Positions 1 through 64,000 of a stretch of DNA of 64,000 bases are shown here, one piece after another. Location: sequence record OR449013; one strand, given 5' to 3'. The stretch comes from Escherichia phage Mangalyan. A program made the position numbers and the translations under genes. The number at the start of each line of letters is the position of its first letter. Position 1 is the first letter of the stretch. The notes under the pieces are model-generated. The model was not told the DNA's origin, did no database searches, and saw only the letters and a program-made list of their open reading frames with translations.

Positions 1-841
1 CAACCAGCAAACCATACTTACCAGCTACATAGCTGAGATCTGCGCCACAAGCTTTCAGCATTTCTGCCATAATGCTTGCCGGAGCCTCGTCCATGTCAAA
101 CTCGCCATTAATGGTGTATCGGCGCTCACTGGTTCCGTCTGCGTTTTTTACCGCCTCGTCGCATATGTTAGCAGCCTCCTTGAAGGACTCCCAGTTGATG
201 GTTTCGTCAGGACATTTAAGGTACGTTCTTAAATAGTCTAGAATCACCAAGGCCGCGTTATTGGTATACACCTCTTTACTGATGCGAGGATCATAGCATT
301 TTTTACCAACCTTAACGAGTGTAACGTTTGGCAACCCAAAAGGAAACTTGTTAGGGTCAAACCTGAAGCTGGCACGTAGCCAACTGATCCCTCTACCTAT
401 CATGTCGGGTGACCATGATGGGCAGTGTGTACCCATGAAAGGATCAGATGTTTTTCTGTCGTTATGTAGCTCCCACGATACCAGATCTCCATACGAGGAA
501 ATAGGATTACCGTCGATAAGTATATCTTCTATACCTTCCAGAGGGTGATTGGCAAGAACAATAGCACAATGGAGGGTTCTGTCGCTATCCTGCTCCAAAA
601 ACGCAAGCAATCCGGATGTGCGTGTCTTCCCATACACTACAGAGCAGGGTGCAGCAGAAGATCTGAGAAGCTTTTGTCTATCTTGCTGACTTCTGTAAGA
701 TTTGTTGCCCTCAAAAATCTTATCCAGAGTTCTGGTGGTAACAGTGTTCAGGCTGTCAGCCAGAGCTGCCTTGGATGCGTTCCAGTCATAACTTGAAGAT
801 CTTGCAGAAGCAACGATGTTATCAATCATTGCAATTGGCAT
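1..841 (-). CDS. tail tip/hub protein, lambda gpJ-like central domain (5' part only; gene runs off the window start)
   Basis: Minus-strand frame open from ATG at 841-839 to position 1; start overlaps stop of upstream gene (TAATG). Translation carries NNAALVILDYL / WESFKEAANICDE / ERRYTINGEF, recalled as the gpJ-type host-specificity pattern. Plus-strand ORFs 348-1008 are shadows. Confidence 0.5.
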   Translation of the reverse strand, partial: MPIAMIDNIVASARSSSYDWNASKAALADSLNTVTTRTLDKIFEGNKSYRSQQDRQKLLRSSAAPCSVVYGKTRTSGLLAFLEQDSDRTLHCAIVLANHPLEGIEDILIDGNPISSYGDLVSWELHNDRKTSDPFMGTHCPSWSPDMIGRGISWLRASFRFDPNKFPFGLPNVTLVKVGKKCYDPRISKEVYTNNAALVILDYLRTYLKCPDETINWESFKEAANICDEAVKNADGTSERRYTINGEFDMDEAPASIMAEMLKACGADLSYVAGKYGLLV

Positions 842-1278
842 TAATACCTCCAGACATCAACAACTATAGAATCTTTCATGTCGAACATAAAGACCCCTTT
901 ATCACCTTTCGCCCAAATCTGGTTGTTCCAGAACACACCAGCGGTGAGCCCGTTCAGACCTTCGAAGATAACAATATCGCCACGCTGAACCTGTTTAGGA
1001 GTATCTAGTCGAGTCATAAAGAGATCAAAAATAGTAGGCAGGTGTGTGGTTTTGAAACGGAGCATGCACCATCTTTTGCTTTCCAACTCTGTTTTATATG
1101 TTCCTTCGAAGTTAGAAAGAAAATCTGTTCCGTATTGGGCATCAACACACTTAGCTGCAAAGGTGCAGCAATCGTGGAATCCCCATTCAAAAGGTATGGT
1201 GGCCTCTTCGTCAAACACTTTCCACAATCTTTCTTGCCAATCCACTAAACGAGGGTGTGTGCTCATTAAACCTCCCAA
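841..1278 (-). CDS. putative tail-associated NlpC/P60-like peptidase
   Basis: 145-aa ORF with HDCCTF Cys motif and later GDIVIF; lies between distal tail genes. Confidence 0.35.
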   Translation of the reverse strand: MGGLMSTHPRLVDWQERLWKVFDEEATIPFEWGFHDCCTFAAKCVDAQYGTDFLSNFEGTYKTELESKRWCMLRFKTTHLPTIFDLFMTRLDTPKQVQRGDIVIFEGLNGLTAGVFWNNQIWAKGDKGVFMFDMKDSIVVDVWRY

Positions 1279-1832
1279 ATGATCGGGCGGCTCGCCACCT
1301 GATCCACATATTTAAAAAATCTGTCATTATCGTTTCTTGAGCTGTGGCTTTCGTCCGTGTACCGATAAGGAAAACCTCTTAACCAACTGTTAAAGATGGA
1401 AGAGATGGATATGGACAAAGCGCTATTCTCACCTGTCTGAATAGCCATATCTGTTATAAGGCCGTCAAACAAGCCATTAGTTGTAACAGGCAGACCATTC
1501 TCCATAGCGGTAATGTACAACGTGGCACGACAACCAGAATACTCAGTCTTTAGCAGATCACCCACATACTTAGGATCAAACCCGTTCAATGTCGCTACCA
1601 CAGATCCGAAGTTGGTGGCATCTTTCTCAGACACAGCAGTTAACGTTGCTGATCCACCTATCCCTATAAAATGTTGCCCCTCAATTACTACAACACCAGT
1701 GCCTGAGCACACCCTGACAGTTCCTGTCGGTAGCTCCAGCTTTGCAGCAATTAAGATCTCAACACCATCAAGCTCCAGCTTTTCAAGAAATAAATTATCT
1801 AATGGCGCTCTGATCATCTTAGAAATCCTCAA
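1266..1832 (-). CDS. hypothetical distal tail/baseplate protein
   Basis: 188-aa ORF overlapping neighbours by a few nt in the late operon; no firm motif. Confidence 0.4.
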   Translation of the reverse strand: MRISKMIRAPLDNLFLEKLELDGVEILIAAKLELPTGTVRVCSGTGVVVIEGQHFIGIGGSATLTAVSEKDATNFGSVVATLNGFDPKYVGDLLKTEYSGCRATLYITAMENGLPVTTNGLFDGLITDMAIQTGENSALSISISSIFNSWLRGFPYRYTDESHSSRNDNDRFFKYVDQVASRPIIWEV

Positions 1833-2409
1833 AGAAGTTGATAACTATATTATCACCTTTTTGCATAGCATCGACTTTTTGCTTAATTTTATAAATATCT
1901 CTGATATGAAACCTACCCTTCGGGGATTGAGTTATTATCTTCATAGTGTCCCCTGCGGCAATAGGTTTTCTAAGTCTTGGAGATATGCTTATAACAGCAG
2001 ACCCAACACCATCGCTACGCACTGGAGCTGTTACCACTTTCAATTCATCATTGACAGATATTTTATCCCCAGCTCTAGCTATGTCTCTGTTTGGCTCCCA
2101 CCCAACCGTCTTCAAAAAATCGTCGTTACCAGTAGGCCCAAGGGCGATTGGCTCATTAGCTGTAACTGAGTGACCGTAAGTTTTAATAAGAAAGATGTTT
2201 CCATCTCTATACACCTGATCAACAAAGCTCTTAAGCTCCAGCAACTGTGACTCGCTGATATTGGAAACTGTCAAAGTGCCTTTCCAATTAGGTGTGGCAT
2301 AGGTTACTTTTTGCGTTTTACCTGTAAACGGACTTTTAAACGTAACAATATCTGCCAGCAGCTCCAATCTAATATCCGGAAGGTATCTAGGCCTTTCCCA
2401 TAAAAACAT
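1819..2409 (-). CDS. hypothetical distal tail/baseplate protein
   Basis: 196-aa ORF, translationally coupled to downstream gene. Confidence 0.4.
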   Translation of the reverse strand: MFLWERPRYLPDIRLELLADIVTFKSPFTGKTQKVTYATPNWKGTLTVSNISESQLLELKSFVDQVYRDGNIFLIKTYGHSVTANEPIALGPTGNDDFLKTVGWEPNRDIARAGDKISVNDELKVVTAPVRSDGVGSAVISISPRLRKPIAAGDTMKIITQSPKGRFHIRDIYKIKQKVDAMQKGDNIVINFFEDF

Positions 2410-2471
2410 TGTGCCTCCAGGTTAAACAATCATGATAGTTATTTTACCAGATTTTAAGTTAATACGCAATA

Positions 2472-2501
2472 CAAACAAAAAGCCCCCGCCGAAGCGAGGG
2501 C
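2472..2501 (-). terminator. rho-independent terminator
   Basis: Minus-strand GCCCTCGC-TTCG-GCGGGGGC hairpin followed by a T-run, just 3' of the 2508-2840 gene. Confidence 0.6.
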
Positions 2502-2507
2502 AATACT

Positions 2508-2840
2508 TTAAAGTGCTTCCAAGGTGGATACTGATGGGTCGAACATGTTCAACCTTATCGGATCTACAACTTTTCCGCTTTTAGAGACGATGTTTTCTGC
2601 ATCCTCGTCCAGAGCCAGAACGTTAACATAAAACAATTCACTTTTCTCGCAAACCGGGTAGACAACCATGTTGCCAAATTCATCTTCGGCCTCATAAGTG
2701 TCTCCAGTCTCTGTGTAAATGAACCCGACAACCTCTACAAGAAGGGTGTTTTGCAACACCTCATTCTCGTAAAAGCCGATTTCGTCCATGAAACCGTTAA
2801 AATCCTCCCTGTCAGTAAACCCAAGGGTAAAAGTATTCAT
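2508..2840 (-). CDS. hypothetical acidic protein (possible fibre assembly factor)
   Basis: 110-aa acidic ORF immediately 3' of the 1479-aa fibre gene. Confidence 0.4.
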   Translation of the reverse strand: MNTFTLGFTDREDFNGFMDEIGFYENEVLQNTLLVEVVGFIYTETGDTYEAEDEFGNMVVYPVCEKSELFYVNVLALDEDAENIVSKSGKVVDPIRLNMFDPSVSTLEAL

Positions 2841-5800
2841 TATTCAACACTCTCCATCATAAGCTGGGTGTCTGTCAGTGCAGAGTTCCAAACTCTTATG
2901 TCCTTAATATGACCAAATAAGTGTCTTTCACCTGTCGCCGTTTGACCACCAATGCGGATGAAAGCGCCTCCTGCTAGGAATTCCCAAGAAGACTGCGTTT
3001 CCGTGCTCACCAGTCCGTTAGCAAAAGAGCAGGTTTTACCGTCATCTTTTATCCTGAACCCAATTTTCAATTTACGGGCTTTAGCCATCTCGTAAACACG
3101 TCTGTTTGACCCTCCAATATCACAGTATGGATAACCGTCCTTCGCAATATTTGTTGCAGAGCCAAACCCCATGATAAATGCAGCACCGGATTGATGACCC
3201 TCTGTATCAATAACCCTAGGGGCTGCGTTAGGAGCTTTGCCCCAGCCTCTCCAGTTGGCATCAACCGTAGCGGCGATAGTGAATGGTCTGGGCGCTAGGT
3301 TATCCGTCATTGGGAATTTACAAAGATCTGCCGCCCTGGTTACAGGTGAAGACCCTGTAGGGATAAACGAGGACTCACAAGATCCCAACTCAAACTGAGG
3401 TATTGCAACGTCAACCCAATCCCCTACGGCATGTTGAGAACTCTCCGGCGGGGCAATCTGGAACTGGCAACCGATATTCCTGTCAGAGGACACTGCCTCA
3501 AACGTAGCAACAACCCTTATCCAAGCAGGTCCGGCTGTTTGCCATCTCTCAGCTTTTACTTTAATTCTCCCCGCTGCAACACCTGTTGTTTTAACTTCAA
3601 GTGTTGACAGGTTAACATAAGCATCACCTTGAAATGTTGTGGTGGATCCGTCGTACATGTCGAATCTTATACGTAATCTCCGGTTCGCTTTACCTCCCCT
3701 TGCAATAATAGACCCAGTACAGAATTTCTCAGCACCTGTTACATCGGCACCTCTGGTGGCTGGAACTGTAGCAAGGTTTAACGCTGTTGTTTCCACACCG
3801 GATGCAGTGTTTACTGTAAATCTTGCACCTTTTGTGCCGTTGGTGTTTGTCACAGTACCACCAACAGTAATCTGTTGACTGGCTCCCCATTTACTAGGGT
3901 CTTCACTGTTAAGCATTAGGTTTGTCCTTTGCCCTTCAATAAGCAGACCATCTCTTTCAAAACGTGGTTGGTTTGCTTGTGCAACAGCCATAACACCACG
4001 CTTAGTGAAATAGGTTGCTGTAGAAGGTCTGGAGAAGACCATCTCACCTTCACCCAGTGCAGGTTTTAGGTTAGAGGTTAAAGGCAACCACAAGTCAGGC
4101 ATAACTGGAGCGGTGGTGTTTTCTGGGAAGCTTGTTCTCTTCCAAGGGCTCCAAGCCATTCCGCTGCCAAGGTTATTGTAATACCTTTCCCATGTTCCAC
4201 CAAGATACATTTTATATATCTGGATACAACCTGTTCCTTCGTTAGCGGAGTTTCTAAGAACGATCAGCGTACCAGCCATCTGCTGCCCTGGTGGGTAATT
4301 TCTTTCCGCTGTGGCGTTGGCATTTGCCTCTTGATGGTAAATCCCTTCACGATCTGCCTTGTAGTCGTTAAGGTCATTAGTTCCCAACCCTTGACCACGG
4401 TGCTGAATAACTTTGTTCCACGCTCTGTGGTTTCCCTGCTCTATGGAACGAGTGTACAGCTGATCTAAACGACCTGCCATCTGGAAAGCGTAGTTTCCAG
4501 AAAATGCCACAGACAACCCACCAACAACCATCGATCCTTCAGGTCCGTTGACATTGCCTGCCATTATTTTAGAAGGGTTGTTATTCCCGAACTGGTTGTT
4601 CCAGTCTGCACCTGTGTGGCATACAAAACCACCTGGTGCTGAGAAAGTACCATCCTTGTTGAAGTTGTAGAATCTATGAGCTGTGCCTACAACATCGCGA
4701 ACAATAACTTGACCCGCTTCCGGAGTAGATCTGAACTCTGCCTGACCTTTGAGACCAGCACCATTACCGCATTTAGAGGTAAACGTACCGTTAGTCAGAT
4801 CCTCTGTCCCATCGGATGCACACTGGAATCCTGCATTAGAGAATAACGCCTTTCTAGGACTGCCGTAGCACAAATAGTCAAGACCGTCTGCCCATAGCTC
4901 GACTTTTGGCATATTCATTTTGCTCATCACAGCATAGCGTTCAGCAGAACCTATATAGTGCCACTGTGTGCCGCCACCAGTGTAGAATCCTGAAGTACCT
5001 TTGAAGTCAACAATAGGTCTGGTATTGGTGTTGTTATCTCCAAGAATAGCAAGATTCAAATCTGCTGATTGAAGAGGTGCAACGAACTTAACCCCATCCT
5101 GATTGTTTGTTACAGAGCCGACTTGATAATCTTGCTCTCTGGTAAACACTTCGACAACATTTCTACTTGCGTATATGCTGACAGGGAAAGCACGAGCCTC
5201 TGCATAGAAAGCAACATACTCTTGTTTACCCCTTGTTGGAGCAACCATCCCAAGAAGTGCTTTTTCATTCTGGTAGAAATTTACTACCCCGTAGAAAGAG
5301 TCTCCCCTGTCCGTCCAGCCGCCAGTTCTATAGTGACACTGCAGGGTGGCACAGTTCATAGGGTCATTTCCAGATGAAGACCTGGTGACTATAGTAATAT
5401 CTGTACCTGTCGAATGGGCGTAATACGGATCTGTTCTAACGATGATTGGGTAGTATTTCCCATCTTCCATTCCTGCAGTTCTTGGCAGTGTTAAGAAGTC
5501 TTTTACACCTGCTGCTATAGGAACTTTGAACAGATTCTGAGCATCTGCTAAAGTTGTAGCCCCGGTGCCACCTGCGGCTTGAGGTAGAGGTTCCCACTTG
5601 GCCTTCCGGTTGTTATAAACACCCCATTCCAGAGTGCCGTTACCGGATTCGTCCATCTCACCATCCCAGATAACCATCTTGGCGGCTTTCTTGGACCCCC
5701 AGAAGCCTCTTTCTGCTCCTGAACTACGAATCCACTCTCCAAGTCCCCAGTTTGTCAGCTGACCAGTAAGATCCCCAACCTGCATGTATTTAGGACAGTC

Positions 5801-7279
5801 TAACACGCCGTCTTCGCGGAAACCTAAATATCTATGGGTTTCAGATCCTTTTGCACCTTTGTGCAGGTGGATTGTCAACCAAGCCTTATTGTCGTTTCTT
5901 ACCTCAGAGTAGATCCTATATCCATGCTCAAGGACACCGTCAGCGCTGTATTTGTCCCCGTTAACAATACCTGATGCTGACTTAACATCAGCAGAACTTT
6001 GAGACAGGTAAAGGTGCCCGAAGGTAGGGGAGTTTCTAGACCCGAGACCGATGTGCGATCTAAAGGTATCATCGTTACGAGGTCTGACCATTGGCTGCCA
6101 TGCAGTCCACTGGTTTGTGTTGGCCTGATAGGTTCTCAAATACCAAACATCCACGTTAGAGAATGGATAGTATTCCTGACGACAACCTGTACCGCCGTTA
6201 GCATTGTTCTGCCAAACAATCAAGTGACCAGCACCAGAACCTGCAGGGTAACCATTTGCCTCAGTTGCATAAGCAGTCATCGGCTGGTAGTATACACCAT
6301 CCTGATTACCAGTCAAGTTATTGATATTGAAATTTGACTCAAGAGCTGCACGTTGCTTATAGAAAGCCCCTAAGTTAATGCGTGCACCTGCGGCATCTCT
6401 GGCCCCCGTACCGCCTTGCTCTATAGCAAGAGGCTGCCACGAGGCTGTTTGTTGGTTCCACATGCCCCAACGGCCTGTTGCGTCAAGCTGCAAGTACCCT
6501 GCCGTGTTTAAATCATCTCCAGCACGGATAACTGTTCTTGTTGGGTTGTTTGCCTCCAGGCGTTTAAATTCATCACGAAGTGCTATTCTTTTTGTTGTTG
6601 CTACACCGTTGGTTACTGCGATGGTATACATGGCTCCGGATGTAGCGCCACGGAAAATACCATCAACAGTTGTAGTATCACGACGAGATACCACACCGTT
6701 CAGAAATTTTTCACCAGCTGCTACAGAAGGGTAGTTGGTGGTTCTTCCCTCTTCAATAACTGCAGGACCCACAAAGTTATCAAGGTGAATAACATCACCT
6801 ACAGTGTGCACCGTACCAAAATCTACACGCTGTGCAAGTGCTTTAGCATCGTTAGCTGTCTGAACAGTAACATCCATTACATCCTGGACAGACTGCCCTT
6901 CGGCTGTCATGATCATAGATGCGCCAATGGTAGATTCCAGCTCCTCCCTTAGGGACGGGTCAGTATATACCATCCATGCAGCGTCAGTAATCCCACCATC
7001 GGAGTACGGTGAAGATAGTGCAGGAACAGTGTGTGGAAATTCGCCTTTCCAACGCAGGTAGAGATCTTCCTCTTCGAAATAGGCAAAATCCATTGGGCCG
7101 TTTAACTTACCACCTTCCTTAAAGGAGATTACATGAGAAACAGTCCCATCCACATGGACAACATCGCCAATTTTTACACGACGGGTCAGGTCTGGTTGTT
7201 GAACAACCAGGTAATCATCCTCTGTCACTGCGGTAGTGGCAGGAAGAGATTCAATTCTGACAACTTTAATATCAGCCAT
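2840..7279 (-). CDS. tail fibre / tailspike protein (1479 aa)
   Basis: Very long ORF with AGGAGAAA SD; N-terminal ~100 aa shares a domain with the 222-aa protein at 9914-10582 (DDYLVVQQPDLTRRVKIGDVV vs DDFLVVNQTDGTRKAKIDDVV); Gly/Thr/Asn-rich body typical of fibres. Confidence 0.65.
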   Translation of the reverse strand: MADIKVVRIESLPATTAVTEDDYLVVQQPDLTRRVKIGDVVHVDGTVSHVISFKEGGKLNGPMDFAYFEEEDLYLRWKGEFPHTVPALSSPYSDGGITDAAWMVYTDPSLREELESTIGASMIMTAEGQSVQDVMDVTVQTANDAKALAQRVDFGTVHTVGDVIHLDNFVGPAVIEEGRTTNYPSVAAGEKFLNGVVSRRDTTTVDGIFRGATSGAMYTIAVTNGVATTKRIALRDEFKRLEANNPTRTVIRAGDDLNTAGYLQLDATGRWGMWNQQTASWQPLAIEQGGTGARDAAGARINLGAFYKQRAALESNFNINNLTGNQDGVYYQPMTAYATEANGYPAGSGAGHLIVWQNNANGGTGCRQEYYPFSNVDVWYLRTYQANTNQWTAWQPMVRPRNDDTFRSHIGLGSRNSPTFGHLYLSQSSADVKSASGIVNGDKYSADGVLEHGYRIYSEVRNDNKAWLTIHLHKGAKGSETHRYLGFREDGVLDCPKYMQVGDLTGQLTNWGLGEWIRSSGAERGFWGSKKAAKMVIWDGEMDESGNGTLEWGVYNNRKAKWEPLPQAAGGTGATTLADAQNLFKVPIAAGVKDFLTLPRTAGMEDGKYYPIIVRTDPYYAHSTGTDITIVTRSSSGNDPMNCATLQCHYRTGGWTDRGDSFYGVVNFYQNEKALLGMVAPTRGKQEYVAFYAEARAFPVSIYASRNVVEVFTREQDYQVGSVTNNQDGVKFVAPLQSADLNLAILGDNNTNTRPIVDFKGTSGFYTGGGTQWHYIGSAERYAVMSKMNMPKVELWADGLDYLCYGSPRKALFSNAGFQCASDGTEDLTNGTFTSKCGNGAGLKGQAEFRSTPEAGQVIVRDVVGTAHRFYNFNKDGTFSAPGGFVCHTGADWNNQFGNNNPSKIMAGNVNGPEGSMVVGGLSVAFSGNYAFQMAGRLDQLYTRSIEQGNHRAWNKVIQHRGQGLGTNDLNDYKADREGIYHQEANANATAERNYPPGQQMAGTLIVLRNSANEGTGCIQIYKMYLGGTWERYYNNLGSGMAWSPWKRTSFPENTTAPVMPDLWLPLTSNLKPALGEGEMVFSRPSTATYFTKRGVMAVAQANQPRFERDGLLIEGQRTNLMLNSEDPSKWGASQQITVGGTVTNTNGTKGARFTVNTASGVETTALNLATVPATRGADVTGAEKFCTGSIIARGGKANRRLRIRFDMYDGSTTTFQGDAYVNLSTLEVKTTGVAAGRIKVKAERWQTAGPAWIRVVATFEAVSSDRNIGCQFQIAPPESSQHAVGDWVDVAIPQFELGSCESSFIPTGSSPVTRAADLCKFPMTDNLAPRPFTIAATVDANWRGWGKAPNAAPRVIDTEGHQSGAAFIMGFGSATNIAKDGYPYCDIGGSNRRVYEMAKARKLKIGFRIKDDGKTCSFANGLVSTETQSSWEFLAGGAFIRIGGQTATGERHLFGHIKDIRVWNSALTDTQLMMESVE

Positions 7280-7314
7280 TCTTTCTCCTGAAAGGGGGCA
7301 AACAGCCCCCTATG

Positions 7315-9912
7315 TTAAAGGTACAATCCACGGTATTGAGCATAAAGGCCCAGACCGCGAAGGATTTCGCCAGAGTGATAGCCCACCGGATCAGAAACTG
7401 CCCAGCAGCCGTTTAAAACATTATCCCCATTGATGAAGTGGTGCTTTTGCAGTAGCTTCATACAGGCTTCTACAACAATGTCTATTTGAGGTATTGTCTC
7501 TGAATACCCGCACAGACCTAGCCAGCAGCAACCTGCAAGCCATTCACCTACCACCCACATCCTGTCCCCTCTGTCTTGATAAGAATATCCCCCAGAGGTG
7601 TTAAAGTCTGTAGGCAGATTTCCTGAATGAGATGACTGGAATCTGTTGAGGAACCATGCCCATTTCTGGCAGAACAGGAACAGTCTTTCATCAACAGGTT
7701 CTTTATGTTTCTTGAGCTCATATATTGTGCGGCACGCAGCAACAAAAGATCTTGACTGGAGCTTAGAGTTATCTACCATCTCCCACCAACCAGTCAACCC
7801 TTCATTACCTCTCTGCCATACATAACGCGAGGCAACTGGACCCTCTGTCTTAAATGTATTATTATACCAGACTTGAGCGTCATACAGAAATCCTATTGTA
7901 TTTGACAATCTATGGCGATCTATGTTTTCTGCACCCATGCAGTATACTGCTGGGTATTGCATGCCAGGGTATGGCCAATTTGGCTTTTCCTCTAAGAGAT
8001 AGTTTTCCTTATCTATCACCTTTCCGGCAGGGAACACACCTGGTGTGTGCCTGTATGCACCTTGCTTGTAGTTTCTGACATAGCAATCACCAACCTTAGC
8101 GGTTGATTCTGTCTTGCTTGCCATCCATACGCTAAACCATATTAGATAAGCATCCCTATCTGCAATATAGAACTGCGGCAGCGTGTTTACGCAGTACAGA
8201 TCAAACAAGCCATTACCTATCTGCCTGTCGCTTAGGCTGAAATCTACAGAGGTGAGCCCCTTAGGATTAGCAAAGAAAGGTTTAATCTCTTCTTCGGTGT
8301 GATGAGGTTGTGTCGGATCTAGTTTGAAATCTCCTAGAGTAAGAGTTTCTGTTATCCATTGTCCATTAGTGGCATATAGATCAGCATACCATAACCACCT
8401 GTCTTTGTCAAGAAATTTGACCCTTACCATCTCATCATCTGATCGATAAGTTACTGAGTTTAAAGAAATCTCTCTTCCAAAATTGAAAGTTACTTTGCCT
8501 CTTGCTATATTACAACGGGTGAAGTTGTCAGAGTGGTTGTAAATGTCAGTAGCGTACTGCATACTAACACTGGCACCACCGCTCACGGCAATGTTTTCCT
8601 CTTTAGGTAAAAGGTACGGATTACCGTCTTTACCAACTACCTCTACGAAATCAGTAACCTTGGCAACTATTTCTGTTACCTCTGCCCCTCCAAAAGGAAC
8701 CCCTATCCTGTACTGTTTTTTGTTATTGTTGCCATCATTAAGGATGAAATGTGGCTGGAACAGAACCCCTTCTCCTCCGAAATTCATAACAATTTCAGCA
8801 TCTCTGCCTATTTTGTATGTAGTCCCTTTTTGAATTATTTCGCAAGGCTGGCGTGCGTTCATTCTAAAGTTGATATACCCGTCACTGTCTCTGCTCATGA
8901 CAGGAACTGTTCCTGCAACAAGACAAGTACCGTCTGTAAACGGTGCCTTAATCAACGTGGTCTTTCTAAACAGCTTGTCGTAGGCGTTTATATCACTGAA
9001 ATTAAGCAACTTGTTGTAAGACTGTTTAAATGCGGTGTAATACTTTTCCTCACCTGTCAGGGTGTAGAGTTGATAACAAGCGTCACACCACATTTCTTCC
9101 CCGTCCAACTCTGGGGCCTGATTATCTGCAACCACGTTTATAGGATTTACAATTACAGGGGATCCAGCAGGTATCACCGATCCGCCCTGCTCTTGAGGTA
9201 ATCTTACACAATAGGTCACCTTGTGACTGCCTGTAACACCCTTATCTTGTAATTGGATTGTGCCGAACTCTACAGACGTATGACCACTGTCGGCTATGCT
9301 ACCGTTAGCCCAATAGCGGTTACCATCCCATGCTATGTACCACTCAACCCACCAACTTAATCCGGATGTTGTCCAATCTGGGTTAGCATCTGTGCCACCG
9401 TAAACATCAGAGTCTACAGTGTTTCTTCCTAACACACCGTTATACGCTTGGAATGCCTTGTCCAGGTATTCCCCCCATGTCGGAGATCCAGCTGGGATTT
9501 TTCCTCTACCGTTGGTAAAAGACACCACCACATCTTTAAACCCACCGTGTGATGGAACCCCATCTGTGGATAGAGGGTAGTGGGACAATCTTTGCATTTT
9601 ACTTTCTACGGCATATGCACCCAGAAGATGACTATTGTAAGCTTCCCAAGCATCTTTTGCCCTATCCAGATAGAAATCGCTTTTCGATGCCCTATATGCT
9701 TCAATGTATCCCAGAATCAACACAGCTTGGGACTCATGCATTGCCCAATCATTATTTATCTTATTACCTGCCCACCCTGCAGCTATAAGACCATCAGGGT
9801 TTACTAGCTTATTTTGTGTAGGGGTGTTGGTAATACCTGTGTTGTTATCGAGGCACTTCCTGTGCCCCTCAATCATCTGAAATACGTTATCAATGTTGTG
9901 TTGAATACGCAT
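7315..9912 (-). CDS. tail fibre / tailspike protein (865 aa), possible glycan-degrading domain
   Basis: Long ORF starting 1 nt after the stop of the 222-aa anchor-domain protein; Trp/Tyr-rich composition typical of carbohydrate-active spikes. Enzymatic activity is inference. Confidence 0.5.
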   Translation of the reverse strand: MRIQHNIDNVFQMIEGHRKCLDNNTGITNTPTQNKLVNPDGLIAAGWAGNKINNDWAMHESQAVLILGYIEAYRASKSDFYLDRAKDAWEAYNSHLLGAYAVESKMQRLSHYPLSTDGVPSHGGFKDVVVSFTNGRGKIPAGSPTWGEYLDKAFQAYNGVLGRNTVDSDVYGGTDANPDWTTSGLSWWVEWYIAWDGNRYWANGSIADSGHTSVEFGTIQLQDKGVTGSHKVTYCVRLPQEQGGSVIPAGSPVIVNPINVVADNQAPELDGEEMWCDACYQLYTLTGEEKYYTAFKQSYNKLLNFSDINAYDKLFRKTTLIKAPFTDGTCLVAGTVPVMSRDSDGYINFRMNARQPCEIIQKGTTYKIGRDAEIVMNFGGEGVLFQPHFILNDGNNNKKQYRIGVPFGGAEVTEIVAKVTDFVEVVGKDGNPYLLPKEENIAVSGGASVSMQYATDIYNHSDNFTRCNIARGKVTFNFGREISLNSVTYRSDDEMVRVKFLDKDRWLWYADLYATNGQWITETLTLGDFKLDPTQPHHTEEEIKPFFANPKGLTSVDFSLSDRQIGNGLFDLYCVNTLPQFYIADRDAYLIWFSVWMASKTESTAKVGDCYVRNYKQGAYRHTPGVFPAGKVIDKENYLLEEKPNWPYPGMQYPAVYCMGAENIDRHRLSNTIGFLYDAQVWYNNTFKTEGPVASRYVWQRGNEGLTGWWEMVDNSKLQSRSFVAACRTIYELKKHKEPVDERLFLFCQKWAWFLNRFQSSHSGNLPTDFNTSGGYSYQDRGDRMWVVGEWLAGCCWLGLCGYSETIPQIDIVVEACMKLLQKHHFINGDNVLNGCWAVSDPVGYHSGEILRGLGLYAQYRGLYL

Positions 9913-9913
9913 C

Positions 9914-10582
9914 TTAGATAGCTCCTGCGATAATCAGTGCCCCGTACCAAGTTAACCCGTTGTCGTAGGTTTCCAACTTGAAAATGTCTGTTGCACCAGC
10001 TGTAAATGTTAGGATAGGATCTCTTCCGTAGGACCATTTAACATTACCAGGCCAATAGACTTTGTTGCCGCCAGAGGTCTGAGTAATGCATACGGTTATA
10101 GTTCTCGCCACCCCTTCAAGACCTTCTGTTTGATTTTCAAAAGAGATTGTGGTATTTGAAGTTAGTCGAACCTTAAAGGTATCCGCAACTTCAAGATCCA
10201 TATCAAGCTTACCACCGATAGATCCGTAATCAACTATTCTGCCAGAAGAAGTTGCAGCAAGCTCACCAAAAACAGACCAGGCATTTGCAGACACACCCCC
10301 AGCACCCTCTACAGTGGAGTCTGGGAGGATTATTTTAGGATAATCCCCGTTCCACGTGTAGTAGCGCTTAGTTTCTGGATCATAAGCAAAGTCCTTCTTG
10401 CTCTTAAGATAACCACCCTCTGTGAAATAGACTATTTTAGTAATGCTGAGATCGTTGACAACATCATCAATCTTAGCCTTTCTTGTCCCATCAGTCTGGT
10501 TGACAACCAAGAAGTCATCACTCAGGACTGTTTCTGCATCTTCAAGATCTGGAATTGGTATTGTAGGATAAGCTACAGCCAT
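9914..10582 (-). CDS. tail fibre protein with shared N-terminal anchor domain
   Basis: 222-aa ORF; N-terminus is homologous to the N-terminus of the 1479-aa fibre (DFAY, AWSVF/AWMVY blocks). Confidence 0.5.
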   Translation of the reverse strand: MAVAYPTIPIPDLEDAETVLSDDFLVVNQTDGTRKAKIDDVVNDLSITKIVYFTEGGYLKSKKDFAYDPETKRYYTWNGDYPKIILPDSTVEGAGGVSANAWSVFGELAATSSGRIVDYGSIGGKLDMDLEVADTFKVRLTSNTTISFENQTEGLEGVARTITVCITQTSGGNKVYWPGNVKWSYGRDPILTFTAGATDIFKLETYDNGLTWYGALIIAGAI

Positions 10583-10591
10583 GATTTCTCC

Positions 10592-11308
10592 TTAGTTAAC
10601 ATCGATAGCACGACCAGACTGGTTGGCAATAGCCTCATCATTGGAGGTAGCAATAACACCAGAGTATTCGCGCTCATCTGGAGCAAGAGTCCAGGTATTG
10701 CGGTTAATGGTTTGTTCTGCCTCAGTCATCAGCAGATCTTTATCCTGAGTCAACAGAGAGCCTACAGGGATCGGGTTTTCCATCTCAGGACCAGCATACT
10801 GGTTCCACCATGTGGCATCTCCGGTTCTAGGCAATCTGAAGTTGATCAGGTAGTACAGTTTATTAGCCCACTTAATCCAACCTTCATCATCACAGAGAGA
10901 GGTTGTCCCAGAATCAGGCTGTGGGTAGGTAAACTGATCAAGACCTACAAAAGCCAGCCTTACAATCTCGTTCTCTTTGGTAACAACCTCAAAGAACGCT
11001 TGGTATGTTCTCGATCTTCGATCCATGGTAGACTGGAAGTTTACGATGTTTAGCACATCCGGCTCTTGTCTTGCCACTTCCATAATCTTGTTATCAAGAA
11101 CAGTCTTCATGACCTTCTTACTGAGAAAGTCCATATAAGGGAAGCCAAACAACTCGTCAAAGTACCAGCTCCCCTTCCACGTATTAAACCTCATCCACAA
11201 GCGCTGGCGTAGACTTACCTGGTTTGAATCTATCAACTCAAGACCTTTGTCTATCGCCAAATCGCCTGTCTGTGGGTCCATCAATATATCACTATAAAGC
11301 GTAGCCAT
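10592..11308 (-). CDS. hypothetical baseplate protein
   Basis: 238-aa ORF in baseplate region. Confidence 0.4.
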   Translation of the reverse strand: MATLYSDILMDPQTGDLAIDKGLELIDSNQVSLRQRLWMRFNTWKGSWYFDELFGFPYMDFLSKKVMKTVLDNKIMEVARQEPDVLNIVNFQSTMDRRSRTYQAFFEVVTKENEIVRLAFVGLDQFTYPQPDSGTTSLCDDEGWIKWANKLYYLINFRLPRTGDATWWNQYAGPEMENPIPVGSLLTQDKDLLMTEAEQTINRNTWTLAPDEREYSGVIATSNDEAIANQSGRAIDVN

Positions 11309-11320
11309 GAAAGCCCTCTA

Positions 11321-11998
11321 TTAGTGCGGTCCACTTGTCTCGCCATCAGGGCAAGAGTGGGTATGACCTTTATATTCTGCATAGAATGAATCCAAATCCA
11401 CGCCAGCAGCAGTTATAATTCTACCAGATGGGTCTATTGTAGCACCATTCATTCTGATATTCCCATCCACAGCAGCTCGCAAATTGGCAGCCCCGTTAGT
11501 GAAAGAAAACTCCCCGCTGCTGTCGCACCGTAATGTCCCACCAGGTGTTTGAAGCTCAAAATCGCCAGAAGGTGTCAGTTTAAAATAAACCCTATCATTC
11601 CATAACTCTACGTTATCAGGATCGATCTGTAAGGCGTTTGAGTCTGAATGAACAGAGGTGATTGCCCACCCTGGAAACAGGCCGTGAGTTTGTTGATCGT
11701 CGTTATTGTTTTCATTTCTCTCTGAAAACTGCAATCCTACAACATCTCCAGCCTTAATAGGGAGTGTTAACCTTGCCTTTCCGCTGTTTGCAGACATCAC
11801 CTGAATTGGAACGTCATAGATAAGAGGGTATCTCTCCACATCTCCGTCATCAAACGTAGTTTCAGCTATTGGCTGCACGGCTGCAGAAGGTATACTGTAG
11901 TCTACACTGACAACTCTGGCCCTGATACTGGTGTGGTAGTCCCTCATTATTTTTTCTATAAAAGATCTTACAGCAGCATCTTTCCTATTTATTGCCAT
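11321..11998 (-). CDS. putative baseplate central spike (gpV/gp5-like)
   Basis: 225-aa ORF ending in GHTHSCPDGETSGPH, a C-terminal HxH apex motif as in spike proteins. Confidence 0.4.
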   Translation of the reverse strand: MAINRKDAAVRSFIEKIMRDYHTSIRARVVSVDYSIPSAAVQPIAETTFDDGDVERYPLIYDVPIQVMSANSGKARLTLPIKAGDVVGLQFSERNENNNDDQQTHGLFPGWAITSVHSDSNALQIDPDNVELWNDRVYFKLTPSGDFELQTPGGTLRCDSSGEFSFTNGAANLRAAVDGNIRMNGATIDPSGRIITAAGVDLDSFYAEYKGHTHSCPDGETSGPH

Positions 11999-13002
11999 TA
12001 TACCTCCTCAGTTTTGTCAACAACTCCACCCACTGTTTCCCCAAGGCCAAGCTCTGTAGTGTAATCACCACCTTCTATGGTGCCCTTATGATGCACCGTG
12101 ATCACCTTATAGAAGCCTGTATATTGCTTGCTTTTAAGATAAATAGTGGACTCTGGGAGGATAGCTCCGTTAAGGCATGTGGTTACAGTAAGGCCAACAT
12201 CCTCTCTCGGGTTTTTCTTTTTCTTTTTAGATGTCGAACCACCTTTGGCAGCAGCTTTAGCTTTTCGTTTTTTAGCAGGTTCTGGGTTTTTAGGGGTAGG
12301 AGATCCGTGCATCCCAGACTCTGCACTTATTTCAAACACAGAGTCCTTGAACCTTTTTCCAACCTTGGTCCAATACAAAGCCCCATCCTGAACGCTAAAT
12401 GTTGAGTTGGTCAGCCTTGCAAACCTGCGGAGGTTCTCTGCAGTGTTTCCAGAGAAAGCCATAGAGTATTGCAAAGTCTGGTTTCCAAAACCAACAACCC
12501 TACCTTTTGGCAAGTTCATATCCTTCAGTAAGTCATTAAGCACAGAGTTCAGAGGTGTGCCTTTCTGATAAGATCTTGTGCTTTGGCACTTAATGATGTT
12601 CTCAGTACCATCCCCAAAGATGAACTTAGTTTTTCTGGTCGGACCTTCCCATCTGTCTTCAACAAACTCCACAGTTCCGGAGAATATCAACTGGTTCTCA
12701 TTATCATAGCCAGCTTCAAACATAACTGCAAGGGCATCAGCCTGATGCATATCCAAATAGTTAACTGTATCGTCAGACAGGTTGTAAACTGTCACATAAC
12801 CTTTGTTTGGCTCTTTGGTATTGTCCTTTTGTATGTCAAACTCTATATTGGCAGCACCAGTGTCTGAGCTAACTTCATAAACTCCGGAATCACTCTCCCC
12901 TTTCTTTTCAACAGATTTTGGGATATTGGTTTTTGATTTACCGCCATGTTCTACAGGACGACCAAACAATAATCGCCATGTTCTACGTCTGTACTCTGCC
13001 AT
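11998..13002 (-). CDS. hypothetical baseplate/tail protein with Lys-rich segment
   Basis: 334-aa ORF with internal KKRKAKAAAKGGSTSKKKKK tract. Confidence 0.4.
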   Translation of the reverse strand: MAEYRRRTWRLLFGRPVEHGGKSKTNIPKSVEKKGESDSGVYEVSSDTGAANIEFDIQKDNTKEPNKGYVTVYNLSDDTVNYLDMHQADALAVMFEAGYDNENQLIFSGTVEFVEDRWEGPTRKTKFIFGDGTENIIKCQSTRSYQKGTPLNSVLNDLLKDMNLPKGRVVGFGNQTLQYSMAFSGNTAENLRRFARLTNSTFSVQDGALYWTKVGKRFKDSVFEISAESGMHGSPTPKNPEPAKKRKAKAAAKGGSTSKKKKKNPREDVGLTVTTCLNGAILPESTIYLKSKQYTGFYKVITVHHKGTIEGGDYTTELGLGETVGGVVDKTEEV

Positions 13003-13382
13003 TATTCTAACCCTTGCTGTTCCTTGTAAAGATCAACCGGGGTGCCGTATACAAGTTGTAGCTCAGATCTCGCCCCAAGGTTATATCTTCCAACCCTACC
13101 CCAATATTGATCGTCTTTAAACGACAGCGCCATCAGTCTACCTTTCGGTAAATCATCTCTGTAATGCAGTCCGTCTAAAATATCTTGACAAGCTGTTACT
13201 TTTCTGGTTACTAAAGGGCTGTCACCTACTGGACCAAGAGATAACCACCAGGACTCATCCCTCTCATTCCATTGCATACGCATTTCATACGTTTCATTGT
13301 CTAAAACAACACGCATGGTTTGATCAGGAAAGCCGTCAATGTCCCACACAAAGGTGATTATGCACCAATCTTTAAGCTCCAT
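13002..13382 (-). CDS. hypothetical tail protein
   Basis: 126-aa ORF translationally coupled to neighbours. Confidence 0.4.
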   Translation of the reverse strand: MELKDWCIITFVWDIDGFPDQTMRVVLDNETYEMRMQWNERDESWWLSLGPVGDSPLVTRKVTACQDILDGLHYRDDLPKGRLMALSFKDDQYWGRVGRYNLGARSELQLVYGTPVDLYKEQQGLE

Positions 13383-13393
13383 TATACTCTCCC

Positions 13394-14278
13394 TTATTTC
13401 CCGTTAACTTTGTCGTAGTTTCCCTGCTCAGATGGGACTATGGTAGAAGGTCTTCCATATTCCTGATAATACCAATCCGCAGCCGATTGGGTAACACCGT
13501 TTTCATCTGTCCACATCATGGATTTGTATGGCTGCCACTCTTCTGCAGCATTTGTGGATGCAGTGTCTGCGAATGCTCCTGTGTCCCTCTTGTTACCTAC
13601 GTTACTACCATTCTTACAGTCGTTGACAGCACCTTTTTGTTGGGTCTTGCCTACTTTCTTAGGATTGCTGTATACAGTTGCATTAACAACCTTATTCAAG
13701 TAGAATGTGCGGAACTCTGTAAGTTCTACATCAAACACCATTGCAGCGCCTTCACCAACAGACTTGCTGGCAGAAAGACTGGTTATGATGTAGTTCTCAA
13801 GAAGTTTCTCCTCGGTAACCAAAGAAACCAACTGTCGCTTATTGATAATCTCAGTCAAAGCCTCCAATGCAGCGCCTGGTCGCATAGATGCTGCAGGGTT
13901 TTTAGAGTCAGTATTCCTATCAATGTAGTTTTGCTCATAAATTATATGTGGGGATGTATTTACCCTACCAGTAAAAGAAAATACACCATCTTTAATTACA
14001 GCGTGGTCTGACAGGGTAGATTTATCTTCCACCGCAAAATCAGTCTTATCAACAGAATGTTTGAAAGAGTAGTTCTCAATCTGATCGAAGATGATGGCAA
14101 GATCGTTGGTAAAGTTTTTACCCTTCATCTCCGTATTGCGACCACCATAGTTAAGACCGCTGACAAACATAGTGTACTTTACATCGCTTTCAGTTTGCTG
14201 CTCTGCCTTTTCAGCCTTTGGAGATTTAACCTCTTGAGGCTTGTACAGGTCTTTTTCATCAACTATATTGCTTGGCAT
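13394..14278 (-). CDS. hypothetical tail protein
   Basis: Track ORF 13394-14305; internal ATG at 14278 preferred because it follows a GGAGAGG SD. Confidence 0.4.
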   Translation of the reverse strand: MPSNIVDEKDLYKPQEVKSPKAEKAEQQTESDVKYTMFVSGLNYGGRNTEMKGKNFTNDLAIIFDQIENYSFKHSVDKTDFAVEDKSTLSDHAVIKDGVFSFTGRVNTSPHIIYEQNYIDRNTDSKNPAASMRPGAALEALTEIINKRQLVSLVTEEKLLENYIITSLSASKSVGEGAAMVFDVELTEFRTFYLNKVVNATVYSNPKKVGKTQQKGAVNDCKNGSNVGNKRDTGAFADTASTNAAEEWQPYKSMMWTDENGVTQSAADWYYQEYGRPSTIVPSEQGNYDKVNGK

Positions 14279-14346
14279 AACCTCTCCAGGACACTCCGAT
14301 ACCATCTAGATATTGTATCATAAAATAGCCGTTTTTACAACACCGA

Positions 14347-14371
14347 TAAAATAAAGGGGGCCGGAGCCCCC
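14347..14371 (-). terminator. rho-independent terminator
   Basis: GGGGGCTCCGGCCCCC hairpin then T-run on minus strand, 3' of the tape measure gene. Confidence 0.6.
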
Positions 14372-14382
14372 TGCACAGTTTA

Positions 14383-16719
14383 TTACCAAAGGTCGGTAGA
14401 CATGAAGTTGATATCTTTATTGTTCTCCCACTCAAGTTTTGCATCAAATATTTTGTTAAACTCACCCTCATCTATTGAAATCGTGATTTTCCCATCACTG
14501 ATCTCTAAAGGTAGCATTTCCATAGTCCTTAATTGAGAAGCAAAACCAGGGCCACCTGGCAACGGAAGAGTCCCTCCCGGTAAGGTGTCCAAAGGATTAA
14601 CAAATCCGTTACCTCCCGATATGATATCTTTGCGAATCATATCGCTGATAGTATCCAGCTGCTGATTTCTTTCACTTAGGGGGTTGTAACGGTCATTAAA
14701 TAATTCCCCGGCGCTTAGTATTGTACCGATAATGCCCAGCTTACCGAGCAGACCAACTTTGCCACCAGGTGTCTTGAGGCCACCTCCACCTTTTCCTGCC
14801 GGAGCTCCACCACCAGACCCTTCTGTAGTAGCGGCACCCGCTGCTCCAGCTGCACCCCTTAGAGAGTTAAGGAATTTAAAGGTTTTTACAAGCATGGATG
14901 CCATGACAAAACCTTTTGTTAGGGCGTTGACTACCAGCATGATGGCAGCAGCAAACCCTGCCCATTTAGCATAACTAAAGGTGTCATGAAGCTCTTCAGA
15001 ATATTCCTTCGTCTTAGCTGTTATGAATCCCCATTTAATCCCCCATTCAAGGAAAAACATGCGGATCTTGACTATAGTGTTGTTTAGTTCACCAACTACC
15101 CAGTTAAGACCTCTCACAAACCCGCTAACAAAATCACCAGAGGCATCCCACACAAATTGCAAAGTCTCACCTGTGCGGATCAGTGTATAATAGAACTCTG
15201 TTAGTTCGTCAGACCAACGGGTGAACAGTTTCTGACGAGTCAGTTCGATAAAGGTTTTCAGTCTGTTTTCTGCCAGCACGTTAGACTTCTGCATTCTTTC
15301 ATAACCAGCTGCAGATGCCTCGTTCATGTACTTAGCCACATACTTCATGATCTTGGCTGTTTTAACCTCACCTTTCTTCATCATGTCCATGAACTGATCC
15401 ATGGAGAGTTCAGAAAGACCAAAAGCCTCTTTGGTGGCCTTGATAAAAGGTTCGTATGCACCAGGCAATGCTTCAGCAAGTTGTTGCTTCAGTTCTTCGG
15501 ACATTACTTGCCCTTTACCGAGCATTTGCTGGATTGCCATAATACCGCGCTGGTATTTTACCTCATCGGCACCATAAGCAGCAGCATACTGGGAGTATGC
15601 AGAAAACAGCTCATGCACTTCCTGATTTGTCATCTGGTTTTTGGCGTTTACCGACATCTGGGCGTAACCTTGAAGACCAGATTTGAGATCAAAACCAAGA
15701 CGCATAGCCTCTTGCTGGACAAACGCAACCTCACTGTTGGCTTTGTTTGGATCTCCAGTAACAGCAGTAAGAGCAGCACTTGCCCCCTCCATCATGTGAC
15801 CGGATCTGTTAACCGCAGCAAATCCAGAAAAAGCTGTATACGCAGCTGTTGCATTAATAACAGATCTACGTAAGTCTCTCATGGCATCGCCTAGTGTAAG
15901 CGTTTGGCTGGTGGCGCTTTTAAACCCAGACTGCAGCGCTGACAGGTGGGCGTTAAAGGTTGACTTTTTCATCTCCCCGCGAGCAAACCTAGACTCTAAC
16001 TCTGAGTATCCTGGCAAGCTTCTACGGAATCCGGCCCCATACTTGGCAGAAAGTCTTATCGCGGAGTTGTAGAGGTGGGTTCTTCTTGCCTCACGATCCG
16101 ACATAAGCCTATTATCCATACCAGCTTTACTGTCTCTTCTTAGCTGTCTATGATAACGATTCATAGCGGCTGTCTGAGCTTTCACAAGGTTAGGGTCGGA
16201 AGCCACACCACCCATATTAGGGTTACCGGGAATATATTTGAAAGCTTTGGCATTAGCCAAAACTCTTGCCTTAGGTGCCTTATAACCGCCGTAAGATACT
16301 GGTGCAGATTTGGCAGCCTTTTTGGCCTCTTTAGCTTGCTGCTGGTAGAACTTACGCATCCTAGCCATTTCTGGATTTTTAGCGGTAAGATTACCTACAG
16401 CTTGTTTACGTCTCGCATTCTCCCTACGTTCTATTGCAGCCCTTACTGCAGCCTCTTTCTTGGCCTGTGCTACGCTCTCCCTGTGCAGCTTGGCATTTGC
16501 CTGAGATTGCTGTCTGGCAACCCGCTGCATTGTCTGCTGGGTTTTAACAGCTACCGCCTGCCATCTGCTCATGGGGTTGGCTGAGTTAAAATCTTCGCCC
16601 AGTTTCCTGAACTCCCTCCCAATACTGCGAATTTTCTCTACAGCTTTTTTGTAGGAGGAGTTCTCTATCTCAAAGCCAATCTTGTTGACTGTTGTGGCAA
16701 CTATTTTGTTTGTAGCCAT
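14383..16719 (-). CDS. tail tape measure protein (778 aa)
   Basis: Long ORF directly 3' of the chaperone pair; Ala/Gln/Lys-rich N-terminal helical region and Gly-rich segment; GAGGAA SD. Confidence 0.7.
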   Translation of the reverse strand: MATNKIVATTVNKIGFEIENSSYKKAVEKIRSIGREFRKLGEDFNSANPMSRWQAVAVKTQQTMQRVARQQSQANAKLHRESVAQAKKEAAVRAAIERRENARRKQAVGNLTAKNPEMARMRKFYQQQAKEAKKAAKSAPVSYGGYKAPKARVLANAKAFKYIPGNPNMGGVASDPNLVKAQTAAMNRYHRQLRRDSKAGMDNRLMSDREARRTHLYNSAIRLSAKYGAGFRRSLPGYSELESRFARGEMKKSTFNAHLSALQSGFKSATSQTLTLGDAMRDLRRSVINATAAYTAFSGFAAVNRSGHMMEGASAALTAVTGDPNKANSEVAFVQQEAMRLGFDLKSGLQGYAQMSVNAKNQMTNQEVHELFSAYSQYAAAYGADEVKYQRGIMAIQQMLGKGQVMSEELKQQLAEALPGAYEPFIKATKEAFGLSELSMDQFMDMMKKGEVKTAKIMKYVAKYMNEASAAGYERMQKSNVLAENRLKTFIELTRQKLFTRWSDELTEFYYTLIRTGETLQFVWDASGDFVSGFVRGLNWVVGELNNTIVKIRMFFLEWGIKWGFITAKTKEYSEELHDTFSYAKWAGFAAAIMLVVNALTKGFVMASMLVKTFKFLNSLRGAAGAAGAATTEGSGGGAPAGKGGGGLKTPGGKVGLLGKLGIIGTILSAGELFNDRYNPLSERNQQLDTISDMIRKDIISGGNGFVNPLDTLPGGTLPLPGGPGFASQLRTMEMLPLEISDGKITISIDEGEFNKIFDAKLEWENNKDINFMSTDLW

Positions 16720-16737
16720 GGTTTCCTCATAATAAAA

Positions 16738-16769
16738 AGGGCCAGATCCCAGAAAAGGAATCCGGCCCT
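16738..16769 (-). terminator. terminator-like hairpin between chaperone and tape measure genes
   Basis: Imperfect 12-bp stem (AGGGCCGGATTCC / GGATCTGGCCCT) followed by TTTTTATTATG on minus strand, immediately 5' of the tape measure SD. Confidence 0.4.
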
Positions 16770-16773
16770 TAGA

Positions 16774-17022
16774 TTATCCTCTCCTGCGCTTAGCTTTCGC
16801 AGCAGCTGCGGCAGCCTTCTGCTCCCGCTCCATTTCCCTGTTTTGGACGGTATCTAGGAATTCTTCGATATCAAGATACTCACAGAGCTTCAGGAAATAC
16901 GCCATATCTGCAAGATTTAGCGATTCAAAATTTTCCCCTTTGAAATTCTTGAGCACCCTGCACCAAAGAAAGTCGAACCAGTTGAGTGAACTGTTCTTGG
17001 CTGCCCACTCACTGGCCCTCAC
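16774..17022 (-). CDS. tail assembly chaperone, putative frameshift-extension ORF
   Basis: 82-aa ORF in the -1 frame relative to 17034-17507; that frame is open across the upstream stop. Slippery site not identified. Confidence 0.4.
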   Translation of the reverse strand: MRASEWAAKNSSLNWFDFLWCRVLKNFKGENFESLNLADMAYFLKLCEYLDIEEFLDTVQNREMEREQKAAAAAAKAKRRRG

Positions 17023-17033
17023 AACAACCTTGC

Positions 17034-17507
17034 TTATTCCTGCTCTTCCGGAGTCTGATCCAGGTTGTTCACCTGCTGAATCATACCCATCTGCTGTAAC
17101 ATCTCCAGAAGGCTTCCTAAACCGTCTTGTGTGAAAAAACAGCCGTAGTTAACCTCCAGAACCTTACCTGCCAGCTTAATCATCTCCAGCAGATGCCCTG
17201 CAAACACAACATCCGGGTTAAGCTTATCCACACCATCTACGGTAATATCTTCGAACAAGATTTTAAATAGCTCTTCAATAGAGGTATCATCAAGTTCTTG
17301 GAACAGGTAAGCCAGAGCTGTAGGAAGGACCTCTGCCATATTCTGACCACCAGAGATAATAGATCCACCGATAGCACCTAGCGGGACAGCCACAATCTTA
17401 CCGATTTTAGGCATGTTTTTCATTGCTTTCATCGGTCCCCAGTGGGTGATCACAAAGTTGTGCCCTGCTAAATCAATCTCTGTTGTAGGTCTAAAGTTTA
17501 TAGCCAT
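17034..17507 (-). CDS. tail assembly chaperone
   Basis: 157-aa acidic ORF between tube-like gene and tape measure gene. Confidence 0.5.
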   Translation of the reverse strand: MAINFRPTTEIDLAGHNFVITHWGPMKAMKNMPKIGKIVAVPLGAIGGSIISGGQNMAEVLPTALAYLFQELDDTSIEELFKILFEDITVDGVDKLNPDVVFAGHLLEMIKLAGKVLEVNYGCFFTQDGLGSLLEMLQQMGMIQQVNNLDQTPEEQE

Positions 17508-17550
17508 TTTATAGCATCCTTATTAGTCATGTTGTGCACCATATTTGTGT

Positions 17551-17579
17551 ATTTTACCATGATTATGGTGCATTGTCAA
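17551..17579 (-). promoter_or_regulatory. sigma70-like promoter (TTGACA-17-TAAAAT)
   Basis: Minus-strand TTGACA at 17579-17574 and TAAAAT at 17556-17551, upstream of the chaperone gene. Confidence 0.5.
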
Positions 17580-17620
17580 TTTAACCTTTCAAGCAATTCA
17601 AGAACGTGTGTCAAAACCAT

Positions 17621-17652
17621 AAAAGCAAAAAGCCCCACCCGAAGGTGAGGCT
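17621..17652 (-). terminator. rho-independent terminator
   Basis: AGCCTCACC-TTCG-GGTGGGGCT hairpin plus T-run on minus strand, 3' of the tube-like gene. Confidence 0.6.
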
Positions 17653-17669
17653 TATGCTAAAGTGTGCCC

Positions 17670-18143
17670 TTAGATAATACCTGCAAGACCTGCTAGGCCA
17701 GTAAGAGCACCAGTGATGTTATCACGGTTGAGCCATGCATCCAGAATACCGATATCCCAGTCCAGTTGACCTACTTCGGTTCCGTAAGTCAGGTCAGGCT
17801 GTTTCTGGATCCAACCGATTGTGGAAATACCAGGACCCTGGCTACCTTCCAGCAGAACCGGGAAGAATACCAGACCAGTAATCGATGCCTGTTTCTGCCA
17901 GTCAGAAAGGTAAGCGTTCCATACAGAAGTGTTCTGCAAAGATACAGTCATAACACCAGATTGGTTACGAGACAGGGCCGCAGACATTTCGCCATCCACA
18001 CCAACGTGAGGGTAGATGTTGTCTTCGTTTCTTGAAACAACGATCTTGGTGTCAGCAGCGAAGCCAGTGACACGCTGCTGCATCAGGTACAGTTTGACCT
18101 TTTTAGGATCATAAGCATAAGGAGTTAAAATTTGAGTTTCCAT
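17670..18143 (-). CDS. putative tail tube protein
   Basis: 157-aa ORF directly 3' of the sheath-like gene. Confidence 0.45.
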   Translation of the reverse strand: METQILTPYAYDPKKVKLYLMQQRVTGFAADTKIVVSRNEDNIYPHVGVDGEMSAALSRNQSGVMTVSLQNTSVWNAYLSDWQKQASITGLVFFPVLLEGSQGPGISTIGWIQKQPDLTYGTEVGQLDWDIGILDAWLNRDNITGALTGLAGLAGII

Positions 18144-18153
18144 CTAGTCTTCC

Positions 18154-19530
18154 TTATTCAGTCATTGCAACAGCATTGGTGGATTTAGAACCAACTTTGT
18201 CCAGAAGGACGTTGATCCGGATACGAACGAAGTGCAGGGCGTTGTTATACACCAGTTCTACTTTCACACCTTCCAGAACACGAGCAGCCAACTGATTGGT
18301 TGGAATCTCTGCACGTTTAGGAACTGTGATGATCGGGTCGTAGAACACATTGTTGTCTTCGTCAAAACCTGTCAGGATCGCACCATTCTTAATGCCAGTG
18401 TTGATTGGGTTGTTCATCAGGACAGACTTGATAACCGGAAGATCATCATCAGACATCTTCATGCTTAAACCCATGTTGGAGCGACGATGCATGTACCCAA
18501 ACATAGATTCTTCAGATCTGAACTTGATCCAGTGTGCAAAACGAATAGCGTCTGCATACTGACCTGAAGCACACTTACCTTCCCAGAAAGCACCAACACC
18601 GTTAATCATTCTGTAGAAGTTAACGTGGTTTTCCCAAATAGCCATACGCTGAGTTAAAGTCAGAGACGGTGCAATCACACCTGGCATCTGTTTTAAGTGC
18701 AAGCTGTCGCCGTAAGACGGATCGTTGGATGCCATAGCACCTATGATACCACCCTCCGGGAAGTCCTTATCTGCACGAGGATCGTACATGCCGACACTGT
18801 CATATTGTGCAGCTTTCAGTTTGGTGGCGATGTTATTATCTTTACCCGTCACATCTTCTGCAGTAGAGTAGACATGCAGCTTGTAGTTAGCCTGAGCCCA
18901 CTTAGCACATGCTTCAATGTCGGTGTGGTCTTCATGGCACAGGAAGTACCAATTGTCACGCTCAGCATTGATCTTATCAACTACTGTAGAAGGTTTTTCA
19001 GCATTGGCGATATTTTTGATTGTATAGTTACCAGTATGGTAACCAACAGTACAGTCACCAGTGATGGTGAGAACACCTTCAGAAGCCTCTACAGTGATAT
19101 CGTCCAAGTTATCATCTGCTTCGATTTTAGTCTTCATTGACTCTGCAATCTGAGTTGCAGCTGTTCCACCAGAGATAGGGACTATCAAAGAGGTATTGTA
19201 GCTACCTTTTGCAATAGTCATTACGACATCGGTATCAGCTGCGGCAGCAATACCTTTAAAATCTACAGTGGTCTTTTCTTTGGCCTGTCTGCCGATCATA
19301 ACGTATTGTGGAGGGAATACACCACCAAAAGCTTTTGCTGCAAACTCATACGCTGCAGAGCCTTGTGCGAAACCATCTTCCACCATCTGATCCAGCTCTG
19401 CATATACGCGAGCTCGCTCAGTAAAGTTGTTGTGGATAGCGATGAACAGGGGAGTTTCGAAACCTACAGTGTCAATAGGCTGGGTTCCGAGGTTAACTGT
19501 AACATCTACCACTTTATCTAAATATGGCAT
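18154..19530 (-). CDS. tail sheath-like protein (458 aa)
   Basis: ATG with AGAGGAAA SD; size and C-terminal G-x-G...W-x-G pattern resemble contractile sheath proteins. Could instead be a large tube protein. Confidence 0.45.
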   Translation of the reverse strand: MPYLDKVVDVTVNLGTQPIDTVGFETPLFIAIHNNFTERARVYAELDQMVEDGFAQGSAAYEFAAKAFGGVFPPQYVMIGRQAKEKTTVDFKGIAAAADTDVVMTIAKGSYNTSLIVPISGGTAATQIAESMKTKIEADDNLDDITVEASEGVLTITGDCTVGYHTGNYTIKNIANAEKPSTVVDKINAERDNWYFLCHEDHTDIEACAKWAQANYKLHVYSTAEDVTGKDNNIATKLKAAQYDSVGMYDPRADKDFPEGGIIGAMASNDPSYGDSLHLKQMPGVIAPSLTLTQRMAIWENHVNFYRMINGVGAFWEGKCASGQYADAIRFAHWIKFRSEESMFGYMHRRSNMGLSMKMSDDDLPVIKSVLMNNPINTGIKNGAILTGFDEDNNVFYDPIITVPKRAEIPTNQLAARVLEGVKVELVYNNALHFVRIRINVLLDKVGSKSTNAVAMTE

Positions 19531-19602
19531 TTGTTTCCTCTTAATATCTGTGCACGGATATCAAACACGCAGTGTAATCATTACACTACACAATTATAAC
19601 GA

Positions 19603-20154
19603 TTACTGACCACTGTCTGTAACCGCTTTACCAGAATTGGGTGAAGGGAAGTGTGTGGTTATTTCAGCCTTAATTCCCTGAAGATCCTCAAAAGCCCCAA
19701 TGTCTGTTTCAACAAACCTTACGTTAAATGTCAGCATCACAGTGGCTCTATTTTCATACGTCTGCTTATTCAACGGCACTCTTTGAGGTGAGATTGTTGA
19801 ATTGTTAGAGTAGGCAAAGCACGATCCCAGAGGGAAATACTTGTCATAAAACATTGGAAGGTTTATTGCTTGCAATACTCTGCTAAGTGCAGCATATGCC
19901 CTGCCACGATAAGCTGTTAACAGATAAGTAACAGTGTAGCTGTGGGTGACGTAAGCATTACCCTCCGCATCTTGAAACTCATTATCTTCCCAAGTGGTGG
20001 GATTGATCGCCAAGGTTTGTAAAAGCACAAACTCACCTTCCGGCTTCGGTATGGTAGAGCTTTCTGCCAGAACTACAGTTCTTCCTGTGGCAACCTTGAC
20101 AAGCTTAGCAATGGTTGTTTCAAGATCAGAAAAAACTTTTTCGAAAGCTTCCAT
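19603..20154 (-). CDS. hypothetical head-tail joining/tail completion protein
   Basis: 183-aa ORF between head and tail modules. Confidence 0.4.
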   Translation of the reverse strand: MEAFEKVFSDLETTIAKLVKVATGRTVVLAESSTIPKPEGEFVLLQTLAINPTTWEDNEFQDAEGNAYVTHSYTVTYLLTAYRGRAYAALSRVLQAINLPMFYDKYFPLGSCFAYSNNSTISPQRVPLNKQTYENRATVMLTFNVRFVETDIGAFEDLQGIKAEITTHFPSPNSGKAVTDSGQ

Positions 20155-20579
20155 CAGTCTTCTCCTTCAGGCTCTTCTACCACAAAAAATCTATATCTCC
20201 CACCACCAGAGGTAACATATGCATCGCATTTTAAAACGGTAAACCATTTCAAGTCACCACGGATGTCAGGCAGCTGAATTTGGTCAGCCATTGCATATGT
20301 TCCTTCGTCCGGACTATACAACTTGGTTGAGGAGTACACTGTAAAAGCCTCGTACTGTCTGTCACCTTCTGGATTTATTTGAGAGGAGTAATCTTTAGCT
20401 GCCCTTCCTGTCAACGGCTGCACAACACACTCTAAGACATCAAACTCTTCATACTCGAGCTCTAACCCCTCGTTGACAAAAGGACCACCAACTGTTTTGT
20501 TATACACTCTGTGGCGACCTTTGAATGTTTTACGAGGTATTAGTCTGTTCTTTCCTATCAGCTTATAACCTGCTGCCAC
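20154..20579 (-). CDS. hypothetical head-tail protein
   Basis: 141-aa ORF, start overlaps upstream stop. Confidence 0.4.
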   Translation of the reverse strand: MAAGYKLIGKNRLIPRKTFKGRHRVYNKTVGGPFVNEGLELEYEEFDVLECVVQPLTGRAAKDYSSQINPEGDRQYEAFTVYSSTKLYSPDEGTYAMADQIQLPDIRGDLKWFTVLKCDAYVTSGGGRYRFFVVEEPEGED

Positions 20580-20594
20580 TCAACCCCCTTATTT

Positions 20595-21065
20595 TTACTG
20601 TCCGATTTTAAAGGTTGCAGATTCAAGCAGCACATCGTAATGCCGCATAGCCTCGTTGAAGCCCTTTTCTTGTGCCCACTGCTCACTAACAGTAGGATTA
20701 CTAAACTGACCAGCCTCAATAACAAACTGGATAGCTTTGGCCCCTGTGTCCCCCATCTGCTTAAGAATAGCCTCTGCACTTGATCCTCTAGCCATAGCTC
20801 TCAACAATTTTTCTGTCAAGGTCTGTAGTTGAGTGCTGTGAAATGCAAAGGCTGTCTCCATGAAATTGCGAACAGGCAGCCCGTTCCAACCGAAGTTGTG
20901 AATGGCTGCCAATGTTGCCATATTTAAGCCTGACGGGTGAGGTTCGTCATAAAAGCCGTAGGTTATTGTTTTACTTTCAAGTCTCACAAGTTCTTTGTAG
21001 AAGCTATCTAAACGCTTTAGGTTGAACCTTGTTTGACATTTAACCTTTAGCATTATATCCCTCAC
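20595..21065 (-). CDS. hypothetical head-tail protein
   Basis: 156-aa ORF. Confidence 0.4.
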   Translation of the reverse strand: MRDIMLKVKCQTRFNLKRLDSFYKELVRLESKTITYGFYDEPHPSGLNMATLAAIHNFGWNGLPVRNFMETAFAFHSTQLQTLTEKLLRAMARGSSAEAILKQMGDTGAKAIQFVIEAGQFSNPTVSEQWAQEKGFNEAMRHYDVLLESATFKIGQ

Positions 21066-21106
21066 TAATGTATTTTACCACAAAGATACATCAAAAGCAA
21101 CAATTT

Positions 21107-21727
21107 TTAAAAACTGCGTTTGCGTCTTGGGTGGCGAGGAGGTTGGTTATTTAGACCACTGATAGGTGTAATACCCTGGACATCGAACGGCCCGTTGCTG
21201 TTTTCATTAAATTTAACCCGAATTCCTTCATCTACACGAACACCACCAATGATAATCATTCTGCTGTAAGCATCTAGCTCAGAATCTACATAGTCAGGGT
21301 GTGCCAGCAGCCAATCAAGGAAATCTTTCCATTGGGCGTAGGAAGATCCACCACGAATCTCTATGGTCTCATCACCTATTTTTTCCAGACGGGAAGTTAT
21401 ACTTGCATTACCGCTGGAAACTTCCTGCATCATCAGCCATCGCACAAGCTGCACAAGCACATTGTACTTAAGCAGTGGTAGCTTATCAGGGTCTGCCGGA
21501 TAATTTAGTTTCAGCTTCTCCATATCAAGGAATGTTTTAATTACCTCATCAGGGAGTGTTTCCTCATCAACATTGCCAAGCAATAACCTCATAATATCAA
21601 TAAGAGGTTGGTCTGGATCAGGTTCCGGAGGTACAGGATCTTCTTTTGGTGGCTCTTCTGGGGTATCGACTACACCATCATGGTTAGGCGGGGACGGGAT
21701 AATATCTTCATCTTCATACCATGCCAT
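21107..21727 (-). CDS. hypothetical virion protein
   Basis: Track ORF 21107-21784; ATG at 21727 preferred (GAGGT SD). Confidence 0.4.
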   Translation of the reverse strand: MAWYEDEDIIPSPPNHDGVVDTPEEPPKEDPVPPEPDPDQPLIDIMRLLLGNVDEETLPDEVIKTFLDMEKLKLNYPADPDKLPLLKYNVLVQLVRWLMMQEVSSGNASITSRLEKIGDETIEIRGGSSYAQWKDFLDWLLAHPDYVDSELDAYSRMIIIGGVRVDEGIRVKFNENSNGPFDVQGITPISGLNNQPPRHPRRKRSF

Positions 21728-21751
21728 TTGAAAATACCTCGTAAAAATAAA

Positions 21752-21776
21752 GCCCCATTCCTGATTTGGAAGGGGC
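21752..21776 (-). terminator. terminator-like hairpin
   Basis: GGCCCCTTCC / GGAATGGGGCT hairpin followed by a T-rich run on minus strand, just 5' of the SD of the 21727 gene. Confidence 0.4.
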
Positions 21777-21786
21777 CTTAACAAAA

Positions 21787-22605
21787 TTATGCCAGTGCAG
21801 CCTCAAAATCTTTCATCATATTTTGGAAAGTTTTTGCCTTACTTAAGGTAACACCGTGCTCTTTAGCGAAGGTTTGGAGTGCATCTTTTGAACCACTTTT
21901 GTCATCTTCGTTGTTAAGAGCTGCGGCCTGTTTAAGGATTTCATCCTTATTCTCAACAGCTGCAGATGCGAAAGAGGCTACAGCCACATCTTGTGGATCT
22001 GCTACAGGACCTTCACCGTCACCCTCTCCAGGCGGCTCAGGCTCTGGTTCAGGCTCAGGTTCAGGTGCTACTGTAGAAGTCAAACCCAGATTTATAACCT
22101 GAGAACGTTTCTTAGGCCACTCAATGGTGAAAGTTTGGGTATCTTCTTCATAAACAATGTTGCATTGCTCATCGTTTATGGTCACTTTTTTAGGCATTCC
22201 TGCAGGGTCCCATAGATGGCCCTCTGCCACGGAAACCTTGAAAGCAGCATCTACCTCTTTAAACACTGAAGGGGTAAGTGTAATGTTGACATCACCACTT
22301 TGAAGTGTTAAAGTGCTTTCATCAAGGTTCTCTGTGAAGAACAGAAGAATAACACCCATACGGATAGTTGAGATACCAGTATCAATTGGCAGGCCTGTGT
22401 GTTTTGCAATCTTCTCGAAGAAGTCTACAATCGTTCTGCATGGATAGTGAACACTTCCAATAACGAACTCTGTTGGTGGCAGCAGGGCTGATAAACCAAC
22501 ATTGATTTCTGGATTGTATTGTGCTAAAAATTGATAAAAACTTAACTGATTGTTGAAAACTCTTAATAGAGGATCATACTCGACTGGATATACAACTCTA
22601 TTCAC
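21787..22605 (-). CDS. hypothetical virion protein with PEPEPEPEPEP linker
   Basis: 272-aa ORF; internal (PE)n linker. Confidence 0.4.
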   Translation of the reverse strand: MNRVVYPVEYDPLLRVFNNQLSFYQFLAQYNPEINVGLSALLPPTEFVIGSVHYPCRTIVDFFEKIAKHTGLPIDTGISTIRMGVILLFFTENLDESTLTLQSGDVNITLTPSVFKEVDAAFKVSVAEGHLWDPAGMPKKVTINDEQCNIVYEEDTQTFTIEWPKKRSQVINLGLTSTVAPEPEPEPEPEPPGEGDGEGPVADPQDVAVASFASAAVENKDEILKQAAALNNEDDKSGSKDALQTFAKEHGVTLSKAKTFQNMMKDFEAALA

Positions 22606-22638
22606 GGGACACTCCTGTTAAACCCTAATAAATAAAAA

Positions 22639-22662
22639 GGGGAGGGGGAGAACCCCCTCCCC
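22639..22662 (-). terminator. rho-independent terminator
   Basis: GGGGAGGGGG-TTCT-CCCCCTCCCC hairpin then TTTTTATTTATT on minus strand, 3' of the capsid gene. Confidence 0.65.
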
Positions 22663-22686
22663 ATATGGGATGAATCACCTTAGTGA

Positions 22687-23691
22687 TTAGTCACCACCTT
22701 TCAGAGTTGCTTTAACAACCAGCTCTGGACGGGTGTTAACTGCCAGCATAGAGGTTTCAGATTCGATTTTCTGTTCTCTCAGGTAGGCAGAGTGTTTATA
22801 CCACATATACAGCTCTTGAGCTGGGGTATTTGCATCTTCCACAGTGTCAGCCGGGGCAAAGTGCAGCTGGAACATCTGATCGATACCCATAGGCATCAGG
22901 CGAGCCTCACCGTCCGGAATGTTGCCAGAAATATCTTCGATAAAGGTCATACCCTTGTGTTCAAACACACGGTAAATGCTTTGTTCGCCACCTGCACCCA
23001 GACGACGACGCAGCGGTTCCTGAGAAGAGCTGTAGTAGGTGTAGGCCAGCTCTACCAGTGGGTGATGAACCAGTGCAGAGAAGAATTTCGGAGAGCACAG
23101 CGCGATGATGTTATAAGCACCAGCGTTGTCACCAGCCTGCAGAGCAATGTGCAGACGTGCATCTTCGATTACTTCCATCGGGTCCTGTGCTGCATTTTTA
23201 GGATCGATTTCGATAGATTTCTGAGAAACGCCCCACAGCGTGTAATAGTCATACTGGCAAGTTTTGTCACCAGGTGCATAGGATTTACCCAGAATTGCAG
23301 AAAAAAGAGCTTTTTCACGCAGGGTTTCGTGGCTCAGACGAATACGACGAACTACACGAGTAACCACGTCTTGCACAGTTTTCGGTGCATCTGGGGTGAA
23401 GTAGCGACGAAAGTTCTGAACGTCCGCAGCAGTAATGCCCTTATCCAGCGGGAAGAACGGGATGTTCAGGTTTTTGATCTGTGCACGTTCGCTATCGACG
23501 TAGTTACGTTCACCACCACGACGGCGAGCGGCGATATCACCAACCACTTCATCAACACGTTCGATCTGTGCGATTGTTGAGGTGCCGAGATGGGTTTCAA
23601 ACAGATCCATACCAGTGATCAGGCGATATTGGCGCGGAACCAGTTCAAGAGTAGCACCTAAATCAACAATACCAAAATCATCTTTACGCAT
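22687..23691 (-). CDS. major capsid protein (lambda gpE-like)
   Basis: ATG at 23691 with GGAGAA SD (track starts at an upstream TTG, 23703); sequence style matches E-type capsid proteins; flanked by decoration and scaffold genes. Confidence 0.75.
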   Translation of the reverse strand: MRKDDFGIVDLGATLELVPRQYRLITGMDLFETHLGTSTIAQIERVDEVVGDIAARRRGGERNYVDSERAQIKNLNIPFFPLDKGITAADVQNFRRYFTPDAPKTVQDVVTRVVRRIRLSHETLREKALFSAILGKSYAPGDKTCQYDYYTLWGVSQKSIEIDPKNAAQDPMEVIEDARLHIALQAGDNAGAYNIIALCSPKFFSALVHHPLVELAYTYYSSSQEPLRRRLGAGGEQSIYRVFEHKGMTFIEDISGNIPDGEARLMPMGIDQMFQLHFAPADTVEDANTPAQELYMWYKHSAYLREQKIESETSMLAVNTRPELVVKATLKGGD

Positions 23692-23737
23692 TATTTTCTC
23701 CAAATAACTTTAAAATTTGTTTCCCAAAGATCTAGGA

Positions 23738-24112
23738 TTATTCCTGAACTTTGTTGCCTTTGGCTTCGAGAGCTTCCAGAACTGCAGCAGGTGCAGCTTC
23801 GCCGCTGGCTACTTTCAGGTGTTTTTTAGCGAAAGTAACGCCACGAACAGCAACGACTAATTTGTATTTCTGACCCACAGTCAGAGGCTCTGCCAGATTA
23901 ACTTTGCCAGCAGAGTCCGGCAGAAGTGCACGGTCAACCAGAACACCAAATGTGTCTGTGCCATCTTTGTTAGCCAGAGTGCCAGTTTTGGTAACTACTG
24001 CGCCAGCAACGTGATCAGCAGTAAGGGTAATTTCAATCTCTTTAAAGTTGAAACCTGCATCGCTTGCATCTACTTTGCCGAGCACGATATCAGAATATTG
24101 AGTGGTGATCAT
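23738..24112 (-). CDS. head decoration protein (gpD-like)
   Basis: 124-aa Ala/Gly/Val-rich ORF immediately upstream of the capsid gene. Confidence 0.55.
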   Translation of the reverse strand: MITTQYSDIVLGKVDASDAGFNFKEIEITLTADHVAGAVVTKTGTLANKDGTDTFGVLVDRALLPDSAGKVNLAEPLTVGQKYKLVVAVRGVTFAKKHLKVASGEAAPAAVLEALEAKGNKVQE

Positions 24113-24133
24113 TATTTTCCCCTATTAAGCAGA

Positions 24134-25114
24134 TTATTTATTAGATTCTTTACGTGCACGAGCCAGAGCTTTAGCGACGTTTTCAGCAATAATATCTTCA
24201 GCAGATTTAGCAATGTCATCTACTACGACATCACCATCTTTGCCTTGCTCGGTGGTTGCGAACTCTTCTTTAGCTTTTTCAACTTTAGCTTCCAGTTCAG
24301 CAATACGAGCTTGAGCTTTTTCCAGCAATTCAACAACAGGAGCGTTAGCTTTATCCAGCATGAATTCGACCAGAGATGCGTGGTCTTCTTCAGTGGTGAA
24401 GCTTAACGCCTGAGCTTTTTCCAGCATTTTAGCTTTTTCAACTTCTACCTGAGCCTTGATGATTTCTTCAGCTTTTTCATTGGTAGCTTTCAGTTCTTCG
24501 AACTGTTTCAGCAGGTCCAGGTACTCTTGAGACTTGGTTACGTCTTCCACCGGATTCTCCTCGGTATTTGCGGATTTATCAACATTGTCCACAGCGTCTG
24601 TAACAACTTCTTCTGTGGTTTCCTGCGCCGCTTTAATAAGTTTCCCTTCTTCATCGAAGAGATCAGCGGTCATCTGCTCAAAAACTTGTTGGGTTTTCAA
24701 CAGAGTGTATTGGTCAACAATACTTAAATCTTTACCTTCTTTAGCAGCTTTGTGAATGGTTACGTTATCACAACGTTCTTCTAACCACTGCACACAAGCC
24801 TCTGCATCAGCCTGTGCCCACTCCCAATCTGGGTGTTCTTTTGCCCAAGCTTCTTCCTCAATCTCGAACCCAAGCAGGTGAGCCAGTGCCTTAGCATCGT
24901 CATACCACATATCGAAAAAACGACGCAGGTATTCTTCAAAACTGAGCTCCACAGTAACTTGGCGAAGTGCCTTAACAATATCGTCTGTTAACTGCTCAGG
25001 CTTAAGATCGCTCTTCATTAAAAGAGATACAGGCCGATTGTTAGCGCTATAGCCTTGCGCCTTATGGCACAGGGCAATACCCTTCTCTTTAATAGTGATT
25101 GTTTTTTCAGACAT
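24134..25114 (-). CDS. putative scaffolding protein
   Basis: 326-aa Glu/Lys/Ala-rich helical ORF between portal and capsid genes. Confidence 0.5.
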   Translation of the reverse strand: MSEKTITIKEKGIALCHKAQGYSANNRPVSLLMKSDLKPEQLTDDIVKALRQVTVELSFEEYLRRFFDMWYDDAKALAHLLGFEIEEEAWAKEHPDWEWAQADAEACVQWLEERCDNVTIHKAAKEGKDLSIVDQYTLLKTQQVFEQMTADLFDEEGKLIKAAQETTEEVVTDAVDNVDKSANTEENPVEDVTKSQEYLDLLKQFEELKATNEKAEEIIKAQVEVEKAKMLEKAQALSFTTEEDHASLVEFMLDKANAPVVELLEKAQARIAELEAKVEKAKEEFATTEQGKDGDVVVDDIAKSAEDIIAENVAKALARARKESNK

Positions 25115-25545
25115 TATTCATTGCCCTCTTCTACAACACTGATCCCGAAATTTACATTGGTAATTTCGCCCGTCTCTTCATCAACATTACCTGTTGCCTG
25201 AATGCTTAGGCCACCAACAATGCCAGCCTTCTTAGCTTCCCATAATTCAGGATTATTGTATTTAACTTTAGCAACCCAAGAGCCAGCCTTGATGACCTGC
25301 TCAGTACCAATTACTACAACATCAAACTCTTCTTGAATCCACGTCTTTTCAATAGTGAAAGCATCTGTAGAGGTCAAGTGGAAAAGGTTTTCAGAAACTA
25401 GGCCTGCGGCGTATGCTGCGTCCCAATTATCTTTAGCCTTTTTGATGGTGTCTTTACTCATCCACTCACCGTGAGCGTCTTTAGTGTCCGGTTCGTAGAT
25501 GATTTCGTAGGAAATCATTTCTTCCTGTGGCATCTTATTCCCCAT
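25114..25545 (-). CDS. hypothetical head morphogenesis protein (possible small prohead protease)
   Basis: Track ORF 25114-25689 overlaps the portal 3' end; internal ATG 25545/25533 preferred. Confidence 0.3.
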   Translation of the reverse strand: MGNKMPQEEMISYEIIYEPDTKDAHGEWMSKDTIKKAKDNWDAAYAAGLVSENLFHLTSTDAFTIEKTWIQEEFDVVVIGTEQVIKAGSWVAKVKYNNPELWEAKKAGIVGGLSIQATGNVDEETGEITNVNFGISVVEEGNE

Positions 25546-25600
25546 GTGGATTATTTTATCACGCCAAAGGAGGTTTTGCAACCCCCTGTGTTGATAATTT

Positions 25601-27157
25601 TTAATTTTCCATGTTGGATATGGAATTATCTCTGGTTGATGACATCTTAGAAGTGCCGTTGCCAGTGGATCCTGCAGCCATTCCATCACCAGCCCTGCTG
25701 ATATCCTGGCCCAAGAGCTTCATCAGCTCTTCTTGATCCATGTCCTCGTCAAATCTTTCATCAAACCCACCTACTTCAAGAATCTTATTAATTACTGCAG
25801 GAGTTTTTGGCAAGTAACCTACAGCACCGATCCTCTGGACAAACTTGGAGAAGCTCTCCATGTCCACCTCTTCAATCAGGCCAGGTTTCAGTTTAGGCAT
25901 ATCATCATCTTCAAGGATGATACCATTCAATGCCAGAAGCTGTGGAATAAGATCTTTATTGAAGGCCTCAGTGATAATATCTATATCACGCTGAACAAAA
26001 TGACCATGGATAGACTGTTTTGACTCAGACAGAGAGAAGGATCCGACGTTATCGTTACCGAGGTTAATAAAGCCAGCACCGAAACGGTCAAGAATCGCCT
26101 TCTTACGGGCATCAATCAAATCTTTAGTGGAATACTGCTTGCCCATACCGTCAACCCCCTTCAGGGTCATGGAGTAAAGCTCTTTACCAGACTTATCTCT
26201 ATCAGACGGAAGTATAAAGAAACTTTGCTCCCCACTATGGGCGTTTGCTGCGTCAAGCATAAGATCTGCAACCATTCTCCCTTCCATTGAATTCGGGTCA
26301 ATACTGGCCTTGTTCAAAATATTGGAAGGAATTTTCAGCTCAAGCACACCACCAAGGTCTTTGGAACAGCCAACAACCTCAAGGTTTTCAATCAAAACTT
26401 TCTCACGGAAAGATCTGTAGCAACCTATCATCGGTGACACACCTGCAGGGTTAGATTCTGTTCCTGACAGAGTCATGAGCATAAGCTTTTTAGCAGGGAT
26501 GAAAATTTCAGGCTCATTAAAGCCTTTTGAAGGCATTGCAGCGAGAGGACCAGCCCAGCGTGCATTCTGCGTGTTTAGAAATGCATTAGGTGATTGATAA
26601 ATACCTGTCAGTGTTCTACTATTCTTGTCAAAGACAAACGGCTCTGATCTGGACAAACTGGCCTGTGGTCGGAACGCAATCTTATCAATAAGAAGCATCC
26701 CGGCGTATTTACCTTCTTTCTCTCTGCGGTATACTTTCTCAAACAGTGAAAAACCATACTCGTTAAAGGTAGCTGCGCTTCTTGCAATATCTCGAAGAGT
26801 TTGTTGGTTTGCCAAATTACGCAAAGAATACTCTATAAGCTCGGCAGCTTTCTTAGAGTCTTCACTTTTAACATTATAAAGGATCTTAAAATCATTAAAT
26901 GCTTTCGTGATGAAAACATATTTTGTATCTAAGGCAGTAGCAACTGTGGAATCACATTTCATAGTCTCCACTGTGGCAATCAGTTGAGGCCAACGCAATT
27001 CCTCAACCATCATAGATTGTGATTCTGCCATAATTTGGGAAAGTGCGCCAGAACCGATCTCACTCATACGAACATTATGAGTTGGTGCGCCTGCGTTCCC
27101 AGATTTATTCACAGTTTTGGCTGTGGCGTTGTGTTTCCTGCGGTTCTTTTTGGACAC
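25601..27157 (-). CDS. portal protein
   Basis: 518-aa ORF directly 3' of the terminase; start appears to be GTG. Confidence 0.7.
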   Translation of the reverse strand: MSKKNRRKHNATAKTVNKSGNAGAPTHNVRMSEIGSGALSQIMAESQSMMVEELRWPQLIATVETMKCDSTVATALDTKYVFITKAFNDFKILYNVKSEDSKKAAELIEYSLRNLANQQTLRDIARSAATFNEYGFSLFEKVYRREKEGKYAGMLLIDKIAFRPQASLSRSEPFVFDKNSRTLTGIYQSPNAFLNTQNARWAGPLAAMPSKGFNEPEIFIPAKKLMLMTLSGTESNPAGVSPMIGCYRSFREKVLIENLEVVGCSKDLGGVLELKIPSNILNKASIDPNSMEGRMVADLMLDAANAHSGEQSFFILPSDRDKSGKELYSMTLKGVDGMGKQYSTKDLIDARKKAILDRFGAGFINLGNDNVGSFSLSESKQSIHGHFVQRDIDIITEAFNKDLIPQLLALNGIILEDDDMPKLKPGLIEEVDMESFSKFVQRIGAVGYLPKTPAVINKILEVGGFDERFDEDMDQEELMKLLGQDISRAGDGMAAGSTGNGTSKMSSTRDNSISNMEN

Positions 27158-27180
27158 AAGCTTTACCCCTCAAAACAGTA

Positions 27181-27207
27181 TAACAAAATAGCCCTCGTCA
27201 GAGGGCT
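27181..27207 (-). terminator. terminator-like hairpin
   Basis: AGCCCTC-TGAC-GAGGGCT hairpin plus U-rich tail between terminase and portal genes. Confidence 0.35.
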
Positions 27208-27257
27208 AGTATCTCCAATTACTTTATTGTACCACATCTAATTAAGATTGGCAACAC

Positions 27258-28379
27258 TTAGATAAAACGCTTAAACATAGAAGGTGATGAGATTGATGGA
27301 ATCACACAAGGAAGTGCTACCTCCTCTTTCTCCAGGAAATTAATCGCAGAAGCTACACAGTCGGCCCAGTCGTCTTTTCTGTTAAATGTTGATCTTTCCC
27401 CGTTGAATTTTTCAAGTTCAGTCAGAAATGCTTCCAAAGTATCAGGATGGAAACTGGATTTTACAATCCTCACCATTCCTTGTTGGGCAAGATTGGCAAA
27501 AGGTGAGAACCTTGTCAGTTTAGATTTGTTGGAAGGCATTGGGTCTTCTTCAACCCTAAACCCTTCGGCGAGCAAGGATCTGGAGGAGGTTAAGAACTCA
27601 CTCTTACCTGCCTGACCGGGGTCCACAGAGAATACGATTATACAATCATCACCATCAAACTGCGCCTGTTTCCTGATGATCACATCTCGTTCACCAGCCT
27701 TTTTACAAAACTTACCTTCCAGACCTGTGGAATACCTCCCGTCATCCACGTTCTCAGGACAATAATCACCGGACAGGTAATAAAAGCCGTCACTATCTTT
27801 ACTTACCTTAACACTGGCGGTAAAGTCAGGAAATTTATTACCGGAAGTTCTCTCGGTTCCTGCCTTATCCCATGCTCTGCAAGATACTGATCCAAGGGGT
27901 ACTCTATCGGCATCACGAAGGAAAGATCTTTGAAAATAGTTTGCACCCTCAGGCTTTGCAAACCAGTTACCATGGAGAAGCTGAGCTTTTTCCAGCTCTG
28001 GTAGACCTTCGAGGAAAGCAAGGTATTCTGGGTTGTCTCTCAAACAGACAGGATTATCGAATATTGTTGCGCCTATGAACGAGAATGACAACGGTCTTGG
28101 CTTGATCTCTACACCCAGTCCGTTAACCGTGGTGTATTTCTCTATCAACTCTTCCTTAGAGTCTCCCCAAATAAATTCACCGTCGCGTCGGATAAAATAT
28201 CTTTTCTTACCGCATTTCTCAGGATCTGGATACCCTTCATCGTCCAACCACCATCTAACCAGTTTGGCAAGCATGTGTTCTGAATCGGGGTTACAGCTGA
28301 TAACCATTCTTGATGGATACTTTGACTGAGATCGCAGACGAGACATCAGATAGTCTATCTGCTCCCATTCGAATTGTGT
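27258..28379 (-). CDS. terminase large subunit, exon 2 (nuclease domain)
   Basis: Frame continues terminase reading after the predicted intron; Asp-rich nuclease-domain motifs. Exon 5' boundary (28379) is predicted, not proven. Confidence 0.75.
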   Translation of the reverse strand, partial: TQFEWEQIDYLMSRLRSQSKYPSRMVISCNPDSEHMLAKLVRWWLDDEGYPDPEKCGKKRYFIRRDGEFIWGDSKEELIEKYTTVNGLGVEIKPRPLSFSFIGATIFDNPVCLRDNPEYLAFLEGLPELEKAQLLHGNWFAKPEGANYFQRSFLRDADRVPLGSVSCRAWDKAGTERTSGNKFPDFTASVKVSKDSDGFYYLSGDYCPENVDDGRYSTGLEGKFCKKAGERDVIIRKQAQFDGDDCIIVFSVDPGQAGKSEFLTSSRSLLAEGFRVEEDPMPSNKSKLTRFSPFANLAQQGMVRIVKSSFHPDTLEAFLTELEKFNGERSTFNRKDDWADCVASAINFLEKEEVALPCVIPSISSPSMFKRFI

Positions 28380-28698
28380 CGTTTATGTTCGGGCAAGGTC
28401 GCTAGTCTTGCCCCGCCATTTTCAGGCAGCTGCATGTCTCCATGCAGACCAGACTATATCTTATAAGCGACAAAAACCGCTTACCCTCCCGTTTCGAATC
28501 GCTTGATTCTACGTCTCTCGACTAGTCGTTGAACGTTCATCCTCTCGGATGCTTCGCTGCGGATTATCTAAATTAACACACTGTTACCATACCTTCGATC
28601 TCTCTTCGAAGCCTCTATAATGTTACCATGACAGGTTGGTGGTGTCAATAATAAAGATTTCCCCGCAATTAGGGAGGTTTTACGAGAGCTACAAATTA
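28380..28698 (-). ncRNA. group I intron (ORF-less) in terminase large subunit gene
   Basis: Minus-strand P (AATTGCGGGGAAA, 28656-28671), Q (AATCCGCAGC, 28551-28565), R (GTTCAACGACTAGTC, 28520-28534), S (AAGATATAGTCTGG, 28449-28462); P1 pairing exon GAGGGU with intron GCUCUC; in-frame TAA right after exon 1. Confidence 0.8.
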
Positions 28699-29124
28699 AC
28701 CCTCATCGAAGCAAACCATGGTGTACTCAAGCCCTTGGTGGTTAAGCTTATCTTGTACATACTCCATGTGGCAGTATTTTACAACAGCCCCCTTTTTGCT
28801 TCTATCCCACTTGCCAGTGTTCGGATCAAACCGTGGAAAAATGAACTTATGATCCTTCTCTCTGAACTTTGGCTTAATGTTTTCAGGCAGATCACTATAA
28901 ATAGCTACTGCTTTAGGCCATAGTCCACCCTCACCTTCCAACTGTGGGGTTGTTCTTCGGAACATAACCACAGAGCTGTGGGGGTCATCAATAATTTTAA
29001 GCGGCATCAACTGCAAGAGGAACGACTTGCCAGACCCAGCTGCACCGCCGATTACCAAAATATCTGCATCGTTTTCGAGGATCATCTTCTGCTTTTCAGA
29101 ACACGGTCCGTAAATCTTAGACAT
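28699..29124 (-). CDS. terminase large subunit, exon 1 (ATPase domain)
   Basis: Walker A GGAAGSGKS and Walker B VCFDEG; ORF terminates in intron. Confidence 0.8.
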
Positions 29125-29411
29125 TAACCTCTCTCCTTTGGAAAAAGTGTTCTAATATAGTCTTGCAAAATGATCAATTTAGCTCTATCATTGCTACAAG
29201 ACAGATTATTGTCCCTCATAATGCCAGAGTTCACCGCATCTGGCGCACCTTTCTTCAAAGGCATAGCTTTAGCAGGTGGTTTCATGGCACCTTCTGGTGG
29301 TTTAACAATCAACCTTCCTACATCCGGAGGGTCAATCTTGTATTCTCTCTCAACGCTGGTTGCACACCCACATAATAACAAGCACGCAATAAACAGTGTA
29401 GCAACTCTCAT
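29124..29411 (-). CDS. putative o-spanin (outer-membrane lipoprotein)
   Basis: 95-aa ORF with signal peptide and Cys-rich lipobox-like LLLCGC; overlaps neighbours (ATGA). Confidence 0.5.
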   Translation of the reverse strand: MRVATLFIACLLLCGCATSVEREYKIDPPDVGRLIVKPPEGAMKPPAKAMPLKKGAPDAVNSGIMRDNNLSCSNDRAKLIILQDYIRTLFPKERG

Positions 29412-29806
29412 CGATCCTCCTGATTGATACTCTCATTATAAATATCTATAAGCTGATCAGGGAGTGTTGACTTATTACCTTCAGGTGATTGGAGGTAGAT
29501 AATCTGCTTTTCTCTACCTTCCCTCTCAGCTATATTTAATTTATCCTGCAGATCAGAAAGAGATTTTTCAAGGTTTTTAACCTCCTCTGCGTGGCCCATT
29601 TTAATTTTGTCTGCCTGCTTTTGTTGCTGATCAAGGATCCGTTCCCACTTTAACTCTGTTGCTGACACACCCTCTTGGTAGGCATCATTAAGCTTAGAGT
29701 TAAACCAATACACGGCCCCAAGATAAGCTGTACCTATAGCCGCTGCAAAAACTAAACCTTTTATGATCCCTCTATACCTACTCAGCCATGTTAAACCTGA
29801 AATCAT
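29408..29806 (-). CDS. putative i-spanin
   Basis: 132-aa ORF with N-terminal transmembrane segment then charged coiled-coil region; coupled to the lipoprotein gene. Confidence 0.5.
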   Translation of the reverse strand: MISGLTWLSRYRGIIKGLVFAAAIGTAYLGAVYWFNSKLNDAYQEGVSATELKWERILDQQQKQADKIKMGHAEEVKNLEKSLSDLQDKLNIAEREGREKQIIYLQSPEGNKSTLPDQLIDIYNESINQEDR

Positions 29807-29823
29807 TTTAAGGCTCCAGAAAC

Positions 29824-29858
29824 GAAAAAACCCCGCAGCTATACAGCTAACGGGGCGG
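29824..29858 (-). terminator. rho-independent terminator
   Basis: CCCCG...CGGGG hairpin with palindromic loop followed by TTTTTTCGTTT on minus strand. Confidence 0.55.
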
Positions 29859-29911
29859 GTTAAAATTGAGTAACCTAAATAGATCGAAACTAACTAAAAG
29901 GAGACTAATAC

Positions 29912-30181
29912 TTATCGAGGCACTCGGTGGATGATTCTAACAGTAACTGCATTTTCATTCATCAAGTATGCATCTACATCTCTGTAAATATAAAACTTCT
30001 GCTCACTATCAACAACACAAGCTACCGCCCCTTCAGAGTTGTCTTCAAAAAAGACCACCACTGCATCGCAGCTGAGTTCATGATATGACTCTCGAAGATT
30101 TACAGCCAGAGGATTGAAATCGTCACGAAAATCTACGGTATGGGTTGGATTTACACGCTCTACAATTTTAAGTGTATACAT
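29912..30181 (-). CDS. hypothetical protein
   Basis: 89-aa ORF. Confidence 0.4.
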   Translation of the reverse strand: MYTLKIVERVNPTHTVDFRDDFNPLAVNLRESYHELSCDAVVVFFEDNSEGAVACVVDSEQKFYIYRDVDAYLMNENAVTVRIIHRVPR

Positions 30182-30227
30182 TTTAAAGGTTCCTTTTGTT
30201 TATATATGTTTAAAGTATAACTGAAAG

Positions 30228-30304
30228 TGGTCTCCACGGAGTGATTCGAACACTCGACCTCCTGATCCCAAATCAGGCGCTCTACCAAGCTGAGCTACGC
30301 GGAG
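30228..30304 (-). tRNA. tRNA-Pro (anticodon TGG)
   Basis: Cloverleaf folded by hand on minus strand: acceptor CTCCGCG/CGTGGAG, anticodon loop TTTGGGA, T-loop GTTCGAATC, encoded CCA. Confidence 0.8.
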
Positions 30305-30315
30305 TATTTACTATT

Positions 30316-30390
30316 TGGTGGCCCTGGGTGGAATTGAACCACCGTCTGGCGATTATGAGTCGCTTGCTTGAACCTTCCAGCTACAGGGCC
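30316..30390 (-). tRNA. tRNA-Met/fMet/Ile2 (anticodon CAT)
   Basis: Acceptor GGCCCTG/CAGGGCC, anticodon loop CTCATAA, T-loop TTCAATT, CCA encoded. Confidence 0.8.
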
Positions 30391-30391
30391 T

Positions 30392-30467
30392 TGGTGCTAA
30401 TGGCAGGACTTGAACCTGCAACCTATTGATTACAAATCAATTGCACTACCAATTGTGCTACATCAGC
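30392..30467 (-). tRNA. tRNA-Thr (anticodon TGT)
   Basis: Acceptor GCTGATG/CATTAGC, anticodon stem ATTGA/TCAAT with loop TTTGTAA, T-loop TTCAAGT, CCA encoded. Confidence 0.8.
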
Positions 30468-30472
30468 AAAAA

Positions 30473-30571
30473 GGTGCTAGGTGATGGAATCGAACCATCT
30501 ATGTATTCAACGACTACCTCGTCTATTTTCAGGATTAAAAATCCTCGCCCTTGCCAAAGGGCTTACCTAGC
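30473..30571 (-). ncRNA. atypical 99-nt tRNA-like gene (Lys-type UUU anticodon loop, ~30-nt variable region)
   Basis: Acceptor GCTAGGT/ACCTAGC, D-arm GCCC-TTTGGCAA-GGGC, anticodon loop TTTTTAA, canonical T-arm GATGG-TTCGATT-CCATC, but ~30 nt lie between anticodon stem and T-stem. Confidence 0.45.
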
Positions 30572-30669
30572 TCAGTATGTTGACCATGTTGCTAGTCGGC
30601 GATGACGACTGTAACATTTGATAATCCGGTTCTGCTTCCGGCTTTCGCTTAATTACAAGGTCAACAATG

Positions 30670-30760
30670 TGGCGGAGAGTAATGGAATCGAACCATCATC
30701 GAGTCATCCTCAATGGGACGGTTTTCAAGACCGCTTGAGCACCATTGCTCCCTACTCTCC
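30670..30760 (-). tRNA. tRNA-Ser (anticodon TGA), class II
   Basis: Acceptor GGAGAGT/ACTCTCC, anticodon loop CTTGAAA, long variable arm, T-loop GGTTCGATTCC, CCA encoded. Confidence 0.8.
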
Positions 30761-30874
30761 TTTATAAATTATACTGATAATGACACTGATTTTCGAGCAG
30801 TTAGTGACTAGTATAAACGACGATAAATATCAATGCCATTATCTGTATTATTTATGCATCTAAAAATATAAATT

Positions 30875-30961
30875 TGGTGGGGAGTGGTGGAGTCGAACCA
30901 CCCGAGTCGCAATGACAATAGATTTACAGTCTACACCGCTACCTCTACGGGATAACTCCCC
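30875..30961 (-). tRNA. tRNA-Tyr (anticodon GTA), class II
   Basis: Acceptor GGGGAGT/ACTCCCC, anticodon stem GTAGA/TCTAT with loop CTGTAAA, long variable arm, T-loop GGTTCGACTCC. Confidence 0.8.
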
Positions 30962-30965
30962 AATT

Positions 30966-31040
30966 TGGCACCCCGTACTGGACTCGAACCAGTGTCAACG
31001 GCTTAGAAGGCCGCTGCTTTATCCACTAAGCTAACAGGGC
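30966..31040 (-). tRNA. tRNA-Arg (anticodon TCT)
   Basis: Acceptor GCCCTGT/ACGGGGT, anticodon stem GCGGC/GCCGT with loop CTTCTAA, T-loop GGTTCGAGTCC. Confidence 0.8.
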
Positions 31041-31098
31041 ACTGGGTGGCTTTCTTTTACACCTTAGCCGCCAGAAAAGGTGGGAGACCATGTTTACA

Positions 31099-31127
31099 AT
31101 ATTACACTGTTAAGCAAAGTTTGTCAA
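31099..31127 (-). promoter_or_regulatory. sigma70-like promoter upstream of tRNA cluster (TTGACA-17-TAATAT)
   Basis: Minus-strand TTGACA (31127-31122) and TAATAT (31104-31099), ~55 nt upstream of tRNA-Arg. Confidence 0.5.
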
Positions 31128-31136
31128 GAAAATATT

Positions 31137-31475
31137 TTAGCTATTGCTAACAGGCTGTATTTCTGTAGTAAATGGCATAAAAGGTGCTGGTTTTTCAGCC
31201 TCTTCTACTACCACCTCTTCCTCTTCACCAAACATCTCATCATATTCTTCCTGCATTCGGTCTGCCTTATCAAGAACATACTCTGCAATGCTTTGACGAA
31301 TATTTTGTTTGGTTTTCGGGTCCAACATCAGCTCTCTTAAAACTTTGTGAGCTTCTGGAACCATCGCTATAAAAGATTCCTTCATATCAAGGATGTTCTT
31401 CTCTAGCTGAATGGCGTTGGACTCCTCTTTCAGAGGTCTGCCTCTACGGCGACGCTTTTTAGTTGTATCCGCCAT
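31137..31475 (-). CDS. hypothetical basic DNA-binding protein (possible small terminase subunit or regulator)
   Basis: ATG at 31475 with GGAGGAAA SD (track ORF extends spuriously to 31595); N-terminal KKRRRRGRP basic tract, acidic C-terminus. Confidence 0.4.
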   Translation of the reverse strand: MADTTKKRRRRGRPLKEESNAIQLEKNILDMKESFIAMVPEAHKVLRELMLDPKTKQNIRQSIAEYVLDKADRMQEEYDEMFGEEEEVVVEEAEKPAPFMPFTTEIQPVSNS

Positions 31476-31486
31476 GTTTCCTCCAT

Positions 31487-31498
31487 TATCACGTGATA
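31487..31498. promoter_or_regulatory. perfect 12-bp palindrome TATCACGTGATA between promoter -10 and SD (candidate operator)
   Basis: Palindrome sits between the -10 element and the SD of the 31475 gene. Confidence 0.4.
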
Positions 31499-31503
31499 GG
31501 TGG

Positions 31504-31532
31504 ATTTTATCATAGCAAATACTGATTGTCAA
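31504..31532 (-). promoter_or_regulatory. sigma70-like promoter (TTGACA-17-TAAAAT)
   Basis: Minus-strand TTGACA (31532-31527) and TAAAAT (31509-31504) upstream of the 31475 gene. Confidence 0.5.
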
Positions 31533-31534
31533 GT

Positions 31535-31760
31535 TCGCCGCAGGGTGGTATTCCCTGCGACTTGTCCAGCGTCCTGGACCAGCAAGACCAAACAAGTGGG
31601 TTACCAGAGGCCTATTACCCGCGCTTCGGCTCGACCTTGTTACAGGTTGGCTGGGGTCACATCGTCATGTGCTGGCTGCCCCTACCATTTTAAGTGTGGT
31701 GCACTATCAAGCCCTCTAAGGGGAACTCAGCCTTCTCCGAACCCTGTTTCAAAGCATCCG
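31535..31760. other. GC-rich ORF-free island A (candidate structured RNA or regulatory element)
   Basis: Visibly GC-rich versus flanks; hairpins such as GCAGGG-TGGTATT-CCCTGC; only shadow ORFs. Confidence 0.3.
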
Positions 31761-31821
31761 GAGATAAAGCCATCAAATTCATCTTTAAATTGGATATTCA
31801 TCATGATACACGAAAACAACC

Positions 31822-32064
31822 TCATTGTAAAGCACAAATAAATAAAACATACTTAATTTGTTTGTTATCAGGCTCAGGGTAGAAGTAGAAGATCTTGCTA
31901 TCACCGATCTGAACACCACCATCCCAACAGCATAGCCCATAACCTGTATTCATACAAGCTAAGTCGTTGGCAAAATCTATTGCATCATCCAGTGCACGAA
32001 ATTCACCTTCATCTTCTAAATAATCCTCATTCATGGAACGAAAAACGAGCTTAACCTTAAACAT
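31822..32064 (-). CDS. hypothetical protein
   Basis: 80-aa ORF. Confidence 0.35.
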   Translation of the reverse strand: MFKVKLVFRSMNEDYLEDEGEFRALDDAIDFANDLACMNTGYGLCCWDGGVQIGDSKIFYFYPEPDNKQIKYVLFICALQ

Positions 32065-32140
32065 AGCATTACCTGTAGACCTCGTAAGTTAAAATTGCAT
32101 CACATCATATTGCAGATCTTATCAGGTAACACTATTTTTG

Positions 32141-32329
32141 TCAACAGATTCCGGCCTTATCCTTCCTGTCTGCGTATTCTTTAATCGCAACCTCATCTGC
32201 ATTAGTGACCAGGTCTTCAAAGTAACTCTCAAGCTCCTCGTCAATGTCAGGAGACCAGCTCTTTTTCCTGTCAGTGTGAATTGCAGACTTGTTGAACTTA
32301 TTACAGTTCTTTGCTACCGGGTTGTTCAT
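32141..32329 (-). CDS. hypothetical protein
   Basis: 62-aa ORF, coupled to upstream gene. Confidence 0.3.
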   Translation of the reverse strand: MNNPVAKNCNKFNKSAIHTDRKKSWSPDIDEELESYFEDLVTNADEVAIKEYADRKDKAGIC

Positions 32330-32339
32330 TAAGCGCTCC

Positions 32340-32918
32340 TCAGCGTTCGTAGTAGATTTTATTTAACATTACCTCATCTTTTGCAGAAAGAATACCGAGA
32401 TATGCATCACCGAATCTACCTGCAACAACCTCTGCATGATACATCACTTCGTTAATATCGTCAAGAGTGATAACTGGATGACCGTATCTCTCTGAGTATT
32501 GTCTCAGAGTGCGATGTAGAGAGTCATCATCATAGGCAGACTTTTTAATATCACAAACACGACGAATAGCCTTGATGTCGAAAAACCCTGTACGATACCA
32601 ACCAAGAAAAAGGTTTCGTGCAGTGTCAACATCCACATCAATACCATCAAGAACCTTATCTACAAGATAGCTGTCATCCTTTGGACCTGCTTCCTTAGTG
32701 CGAATGTAGTTGCCATCTTTTCCAGGTGACAGCTCCTTCTCATCACCAACCTGCATGCCATCATTTGGCGGTGTTAACCACTTATCCGGATGCTTACGAT
32801 CACGAGCGTTAGAATGATTACGCTGGAAACCGGGCTTCCACTTGAAAGTTTTCTCCATCTGTTCTTCATTCTGATAACGTTTTGCAATCTTTTCACGGTC
32901 ATCTTTGCGTGAACCCAT
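32340..32918 (-). CDS. hypothetical protein
   Basis: 192-aa ORF with GAGGAGG SD. Confidence 0.45.
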   Translation of the reverse strand: MGSRKDDREKIAKRYQNEEQMEKTFKWKPGFQRNHSNARDRKHPDKWLTPPNDGMQVGDEKELSPGKDGNYIRTKEAGPKDDSYLVDKVLDGIDVDVDTARNLFLGWYRTGFFDIKAIRRVCDIKKSAYDDDSLHRTLRQYSERYGHPVITLDDINEVMYHAEVVAGRFGDAYLGILSAKDEVMLNKIYYER

Positions 32919-33039
32919 AGCTGCCTCCTCTTCAAGTTATAGAAAAACTCACTGTATCGCTTTGTAACGAGCTTTTCTATCAAACTGGTGCGATTGCATT
33001 ACCTGGTATAGTTTATATAGCTGTGGAGCGATTTAGGGG

Positions 33040-33290
33040 CCTTCTTGTCAGTTTCCACACATAAACTTCATCCAAGCTCGCGCGGGAGACTCTCAACCGA
33101 CTCCTTACGGCGCTGGCAAGCTTTCGTCGGTGGTCCACATCAGTGCTCGGCCTTTGGCCTGCGCTATAGCTTCGCTCCCACACATGTTAACAGACCTGCA
33201 TGTGTGCACTTCTGTTATTGTGTGCACCAAGGAGGCCCGGCATCTCGCCCCTCGTAGGCGAGTGCCAATGAAGGGCCGACACTGCCCATA
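33040..33290. other. GC-rich ORF-free island B (candidate structured RNA or regulatory element)
   Basis: Visibly GC-rich versus the adjacent AT-rich segment; several hairpins (e.g. CTCGCC-CCTCGTA-GGCGAG at ~33244-33262); only a low-complexity shadow ORF. Confidence 0.3.
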
Positions 33291-33300
33291 GTAAGTAATA

Positions 33301-33420
33301 AATTTAAAACATGGTACTTAGGATCTAGTATATTCTACATAAGTTAAGTATATGTACTTAGTACCATAAGTACTAGATCTTTTATTTTTTTATTATTTAG
33401 TTATTTTAGTTATATTCTTT
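33301..33420. promoter_or_regulatory. AT-rich segment with inverted repeats (candidate DNA unwinding element or promoter region)
   Basis: Inverted repeat GATCTAGTA (33322-33330) / TACTAGATC (33371-33379), repeated GTACTTAG motifs, poly-T/A tracts. Confidence 0.4.
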
Positions 33421-33423
33421 ATG

Positions 33424-33505
33424 TGTCCGTATCACGGACAGTTAGTGTCCGTATTACGGGCAGATGTGTCCGCGTGACGGACAGTAGTGTCCGTATCACG
33501 GACAG
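33424..33505. repeat. four tandem 17-bp palindromes (TGTCCGT-N3-ACGGACA) at 21-22-bp spacing
   Basis: Copies at 33424-33440, 33446-33462, 33467-33483, 33489-33505 (first and fourth identical); a degenerate fifth follows. Confidence 0.75.
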
Positions 33506-33579
33506 TTAATAGTATCCGTTCCATGGCGAACATAAAACATACGAATCCTTATAGTATAGATATTTAAGTTTTTACTGGT

Positions 33580-33930
33580 CTAACCAGTTGTTGACATCCG
33601 AATAACTTCTTCTGGTGGCAAAACTTTGGAAAATGTGCATCTTTTACCTCTCCCTTGTGTGGATGTTTCAACCACTCCTGCACATTCTAAAGTTTTAACG
33701 CACGCTGCTGCTTTTGTTTTCTTTATCCCAACATCTGCTGCAATTTTCCTTGTGCTTGGTGTGAAGCGTGAATTTCCTCCAAGCTTATACCAGTTGTGCA
33801 GGTAGCAGTATACGATCTTGTCATACAAGTCAAGAACAACAACCTCCCCAGTTGTGTCATTCAAAACTTTTGACATAGATAGTATTTCAAGGGGGACTTT
33901 AAGATATAGCAGCTTATCCCCATCTTTCAT
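33580..33930 (-). CDS. hypothetical DNA-binding protein (candidate binder of the adjacent palindromic repeats)
   Basis: 116-aa ORF with AGGAG SD; helix-turn-helix-like segment TPSTRKIAADVGIKKTKAAACVKTLECAGVV; repeats lie ~75 bp 3' of its stop. Binding is inference. Confidence 0.4.
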   Translation of the reverse strand: MKDGDKLLYLKVPLEILSMSKVLNDTTGEVVVLDLYDKIVYCYLHNWYKLGGNSRFTPSTRKIAADVGIKKTKAAACVKTLECAGVVETSTQGRGKRCTFSKVLPPEEVIRMSTTG

Positions 33931-33977
33931 ATCTCCTGATTCTCCTTGTGTGGCAATTTTCTTTAAAATAGCAGGGA

Positions 33978-34532
33978 TTACTCCCTACTGTCAATATCAA
34001 AACTCATTGCAATACGGTATGCCTCCTCTAATGGTAAGAGTCTCCCCCACACATCCCAACCGACATCAAGCTGCCTGCCAAACAACTGTTGTGTGGTTCC
34101 GTGAGCATGACCGAACAGTTGGACTGATCCGTGAGGCTTTCTGTTCCACTTTGCAAACTGGTAATGGCTCATACAGATCAAATTCTTGTTGTGGCGAAGC
34201 TCGTAATAATCTACAACCTCATGACCGAACTCTTTCATAATTCTGACAGTCGTCCTTGTGTCATGGTTGCCACGAACAAGAATAATATGTCCGTTCAACA
34301 TATTTAGAATATCTGGAAGTAAGTTGTTGATATTCTTATCATTAGTGCACGCAATATCTCCCAAGTGGAACACAGTGTCTGCAGGTGACACAACAGAGTT
34401 CCACTTGGCGATGATTCCCGCATTCATACTGTCAAGATTGTGATCATACTGAGATCTGTGTTTTTGACATGAATCAAACTCCATGACCCGCTGATGGAGA
34501 AAGTGTGTGTCGCTTGTTACAAAGTATTTCAT
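33978..34532 (-). CDS. calcineurin-like metallophosphoesterase (putative polynucleotide 3'-phosphatase)
   Basis: ATG at 34532 with GAGGA SD (track ORF starts upstream); motifs SDTHF, GDI, GNHD; starts 7 nt after the kinase stop. Confidence 0.6.
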   Translation of the reverse strand: MKYFVTSDTHFLHQRVMEFDSCQKHRSQYDHNLDSMNAGIIAKWNSVVSPADTVFHLGDIACTNDKNINNLLPDILNMLNGHIILVRGNHDTRTTVRIMKEFGHEVVDYYELRHNKNLICMSHYQFAKWNRKPHGSVQLFGHAHGTTQQLFGRQLDVGWDVWGRLLPLEEAYRIAMSFDIDSRE

Positions 34533-34539
34533 ACATTCC

Positions 34540-34950
34540 TCATTTAAGTTTAATGCAGTTTTTAAGCTGGCGTTCCATACGATCCACAACCTTGTCTGGA
34601 ACATCATGAATGCTTTTATTACCGTGGCGGTTTTCAACCACGATCACGGTATAACTATACCCATGACTGATTGCCATGTCAACATATTCCTGCACATGTT
34701 TTTCTTTTGTAAACGTATTACTTACCACGATACGGTCGTATCCCATACGCATCATATCTTCTACGTTATCTTTGCACCATTTTGCTGCGAGTGTTACTTT
34801 ACTTGCATCCCAGTTGTAATTGCCGTCATCGTCATACCAGAACATGTCGTTCTCAAAATGTGGATACAGACCCTCTAAAGATAGCGCATTTGCCAGTGTT
34901 GATTTGCCAGACCCTGGTAGACCACGCACGATATATAGCATTTTAGACAT
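34540..34950 (-). CDS. polynucleotide 5'-kinase-like P-loop protein
   Basis: ATG at 34950 with GGAGGG SD; P-loop GLPGSGKST resembles the T4 Pnk kinase domain. Confidence 0.6.
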   Translation of the reverse strand: MSKMLYIVRGLPGSGKSTLANALSLEGLYPHFENDMFWYDDDGNYNWDASKVTLAAKWCKDNVEDMMRMGYDRIVVSNTFTKEKHVQEYVDMAISHGYSYTVIVVENRHGNKSIHDVPDKVVDRMERQLKNCIKLK

Positions 34951-34978
34951 AGTGACCCTCCGTTTTAATTTCAACGGT

Positions 34979-35007
34979 AGTATACCTGACTGTTTTGTTA
35001 ATTTCAA
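34979..35007 (-). promoter_or_regulatory. sigma70-like promoter (TTGAAA-17-TATACT) for kinase/phosphatase operon
   Basis: Minus-strand elements in the divergent intergenic region. Confidence 0.45.
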
Positions 35008-35071
35008 GTGTTGACACTAGGTTATTTGTGTGGCAGGATAGACTGACAAAATGACAAATGAGGAACGTATA

Positions 35072-35986
35072 ATGAAGTATTTTAATGCAGACGACCTAGT
35101 TGACAAAGGTCTTGTAACCAGTAGGTATTACCCAGATCTCGGGCTAAAGATCTATAAATATGCCAGAAAAGTATTCTACAACAATCTGTGGCATTTGTCT
35201 CCGCGTTTACTGGAGTGCCGAGGTATTGTTGTTGGCAATGAGGGGAATGTTGTGGCATGGCCTTTCACAAAAGTATTCAACTTAGGAGAAAACTCCACCA
35301 ACCTACCGGACAGTAAACTTGTTACTGCGGTAGAGAAAAAGAACGGATTCCTCGGTGTGGTATCATCTCATAAAGGTGACCTATTGTTCTCAACAACCGG
35401 GTCTCTTGATTCTCCATATTGTAACCTTGCAAAGGAAACCATCCAAGAGCAATGTGGTAATTTAGATCTTATCAAGAAGGTTATGGGCAATGAAAACATG
35501 ACATTCATGTTTGAAATTTGTCACCCTTCAGATCCGCATATTGTTCAAGAAGACCATGGCGCATATTTGATAGGTTGCAGATATAATGATTCTGGAATAA
35601 TGCTACCAGAAGCAGCTTTAGATGGGATTGCCAAATACCTTGGTGCAAAACGTCCTCACACTGTGCGTGAAATTCCGTTCAGCTATGCAAAAGAGTTAGC
35701 TGCAGAAACAAGAGGTGAAGGATATATGATTCGTAAGCCTTACTACCCTTATGATCTGCAGTTGAAGATCAAGTCTCCATACTATCTGGCACGAAAGGCC
35801 GTAATGAGGGGTAAAGCTTGGAAGATTTGGGATGATGATATCTTTAAACGTGTTGACGAAGAGTTTTACGGCATGGTAAACTTCATTCGTAACAACTACA
35901 CAGAGGATGTATGGAACTGCCTCCTGGAGCAGGAACGCCGTGAGATACTTGACTGCTATTTCCACAACGAGGACTATATGCAATGA
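35072..35986 (+). CDS. putative RNA ligase (nucleotidyltransferase)
   Basis: Motif I EKKNGF (K-x-N-G), motif IV EGYMIR, motif V LKIKSP; second ATG 35072 preferred (GAGG SD) over track start 35051. Confidence 0.55.
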   Translation: MKYFNADDLVDKGLVTSRYYPDLGLKIYKYARKVFYNNLWHLSPRLLECRGIVVGNEGNVVAWPFTKVFNLGENSTNLPDSKLVTAVEKKNGFLGVVSSHKGDLLFSTTGSLDSPYCNLAKETIQEQCGNLDLIKKVMGNENMTFMFEICHPSDPHIVQEDHGAYLIGCRYNDSGIMLPEAALDGIAKYLGAKRPHTVREIPFSYAKELAAETRGEGYMIRKPYYPYDLQLKIKSPYYLARKAVMRGKAWKIWDDDIFKRVDEEFYGMVNFIRNNYTEDVWNCLLEQERREILDCYFHNEDYMQ

Positions 35987-36333
35987 AGAAGTTGATTGTG
36001 TGGCTGGATGACTTGAGAGATCCGTCAAATTACGGGCTCCAAGACGCTGTTTGGCTAAAGAATTCCTCCGAGTTTATAGATTTTATTAACGATAATAGAA
36101 AGCTCTACAGACGCGTTTCTGAGTGGCACATGGACAACGACCTTGGAGAGTTGTTCGAAGGGTACGATTGCCTATCTATGTTGGAGGAAAAATTTGTATT
36201 TGGTAAGCCCCCTGTAGTTGACAACGTGAAGATTTTCGTGCATACTTCTAACCCATCAGCGGCTCGTAAATTCATGCTTGCAGCTGACTCGTTTAAAAAG
36301 TTTGGAATAGAGATTAAACAAAACATCTACTGA
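35983..36333 (+). CDS. hypothetical protein coupled to RNA ligase and Sir2-like genes
   Basis: 116-aa ORF whose ATG overlaps the ligase stop. Confidence 0.45.
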   Translation: MKKLIVWLDDLRDPSNYGLQDAVWLKNSSEFIDFINDNRKLYRRVSEWHMDNDLGELFEGYDCLSMLEEKFVFGKPPVVDNVKIFVHTSNPSAARKFMLAADSFKKFGIEIKQNIY

Positions 36334-36341
36334 GGACACTT

Positions 36342-37103
36342 ATGCGACGACTGATTATTATCTCCGGTGCTGGTTTGAGCGCTGAATCTGGTATTCCCAC
36401 TTTCCGATCTGGTAGCACTGCAATGTGGGAGAATTTCAGCATCGATGAGGTGTGCAACATCCACACCTTTGCCAAGAACTACTACAAGGTGCATGACTTT
36501 TACAATGCACGTCGTGTAGCTCTAGGCGGTGTTGAGCCTAACCTTGCACATCTTCGGATCGCTGAGTGGTATTCCCGCTGGTCTGGTCGTGTGATCAACC
36601 TTACCACCAATGTAGATGATTTGCTGGAGCGTGCTGGTGTAAAACATGAAGATATTTTACATGTTCACGGGTATTTGCCAGAAATAGTCTATGAGGACGA
36701 TGAAGGAAGTGACGTCATTAAGGACATTGGATACTCTGAGGTAGATGCAGGAAAGTATACCTGGGTTAAACCTAATGTGGTGTTCTTCGGAGAAGTAGCT
36801 CCGAAGTATACAGACATGTATGACCTGTTGACTTCTCTTACAAGCAATGATATGGTTATCCTTGTAGGGTGTTCCAACACAGTTATCAATTTTAACTGGG
36901 AGCTATTCCCTGCCTGCAATAAGGGCACCAAACTGCTGATCGTTAACAAATACGACTCACAGCATCTAGAGGAGAATGGCATTTCACGTAGTGATATTTA
37001 CCAGTACGAGGATCGCGGCATCCCGGTTTGGTTTAACGGGGCGGTTGACGCTTTCTCTGATAAAACATTCATTGAGACCGTAGAAAACTTTATGGAACTT
37101 TAA
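36342..37103 (+). CDS. Sir2-family NAD-dependent protein (sirtuin-like, lacks Zn-ribbon cysteines)
   Basis: Rossmann motif ISGAGLSAESGIPTFR, TTNVDDL, catalytic HVHG, VVFFGE; no CxxC...CxxC zinc module. Confidence 0.7.
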   Translation: MRRLIIISGAGLSAESGIPTFRSGSTAMWENFSIDEVCNIHTFAKNYYKVHDFYNARRVALGGVEPNLAHLRIAEWYSRWSGRVINLTTNVDDLLERAGVKHEDILHVHGYLPEIVYEDDEGSDVIKDIGYSEVDAGKYTWVKPNVVFFGEVAPKYTDMYDLLTSLTSNDMVILVGCSNTVINFNWELFPACNKGTKLLIVNKYDSQHLEENGISRSDIYQYEDRGIPVWFNGAVDAFSDKTFIETVENFMEL

Positions 37104-37116
37104 AAGGAGACCTTTA

Positions 37117-37830
37117 ATGCTGAATACTAAACTGATCGACAACCTGGAAAAACTGTCTCAGCCTGAAAACTACCTTTGGTCTGCCAACTGGGTGGAAAAC
37201 TGGAACCGTGTGGCAGCTAAAGTGAAAAAATCATACACACCATTCGAATTACAGCTTAGCTTCATTGAGGAAGAGTTCAATGAGGTTTTGGAAGAGCTGG
37301 AGAAAGGTGATGGTGGAGATCACCTGCTAAAAGAGGCCTGCGATCTTCACGTTGTCACAAGTTATGCCGCTTATCTTGTTAATGATAATCACGAAAAGTG
37401 GTCAAACCTGTTTGATAATCCACGAGGTCTTAAGTTCAAGATCGGTGAGTTCTATGATACACTGATCGCTGCGAAAAACACATCCAAGCAAAGAGCGTCA
37501 GCTTACCGCTTAGCGGAGTTGTCAACAGCTTTGCTGTTCCAGCTTCGCGGCGATGTGTGTGGGATGATGCGGAAGGTTCTCAAATCTAATGACAGCAAGT
37601 TTGCACGGATCAACCATCTACGATATTCTCACGGTGCCAGTGCAGATATGTCTACTGAATTGCTCATAGAGTTAGAGATTGAAGATCTTGAGCGTCGTTT
37701 TGGTGGTCGCTACGAAGGTTTCGTTGCTAAAGAGGAGTTCTACAACGGTAATAAAGTTATTATATTCCTTGACAGTAAAGGTAAGATTATGAAGCCTTCG
37801 AGCTTCAAGGATGTAACAGAGTATATTTAA
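37117..37830 (+). CDS. MazG-like nucleoside triphosphate pyrophosphohydrolase domain protein
   Basis: EEEFNEVLEELEKGDGGDHLLKEACDL acidic metal-binding helix pair; extra C-terminal domain of unknown function. Confidence 0.45.
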   Translation: MLNTKLIDNLEKLSQPENYLWSANWVENWNRVAAKVKKSYTPFELQLSFIEEEFNEVLEELEKGDGGDHLLKEACDLHVVTSYAAYLVNDNHEKWSNLFDNPRGLKFKIGEFYDTLIAAKNTSKQRASAYRLAELSTALLFQLRGDVCGMMRKVLKSNDSKFARINHLRYSHGASADMSTELLIELEIEDLERRFGGRYEGFVAKEEFYNGNKVIIFLDSKGKIMKPSSFKDVTEYI

Positions 37831-37836
37831 CAACAT

Positions 37837-37862
37837 AGCCGGGATTACCCGGCTTTACTTAT
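37837..37862 (+). terminator. terminator-like hairpin
   Basis: AGCCGGG-ATTA-CCCGGCT followed by TTTACTTATT. Confidence 0.35.
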
Positions 37863-37892
37863 TATGGAAAGTATGCAGTGAGGTAGTTAGTT

Positions 37893-38201
37893 ATGTACAA
37901 GCATTCCAGAGATCTTGAAAAAGATGCTGTGTTTGGCGACCAGATGAAGGAGCTGATCAAACTTATAGGTAGAATGGAAGATAAGTTTGACACTAAAATC
38001 TACATCGATAGCAAGATCTTCAACCACAAAATATGGACAAATGTGTGTGTTGGGCTACATGGTGATAAAGATATTGTAAATTTGGTTGTAATAAAGTTCA
38101 TAGTGTGGCAGAATAGGACTATACGTTATTCCGATCCACACTTACTTGTTTATCCTATAAAAGACCTACTACAGAAGGAGGACTGCAATGCCGTTATTTA
38201 A
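37893..38201 (+). CDS. hypothetical protein
   Basis: 102-aa ORF. Confidence 0.4.
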   Translation: MYKHSRDLEKDAVFGDQMKELIKLIGRMEDKFDTKIYIDSKIFNHKIWTNVCVGLHGDKDIVNLVVIKFIVWQNRTIRYSDPHLLVYPIKDLLQKEDCNAVI

Positions 38202-38457
38202 TCTTGCTAAACCTGTAGAAGCACACCAGTTTGATGGAAGCTCTTCATCAGTATCTGATCTGCAACGGTGGATTGATACAGGTGTGTTTACATCGTCACC
38301 TGTTCGGACCAGAGATATTCGTCGCATGTGTGAGCTTGTTGAGCCGTTTGGTAACCTTGTCCTGTACCAGGGAGATTGGCTAGTTGACTTTATGGGAGAC
38401 TGGTTGGTAATGAGTAAAGAAGAGATGTTTAAAATTTTTAAGGAAGAGGCCGAGTAA
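38188..38457 (+). CDS. hypothetical protein
   Basis: 89-aa ORF with AGGAGG SD. Confidence 0.4.
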   Translation: MPLFNLAKPVEAHQFDGSSSSVSDLQRWIDTGVFTSSPVRTRDIRRMCELVEPFGNLVLYQGDWLVDFMGDWLVMSKEEMFKIFKEEAE

Positions 38458-39740
38458 TGCATCAAATCAAAACAACACTGTACGCACTGAACAAAGATGG
38501 CAGCTACCAACAGTGGAAAGTATTCACTGATGGCGAAAAGGTTATCGTAGAGTTTGGCAAGCTTGACGGTAAATTGCAGTACAAAGAGACGGTATGCACA
38601 CCTAAGAACGTAGGTCGTGCCAATGAGACTACAGCTGAGCAACAGGCCGAGCTTGAGGCTATCAGCAAGTGGGAAAAACAAGTCCGTCTGGGGTATGTTG
38701 AAAACATGGAAGATTGCGAGCAGGGTGTTGATCTTTTACCCATGCTGGTGCATGACTACCTGAAGCGTGGCAAGGCACTTAAACTACCTTGCTGGATCTT
38801 GCGTAAGTTAGATGGCCTTCGTCTGCTTGTTGTTTTCCAAAATGGTGAGCCTAAATTTATTTCCCGTGGTAATAAGTCCTACCCTATTCAAGGAAAGCTT
38901 TTAGAGCAACTTCGTTCTTTCCATTCTACCACTGGGATTAAACAACTTGATGGGGAACTATACATTCATGGTCTTCCTTTGCAGAAAATAGTGTCTCTTG
39001 CTAAACGGTGGCGCACACAGGAAGAGATTCAGGCCGAGATCGATAAAGACTATGAGGCAGATAAAAAACGCCGTCATGCCGCAATTAAGTCCGGCTTATC
39101 AACATACAAAAACTTCAACAAGGTAGATATTCCTGTCGATGTTGAGCCTGTTCGTGATGATTTGCGTTACGGTGGGTACTGTAGCTACGATCTGGAGTAT
39201 CACATTTTTGATATTCCTAGCGACAAGGTGTGGTGGGATCCCGAAACAGAGTCTGGACGCTGCAAGGATCTTATGGATGCAGAGGATACCGTTACCACTC
39301 TGATGCTTGACCATATCAAGGTTGTTGACGCAGAGCTTGCGTACACAGTTGATCATTGCGAAGAATCTGTTGGTATATTCATGTCCGAAGGATATGAAGG
39401 TACCATTATGCGTAACTTCTGTGGTAAATATGAGTACGGTCAGAGAACATCTGAAGCATTGAAATGGAAAAAGTTCAACGACGCAGAGGTGAAAGTTATT
39501 GACGTTGAGAAAGATAAGAATGATGAAGGTGTTCTTATCTGTGTTGACAAGGAAGGTATTGTTGTTAAAATGAAGATGAAAGGTACGCACGAGGAGCGTA
39601 GCTATGACAGAATGCAGGAAATGATCGGCAAGTTTGTCACCTTCAAATATCAAGCAAGGACAGAAGACAACAACTACCAATTCCCTGTCGGTATCTGCGT
39701 CCGAAATGTTAACCCAGACACTTGGGAGGTGCTGGAATAA
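38457..39740 (+). CDS. ATP-dependent DNA ligase
   Basis: Motif I LRKLDGLR (KxDG), motif IV EGTIMR, motif V LKWKKF; 427 aa. Confidence 0.7.
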   Translation: MHQIKTTLYALNKDGSYQQWKVFTDGEKVIVEFGKLDGKLQYKETVCTPKNVGRANETTAEQQAELEAISKWEKQVRLGYVENMEDCEQGVDLLPMLVHDYLKRGKALKLPCWILRKLDGLRLLVVFQNGEPKFISRGNKSYPIQGKLLEQLRSFHSTTGIKQLDGELYIHGLPLQKIVSLAKRWRTQEEIQAEIDKDYEADKKRRHAAIKSGLSTYKNFNKVDIPVDVEPVRDDLRYGGYCSYDLEYHIFDIPSDKVWWDPETESGRCKDLMDAEDTVTTLMLDHIKVVDAELAYTVDHCEESVGIFMSEGYEGTIMRNFCGKYEYGQRTSEALKWKKFNDAEVKVIDVEKDKNDEGVLICVDKEGIVVKMKMKGTHEERSYDRMQEMIGKFVTFKYQARTEDNNYQFPVGICVRNVNPDTWEVLE

Positions 39741-39882
39741 TTTAGGTATGTTTAGTAGCCAATTGAATAAGTGTTTTCAATTTGCACCTACATATGCCCT
39801 GATGTATGAACTGTGCAACCTAGCCACACCACACAGTGGTGCTGATCGGGGCTCGTTATGAGTGAACTGGAGAGTATGAAAA

Positions 39883-40353
39883 ATGAAACTTGATAAAAAT
39901 GTTCAACGAAAGGCTTTCTTGGATATGATCGCATATTCGGAAGGCACAGATAATGGTAGACAACCTACCAAGGATCGGGGATACGATGTCATAGTCGGAG
40001 GCAAGCTGTTCAGCGATTACAGCAAGCATCCCGGTGTTTACGTTAAGCTAAATGCTAAACTTACCTCCTCCGCTGCTGGGCGTTACCAGGTTTTGGAGAA
40101 GTTTGCTAAACACTACATGGAACAGTTAGGATTGCCAGATTTTGGCCCTGCCAGTCAGGACAAGATTGCGTTGCAACTGATCCGTGAGTGCAAGGCTCTC
40201 GCCGACATTGACGAAGGGCGTATCCACGAGGCTATCCATAAATGCCGTTCCCGCTGGGCTTCGTTGCCTGGTGCTGGATATGGTCAGCATGAACAGAAGA
40301 TTGAGAAGTTGATCGAGGTGTTTAAAAAGGCAGGCGGTGTTGTCCTTGATTGA
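39883..40353 (+). CDS. endolysin, lambda R-like lytic transglycosylase
   Basis: Near-collinear similarity recalled to lambda R (KAFLDMIAYSEGTDNGRQ..., GYDVIVGG, SAAGRYQ, WASLPGAGYGQHE). Confidence 0.8.
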   Translation: MKLDKNVQRKAFLDMIAYSEGTDNGRQPTKDRGYDVIVGGKLFSDYSKHPGVYVKLNAKLTSSAAGRYQVLEKFAKHYMEQLGLPDFGPASQDKIALQLIRECKALADIDEGRIHEAIHKCRSRWASLPGAGYGQHEQKIEKLIEVFKKAGGVVLD

Positions 40354-40356
40354 TCA

Positions 40357-40385
40357 TTGACATAACCACACGGACGTGGTATTGT
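40357..40385 (+). promoter_or_regulatory. sigma70-like promoter (TTGACA-17-TATTGT)
   Basis: Upstream of the 40417 gene. Confidence 0.5.
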
Positions 40386-40416
40386 TACCTCATAAAATGT
40401 TTAGGAGGGTTTAACC

Positions 40417-40623
40417 ATGAAAGACTTTCTGTTGGCAATTTTGTTCATGGCAGCATGTCTGGCCTGTGGTGTCGTGTTTGCAGGTGAAACAGCGTATCTT
40501 GTCGATGTATATCGGGACAATGGTAAACGTATTTGCCTTTATGAGACAAGTCAAGGTGAGCTCTACGAGCTTGTGAAACAAGGCGAGGCTGGATCTTGTC
40601 CTCGCACCCATTTCTTTGAGTGA
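40417..40623 (+). CDS. small secreted/membrane protein next to endolysin (possible lysis accessory)
   Basis: 68-aa ORF with hydrophobic N-terminus FLLAILFMAACLACGVVFAG; AGGAGGG SD. Confidence 0.4.
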   Translation: MKDFLLAILFMAACLACGVVFAGETAYLVDVYRDNGKRICLYETSQGELYELVKQGEAGSCPRTHFFE

Positions 40624-40632
40624 GGAGAATAC

Positions 40633-41097
40633 GTGGAAGACGGACGTTTAATGAAGTCTGAACGCAGGCTTATTGTGCAACTGATCCCAGAAACAGCTTG
40701 GTATAATAACCTCCGAAACGCTGTGAAGAAGAGTGAGTGGGATAAGATCCGCAAGAAGTGCTATAGAGAAGCCAACTACACCTGTGAGGTGTGCGGCGGT
40801 AAAGGCAGCAAACACCCAGTGGAGTGTCATGAACTTTACACTTTCGAAGAGGGAGTGATCCGGCTTGTCGGACTGATAGCGTTGTGCCCAGATTGTCACA
40901 CATCGGTGCATCCTGGGTTAGCAAATATCCGTGGAAAGTATGCTCAGGCAGTTAGTCAGTTAGCTAAGGTGAATAAGATCACCAAGGGTATGGCAGAGGC
41001 CTATTACCGAGACTGCTTTGCAGAGTGGCGTGAGCTTAGTAAAGTTCCAGAATGGAAGACTGACTTTTCGTGGATAGAGGGTTACCTTGATGGCTAA
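40633..41097 (+). CDS. HNH-family nuclease-like protein
   Basis: CEVCGG...ECHE...CPDCH...H zinc/HNH-like arrangement. Confidence 0.4.
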   Translation: MEDGRLMKSERRLIVQLIPETAWYNNLRNAVKKSEWDKIRKKCYREANYTCEVCGGKGSKHPVECHELYTFEEGVIRLVGLIALCPDCHTSVHPGLANIRGKYAQAVSQLAKVNKITKGMAEAYYRDCFAEWRELSKVPEWKTDFSWIEGYLDG

Positions 41098-41380
41098 GAA
41101 ACCTGTAAAAGAGAAATTCGATAAGACAGCTTTTGTATTCGATACACCTCTGGACGATATCATCAGAGGTATGCAAGCCTTGTATCGGAAGGCTGAATCT
41201 GAGCAGTTGTCTGAATCAGAACTTTACTGGCTTGGTTGGTGGGAGTTAAACCTGCCTAAAGCTGAAAGTTCTTGTCTGAGAACTGTTAAAACGTGCGCCC
41301 AAGAAAACGCTGCACTTGGAATCTACCACAAAAGGAAAAGATCAACAAAAAGCTCTCCAAGAAAGACTAAAAAGTCTTGA
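41087..41380 (+). CDS. hypothetical protein
   Basis: 97-aa ORF with basic C-terminus. Confidence 0.35.
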   Translation: MMAKKPVKEKFDKTAFVFDTPLDDIIRGMQALYRKAESEQLSESELYWLGWWELNLPKAESSCLRTVKTCAQENAALGIYHKRKRSTKSSPRKTKKS

Positions 41381-41406
41381 CAAAAGTGTTATTAATCTGA
41401 TATTAT
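41377..41406 (+). promoter_or_regulatory. sigma70-like promoter (TTGACAAA-N-TATTATCGG family)
   Basis: TTGACA 41377-41382, TATTAT 41401-41406, upstream of the 41440 gene. Confidence 0.55.
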
Positions 41407-41439
41407 CGGTCAGATATCTATAAACTAGGAGAACTAGAT

Positions 41440-41748
41440 ATGCTTAAAATTTTTATTATTGAAGATAAAGATATTGTCCAGTTGTATGCAAACGAGAATC
41501 ATAAAGGTATGATTCTGAAGAAGGCAAGCAACCTTCATGAAAACACAATTCAACCTGGCGATGTAATTAAGATCTGTGGTTATATGATACCAGACTCCTT
41601 GATGAAAATAACCCACCACTGGGGGTCTAATCCGTTCCTTTTTGAAAAGTATTGGGATGTTGAGTCACTTATTGCAGAGAGTGATGATGCATTCCATTAC
41701 AGCATCCAACCATCTTGCAGAATAACTAACAGGAGGGTCTTTGAGTAG
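41440..41748 (+). CDS. hypothetical protein
   Basis: 102-aa ORF with AGGAG SD. Confidence 0.4.
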   Translation: MLKIFIIEDKDIVQLYANENHKGMILKKASNLHENTIQPGDVIKICGYMIPDSLMKITHHWGSNPFLFEKYWDVESLIAESDDAFHYSIQPSCRITNRRVFE

Positions 41749-42880
41749 AGAATATCCACTTATTGAGTCCATAGATTGTCTGGCTGATCTTCTTGAACCT
41801 GACGCTATAGTTTATTATGACTTCGATCAGGTTGCATATCAAGCTGCAGCAAGTTGTGAAAAAAGGACAATTGAGGTAACACACAAAGCCTCCGGACGTA
41901 AGAAGATGTTTAAAACACGAACAGAGTTCTGGGGGCGGCAGAAGAACACCGTTGGTGGTTGGTTAAAAGCTGAGAATACCAACCGTGAAGCTGCATGTAA
42001 AAAGGCTGGCAAGGAGTTTATTCCGTGGACACGAGAAGATTTCGATGTCTTGGATATCCAAACCCCAGATCCTGTAGAGAACTGCTTGCACACAATTAAG
42101 TGTAAAGCTAATGCAGTCCTTAATTATCTCGGTATTCCGGAAGATCGGTGCGTTGGGGTGCTGGGAGGCACAGGTAACTTCAGACTAGATCTCCCAATGC
42201 CGGAAAGATATAAAGCCAACCGTAACAATACTCTTCGACCACTGCTGCTTGGAGATGCAAGGCAGTATCTCCAAAAGCAGTATAATGCTCAAGTGATCAA
42301 CGGTATCGAGGCTGACGACTGGTTAGCTATCCAGCAATTTGAAGGTTGGAACCACTACCAAAAAACAGGTAAGTTCAACAAGTTTATTATCTCTATTGAT
42401 AAGGACCAAAGAACACTACCGGGGCTTGTGTTCGATCCCATGCGAAATGATAAGGGAGATTTTGTAAGGGAAACCCCTATGCTGATCGATAACGGTATGG
42501 GTAACATCTTCATGAAGCCTAATGGAGAGGTTGGTGGTTACGGAATGCTGTTCTTCGGATACCAAATGCTGTGTGGTGACTCTGCTGACAACATCAAGCC
42601 GTATCAAGGACTTATCGGTAAGGGTAAGTTCGGGGATGCCTCAGCATTCTACCTACTGTCTCAGTGCAGCACTCCAAAGGAGATGTGGGCGGCTATTATT
42701 GATCAGTACAAGAAGTGGTTCCCGAAAGGTGTTGTTAAGTATACTGACTTCAATGGTATTGATCGTAGAATTTCCGTAGGTCAGTGGATGAGTATAATTT
42801 TTGACTGTTTGTATATGAAGCGAACATTCAATGATCGAACAAAACTTGTTAACGTTCTTAGAAATGTTGGAGCAATTTGA
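41741..42880 (+). CDS. 5'-3' exonuclease / flap endonuclease-like protein
   Basis: GIEADDWLA matches the G-x-EADD motif of FEN/Pol I 5'-nucleases. Confidence 0.55.
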   Translation: MSREYPLIESIDCLADLLEPDAIVYYDFDQVAYQAAASCEKRTIEVTHKASGRKKMFKTRTEFWGRQKNTVGGWLKAENTNREAACKKAGKEFIPWTREDFDVLDIQTPDPVENCLHTIKCKANAVLNYLGIPEDRCVGVLGGTGNFRLDLPMPERYKANRNNTLRPLLLGDARQYLQKQYNAQVINGIEADDWLAIQQFEGWNHYQKTGKFNKFIISIDKDQRTLPGLVFDPMRNDKGDFVRETPMLIDNGMGNIFMKPNGEVGGYGMLFFGYQMLCGDSADNIKPYQGLIGKGKFGDASAFYLLSQCSTPKEMWAAIIDQYKKWFPKGVVKYTDFNGIDRRISVGQWMSIIFDCLYMKRTFNDRTKLVNVLRNVGAI

Positions 42881-43212
42881 TGACTAAAAATTCTGTAGAT
42901 AATGCAATTATGGAAGCTGTTTTTGAGGATGATCATACAACAGGGACCATTAAAACAAAAAATACATTTATTGTTGCCACAGGTATGTGGCGGTTGTATG
43001 AAGATGACACTATTTCATACATCCTGTACACAGATGATTACGCAGATGACCGTGTATGGTCTGCTGTTTTAAAAGAGGATTGTGAGTTGATTGAGGGCGA
43101 GCGGTTATGCATGTTCACCAGTGTGGAAACAGATGTTAAGCTTTGCTCTCTCGTCTTGTTCAAAGATAAGGCTTATGCTCCTGATGAAGGAGAGGAGGAT
43201 GAGGAAGCATGA
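42877..43212 (+). CDS. hypothetical acidic protein
   Basis: 111-aa ORF. Confidence 0.4.
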   Translation: MMTKNSVDNAIMEAVFEDDHTTGTIKTKNTFIVATGMWRLYEDDTISYILYTDDYADDRVWSAVLKEDCELIEGERLCMFTSVETDVKLCSLVLFKDKAYAPDEGEEDEEA

Positions 43213-43838
43213 GAGAGCGTCTATTATCCATAGACCAGTCGTTGACACACACAGCTTGCGTTGTATGGGACGATGGAAAGCCTGTTCATAAGGTTGTGTT
43301 ACGAACTCAAAGCTCATCTGCAAAAGAGAAGAAACCAGGGACGGTTTCTTTTGCAACAGCTGCTGAGCGTATTGACTGGATCTGCAAACAGGTCAGATAT
43401 TATATCCACACGCATCACGTTGACACCGTGGTTATGGAAGGGCTTTCCTTTGGATCACGCGGGGATGCCACACGTGAACTGGCTGGGTTGTTTTACGGTC
43501 TTGAAATTATGCTTTGGGATGCCTTAGCTGATTGTGAAAATGACGGCCTGTTTAAGGTCCACACAGTGACACCAACAACTGCCAAAAAGTTTGCTCGTAG
43601 TCATCTTCCTGAAGAACTTGCTTTTGAGGAGAAGAAAAAGCTTGACAAAAAGACAGGTAAAGAGCATACTGTGAAGAAACCTGTTACAATGGATAAAAAG
43701 TTGATGGTTAAGGCCTGCGAAGTATCTGAACCTGGGTTCCTAGACGGGATCAATTTGGTACAAGGTAAGGCCGATCTCGCAGATGCTTATTGGATAGGCA
43801 GGGCTCATCTGGAGGGATTATCGCAAAGCGTAAAATAA
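43209..43838 (+). CDS. RuvC-like Holliday junction resolvase
   Basis: N-terminal LSIDQSL...CVVWDDG and C-terminal ADLADAYWIG resemble RuvC-fold catalytic motifs. Confidence 0.55.
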   Translation: MRERLLSIDQSLTHTACVVWDDGKPVHKVVLRTQSSSAKEKKPGTVSFATAAERIDWICKQVRYYIHTHHVDTVVMEGLSFGSRGDATRELAGLFYGLEIMLWDALADCENDGLFKVHTVTPTTAKKFARSHLPEELAFEEKKKLDKKTGKEHTVKKPVTMDKKLMVKACEVSEPGFLDGINLVQGKADLADAYWIGRAHLEGLSQSVK

Positions 43839-44395
43839 GAAAGAAAGCTGTCAAAGCCCCAGTTCATAACGGGTGGTTAAAAGATTCTAAGGACATAGCC
43901 AACTTTCGAAAAGAATTGTCAGAGGAGCAGGATGGTCTTGATCCGATCTTGTGCGAGCCACTTCGTAAGCCTTGTTTAGATCATGATCATCTGACTGGTC
44001 GTTGCAGGGGTGTTTTGTCTCAATGCACTAATACCTTTGAGGGGTATGTGCTTAAATACTGGATGAAATACTGTAACGAGTATACAGATTGCAGTTTATC
44101 AGAGGCGTTGCGCCGGATGGCTGACTATTTGGAGAAAGACTACAGCGACTTCCCGCTCCACAAAAACTACAGAGATGATATGACAAAGTTCTTGAGGAGA
44201 TGCTCTAAAGCTACGATTATTGCACGAGCAGAATCAGATCTCAATCTTGTCATTAATCCAGAGTGCACCAAGCATGAGGCTATTGAGCTCTACATGCAGG
44301 AGTTTATAAAGAAAACTGAGGAGAGAGATTTCTATGGGGATGAAAAAGGTATTCAATCCTTGCGACTCAGTCCTGATCAGGATGAAATACCGTAA
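43790..44395 (+). CDS. endonuclease VII-like (HNH) protein
   Basis: CLDHDHLTGRCRGVLSQCTN matches the Endonuclease_7 zinc/HNH signature; start uncertain (overlaps upstream gene). Confidence 0.55.
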   Translation: MDRQGSSGGIIAKRKIRKKAVKAPVHNGWLKDSKDIANFRKELSEEQDGLDPILCEPLRKPCLDHDHLTGRCRGVLSQCTNTFEGYVLKYWMKYCNEYTDCSLSEALRRMADYLEKDYSDFPLHKNYRDDMTKFLRRCSKATIIARAESDLNLVINPECTKHEAIELYMQEFIKKTEERDFYGDEKGIQSLRLSPDQDEIP

Positions 44396-44555
44396 CTGGA
44401 AAGGTGTTGTTGCAGATCGCTGCGTTACTGAGCCTAATTTATGGTTTGGCTCTACAGAGTATCATAAAGAAGAGCAGTGGTTGATGCGTGCCTTCGATGT
44501 AGACAAGGGCGAATATCGTGACTTCGCTTTAAAAGACATTCTTCAGTTTTACTAA
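44334..44555 (+). CDS. hypothetical protein
   Basis: 73-aa ORF with GAGGAGAG SD. Confidence 0.35.
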   Translation: MGMKKVFNPCDSVLIRMKYRNWKGVVADRCVTEPNLWFGSTEYHKEEQWLMRAFDVDKGEYRDFALKDILQFY

Positions 44556-44567
44556 GGAATCTTAACG

Positions 44568-45551
44568 ATGATGACAAAGTTAACTCTTGAGCAAATTTTA
44601 ACACTAAAGCAACAAGGATACACTAATAGACAAATTGCTCGTGAATTTTTAGGCCGTGAGTCACGTGAGAGCTGGATCCGACTACAGCTTAAACGTGCAC
44701 AAGAGAATATGTCAGAGATTGTAGGAGAAGCAACGGAGCGCTTCCTTGAAGAGCACAAAGGTGCTAAAGTTTGGGTGTATGATACAGAGACATCCCCAAC
44801 AAACGGCTGGTTCTTTGGGCACTATAAGACCAACATTCAAACCTGTGGTATTGAAGTTATGCCCTATATGCTAACTTTCGCAGGTAAGTGGTTAGACAGC
44901 TCTAGTGTGGTTGACTGCGCTCTTCCAGATTACAAAATGTGGGATGAGGATATTCACAATGATCTCGAATTGATTCAGGATTTGTGGTATTATCTGGATA
45001 AATGCGATGTCGCAGTAGCCCACAATTCAGGTTTTGACTGCGGGTGGGCCAACCAACGATTTGCATTTCACGGGTTGCCTCCAACAAGCCCCTACAAAGA
45101 GGTTGACACCCTTAAAATGATCAAGAAGGCATTCCGTTTGAATGCAAACACTTTAGAGTATGCATGCAAATACTTCCAACTGGCCCGACAGAAACTGATT
45201 GACCACACATTTGAAATGTGGATCAAGTGTGTCCATGGCGATCTTGAGGCATTTAAACAGATGCGGGAGTATAATGTTGGTGATATCCTGTCTCTGGAAG
45301 GCTTGTATTTGCTGGCTCGCCCGTTTGCTAAGCAGCACCCAAACATGTCATTGTACTACCAGGACGAGGAGCCAAAGGTTCGTTGCCCACGCTGTGGTGG
45401 AGAACACCTTCACGAGGAAGAAGCTTTGGCGTATACTCAGCTGAGTGCATTTAAAACATACCGCTGCGAAGGTTGTGGATCTGTTGTTCGTGATCGTAAC
45501 AACATCCGTACCAGAGAAGAGATGAAAAACACCCTGATTCAGATAATCTAA
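44568..45551 (+). CDS. DnaQ-like 3'-5' exonuclease with N-terminal HTH and C-terminal zinc ribbon
   Basis: Exo motifs VYDTETS, HNSGFD, YNVGD; HTH-like TNRQIAREF; CPRCGG...CEGCG. Confidence 0.5.
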   Translation: MMTKLTLEQILTLKQQGYTNRQIAREFLGRESRESWIRLQLKRAQENMSEIVGEATERFLEEHKGAKVWVYDTETSPTNGWFFGHYKTNIQTCGIEVMPYMLTFAGKWLDSSSVVDCALPDYKMWDEDIHNDLELIQDLWYYLDKCDVAVAHNSGFDCGWANQRFAFHGLPPTSPYKEVDTLKMIKKAFRLNANTLEYACKYFQLARQKLIDHTFEMWIKCVHGDLEAFKQMREYNVGDILSLEGLYLLARPFAKQHPNMSLYYQDEEPKVRCPRCGGEHLHEEEALAYTQLSAFKTYRCEGCGSVVRDRNNIRTREEMKNTLIQII

Positions 45552-45558
45552 CAAGTAG

Positions 45559-45587
45559 AGGGAGGCTTGCGCCTCCCTTTTCCTTTT
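45559..45587 (+). terminator. rho-independent terminator
   Basis: AGGGAGGC-TTGC-GCCTCCCT hairpin followed by TTTTCCTTTT. Confidence 0.6.
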
Positions 45588-45596
45588 GGAGGCACT

Positions 45597-46415
45597 TTGA
45601 GCAAGAAAGAGTCTAACGACAAGTATTACACAAACCCAGGGTATGCAGAATATCTTGTTGGTAAAGTAAAAGATAAGTATGGGAATTGTGCATACGTTGA
45701 GCCTTCTGCTGGAAGAGGTTCTTTTTCAAAACTATTTTCAGAGATACTGTCGTACGATTTAGTACCAGATCCTGAATTTGAAGGACCAACACCGTGCATT
45801 CAGGCAAACTTCTTGGAGATGCACCCCAAGGCAGATGTCTTCATAGGTAACCCACCATTTGGCAAGAATTCATCTTTAGCTTGCAAATTCTTTAACCATT
45901 GTGCATCATTGCTAGAGCTTGGCGGGGCTATAGCCTTCATCTTGCCACGGACATTTGAAAAAATATTTTTTTCAAACAAACTGGACATGTCTATGCACCT
46001 TGTCTACAGCGAAAGGTGCCCTAAGAACTCGTTTTTACTTAATGGCAAACCTTATGACGTGCCATGTGTTTTCCAAATTTGGGAGAAAAAGGCGTGCAAT
46101 AGGGATCCTGTAGAGATTGGAGAGAATAAGTTATTTTCTTTTAGCACACCGGATGACTACGACTTCTGTGTAAGACGTGTTGGGTATAACGCTGGAAAAG
46201 TATTGGGTGATGATGATCCAAAATCTGAAGAATCTACATATTTCATAAAATCTTTAGTTGACGGTGTTGACAGAGTGTTTGCTGAATGCTATTCTTCTTT
46301 TCAAGAAGAAGCAGGTAAGACTGCTGGAATGAAGAGTATAGGCAAGAAAGAACTACAATACATTTTGGAGACCCGGTATGATCAAAAGCATAGACTTGAC
46401 CAAAGAACTTGCTGA
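45597..46415 (+). CDS. N6-adenine DNA methyltransferase
   Basis: Motif I EPSAGRGSF and motif IV NPPF; TTG start at 45597 after GGAGG preferred over track start inside the terminator hairpin. Confidence 0.6.
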   Translation: MSKKESNDKYYTNPGYAEYLVGKVKDKYGNCAYVEPSAGRGSFSKLFSEILSYDLVPDPEFEGPTPCIQANFLEMHPKADVFIGNPPFGKNSSLACKFFNHCASLLELGGAIAFILPRTFEKIFFSNKLDMSMHLVYSERCPKNSFLLNGKPYDVPCVFQIWEKKACNRDPVEIGENKLFSFSTPDDYDFCVRRVGYNAGKVLGDDDPKSEESTYFIKSLVDGVDRVFAECYSSFQEEAGKTAGMKSIGKKELQYILETRYDQKHRLDQRTC

Positions 46416-46836
46416 TGCAAAAGCTTTTGGTGAGACAGCGGTACAAAGAGGCCAGGCTATGGGACTGGCACTACCTTTCGTCTTAAAAGAGCACTTTACA
46501 GATTTTCAACTTATCAAGGGTGATAAGGGAATTCTTATCCTGGAGCATAAGTTGAGTAAGAAACGCTATAAAGTTGTTTTTAATTCTAAAGCTCCAACAA
46601 AACTGGGATTCAGAACTTACAATCTTAACCCATCCTACACTAAGGGTGTAGGAAGAGTAGAACAACAGCATTTCAGTGCTAGAGCTTCTTTAGCCCCCTT
46701 GATGCTAAATTTTTCAGGGGTGGCTTTAGGATACCTTGACAAGAAAAGAGTTCTTCATGTCCGTTTCACAGACTTTGTAACGCTTTTAGCTAACAATGAG
46801 GTAGATGAAAAGGGACGTGTAAAAACAAACTTCTAA
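46378..46836 (+). CDS. hypothetical protein
   Basis: 152-aa ORF. Confidence 0.4.
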   Translation: MIKSIDLTKELADAKAFGETAVQRGQAMGLALPFVLKEHFTDFQLIKGDKGILILEHKLSKKRYKVVFNSKAPTKLGFRTYNLNPSYTKGVGRVEQQHFSARASLAPLMLNFSGVALGYLDKKRVLHVRFTDFVTLLANNEVDEKGRVKTNF

Positions 46837-46851
46837 TAACGCATAGTATGA

Positions 46852-47055
46852 TTGGAGACCGCAATGACACTAAAGTTAACAGTTCCAGACAGCTTTTCAG
46901 AAAACTTTATCCCAGAAATGATGGATAAGATGCGATCATTGCTTGATCAGATTGAAGAGGCTGTTTGGGAAGACGATGCTGTAGTGGCTAACGAGCTGGT
47001 AGATAAGTGTAAAAGTATTATTGATGCAGTTGAAGAATACCACGGAGGTTTTTGA
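46852..47055 (+). CDS. hypothetical acidic protein
   Basis: 67-aa ORF. Confidence 0.35.
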   Translation: METAMTLKLTVPDSFSENFIPEMMDKMRSLLDQIEEAVWEDDAVVANELVDKCKSIIDAVEEYHGGF

Positions 47056-47669
47056 TGGATATTATTGTTCTTAACGCCCCACCTAGTAGTGGTAAGGATC
47101 ACATTGCAGATCTCTTGTTGGAAGCTATTCCTAACTCACACCATCGTGAGGTTAAGGAGATGCTCTTCAGCGTGGCAATTAAGGCAGCTGGTGTAACTCC
47201 TCAACTCTGGAATGCACTTTATGACCGCCACTACAAAGAAGAGCCTTGCCCTTTCTTAATGATAGACGGTAAGCATGTTTCTCCGCGAGAGTGGATGATC
47301 CATTGTAGTGAAAATCTGATTAAACCTATCTTTGGTGAAGATGCTTTCGGTAAGGCCGCAGTCACATCCTTGAAGAAAGATTTCCCTAAAGGTAAAGGGG
47401 TTGTTGTTTACTCCGATGGTGGATTCAAAGAGGAGCTGGCATGCCTTAGTGAGTACGCATACAGCACAGGTGGAGATCTGTTGTTGTTCCGTATTCACCG
47501 TGTCGGATATGACTGGGGAAATGATTCCAGAACCTATCTAAGTCTGGAAAAGAACGGAATAAAAGGGATTGAGTTCGATGTTGTAAACCCTGAAGGTGCA
47601 CCTTGGGAGTGTGCATCGGAGATTGTGTGCAAGTATATTGATGCTAAAGAGGCCCAAGAAGAATGTTAA
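47052..47669 (+). CDS. P-loop nucleotide kinase (dNMP kinase-like)
   Basis: N-terminal P-loop NAPPSSGKDHIA resembling phage deoxynucleotide monophosphate kinases. Confidence 0.5.
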   Translation: MMDIIVLNAPPSSGKDHIADLLLEAIPNSHHREVKEMLFSVAIKAAGVTPQLWNALYDRHYKEEPCPFLMIDGKHVSPREWMIHCSENLIKPIFGEDAFGKAAVTSLKKDFPKGKGVVVYSDGGFKEELACLSEYAYSTGGDLLLFRIHRVGYDWGNDSRTYLSLEKNGIKGIEFDVVNPEGAPWECASEIVCKYIDAKEAQEEC

Positions 47670-48256
47670 TCGGAATTGATGTAGATTTGACACTGGTAGA
47701 TTCAGGAACAGCATGGTGGGAGTGGTTGGAGCGTTTGTATGGTCCAGCCAGTAAGACAGTCGCTAAACCTTCTAATGGACTGATGTATTACGATCTGTCA
47801 AAGTATTGGCCTGATCGCCCCAAAGAAAACATCATAGGGCCTTTTGATTTCTGGAGTGACCCATTCCTCTACGACTTTCTTAAGCCTGAAGAGGGGGCTA
47901 TTGAGGTTATGAAAGATTTGGTGGCTCGTGGTCACAAGCTTGCATTTATCTCGGTATGCAAGAAAGGTCACCTTGCATCTAAATCAAGGTTCTTAAAGCG
48001 TTGGACCAGTGATTTTATGGATCTGGACGATCACACCCAGGGTCACGGCTTCTACGCCACACATTTCAAAGGAAATGTGGCTGTAGATGTTATAATTGAC
48101 GACAGGCATGAATACCTTAACCAATTCGCTTCACGACCTGAAGTTATTAAAATCCTAAAAGATACGCCTTATGAGCAATTCGAGGAGTTAAAGGTCAGTG
48201 TTGACTATACCGCCAATAGCTGGTATAAAATAGGAAAGTTTTTAGAAGGTATTTGA
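47663..48256 (+). CDS. HAD-superfamily phosphatase (putative nucleotidase)
   Basis: Motif I IGIDVDLTLVD (DxDxT). Confidence 0.45.
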   Translation: MLIGIDVDLTLVDSGTAWWEWLERLYGPASKTVAKPSNGLMYYDLSKYWPDRPKENIIGPFDFWSDPFLYDFLKPEEGAIEVMKDLVARGHKLAFISVCKKGHLASKSRFLKRWTSDFMDLDDHTQGHGFYATHFKGNVAVDVIIDDRHEYLNQFASRPEVIKILKDTPYEQFEELKVSVDYTANSWYKIGKFLEGI

Positions 48257-48257
48257 A

Positions 48258-48458
48258 ATGGGCAGATGTTCTAAAGGTGGCGATCCTGTAGTCAGATACG
48301 GTGACTGGCTGGAGGTATATGATCTGGGAGGTAAGCTAGTGTATGCCTCCAGGATCACCCAAGACATGTGCTCTGATATGTTTAACAGATACCTTGCATT
48401 TAAGGCCAACATAAACCCAGACGAAATTTCCAAAATTAAAACAAGGAGAGCTAAATAA
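48258..48458 (+). CDS. hypothetical protein
   Basis: 66-aa ORF. Confidence 0.35.
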   Translation: MGRCSKGGDPVVRYGDWLEVYDLGGKLVYASRITQDMCSDMFNRYLAFKANINPDEISKIKTRRAK

Positions 48459-49441
48459 TGCTAAAACTGTGCACTGCAAAGATCATTGCTGACAGCATTT
48501 CCGAGAAAGGTAAGCGTATCACCACTTTTGAGCTAGAGTATCCTCGAATTATTCACTCAGAGCTTATGACGCACCGAGTGTTCAGCCGAAACGCCATGTC
48601 TTCCCGTGCAGTTCCTGTCGGCAAGATGCTGCAGCAGATTGTGGAGAATCCGGCAATGCCAGTTCGCTTCGGTGTAAATAAGCGAGGTATGGAAGATGGT
48701 GGAGAACACGATCAAAAGATCCGTGTAGAGTACACTGACATGGAGCTAACCCCTGAAGAGTTTTGGAAAGAAGCTGCAAAAAACGCCGCTTGGCATGCAG
48801 AGAAGTTCGCCCTTGCTGGTTACCATAAACAAGTATGTAACCGCTTAGTGGAGCCGTTTCAGCGCATGAAAACAGTTGTAACAAGCACAGAGTGGAATAA
48901 TTTTTTCCATCTCCGTTGCTGGCACGATGCGGATCCTACGATTCAGATGTTGGCTAATTGTATGTGGGAAGCTCTTGTGAATAGCACTCCTGAAATCCTT
49001 AAACCATGGCAATGGCACACTCCATATGTAGAGCACGTTTATTTGGACGGAGAGTTTAACTACGCTGTACGTGACACAGAAGGAAAGCTCTGCATTCTCG
49101 ATACTAAAGAAGCTCTGTCTATCAGTGCTAGTTGCTGTGCACAAGTATCTTATCGAAATATTGACAGCACGTTTGAAAAGGCAGACAGTGTGGCTAAAAA
49201 ATTGATTGGTGGGGATCGTATCCATGCAAGCCCTTACGAGCACCAGGCAACACCTATGGATCACGATAACGCAATGGAACGTTTAAACTACTACCTGTCT
49301 TCATGTGAAATCACACAAGACAGCTGTGTTTGGCAGGAAGGTGTAACCCATCAAGACCGTGATGGTAAATTCTGGTCTGCCAACTTTTGTGGGTGGGTTC
49401 AGCACAGACAACTGCTTAATAACCACTTCGTGAAAGGTTAA
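48458..49441 (+). CDS. thyX: flavin-dependent thymidylate synthase ThyX-like
   Basis: HRVFSRNAMSSR matches the ThyX RHR...S...S-R signature region. Confidence 0.65.
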   Translation: MLKLCTAKIIADSISEKGKRITTFELEYPRIIHSELMTHRVFSRNAMSSRAVPVGKMLQQIVENPAMPVRFGVNKRGMEDGGEHDQKIRVEYTDMELTPEEFWKEAAKNAAWHAEKFALAGYHKQVCNRLVEPFQRMKTVVTSTEWNNFFHLRCWHDADPTIQMLANCMWEALVNSTPEILKPWQWHTPYVEHVYLDGEFNYAVRDTEGKLCILDTKEALSISASCCAQVSYRNIDSTFEKADSVAKKLIGGDRIHASPYEHQATPMDHDNAMERLNYYLSSCEITQDSCVWQEGVTHQDRDGKFWSANFCGWVQHRQLLNNHFVKG

Positions 49442-49470
49442 TCCTATCACAGCGATAGGTAACTTTTGTG

Positions 49471-49499
49471 TTGACTAATAGTATCAGATAATCTATAAT
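49471..49499 (+). promoter_or_regulatory. sigma70-like promoter (TTGACT-17-TATAAT)
   Basis: Consensus-like elements upstream of the 49528 gene. Confidence 0.55.
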
Positions 49500-49527
49500 A
49501 ATGGCTCACTTTGTTGGTGAGCCAGAA

Positions 49528-50001
49528 ATGGAGACAGATATGAGTAATGTTATGATTCCTAAAAAGACATTTATTTCAGTTACTTTAGATTTCCTAGCTA
49601 CCGTCCCTGGGTTTAACGTTCGCACACGAAACGGTCTCCGAGCTGCACTCTTTGCCGTAGGGTTTGATTTAAAAAGTATTGATGTTCTTCGTGGAAAAAA
49701 CGTTCGATGCAAAAATAAGCCAACACATTATCGAAAGGCAGATGTATTTGCTGGTGTTATGCGTGCAGACTTTAGATACCCGCAAATGTATAACGGTGTA
49801 GATATTTTAGATGTGGATAAAGCACCTGGTGAGGCAATGCTTGTTCAAGATCTCCCGTATGATATCCCAGTAGAGGATCGTGTTAATGTAAGAAAGTATA
49901 CAAAACAATCTGAAAAGGCTGAAGATATTCATATTGTTGATGAACCTTTCAATTTTGAAGATCTGCATCGCCTGGAAAAATTATTCGGTATTGAAAGCTA
50001 A
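49528..50001 (+). CDS. hypothetical protein
   Basis: Track ORF 49501-50001 starts 2 nt after the -10 element, so the internal ATG 49528 is preferred. Confidence 0.35.
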   Translation: METDMSNVMIPKKTFISVTLDFLATVPGFNVRTRNGLRAALFAVGFDLKSIDVLRGKNVRCKNKPTHYRKADVFAGVMRADFRYPQMYNGVDILDVDKAPGEAMLVQDLPYDIPVEDRVNVRKYTKQSEKAEDIHIVDEPFNFEDLHRLEKLFGIES

Positions 50002-50011
50002 GGTGGTGAAG

Positions 50012-50242
50012 ATGAGCCATAACTCCAAGTGGAAGGATCTTGGTTTTGCAAGTCGGGCAGAGTATGTTGGTTGGCTTTGGTTCAACGGCCTGACAAACGA
50101 TATTAAAATGTATGATGATGTTTATTATGACGAGTATACAGGTAAAATTATAAATATCTCTGTAGAAGAGGATACCTTTATCCAGCAAGATACTGATACC
50201 TGCCTTGATAAATACGTTAATGAAGTGGAGGAAGCAAATTGA
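50012..50242 (+). CDS. hypothetical protein
   Basis: ATG 50012 with AAGGTGG SD (track ORF starts upstream at 49934). Confidence 0.35.
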   Translation: MSHNSKWKDLGFASRAEYVGWLWFNGLTNDIKMYDDVYYDEYTGKIINISVEEDTFIQQDTDTCLDKYVNEVEEAN

Positions 50243-52554
50243 TCACCAAGGTAATTAAAAGCAACGGATGTGAGGTAGCATTCGATCCAGAACGTTTAAA
50301 TAAGGCAGCTATTTTCGGTGACGACGGTAACGGCAATTGGTCACATATTGCACTGGATGCATACAAACGACTGTATGATGGATGTACAACCAAAGAAGTT
50401 AACCAAGCTATCATAGACTCCTGTGTTAGCCGTAAAGACGAAGCACATTCCCGTATGGCTGGTCGTGTTCTTATTGGTCAGATTTATAAAGAGGCTTTTG
50501 GAGGGTTTACAAAGATCCCTTCCTTACCATCATTTTACAATACCATGGTTGAGAAAGGGTATTGGGAGGATATGGGCTATAGCTTTACCGAGCTAAACAC
50601 TTTAGACGCTGTTATTGACCACAGTAAAGATCTCGGTTATGGCTATGCAGTCCTTAAACAGTTTCGCGACAAATACGGGATCAAGGATACTCTTAAAGAC
50701 ACCTTGTTTGAATCTCCCCAGATGATGTTTATGGGGATAGCAATGGCTGTCATGAAGAATATGCCGAAAGAACGTCGTATCAACGATGTTGTAAAATTAT
50801 ACACTTATCTGTCCGACTTAAAGATCAATGCCCCGACACCGTACTTAAACGGGCTGCGCACAGGTAAGACAGGGTATGCATCTTGTTGTGTAATAAAAGC
50901 TGACGATACAGCAAAATCTATTGGTGTGGCACGTGAAGTTGCGTACACAATGACGGTTAACCAAGCAGGTATCGGCTACTATTTATCATCAAGATCTGCA
51001 GGCGATGGTGTTCGTGGTAACACTATTAAACACATGGGTAAGATTCCATATTATCGAGGTATTGATGCTGGGGTTAAGGAGAACAGACAACAATCACGTG
51101 GCGGTTCTGCAACAGTATCATTTCTTGCACTAGACCCGCAGATTGATGAGCTAATCCGTTTGAGAAACCCTATGACTGTTGCTTCAAAAAGAATCAACAC
51201 CATGGACTACTCCATCGGTATTAATAGGTCGTTTATCAACCGTGTGGCTAAGAATTTGGATTGGATGCTTGTTTCTTATAAGCACGCGCCTCAACTGCAT
51301 GAGGGTATCTTCACCATGTCTATGGAGGAGTTTGATGCAGAGGTTGATCGTATTGCTAAAGATGACAGTATTCCTAAAACATGGATCCGGGCCAGAGATC
51401 TTGCTGTTGAACTGATCACGCAGCGTACTGAGGTGGGAAGGCTGTATGTATACTGGACAGATGAGATGAATAGACATACACCTTTTAAAGATGTGATCTA
51501 TTCAAGTAACCTGTGTGCAGAAATAGCCCTCCCGACAAAAGGCTATTCAGATATGCGTAATATCTTCAAGTACGATGCTGATGATGGAGAGGTTGCATTG
51601 TGCTTCCTGTCATCTCTTGTAGCTGGGAGGGTTACTCCAGAGGAGTATGAGGATGTTGCATACTATACGGTGCTTATGATTGACAATGTTATGGAAATCA
51701 TGACATATCCGTATGAAAATATGGAAAGCACAGTTAAAAAACGCAGATCCATCGGGGTTGGCCTTACCAATGTTGCACATTTTATTGCCAGCCACAAGGT
51801 TACTTACGGATCTCCTGAAAGTAAACAGCTCGTTCACGATCTTGCAGAACTTCACAGCTACAGCTTGCATAAGGCAAGTTTACGGTTGGCAAAAGAGCGT
51901 GGTGTCTGCGAGTGGATGCATAAAACAAAATATCCAGAAGGTTGGTTACCAATCGACACCTATAACAAAGAGGTCGATAGCGTGGTGAAAGATCCTTCTC
52001 TTAAACAGGATTGGGAAGGGTTACGTAAAGAAATCATTGAAAATGGTGGGCTACGTAATAGCGTTCTTGAAGCATATATGCCTAATGAAAGCTCTTCGCT
52101 GGCAACAAACACCACTAACGGGGTCTATCCTGTCCGTGAGCACATTATCTTTAAAAAGTCGCCACAAGGGCAGGTGCTGTTTATCGTTCCTGACTATGAT
52201 GAGTTGAAAGAGTATTACACTTCGGCTTGGGACGTTGATACTAACGACATGATCGATATGTATGCTGTGATTCAAAAATTCACAGGTCAGGCAATCAGCG
52301 CGGATTTGTACATAGACTACACCAAGTTGAAAGATGGTAAAATTTCAATGAAGGAGCAGCTAGGGTACCTTATCCGTGCCACTAAATTCGGAATGAAGAC
52401 ATGGTATTATTTAAACTCTAGGGTTGGTGCTGGCGACTCCTTGGCAGAGGAACTTCATGCCAAGAAACAGGCTGAAGATGAAACCAGAAAGAACTATCCT
52501 TTGAATGCAGATAGTTCAGTTGAAGATCAGTATTGCGAAAGTTGTGCACTATAA
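50239..52554 (+). CDS. nrdA: ribonucleotide reductase class Ia large subunit
   Basis: ATP-cone VIKSNGCEVAFDPERL at N-terminus, 771 aa, followed by nrdB; TTG start. Confidence 0.85.
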   Translation: MITKVIKSNGCEVAFDPERLNKAAIFGDDGNGNWSHIALDAYKRLYDGCTTKEVNQAIIDSCVSRKDEAHSRMAGRVLIGQIYKEAFGGFTKIPSLPSFYNTMVEKGYWEDMGYSFTELNTLDAVIDHSKDLGYGYAVLKQFRDKYGIKDTLKDTLFESPQMMFMGIAMAVMKNMPKERRINDVVKLYTYLSDLKINAPTPYLNGLRTGKTGYASCCVIKADDTAKSIGVAREVAYTMTVNQAGIGYYLSSRSAGDGVRGNTIKHMGKIPYYRGIDAGVKENRQQSRGGSATVSFLALDPQIDELIRLRNPMTVASKRINTMDYSIGINRSFINRVAKNLDWMLVSYKHAPQLHEGIFTMSMEEFDAEVDRIAKDDSIPKTWIRARDLAVELITQRTEVGRLYVYWTDEMNRHTPFKDVIYSSNLCAEIALPTKGYSDMRNIFKYDADDGEVALCFLSSLVAGRVTPEEYEDVAYYTVLMIDNVMEIMTYPYENMESTVKKRRSIGVGLTNVAHFIASHKVTYGSPESKQLVHDLAELHSYSLHKASLRLAKERGVCEWMHKTKYPEGWLPIDTYNKEVDSVVKDPSLKQDWEGLRKEIIENGGLRNSVLEAYMPNESSSLATNTTNGVYPVREHIIFKKSPQGQVLFIVPDYDELKEYYTSAWDVDTNDMIDMYAVIQKFTGQAISADLYIDYTKLKDGKISMKEQLGYLIRATKFGMKTWYYLNSRVGAGDSLAEELHAKKQAEDETRKNYPLNADSSVEDQYCESCAL

Positions 52555-52561
52555 TTTTAAA

Positions 52562-52580
52562 GGGGCTTCGGCCCCATTTT
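52562..52580 (+). terminator. intergenic hairpin (attenuator-like) between nrdA and nrdB
   Basis: GGGGC-TTCG-GCCCC followed by ATTTTA. Confidence 0.45.
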
Positions 52581-52593
52581 AGAGGTTAGAATA

Positions 52594-53682
52594 ATGGCTG
52601 TATTTAATGCTGAGAACACCGCTCATAAAACTGGTGACTATCCGCTGTTTCTAGGACAGCAAATGGGTATGTACGACTCTATCAACAAAAAATATCCACA
52701 ACTGTTTGAACTATACAAAAAACAAAAAGAACAAGACTGGGCAGAGGATGAAGTGGATTTGTCGCAATCTATTTCAGATTTTGTAACATGCTCAAAGTCA
52801 ACTTATGACGTGATGGTGCAGACCTTGATGTGGCAATGGGAGGCTGATAGCGTTGCGGCAAGATCTATCATTTGTCTGTTTTCACCATTTATCACCAATA
52901 GTGAGCTTTTCACTCTATTGATGAAACAGTCAGAGATTGAAGTTCTTCACGCACTAACTTACTCAGAGATTGTTAGACAATGCCTCCCCAATGCCCGTGA
53001 GATTATAGAAGAGATTCAGGAAAACCAAAACGTTCTGAGCAGATCCGGCGTTATTGTCAAATACATGCAAGAGCTTGAGGTTATTGGTGCAAAATACCGA
53101 CTGGATCCTTCTAGTGTTGAAGAAGATGTTGTGCGGAAATGCATTCTTAGAGCGCTTTTTGCACTTTTAGCTCTGGAAAGTATTGAGTTTATTGCAAGTT
53201 TTGCATGCACTTTCGCAGTAGCTGAGCAGGGTATCTTTGTTCAGGTGGCGCAGCTTGTTCAAAAAATCATGCTTGACGAAATGCTACATTCGAAAGGTGA
53301 TTTTGCCATCATTGATATCCTGCTTAATGATCCCGCATGGGAGAAAAGCTTCCTTGAGATAAAAGGGGAGTTAAAAGAGATTCTTGATGAAGTACGAACC
53401 AAAGAGTACGGTTGGAGTGACTATATTTTCAGCGAAGGAAGAGCGATTATAGGTCTTAACTCACCGTTGCTTAAAGAATGGGTTGACTATAACTGCTCAC
53501 CGATTTATGATTACTACGACATCGACAAAGACTTTGTGCCGCCAACAAAGGACCCTCTACCGTTTATGCAGGTGTGGATGAAACCTTCATTGCAACAGAC
53601 GGCGAACCAAGAAATGTCGAACACTGACTACCGCGTCAACACAACTGTTAACGACGCTGAAGAAGAAATTTGGGAGTTTTAA
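52594..53682 (+). CDS. nrdB: ribonucleotide reductase small subunit
   Basis: 362 aa, di-iron R2-type pattern (EIEVLHALTYSEIV), directly after nrdA. Confidence 0.8.
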   Translation: MAVFNAENTAHKTGDYPLFLGQQMGMYDSINKKYPQLFELYKKQKEQDWAEDEVDLSQSISDFVTCSKSTYDVMVQTLMWQWEADSVAARSIICLFSPFITNSELFTLLMKQSEIEVLHALTYSEIVRQCLPNAREIIEEIQENQNVLSRSGVIVKYMQELEVIGAKYRLDPSSVEEDVVRKCILRALFALLALESIEFIASFACTFAVAEQGIFVQVAQLVQKIMLDEMLHSKGDFAIIDILLNDPAWEKSFLEIKGELKEILDEVRTKEYGWSDYIFSEGRAIIGLNSPLLKEWVDYNCSPIYDYYDIDKDFVPPTKDPLPFMQVWMKPSLQQTANQEMSNTDYRVNTTVNDAEEEIWEF

Positions 53683-53685
53683 TAC

Positions 53686-53964
53686 ATGAGCTGTGAAAAA
53701 TCTTTTTTCTTTATTATTTACGGTAAAGATAACTGCCCACATTGTGTAAGAGCAAAAGAATTTGCAGTCAGTAAGGGTCTGCCTTTTGTATATAAGACAC
53801 TTGGCGAGGGTTACACAAAAGAAGAGCTTATTGAGAAGTGCAGTCCAATCGTACCCAGAACGTTGCCGCAGATCTTCTTAGAAAGTAATCTTGAAAGTGT
53901 CCATATAGGCGGTGCCGACGATTTCATCTCTTTTGTTAAGAATGGTTTTGGAGAGAAAAAGTGA
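53686..53964 (+). CDS. glutaredoxin (NrdH/Grx-like)
   Basis: CPHC redox motif near N-terminus; 92 aa; between nrdB and nrdD. Confidence 0.7.
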   Translation: MSCEKSFFFIIYGKDNCPHCVRAKEFAVSKGLPFVYKTLGEGYTKEELIEKCSPIVPRTLPQIFLESNLESVHIGGADDFISFVKNGFGEKK

Positions 53965-54821
53965 AAGTTGTAAAACGGGACGGTAGAGAAGAGGTCTATA
54001 ACGGAATTAAGGTGATCAAGGCGGCAGAGTCCGCCTTACTTGAGTCTGGACATACTGAAGAAGAAGCTTACCGGATCGCCTGCGCGGTTAATGAAGTTGT
54101 TGCTAACACTCTACCAACCGACCAGTGCACGATCTCTGTAAAAAATATCCATATCCTTGTTGAAGACGCTCTTATGGATATGGGTTTAAAATGTGCAGCC
54201 AGAGAATACATCCAGTATAGGCAGACAAGAGATAATAATAGAGAGGCAGGTGGAAAACTGCTTGCAGATATTAGTGGCTTCTTGGATCGCACTTGTGATG
54301 AATTTACAAAAGAAAACGCAAATAAGCCTACCAATCATGTACACACTCATCGTGACCTGCTTGCAGGCATCCTTAGCAAACACCTTGCATCAACACAGAT
54401 CCTGCCAGACCGTGTCTCAGAAGAGCACAATAGAGGCTTCATCCATGTGCATGATCTTGACTACTTGATCAGTCCGTTAACAAACTGTTGTTTGGTAAAT
54501 TATCCAGATATGTTGGAAAACGGATTCAACATTGGTAACGCCCATGTCAGTAAGCCGAAGTCAATAGGGGTTGCAACAACAATCCTTAGCCAAATCTCTA
54601 GTGCAGTAGCTAGTGCTCAATATGGTGGTCAGACTATGAGCCATATTGATCATTATCTGGCACAGTATGCTGAAGCGACCTATGAGAAGAACCTTAAATT
54701 TTGCCAGGAACATTGGTTGCCAGATGCTGAGACTGTTGCAATGCAAATGACAGATAAAGACGTATTTGACAGCATGCAGACTTTGCTCTATCAAATCAAT
54801 ACGTTAACTTCTGTCAACGGT
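53961..54821 (+). CDS. nrdD: anaerobic ribonucleoside-triphosphate reductase, exon 1
   Basis: ATP-cone VVKRDGREEVYNGIKV; ORF ends with TAA at the first intron codon. Confidence 0.8.
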
Positions 54822-54975
54822 TAACAAACTGGCCGTTGTAAAACTCTCCTAACCTCATAAGAGGGGTCGGTAAATCCGGCTAACGGGGAACGCTAAGGCG
54901 AAAGCTATGCCAATCCCGTGACTAGTTCTTACAGGAGTTGGAACGGTTGTAACGACTAACGAAAGGCAGAGATGC

Positions 54976-55004
54976 TTGACAAACATTTCTGAACCAAGTA
55001 GTGT
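54976..55004 (+). promoter_or_regulatory. promoter-like element inside intron upstream of homing endonuclease ORF (TTGACA-17-TAGTGT)
   Basis: TTGACAAA motif as in other phage promoters here; weak -10. Confidence 0.35.
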
Positions 55005-55045
55005 AGGGGTTAGTTGAAATACTAACTTCGAAATGGAGAGGCTCT

Positions 55046-55579
55046 ATGAAAAAGATCATTCTTAATGGTGAAGAATCAAACTATGTGATTGATGAGGTTG
55101 GAAACGTATACGGAAAACGTGGAATGCTACACCCAATATTGTGGGGAGGTTATGGAAAAGGTAAAAAGCATGTTAAACGCCGTTATATGTACTCTTTCAA
55201 CCACAAAGGTAAAAAGATTCGAATCCAAACCTCAAGGATTGTTGCCTTGTATTGTTTGCCGGATGTCCCAGAAGACCCTGAAAACTGGGAAGTGAATCAT
55301 AAAGATGGCAATACATTGAATGATCATCCGTCTAACCTAGAGTGGGTTTTGCCGGAAGATAATAAGAGACATGCTTTCCGAACAGGACTTTGTCCAGGTA
55401 AGTGCTATAGGAAAGTGCAGGCATACAAAGGGAAAACCTTGGTGGGTGAATATCCTTCACTCTATGCCTGTGCAAAAGCCTTAAATTTGAACGTAGGTAA
55501 CGTTCATAGGGCTATCGAAGGAAATGCCGAAGGTAAGCATCTCACAATAAAGGGTTATTATCTTATTGAAGTAGAGTAA
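55046..55579 (+). CDS. HNH homing endonuclease (intron-encoded)
   Basis: VNHKDGNTLNDHPSNLEWV...EDNKRH HNH motif; GGAGAGG SD; stop abuts the intron S element. Confidence 0.7.
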   Translation: MKKIILNGEESNYVIDEVGNVYGKRGMLHPILWGGYGKGKKHVKRRYMYSFNHKGKKIRIQTSRIVALYCLPDVPEDPENWEVNHKDGNTLNDHPSNLEWVLPEDNKRHAFRTGLCPGKCYRKVQAYKGKTLVGEYPSLYACAKALNLNVGNVHRAIEGNAEGKHLTIKGYYLIEVE

Positions 55580-55639
55580 GAGATAGTCTGGCCCTGTGGA
55601 AACACAGGGAGGAGACAGCAGACTCCATTCATCACATTG

Positions 55640-56881
55640 AGTTTAGGACTGGATACCTCGGTCTTTGGTAGAATGATTACCAAAAACTACTTGAAAGTCC
55701 ACAAAATGGGTCTTGGTGAAGAACGTATTACACCTGTATTCCCTAAAGTGCTGTTCTTCCTGGAAGAGGGTGTTAACATGAACCCTGGGGATCCTAACTA
55801 TGATTTGAAACGATTAGCTCTGGAATGCTGTGCAGAACGTATCTACCCTGACTTCGTATCTGTACCACTAAATAGAAAAGTGACAGGCTCGACAGATGGC
55901 AAAGTAACGAGCATGGGTTGCCGGAGTTTTCTTAGCAAATATAATGACTTGGAAACAGGTGAGGAAAAATACCTTGGCAGATTCAACTTGGGTGTTGTTA
56001 GCCTTAACCTGCCAATGATTGCGGCAAAAGCTAAGACGGAAGGTGTTGATTTCTTTGCAGTTCTTGACGAATACTTGGATCTTGCATACGAGGCTCACCT
56101 TGTAAGGGTTAACCGTCTAAAAGGAACAAAGGCAGGGCAGAACCCCATCATGTGGTGTGAAGGCGCTCTTGCTCGCCTGGATCCTGAAGAAAGTATTGAT
56201 AAACTCTTCTATGACGGGTACGCTTCCATCAGCATTGGGTATATTGGTGTGTATGAAACCTGTCAGATTTTGGGCAGAGAGGGTGACAAGGCTTTAGCTC
56301 TTGGAATCCTTCAGCACATGAGAGATGCTTGTGAGCGATACAAGAAGGAAAGTAGACTAGCGTTTAGCTTGTACGGCACCCCTTCTGAGAGTCTATGCTA
56401 TAAAGCTGCAACCTGTCTGGATCGTGAATATCCTGAAGTGTTGAAGCACGAGCATGAATATCTCACCAACAGTTTCCATCAGCCAGTATGGATCAATAGC
56501 TCTCCTTTTGATAAGTGGGCGTATGAGGAAGGTTTTGCTATGATCTCCTCTGGTGGCAACATCGGATATGTAGAGACACCGAATCTGAAAAACAACTTAG
56601 ATGCTTTAGAGGCTCTTGTTGACTTCGGGTATAAACACATTATGTATTTTGGTATTAACCAACCTGTGGATAAATGTCTCAAGTGTGGTTTCTCTGGGGA
56701 GTTCAGTGCAACAGCTAAAGGCTTTGTATGCCCAGAGTGTGGAAACCATGAAGAGGGAACGATCAGTGTGATCAGACGTGTGTCTGGATACCTTTCCAGT
56801 CCTAACTCCCGTCCTTATAATAAAGGTAAGCAAGCGGAAGTTATCGAGCGAGTTAAGCACTATGGAAGTTGTAGTTGCTGA
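55640..56881 (+). CDS. nrdD: anaerobic ribonucleoside-triphosphate reductase, exon 2
   Basis: Glycyl-radical motif RVSGYL and zinc ribbon CLKCGF...CPECG; predicted 3' splice site after G at 55639 (P10 AGUUU / AAACU). Confidence 0.8.
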   Translation, partial: SLGLDTSVFGRMITKNYLKVHKMGLGEERITPVFPKVLFFLEEGVNMNPGDPNYDLKRLALECCAERIYPDFVSVPLNRKVTGSTDGKVTSMGCRSFLSKYNDLETGEEKYLGRFNLGVVSLNLPMIAAKAKTEGVDFFAVLDEYLDLAYEAHLVRVNRLKGTKAGQNPIMWCEGALARLDPEESIDKLFYDGYASISIGYIGVYETCQILGREGDKALALGILQHMRDACERYKKESRLAFSLYGTPSESLCYKAATCLDREYPEVLKHEHEYLTNSFHQPVWINSSPFDKWAYEEGFAMISSGGNIGYVETPNLKNNLDALEALVDFGYKHIMYFGINQPVDKCLKCGFSGEFSATAKGFVCPECGNHEEGTISVIRRVSGYLSSPNSRPYNKGKQAEVIERVKHYGSCSC

Positions 56882-56945
56882 TACTTGACAAAAGCCACAA
56901 GGATGTGGCACCATACAGATGTTTAGGGAAGTTAGGAAACAAGAG

Positions 56946-58079
56946 ATGGCTAAATTATCGACAGAAGAGTTTATAGAGAAGGCGAAAATCATTCACGGTT
57001 ATAAATACAATTACAAGAAAACAGTGTACGTGGATTGCTATGCGAAGGTTTGCATTACCTGTCAAATCCATGGAGATTTTATGCAAGCACCTTGTCAACA
57101 CTTGCAAGGTCGTGGTTGTCCTTTTTGTGCAAAACTTTCTCGTGCTACAAAGTGTAATAAAGGTCTTAAATTTGTAGAAAGAGCCAAAGAAATCCATGGA
57201 GATAACTATGACTACTCTCTCGTATACTACAAGACTTGCAAAGATAAAGTAGAAATAATCTGCAATACTTGTGGAAATCACTTTACACAGACACCTGACA
57301 ATCATATAAATTTGAAAAGAGGTTGTCCAGTTTGCAAGGGGTCAAGAATCTCACAAAGCAAAACCAAACCTCATGAAAAGTGGGTTGAGGACATAGAGAA
57401 GAAAAATACTTATATTGAAATATTAGAAGAGATCACCACTGGGTGGAATAAAGTATTATGTCGTTGCAAAGTTTGCAACCACGAATGGTCAGCTACGCCT
57501 GTTATCCTTAAGCGTGGTCACGGCTGCCCCGGATGTGGCGGATCTATGAAAAAGACCACTGAAGAGTTTATCCAGGACGCTGTGGCTATCCACGGGAACA
57601 AGTATGATTACTCTAAAGTGAGGTATGTGAATTCACACATCAAGGTTACAATTGTTTGCACAGATCATGGAGATTTCTGTCAATCCCCTACCCAGCATTT
57701 AGGAGGGGGAGGGTGTCCTAAATGCACCAAAAGAGGATTTTTATCCCACGATTGTGGTAAACTTTACATTATGGTTGATGATCCGGAAGTGCCTACATTT
57801 ATGAAAATAGGTGTCAGTCATAATGAAAGTAAGCGAAGAGACCAGATACTTAAAAGTGCACAAAGATCTGGAGCTGGTATCTGCGATCTGTACATAGTGA
57901 AAACGTTGGAAGGATCAACTGAAAACATGCTGGCTGTAGAAAAATCTATGCACAAAGCCTTCAGTAAATATAAAATAAACTTCCCTGTAAAATTTGATGG
58001 TAGCACCGAATTCTTCTACTACAGGCCTGAGGTGTTCAGCACAGTGGAAGCAGCGTACAAAGAGATCTGCGGTAAATGA
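56946..58079 (+). CDS. zinc-ribbon repeat protein with C-terminal T5orf172/GIY-YIG-like domain (putative freestanding homing endonuclease)
   Basis: Three repeats of HG-x-Y-x-Y...C-x-HG-F...GCP-x-C and C-terminal KLYIMVDDP...MKIGVS; located between nrdD and nrdG. Confidence 0.4.
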   Translation: MAKLSTEEFIEKAKIIHGYKYNYKKTVYVDCYAKVCITCQIHGDFMQAPCQHLQGRGCPFCAKLSRATKCNKGLKFVERAKEIHGDNYDYSLVYYKTCKDKVEIICNTCGNHFTQTPDNHINLKRGCPVCKGSRISQSKTKPHEKWVEDIEKKNTYIEILEEITTGWNKVLCRCKVCNHEWSATPVILKRGHGCPGCGGSMKKTTEEFIQDAVAIHGNKYDYSKVRYVNSHIKVTIVCTDHGDFCQSPTQHLGGGGCPKCTKRGFLSHDCGKLYIMVDDPEVPTFMKIGVSHNESKRRDQILKSAQRSGAGICDLYIVKTLEGSTENMLAVEKSMHKAFSKYKINFPVKFDGSTEFFYYRPEVFSTVEAAYKEICGK

Positions 58080-58131
58080 TCGTAGAAAGATACACATATC
58101 TTAAACATGCTATAAACTAAGGAGGTACAGT

Positions 58132-58248
58132 ATGTCTACAGGCATTTATAAAATTTGCAAGTGTGGTTGTCGTTGCAATCTTCGTTGGTGCAAGGCACTG
58201 GACGATTTTATTTGGCATTGTCCTGAATGCGATGCAGAGTACTTATAA
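58132..58248 (+). CDS. 38-aa cysteine-rich micro-protein (MSTGIYKICKCGCRCNLRWCKALDDFIWHCPECDAEYL)
   Basis: ATG preceded by AAGGAGG; 8 Cys in 38 aa; below track size cutoff. Confidence 0.4.
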   Translation: MSTGIYKICKCGCRCNLRWCKALDDFIWHCPECDAEYL

Positions 58249-58263
58249 GCATAAGGGGTCGAA

Positions 58264-58368
58264 ATGCGGAAATCTATCAAGAAAATCAAGATAAAATTGT
58301 TAGCACTGAAGCGTAAGTATAAAAAGTTATACGGCTTCATCAAATGGACTTTTATAAGTTTATCTTGA
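58264..58368 (+). CDS. 34-aa basic micro-ORF (MRKSIKKIKIKLLALKRKYKKLYGFIKWTFISLS)
   Basis: ATG with AAGGGG SD; may be non-coding. Confidence 0.25.
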   Translation: MRKSIKKIKIKLLALKRKYKKLYGFIKWTFISLS

Positions 58369-58399
58369 ATAGAAGCACACCACAGAAGAGAGGTTCCTT

Positions 58400-58636
58400 A
58401 TGGTAGGTGTCTGTGTAAAAGCTAACAGATGGTTTACATTCGGCAAGGATTACGAAATTATCTTTCATTCGGACAGAGCCACAACAGTAGAAAGCGATGA
58501 TGGGTGCTACTGGTTCGTTAGTTACCAGGGTGATGGGTATTATAGATCTACTGATTCCAGAGGGGAAGAAGCTGTTTTCTTAGATAGAGCTTATTGTGGG
58601 CCTGAATATCCCTACCTCAAAGAGGGTAAGGAATGA
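58400..58636 (+). CDS. hypothetical protein
   Basis: 78-aa ORF; stop overlaps nrdG start. Confidence 0.4.
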   Translation: MVGVCVKANRWFTFGKDYEIIFHSDRATTVESDDGCYWFVSYQGDGYYRSTDSRGEEAVFLDRAYCGPEYPYLKEGKE

Positions 58637-59106
58637 ATGTTGTTAATATTATAGAGTGTAGCATGGTTGACGGCCCAGGCATTAGGACAACGGTGTTCTG
58701 TTCTGGTTGTCCACATCACTGCGTTGGTTGCCAAAACAAAAGTGTTTGGTCACCCGCTAAAGGGGAACCGTTAACAAATGACACAATTGAGAGTATACTT
58801 CACTCTATAGAGCCGAAACATATTACTGGCGTTACATTATGCGGTGGCGAACCTTTAGCGCCTTACAATATCGATGGTATGTACTCGATCATTCTCGCTA
58901 TCCGTGAACGCTTCGGCAACACAAAAACTATCTGGGTGTACACAGGGTATTTGTTTGAAGAAGTCCCAGGTTATATTAAAGATAGTGTCGATTACATTAT
59001 GGATGGTAAGTACGAAAAAGATAACCCCACCAAAAAACCATTCAGAGGTAGTGATAACCAAAGAATGTTTAAAAAAGTATCAGGCGGTTGGGTTCAGGTA
59101 GACTAG
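58633..59106 (+). CDS. nrdG: anaerobic ribonucleotide reductase activating protein (radical SAM)
   Basis: CSGCPHHCVGC cluster motif; 157 aa. Confidence 0.8.
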   Translation: MNVVNIIECSMVDGPGIRTTVFCSGCPHHCVGCQNKSVWSPAKGEPLTNDTIESILHSIEPKHITGVTLCGGEPLAPYNIDGMYSIILAIRERFGNTKTIWVYTGYLFEEVPGYIKDSVDYIMDGKYEKDNPTKKPFRGSDNQRMFKKVSGGWVQVD

Positions 59107-59109
59107 CTG

Positions 59110-59139
59110 TTGACAAAGCTTTGTTTAGATAGGTATAAT
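59110..59139 (+). promoter_or_regulatory. strong sigma70-like promoter (TTGACA-18-TATAAT)
   Basis: TTGACAAAGC...TATAATTATCG, immediately upstream of the 59171 micro-ORF. Confidence 0.6.
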
Positions 59140-59170
59140 TATCGTAAAATGAAAGCAGAGGAGGTGCCAA

Positions 59171-59284
59171 ATGGCTAAAAAAGCCTTGAAGAAGGCGTAC
59201 AAAAAAGAAATTGCGCTTGAGCTCAAGAAAAAACACAAGCGTGAAAAGAAACATCATGAGGATGAAGAGGAGCTGCAACAGTGA
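59171..59284 (+). CDS. 37-aa highly basic micro-protein (MAKKALKKAYKKEIALELKKKHKREKKHHEDEEELQQ)
   Basis: ATG with AGAGGAGG SD directly downstream of the strongest promoter; stop overlaps next gene GTG start. Confidence 0.35.
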   Translation: MAKKALKKAYKKEIALELKKKHKREKKHHEDEEELQQ

Positions 59285-59631
59285 CACAAGAACGTATCGA
59301 TTTGGCTAATAAGTTTGTAGATCTCATTTTGCCACGGTTAGTTACTCAACATGCAGACGCTATTTCTACTAATCTTGATGGCTTACGCCTAATGCTGAAT
59401 CGCACAGATGACCCTCGCATTCGGGCTGATTTAGAAGCCTCTGCCAACAAACTGGAAAAGTTCTTGCAAGTAGATACGCAAGAAGCCTTACACAAGATTA
59501 TGGTGGAAGGTTTCTCTAAAGAATTTACCATTAAAGAGCTTAAGGAGCTGATCCACCAAGAAGAGATGAATATCCGAGTTCAGGCTGTTGCAAGCAGCAT
59601 GGAAGCGGCTATTGAAAAACTGTTGCAGTAA
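59281..59631 (+). CDS. hypothetical protein
   Basis: 116-aa ORF, GTG start. Confidence 0.4.
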   Translation: MTQERIDLANKFVDLILPRLVTQHADAISTNLDGLRLMLNRTDDPRIRADLEASANKLEKFLQVDTQEALHKIMVEGFSKEFTIKELKELIHQEEMNIRVQAVASSMEAAIEKLLQ

Positions 59632-59669
59632 AAGTACTTGGCACATCTCAATCTGAAAGGAGTCCCAAC

Positions 59670-60458
59670 ATGGGTCGAGCTAAAGAAACAAAACGCATGC
59701 GTGATGAAGCTAGAGAGGCTCGCAAATCTGATCGCCTGCGCAAGGCTGCTGAGAAATTTGCTGACGAAAGAGAGCACACCGCTCCAGCTCTCCGACCAAT
59801 GAATAAGAAGCAGCAAAAGTATCTTGATTATCTAGGGTCACGTAAGATTATCATTGTAAACGGTGTGTTTGGATCCGGTAAGACATTCATGGCATCTGCA
59901 TATGCAGGTGATCTTCTGCGTAAGAACGAGATTGATAAGATCATTGTTGCACGTCCTTACGTTCAGACAGGAAAGACTTCAGGATTTAAACCTGGAAATG
60001 CAATGCAGAAACTGTGGCCCTATCTTCGAAGCATGATGGACACGATTTGTCGTCGTGTTGGCAAAGGTGCTTTTGCCGCAATGCTGGGAGACGGTCAGAA
60101 CAGTCGTATCGAGATTTGTGAAGTTGAAAGCATTCGTGGTCGTAGTTTCGATGAGCGATGCTTTGTCCTGATTGACGAGGCACAGCAAACTAACCCTGAA
60201 GAAATGTTGTCAATTATCACAAGGATCTCTGATCAGGCCACCCTTGTAATCATGGGCGATAATAGCCAACGTGACATCCCTGGTAAATCTGGACTTGCAT
60301 GGGTGACGGATTTCTTTACTCGTCATCCAGATCCTGAGGTTGGAATGATCAGCTTTGATAGTCCAGACGATGTCGTTCGTTCCGGATTGGGTCGTCAGAT
60401 TGCACTCAATCTTATTGAGGATCGTGCAAATCATATTTGGACCCCTGTTTCCGAGTAA
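59670..60458 (+). CDS. phoH: PhoH-like ATPase
   Basis: Walker A GVFGSGKT, Walker B LIDEAQ; 262 aa. Confidence 0.8.
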   Translation: MGRAKETKRMRDEAREARKSDRLRKAAEKFADEREHTAPALRPMNKKQQKYLDYLGSRKIIIVNGVFGSGKTFMASAYAGDLLRKNEIDKIIVARPYVQTGKTSGFKPGNAMQKLWPYLRSMMDTICRRVGKGAFAAMLGDGQNSRIEICEVESIRGRSFDERCFVLIDEAQQTNPEEMLSIITRISDQATLVIMGDNSQRDIPGKSGLAWVTDFFTRHPDPEVGMISFDSPDDVVRSGLGRQIALNLIEDRANHIWTPVSE

Positions 60459-60502
60459 CACAGAAGGGTGGTTATTCCACCCTTAGATATCTAAAACAGT
60501 TG

Positions 60503-60531
60503 TTGACAAACAGGTAAGCTTTAGATATTAT
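60503..60531 (+). promoter_or_regulatory. sigma70-like promoter (TTGACA-17-TATTAT)
   Basis: TTGACAAAC...TATTATTATCGG upstream of the 60557 gene. Confidence 0.6.
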
Positions 60532-60556
60532 TATCGGACAAGGAGAAGGAGATAGT

Positions 60557-60868
60557 ATGGCTACAGTACAAGAGAAACTGAATAAAATATACTGCCTGTT
60601 TGTCTATAACGGCGAGACAATTCTGGCATATAAAGGATCCAAGAATGTATGGATCAAGGACAGTGGTGGTAATATAATCAACTTAGCGTTGCTACGTGAG
60701 CGCCGACACAGATTCTTTATCGAGTCTCGGATTATTGAAAGCAGCACCTGCTACAGAACAGGCGATAAAGTAATTGTTGACAATGATACGTGGTATGTGG
60801 TAGACTGGCAATCACTGAGCTGTGATGCTTCTGACAATCGTAAGTACTCTATAGTGATTGCTAAATAA
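60557..60868 (+). CDS. hypothetical protein
   Basis: 103-aa ORF with AAGGAGAAGGAG SD. Confidence 0.4.
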   Translation: MATVQEKLNKIYCLFVYNGETILAYKGSKNVWIKDSGGNIINLALLRERRHRFFIESRIIESSTCYRTGDKVIVDNDTWYVVDWQSLSCDASDNRKYSIVIAK

Positions 60869-60928
60869 AGGTAAATGTGAATCAGGTTTAAATAAATAGC
60901 TTTCAACTTCCAATATTAAGGATCTCTC

Positions 60929-61978
60929 ATGAATTTAACACCTCGCAGCACCATGGTACACGGCATGAAAGAAAAACAGAACGGTTTCGAACCTATGAGT
61001 AATAAAATGTTTGGTATGCCGGGGGGTATTATGGAAACATATAGCTACCCAACACCTGTTGTTGACCACGTTCTTTATATCGACGATTTGGAAGACTTAC
61101 AAGATCATATGTCTCGTCTGCAGACGATCCGTATGGCTCAGCCGGAAGAAAGCATTCGGGTGATCATCAATAGCCCAGGGGGCTGCGTGCACATTGCAAT
61201 GGCTTATTTGCAGGCATTCCGCGAGTCTCAGGCAAGCGTTGTTGCACACGCTGAAGGGATGTGCTGCTCGGCAGGAACAATCTTATGGCTGGGCTGCAAA
61301 GAACGAACTGTGGCTCCGGACACAGAATTTATGTTCCACTACTATCAAGGTGGCACCTATGGTAACGGTGTGAACATGAATACCCAGATCAACTACTGGA
61401 AGAAACGTTTTGAACGCCTGATCGAAAAATACTACGGTGGGGTGTTAACAGAAGATGAGATCGCATCCATCACAGCTGGCGGTGAAGTGTGGTTAGATGG
61501 AGAAGAACTGGCATCTAGAACTGGTGCTATCATTCTGGACGATGAAAACATTCAGCGCATTCAGAATGGACAGAAACCGAAAAAGCTTTTGGCAAAAAGT
61601 GATGAAGAAGGTGTGCTAGGCGAAGCAGGCCTGCCAGAGATTCACCAATGCACATCTCTGGACGAGCTGGTTCATGCTGTTGAGTCTGCAAAAGCAAATG
61701 GTATGAAAGATGATGTTCACACTGTGTTCCTGAATCTGCAGATGGAAAGTGGCGAGACCGTCCGGATCGCCCTGGGTGAAATTACTTCAGAAGATCTGCA
61801 GCGATTCTCTGTCGTCGAACTTCAGGATATTCTGTCTCAATTGAAGACTACTCTGAACGGCGGTGAAGAGGTTAAGGTGAAAGACAAGACCCGCAAGCGT
61901 CTGATGGACAATATCATTAAAACAGCAAAAGAGCTCAATGAAAAAATCCTGGGTGCAGGAATTGTCGAAGAAGCTTAA
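60929..61978 (+). CDS. ClpP-like serine protease (S14 family) with C-terminal extension
   Basis: INSPGGCV, catalytic-Ser context MCCSAGT and His context MFHYY match the ClpP family; ~130-aa helical C-terminal extension. Confidence 0.6.
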   Translation: MNLTPRSTMVHGMKEKQNGFEPMSNKMFGMPGGIMETYSYPTPVVDHVLYIDDLEDLQDHMSRLQTIRMAQPEESIRVIINSPGGCVHIAMAYLQAFRESQASVVAHAEGMCCSAGTILWLGCKERTVAPDTEFMFHYYQGGTYGNGVNMNTQINYWKKRFERLIEKYYGGVLTEDEIASITAGGEVWLDGEELASRTGAIILDDENIQRIQNGQKPKKLLAKSDEEGVLGEAGLPEIHQCTSLDELVHAVESAKANGMKDDVHTVFLNLQMESGETVRIALGEITSEDLQRFSVVELQDILSQLKTTLNGGEEVKVKDKTRKRLMDNIIKTAKELNEKILGAGIVEEA

Positions 61979-61991
61979 ACATTAATTCTAA

Positions 61992-62013
61992 AGCCCTCTT
62001 CGGAGGGCTTTTA
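61992..62013 (+). terminator. rho-independent terminator
   Basis: AGCCCTC-TTCG-GAGGGCT followed by TTTTAT. Confidence 0.6.
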
Positions 62014-62029
62014 TGATCTGGAGATTTGC

Positions 62030-62563
62030 ATGACTTGTGCTAGAAAACCTGATGAACAACGTAACGCCTACGATGAGTATGTGACACCGGAGTGGTGTGC
62101 AGAAGGGCTGTATGACCTTATTCCGTTCCCAGAAGACTGGACCTACTTAGAGCCTTGCAGGAATAGTGCCTCAGGTGTGTTCTACTCCCGTATGCCGTTA
62201 GGATCTGCATGGGGAGAAATACAAGAAGGTGTTGACTATCTGAATACAGAATACAACCATGTTGACTGTATTATCACCAACCCACCATACAGCCTGGCTC
62301 GTGAGTTTGTAGACAAGGCGTTGAAAGATGCTGACGTAGTTATTATGCTTTTGCGTCTTAATTTTCTGGAAAGCAAAGCCAGATTTGAATGGTGGCTTGA
62401 TAATGCACCTACTACTGTGATCACAATATCTAAGCGTCCATCATTTCAATCAAACGGCAGAACTGACGGGCAAGCATATGCATATTTTGTGTGGGATAAG
62501 AAAAACCGTTTAGACTTGCCGCCGTTTATGTGGTTGGCACCCCCAGAGGTAGACCTGAAATGA
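62030..62563 (+). CDS. small N6-adenine DNA methyltransferase (phage Dam-like)
   Basis: Catalytic motif IITNPPYS; N-terminal YDEYVTPEW; 177 aa. Confidence 0.6.
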   Translation: MTCARKPDEQRNAYDEYVTPEWCAEGLYDLIPFPEDWTYLEPCRNSASGVFYSRMPLGSAWGEIQEGVDYLNTEYNHVDCIITNPPYSLAREFVDKALKDADVVIMLLRLNFLESKARFEWWLDNAPTTVITISKRPSFQSNGRTDGQAYAYFVWDKKNRLDLPPFMWLAPPEVDLK

Positions 62564-62844
62564 AAATGAGTGCTAAGGACAAATTACACCAGCTAGCGCT
62601 AAAACGCCCTGTAACGCTCCCTGACGAGCTTAACTCCATTTATGATGCGATTGTAGGGGAGATACAAAATAAAGCGTTAGCAGGCTTTCTGGGGTGCGGA
62701 TTTTCGATAAATCTACCCTCGCATCTCTCAGATTACTTCCCGCACATTGTTGGAGATTTAAGGGCAGGAGGTCTGCAGGTAGATGTTGTTGGCATCTCCC
62801 CAGAGAAAAATAATACGGTTGCCTACTTGACAGTAACCTGGTAG
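62560..62844 (+). CDS. hypothetical protein
   Basis: ATG 62560 overlapping the methyltransferase stop (ATGA) with GAGGT SD. Confidence 0.35.
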   Translation: MKMSAKDKLHQLALKRPVTLPDELNSIYDAIVGEIQNKALAGFLGCGFSINLPSHLSDYFPHIVGDLRAGGLQVDVVGISPEKNNTVAYLTVTW

Positions 62845-62880
62845 TTGTGTATTGTTGTTTTCAACAAGAGGGGGTCATTT

Positions 62881-63120
62881 ATGTACAAGTCATTTTCAAT
62901 CTACTCAAGACAGGCGAAACACTACACAGAGATCCTGATCACTCAGAAAAAATCTGTGGAAGGTGAGTGGGAATATCACCATAAAATGTTGCGTCCAGAC
63001 TGGGTTTTTGATAGACTTATTGCTATGATCCCTCTCGGAGAAGTATACCCTCTGACAGCCCATCGCGATGCTTGGGATTTAATTGATTACATAGATTCAT
63101 TTAAGGAGCCTAGATTATGA
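62881..63120 (+). CDS. hypothetical protein
   Basis: ATG 62881 with AGAGGGGG SD. Confidence 0.35.
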   Translation: MYKSFSIYSRQAKHYTEILITQKKSVEGEWEYHHKMLRPDWVFDRLIAMIPLGEVYPLTAHRDAWDLIDYIDSFKEPRL

Positions 63121-63515
63121 AGATTGAGATTACTAAAGAAGGTAAGAAAGTGTCCGGCAACTATGCAACAGTAATTCGGGATTTAATGTTTGAAGCCACC
63201 AAGATCGGTACATCTAAAGTTGGTCAAACTGTTAGTGTGAAAAGTAATATCTCCACAGGAGAGAAGGTATTCATTGTGGTCAAAGGGCAGGATCCCGTGG
63301 AAGGAACAGTGGGCCGAGGTGGCTACCTGTGCATTTCTGAAGAGCCGCGTATGTTAGTGGCTGACGCTACTATGGGTGGGAAACGTGTGTGCGAGGCGGA
63401 TGAGGTAATGATTATCCAACCTGTTGATCCAGATGACCCAGCAACTTGGGTGGTAGGAAATGAAATCTTCTCTTTAGAAGAGTTATCCTTCCCAGCACCG
63501 CGCTCTGTTCAGTAA
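63117..63515 (+). CDS. hypothetical protein
   Basis: 132-aa ORF coupled to upstream gene. Confidence 0.4.
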   Translation: MKIEITKEGKKVSGNYATVIRDLMFEATKIGTSKVGQTVSVKSNISTGEKVFIVVKGQDPVEGTVGRGGYLCISEEPRMLVADATMGGKRVCEADEVMIIQPVDPDDPATWVVGNEIFSLEELSFPAPRSVQ

Positions 63516-63554
63516 TAATTTATCTTACCAGGGACGGTAGAAGCAGGAGGTAGC

Positions 63555-63788
63555 ATGAAAGTTAAATTTCTTACAGATTTAGGGTACCCTTCCTTGGTTG
63601 ACTGCGTTGGTAAAATTGTGGAAGCAAAACGGCTATCTGCAAACGAGAATGTTGTCCTGGTTAAGGGAAAGGATTTACTAGCTGCAGGTGCAGAGTCTGG
63701 CAGGATCTCTCCTGACTATACATATTACCTATCTTTAAGTAATCTGCCAGAACGAGGCGGCAAAGGCCTTGAAGTTGTGGAGGAGTGA
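63555..63788 (+). CDS. hypothetical protein
   Basis: 77-aa ORF with AGGAGG SD. Confidence 0.4.
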   Translation: MKVKFLTDLGYPSLVDCVGKIVEAKRLSANENVVLVKGKDLLAAGAESGRISPDYTYYLSLSNLPERGGKGLEVVEE

Positions 63789-63794
63789 CAGGTA

Positions 63795-64000
63795 TGCTTC
63801 TTATTAACTGGGAAGACCTCTATGGGGACAAAGACCCTGTTGCGTTTGTTGATCGTAGATGGAGATATACTGAAGAACAACTGGCTGCAAAAAATTTAAC
63901 TGCGAAACGCAGAAAGATTATCCAGTGCAAGTACAAATACGCACAGTTTGCTGCAAAAGTGTCTCCACAAATCGAGAGCTTTGTACTTAAATTGTATGAC
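63795..64000 (+). CDS. hypothetical protein (5' part; runs off window end)
   Basis: ATG at 63795 after GGAGGAG; frame open to the window end. Confidence 0.35.

What the first reader, a model, noticed from the sequence alone, without database searches (positions are those of the whole stretch)
60929..61978. ClpP-like serine protease with long extension, encoded far from the capsid genes
The protein has ClpP family signatures but lies in the plus-strand module between PhoH and a methyltransferase, ~35 kb from portal, scaffold and capsid genes, where the only protease candidate is a small uncertain ORF. Either the prohead protease is encoded outside the morphogenesis operon, or this is a non-structural protease targeting host or regulatory proteins; the ~130-aa C-terminal helical extension could be a scaffold-like or targeting domain.
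Basis: partly seen in the sequence, partly recalled or inferred. Interest (0 to 1): 0.5.

Follow-up and report, generated by a model that had tools for sequence, protein, structure and literature searches.

The report
Non-structural ClpP-like phage protease beside PhoH
This rV5-like coliphage gene encodes a probably active ClpP-fold serine protease that is most likely not the capsid-maturation enzyme; it belongs to an uncharacterised phage protease clade that usually sits beside the enigmatic PhoH ATPase gene.

Summary
The ORF is real (60929-61978, +, 349 aa). It is rV5 gp122, already annotated as a ClpP protease subunit in over 100 Vequintavirus genomes. The core (residues 45-212) is a ClpP fold with invariant Ser114, His137 and oxyanion-hole GG.

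ORF 25114-25545 (-), between portal and scaffold, is a confident XkdF-type prohead protease (Pfam 64.6 bits, cutoff 24).

The ClpP-like gene lies in its own unit, sigma70-type promoter, gp121, gp122, terminator, among nucleotide-metabolism genes. In 15 homologous phage loci it never lies between portal and capsid genes. The ICP1 homologue is transcribed middle-late with PhoH, while its capsid cluster is late.

It is not a canonical ClpP. ClpX/ClpA docking-pocket residues map to invariant polar residues, and it scores below every cellular ClpP model and below the ClpP-related head-maturation model.

New here: PhoH lies four genes or fewer upstream in 11 of 15 loci, sometimes overlapping. The C-terminal domain is an orphan fold confined to this family.

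Most likely it is a non-structural middle-phase protease. Its substrates are unknown.

The parts
60929..61978 (+). ClpP-like serine protease gene (rV5 gp122 orthologue), 349 aa
   Evidence: The ORF is listed. Pfam CLP_protease matches at E=1.4e-12. phrog_5410 matches over the full length at E=7e-155. It is 96-99.7% identical to annotated genes of rV5-like phages.
60929..61060 (+). N-terminal region, residues 1-44, predicted disordered, with conserved FG..PG and YSYP motifs; no equivalent of the ClpP axial loop or helix A was recognised
   Evidence: pLDDT is below 50 for residues 1-40. F28, G29, Y40 and P41 are conserved. The Pfam match starts at profile position 32.
61061..61564 (+). ClpP-fold protease core, residues 45-212. 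Catalytic Ser114 is codon 61268-61270, His137 is codon 61337-61339, Glu186 (at the position of ClpP Asp171) is codon 61484-61486, and the oxyanion-hole residues are G84-G85.
   Evidence: The AF2 core has pLDDT 85-95. Foldseek matches ClpP chains at E about 1e-9 with TMt 0.65-0.74. S114, H137, G84 and G85 are invariant in the alignments.
61565..61657 (+). Flexible linker, residues 213-243, variable in length among relatives
   Evidence: pLDDT is about 40. The region is rich in indels in alignment A1.
61658..61954 (+). Orphan C-terminal domain, residues 244-342: a helix, a beta-hairpin and two helices, with conserved F293, E297, L298, R322 and L325
60503..60531 (+). Sigma70-type promoter (TTGACA-17-TATTAT), equivalent to rV5 P121
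   Evidence: It matches the consensus at 11 of 12 positions. The sequence was read. It is identical to P121 in rV5 Table S4.
60557..60868 (+). Co-transcribed 103-aa ORF (rV5 gp121 orthologue), function unknown
   Evidence: phrog_5456, function unknown, matches at E=6.6e-39. There is no Pfam hit. Weak homologues occupy the same position in Seunavirus-like and CR3 phages.
61993..62014 (+). Intrinsic terminator GCCCTCTTCGGAGGGC-TTTTAT, equivalent to rV5 t122, ending the gp121-gp122 unit
   Evidence: The sequence was read. It is listed as t122 (-14.9 kcal/mol) in rV5 Table S4.
59670..60458 (+). PhoH-like P-loop ATPase gene, the recurrent upstream neighbour of this protease clade
   Evidence: Pfam PhoH matches at E=3.6e-47. 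The adjacency recurs in 11 of 15 loci.
62030..62563 (+). DNA N6-adenine methyltransferase-like gene, the recurrent downstream neighbour
   Evidence: phrog_799 matches at E=8e-67. The Dam and EcoRI_methylase Pfam hits are weak. A methyltransferase lies next to or within two ORFs downstream in 7 of 15 loci.
25114..25545 (-). XkdF-type (Peptidase_S78_2) prohead protease in the head module; this is the actual capsid-maturation protease candidate
   Evidence: Pfam matches at E=1.1e-17, 64.6 bits against a cutoff of 24. It lies between portal and scaffold. BASEL genomes annotate it 'prohead protease' and ICP1 records 'capsid protease'. The likely start is M49 or M53 of the listed ORF.
22687..27157 (-). 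Head morphogenesis block: portal (25601-27157), protease, scaffold-like acidic helical protein (24134-25114), decoration protein (23738-24112) and Phage_cap_E major capsid protein (22687-23703)
   Evidence: The family matches are.

Best explanation
The gene encodes a catalytically competent ClpP-fold serine protease with nucleophile Ser114, general base His137, Glu186 at the third triad position and a GG oxyanion hole. It is a non-structural, pre-late (early or middle) phage function, not the prohead protease.

It belongs to a phage-specific clade (PHROGs 5410 and 1827) that is somewhat closer in sequence to ClpP-related head-maturation proteases than to cellular ClpP. This clade has left the head module and sits among nucleotide-metabolism and replication genes, typically directly downstream of PhoH.

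By inference from the fold, including a handle helix, it assembles into ClpP-like rings. The hydrophobic pocket that receives the IGF/LGF loops of ClpX and ClpA is replaced by invariant polar residues, and the phage encodes no Clp unfoldase. It therefore probably does not work as a standard ClpXP or ClpAP subunit. It would degrade unstructured or specifically recruited host or early phage proteins, either on its own or with a phage partner.

In Vequintavirinae-like phages, a flexible linker of about 30 residues carries an orphan C-terminal domain. Its most plausible role is recruitment of a substrate, partner or nucleic acid; there is a weak SAP/HeH-like signal.

Shown: the fold, the catalytic residues, the transcription-unit signals, the context, the family distribution and the existence of a separate prohead protease. 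Inferred: the oligomeric state, independence from ClpX/ClpA, the timing in this phage, the role of the C-terminal domain and the substrates.
For: - Fold and residues.
- A separate, confident XkdF-type prohead protease sits in canonical position. The same XkdF-type head-module protease plus unlinked ClpP-like pair is seen in ICP1 and Otagovirus.
- The gene has its own sigma70-type promoter and terminator, while the late-promoter motif is restricted to the structural module.
- The context is non-structural in all 15 phage loci. The controls behave as expected.
- ICP1 gp211 is classed 'Middle-late' with PhoH, while the capsid cluster is late.
- rV5 gp122 is absent from the 19 virion proteins detected by MS, and the MCP N-terminal peptide is present.
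- Docking-pocket residues Y60, F82, I90, M92 and F112 map to invariant R77, E99, H107, E109 and T127, and there is a 5-residue deletion where L48 and F49 lie.
- rV5 has no annotated ClpX, ClpA or Lon.
- NCBIfam scores are 61 bits for the head-maturation type (cutoff 120) and 40 bits or less for cellular ClpP models (cutoffs 228-361).
- The C-terminal domain is an orphan.
Against: - There is no direct expression, localisation, activity or substrate data for any member of this clade.
- 'Middle-late' timing in ICP1 overlaps procapsid assembly.
- Absence from mature virions is uninformative, because prohead proteases are normally lost from virions, and only 19 proteins were detected.
- The clade's best profile hits are head-maturation proteases.
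- The docking-pocket argument rests on a sequence mapping and on a residue list recalled from the ClpP literature, not on a complex model.
- In many relatives the third triad position is Gln.
- The promoter call is a consensus match, although it was also made independently by the rV5 authors.
Confidence: 0.6

Rival explanations
1. It is a second morphogenetic protease, or even the true prohead protease. It would be made before or with the late proteins, be targeted into procapsids or another assembly intermediate by its C-terminal domain, and cleave scaffold, portal, internal or tail proteins.
For: - The best profile matches outside its own PHROGs are head-maturation proteases: phrog_1684 at 83 bits and NF045542 at 61 bits.
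- C-terminal targeting extensions are known in capsid proteases such as HK97 gp4 (cited).
- The ICP1 homologue is 'Middle-late', so the protein would be present during assembly.
- Absence from virions is expected for a prohead protease.
Against: - A canonical XkdF-type protease already occupies the portal-scaffold slot.
- None of the 15 loci is in a head module.
- It has a sigma70-type promoter, not the late motif.
- The score is below the NF045542 cutoff.
- The MCP is not N-terminally processed.
- The C-terminal domain is absent from most of the clade (Pakpunavirus, Otagovirus and Sugarlandvirus proteins of 182-203 aa).
Confidence: 0.15
2. It is what the databases call it: a proteolytic subunit of an ATP-dependent Clp protease. 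It would dock to host ClpX or ClpA, or co-assemble with host ClpP into mixed rings, and so redirect or poison host proteolysis.
For: - It has the ClpP fold, including the handle helix.
- The Pfam CLP_protease domain threshold is met.
- Heteromeric ClpP1/ClpP2 complexes exist in bacteria and are among the top structural hits.
Against: - Hydrophobic docking-pocket residues are replaced by invariant polar or charged residues, and helix B is shortened.
- The N-terminal axial-loop region has no match and is predicted disordered.
- It scores 22-40 bits against cellular ClpP models with cutoffs of 228-361.
- There is no unfoldase gene nearby or annotated in rV5.
- A cellular control shows the expected tig-clpP-clpX context, which these phage genes lack.
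Confidence: 0.12
3. PhoH and the ClpP-like protein form one functional unit. The PhoH P-loop ATPase would serve as the energy-dependent or RNA/ribosome-directed partner of the protease.
For: - PhoH lies four genes or fewer upstream on the same strand in 11 of 15 loci, with gaps of -8, 1, 3 and 11 nt in four of them. Published phage V22 shows the same adjacency.
- The adjacency survives partner replacement: ClpP-like proteins 80% identical sit beside PhoH proteins only 33% identical, and the reverse case also occurs.
- The two genes share a temporal class in ICP1.
Against: - The evidence is synteny only.
- Four of the 15 loci lack PhoH nearby.
- In this window a hairpin and a promoter separate PhoH from the gp121-gp122 unit.
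- From general knowledge, PhoH is not an AAA+ unfoldase, and no protease partner is known for it.
- Shared descent of an old module could explain much of the linkage (Mantel r=0.49).
Confidence: 0.1
4. It is a catalytically dead ClpP-fold protein with a structural or regulatory (pseudo-enzyme) role.
For: The third triad residue is Gln in many relatives. ClpR-type inactive paralogues are known (general knowledge).
Against: Ser114, His137 and the oxyanion-hole GG are invariant across both the family and the wider clade. The window protein has Glu at the third position, and 8 of 10 clade members have Asp or Glu there.
Confidence: 0.03

Closest known systems
Cellular ClpP (MEROPS S14; E. coli ClpP, e.g. 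PDB 1TYF, 6WR2)
   Same: It shares the ClpP/crotonase-type fold with a handle helix, with TM about 0.7 over 160-177 columns. The catalytic Ser and His and the INSPGG oxyanion motif align without gaps.
   Different: - Identity is only 17-23%, and it scores far below all curated ClpP models.
- The third triad residue is Glu or Gln rather than Asp.
- The IGF-loop docking pocket is polar.
- No N-terminal axial loop or helix A is recognisable.
- It carries an extra C-terminal linker and domain of 137 aa.
- There is no clpX neighbour; it sits in a phage nucleotide-metabolism context instead.
ClpP-related phage head-maturation proteases (NCBIfam NF045542 and NF045540; PHROGs 1684, 94, 2976, 133)
   Same: These are the best-scoring named families at 61 and 52 bits (NCBIfam) and 83 bits (PHROG). 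They are phage-borne ClpP-fold Ser/His enzymes, often with C-terminal extensions.
   Different: - It scores below the curated cutoff of 120 bits.
- It is never located between portal and capsid genes, unlike the control locus L017.
- It has a host-type promoter, and its ICP1 homologue is timed middle-late.
- The phage already has a different, XkdF-type prohead protease.
Uncharacterised phage 'ATP-dependent protease' clade: ICP1 gp211, Pakpunavirus ORF46, Otagovirus gp045, Sugarlandvirus gp038, Barbavirus gp072 (PHROG 1827/5410)
   Same: The protease domains are homologous at 19-35% identity with the same invariant residues. They share the non-structural context and the frequent PhoH neighbour.
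   Different: Most members are 180-240 aa and lack the C-terminal domain. ICP1 gp211 has an unrelated extension of about 140 aa. The HAEG and R77 polar motifs are specific to the Vequintavirinae-like subfamily.
Jumbo-phage ClpP noted by Iyer et al. 2021 (PMC7824862)
   Same: That paper already proposes that patchily distributed phage ClpP peptidases are deployed against host proteins rather than for virion maturation.
   Different: It concerns a different set of phages, and the proposal is a comparative-genomic suggestion without experiments. It makes no mention of PhoH linkage or of loss of the docking pocket.

Membership tests
Cellular ClpP (ATP-dependent Clp protease proteolytic subunit) | ClpP fold with a handle region | tested here: met
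   Foldseek against the PDB returns ClpP chains as all top hits, with E about 1e-9, TMt 0.65-0.74 and 160-177 aligned columns. The model contains a long helix at residues 150-169, equivalent to the handle helix.
Cellular ClpP (ATP-dependent Clp protease proteolytic subunit) | Ser-His-Asp catalytic triad | tested here: inconclusive
   S97 maps to S114 and H122 to H137, and both are invariant. The Asp171-equivalent position is Glu186 here. It is Asp or Glu in 8 of 10 clade members and Gln in 2 of 10 and in most close relatives. The geometry in the model could not be inspected.
Cellular ClpP (ATP-dependent Clp protease proteolytic subunit) | Scores above the curated whole-protein thresholds of ClpP models | tested here: not met
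   TIGR00493 scores 33.9 bits against a cutoff of 308.6. PRK12553 scores 39.8 against 228, and PRK00277 scores 38.7 against 249. Only the permissive Pfam domain threshold is met, at 48.3 against 20.2.
Cellular ClpP (ATP-dependent Clp protease proteolytic subunit) | Hydrophobic surface pocket that docks the IGF/LGF loops of ClpX and ClpA (E. coli Y60, Y62, F82, I90, M92, F112, L114, L189; residue list from the ClpP literature, recalled from memory) | tested here: not met
   The region aligns without gaps. Y60 maps to R77, F82 to E99, I90 to H107, M92 to E109 and F112 to T127, all invariant in the family. Y62 maps to I79 and L114 to A129. A 5-residue deletion removes the L48/F49 region. The test is based on sequence mapping only.
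Cellular ClpP (ATP-dependent Clp protease proteolytic subunit) | N-terminal axial loops and helix A that gate the pore and communicate with the unfoldase | tested here: inconclusive
   The Pfam match starts at profile position 32. Residues 1-44 have pLDDT below 50 and contain conserved Pro- and Gly-rich motifs.
Cellular ClpP (ATP-dependent Clp protease proteolytic subunit) | Tetradecameric, self-compartmentalised assembly | not testable with these tools
   No multimer prediction or experiment was available.
Cellular ClpP (ATP-dependent Clp protease proteolytic subunit) | Genomic or functional pairing with a Clp/Hsp100 AAA+ unfoldase | tested here: not met
   There is no unfoldase gene in the neighbourhood. 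The rV5 gene table lists no ClpX, ClpA or Lon, only a distant MoxR AAA+. The cellular control shows tig-clpP-clpX. Use of host ClpX or ClpA was not tested.
ClpP-related head maturation protease (NF045542) | Scores above the curated threshold | tested here: not met
   It scores 61.2 bits against a cutoff of 120.
ClpP-related head maturation protease (NF045542) | Encoded in the head module between portal and scaffold or major capsid genes | tested here: not met
   The gene is 34-38 kb from the head module on the opposite strand. None of the 15 homologous loci is in a head module, whereas control L017 shows TerL-portal-ClpP-like-decoration-MCP.
ClpP-related head maturation protease (NF045542) | Late expression and presence in procapsids, with cleavage of scaffold or capsid proteins | tested here: inconclusive
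   The gene has a sigma70-type promoter and its own terminator. The ICP1 homologue is 'Middle-late', not late. The protein is not among the 19 rV5 virion proteins. Procapsid content and cleavage are not testable here.
Phage 'ATP-dependent protease' PHROG 5410 (Vequintavirinae-type, with C-terminal domain) | Full-length profile match including the C-terminal domain | tested here: met
   E=7e-155, with residues 24-345 aligned to profile positions 4-322 of 323. In the phage collection, 179 records cover at least 80% of the protein.
SppA / NfeD / SDH-type ClpP-clan peptidases | Family thresholds and their own catalytic arrangements | tested here: not met
   NfeD1b_N scores 18.2 bits against a cutoff of 40, SDH_protease 15.8 against 31.3, and Clp_like_SDH 24.3 against 250. 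The ClpP-type His is invariant.
SAP / HeH / Rho_N helix-extended-helix motif (C-terminal domain) | Significant profile or fold match to the SAP, HeH or Rho_N families | tested here: inconclusive

The most novel reading that the evidence does not exclude
PhoH and this ClpP-like protease could be the two halves of a previously unrecognised phage machine. In it, a non-AAA+ PhoH-type P-loop ATPase, possibly RNA- or ribosome-directed, would deliver or license substrates for a ClpP-fold peptidase that has lost the ClpX/ClpA docking pocket. That would give phage PhoH, a long-used marker gene of unknown function, its first concrete role.
Probability: 0.1. Interest if true: 0.8.

Novelty: new variant of a known kind. 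Interest (0 to 1): 0.42.

Why it matters
The gene is labelled 'ATP-dependent Clp protease subunit' in hundreds of phage genomes. The evidence here says that the label is unsupported and that the protein is not the capsid-maturation enzyme either. It defines a widespread, uncharacterised class of non-structural phage proteases.

Two points make it worth an experiment. First, its persistent pairing with PhoH offers a handle on what phage PhoH does. Second, the CBASS cyclase EcCdnG, which senses phage protease activity, restricts Vequintavirinae (Bas48-59) with a specificity different from T4 gp21, and the triggering protease has not been named. These phages carry two candidates: the XkdF-type head protease and this ClpP-like enzyme.

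Tried and rejected
- A literature search for functional data on rV5, Vequintavirus, ICP1 or EdH4 ClpP-like genes found only annotations.
- The ICP1 gp211 extension is not detectably homologous to this one.
- The search for related loci with the broad clade alignment failed because no stretch was conserved enough. I replaced it with the look-up of encoding contigs on diverse homologues.
- phmmer of the XkdF-type protease against PDB sequences found nothing.
- I looked for a phage-encoded unfoldase and found none apart from a distant MoxR AAA+.
- I considered a membrane-bound NfeD or SppA type and rejected it, because the scores are below threshold and there is no hydrophobic segment.
Full report
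**1.

The window is a Vequintavirus (rV5-like Escherichia myovirus). The 3 kb around the finding is 96-98% identical to MiataMamis, LL12, AlexBoehm (Bas56), slur16 and rV5 variants. The ORF at 60929..61978 (+) exists as described, is 349 aa and has an AAGGA ribosome-binding motif upstream. It is the orthologue of rV5 gp122, which Kropinski et al. 2013 annotated as 'ClpP (ATP-dependent) protease subunit' (PMC3606486, Table S3).

The family signals are:
- Pfam CLP_protease at E=1.4e-12, covering only residues 59-168.
- A full-length match to phrog_5410 at E=7e-155.

- PhoH at 59670-60458 (Pfam E=3.6e-47).
- A 103-aa ORF at 60557-60868.
- A DNA methyltransferase at 62030-62563.
- The head genes on the minus strand, 34-38 kb away.

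**2. The head module already has a protease**

The order on the minus strand is:
- portal (25601-27157)
- an ORF ending at 25114
- an acidic, helical, scaffold-like protein (24134-25114)
- decoration protein (23738-24112)
- a Phage_cap_E major capsid protein (22687-23703)

The ORF after portal matches Pfam Peptidase_S78_2 (XkdF-type phage serine protease) at E=1.1e-17, 64.6 bits against a cutoff of 24. Its likely start is M49 or M53 of the listed ORF, just downstream of the portal stop codon. BASEL genomes annotate this gene 'prohead protease' and its neighbour 'head scaffold protein', and ICP1 records call the homologue 'capsid protease'. The PHROG label 'DNA methyltransferase' for this family appears to be a propagated misannotation.

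The rV5 virion MS table lists 19 proteins, and gp122 is not among them. The first MCP peptide, KDEFGIVDLGATLDLVPR, corresponds to residues 3-20 of the MCP, so the MCP N-terminus is not removed.

**3. Anatomy of the protein**

An AlphaFold2 model built from 21 homologues gives four regions:
- a disordered N-terminus (residues 1-40)
- a confident core (45-212, pLDDT 85-95)
- a disordered linker (213-243)
- a separately folded C-terminal part

Against the PDB, the core matches ClpP chains only, with E about 1e-9, TMt 0.65-0.74 and 160-177 aligned columns.

Ser114, His137 and G84-G85 (in the INSPGG motif) are invariant in the family and in a wider clade alignment. They align with ClpP S97, H122 and the oxyanion-hole glycines. 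The position of ClpP Asp171 is Glu186 here. It is Asp or Glu in 8 of 10 clade members and Gln in the rest. The protein is therefore very probably an active serine peptidase.

**4. It is not a canonical ClpP**

I used the E. coli ClpP sequence recalled from memory; S97, H122 and D171 fall on Ser, His and Asp, which checks the numbering. The stretch between INSPGG and the catalytic Ser aligns without gaps. The hydrophobic residues that the ClpP literature assigns to the IGF/LGF-loop docking pocket map as follows:

| E. coli ClpP | This protein | Invariant in the family |
|---|---|---|
| Y60 | R77 | yes |
| F82 | E99 | yes |
| I90 | H107 | yes |
| M92 | E109 | yes |
| F112 | T127 | yes |
| Y62 | I79 | - |
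| L114 | A129 | - |

A 5-residue deletion also removes the L48/F49 region. The equivalents of F82 and I90 are polar across the wider clade too.

NCBIfam scores point the same way. Cellular ClpP models give 22-40 bits against cutoffs of 228-361. The best hits are 'head maturation protease, ClpP-related' (61.2 bits, cutoff 120) and the prohead protease/MCP fusion model (52.2 bits). The same ranking holds for the ICP1, Pakpunavirus and Sugarlandvirus homologues. rV5 has no annotated ClpX, ClpA or Lon.

The database label 'ATP-dependent protease subunit' is thus not supported, although use of host unfoldases has not been tested experimentally.

**5. Transcription unit and timing**

A near-consensus sigma70 promoter (TTGACA-17-TATTAT, 60503-60531) precedes the 103-aa ORF. 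A GC-rich hairpin with a T tract (61993-62014) follows the protease gene. Both were predicted independently for rV5 as P121 and t122. The distinct late-promoter motif in that paper occurs only in the minus-strand structural module.

For ICP1, RNA-seq classes gp208 (PhoH) through gp211 (ClpP-like) as 'Middle-late'. The capsid cluster gp122-126, including the gp125 protease, is late (PMC7567579).

**6. Comparative context**

tblastn finds the protease domain in 939 phage records. Only 179 of them, from Vequintavirinae and relatives, cover at least 80% of the protein. I read 15 phage loci:
- this window
- CR3
- a Seunavirus-like Salmonella phage
- Acinetobacter ABPH49
- ICP1
- Otagovirus phiPsa381
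- Barbavirus
- Pakpunavirus
- Sugarlandvirus IME260
- Schitoviridae VBP32
- five metagenomic contigs

None has the gene between portal and capsid genes. The neighbours are RNR, thymidylate synthase, DHFR, dCMP deaminase, ligase, DNA polymerase and similar genes.

The controls behave as expected:
- A Paracoccus prophage ClpP-related head protease sits in terminase-portal-protease-decoration-MCP order.
- A cellular ClpP sits in tig-clpP-clpX order.

ICP1 and Otagovirus also carry the XkdF-type head protease in addition to the unlinked ClpP-like gene. The two proteases therefore coexist stably in several lineages.

**7. The PhoH link**

In 11 of the 15 loci, PhoH lies four genes or fewer upstream on the same strand. 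The intergenic gaps are -8 nt in Otagovirus, and 1, 3 and 11 nt in three metagenomic contigs. A DNA methyltransferase lies next to or within two ORFs downstream in 7 of 15. The published Alteromonas phage V22 also lists PhoH (CDS-146) next to Clp protease (CDS-147) without comment.

Pairwise identities of the two proteins co-vary only moderately (r=0.49; 7 of 5000 permutations reach this value). There are clear swaps. ClpP-like proteins about 80% identical sit next to PhoH proteins only 33% identical (L009 and L011 versus L012). Conversely, PhoH is 73% and the ClpP-like protein 40% identical between CR3 and ABPH49. Adjacency kept through partner replacement suggests selection for linkage, but this is synteny evidence only. 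In this window a hairpin and a promoter separate PhoH from the gp121-gp122 unit. I found no paper that draws this link.

**8. The C-terminal domain**

Modelled alone (residues 240-349), the C-terminal part folds as a helix, a beta-hairpin and two helices, with pLDDT about 90 in the core. F293, E297 and R322 are invariant, and L298, G311 and L325 are at least 90% conserved.

Searches for relatives gave the following:
- A profile search of 1.84 billion representative proteins returned five hits, all from this family or fragments of it.
- BFVD gave one significant hit, an unnamed protein of family size.

Sub-threshold signals point to a SAP/HeH-like motif:
- Pfam SAP matched 2 of 17 members and HeH 1 of 17, at E about 0.06-0.08.
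- MANF and a putative DNA-binding protein (2rno) scored E 0.5-1; that these carry SAP-type domains is from memory.

I treat this as a hint only. ICP1 gp211 has an extension of similar length that is not detectably homologous, and most clade members have none. The domain is therefore a lineage-specific add-on, most plausibly for recruitment, and not a scaffold.

**9. Verdict**

A second morphogenetic role (0.15), canonical ClpXP/ClpAP use or mixing with host ClpP (0.12), and a PhoH-coupled machine (0.10) remain open.

The gene itself is long catalogued. What is new here is:
- It fails the defining tests of both named families.
- Its sequence affinity to head-maturation proteases suggests that a head protease was exapted.
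- It pairs with PhoH.
- Its C-terminal domain is an orphan.

A recent preprint shows that the CBASS cyclase EcCdnG, which senses phage protease activity, restricts Bas48-59 Vequintavirinae with a specificity unlike T4 gp21, and it does not name the protease. These phages offer two candidates.

Noticed in passing
window 28430-28708 (-), with ORFs 28696-29124 and 27258-28346: A group I intron (Rfam RF00028, 83.8 bits) interrupts the terminase large-subunit gene. The N-terminal part (Terminase_6N positions 2-104) and the C-terminal part (positions 117-211 plus Terminase_6C) are separate ORFs.
   Followed up: partly
window 56919-58079 (+): A 386-aa ORF carries repeated treble-clef zinc fingers (DUF4379) and a T5orf172 (GIY-YIG-like) domain. 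It looks like a homing endonuclease and lies beside the anaerobic ribonucleotide reductase genes. In AlexBoehm the nrdD CDS is annotated as joined from two pieces.
   Followed up: partly
window 30231-31040 (-): There is a cluster of six tRNA genes between the terminase region and the strand switch.
   Followed up: no
window 25114-25545 (-): PHROG phrog_1530 and many GenBank records label the XkdF-type prohead protease 'DNA methyltransferase'. This appears to be a propagated misannotation, possibly from a fusion protein in the PHROG.
   Followed up: partly
phage collection hits to window 60000-63000 and 22600-27200: Eighteen to nineteen unannotated records named 'Campylobacter phage' (MG0656xx) match these E. 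coli rV5-like regions at 88-97% identity. The host label looks doubtful.
   Followed up: no
L009/L011 vs L012; L006 vs L008: Nearly identical ClpP-like genes (about 80% identity) sit next to very different PhoH genes (33%), and the reverse also occurs (PhoH 73%, ClpP-like 40%). One partner has been exchanged while the adjacency was kept.
   Followed up: partly
window 60460-60489 (+): A GGGTGG/CCACCC hairpin lies directly after the PhoH stop codon and before the P121-type promoter. It could be a terminator or a processing site separating PhoH from the gp121-gp122 unit.
   Followed up: no
L015 2733-3242: A metagenomic phage contig that carries a ClpP-like gene also encodes an Acb1-family (anti-CBASS nuclease) protein a few genes upstream.
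   Followed up: no
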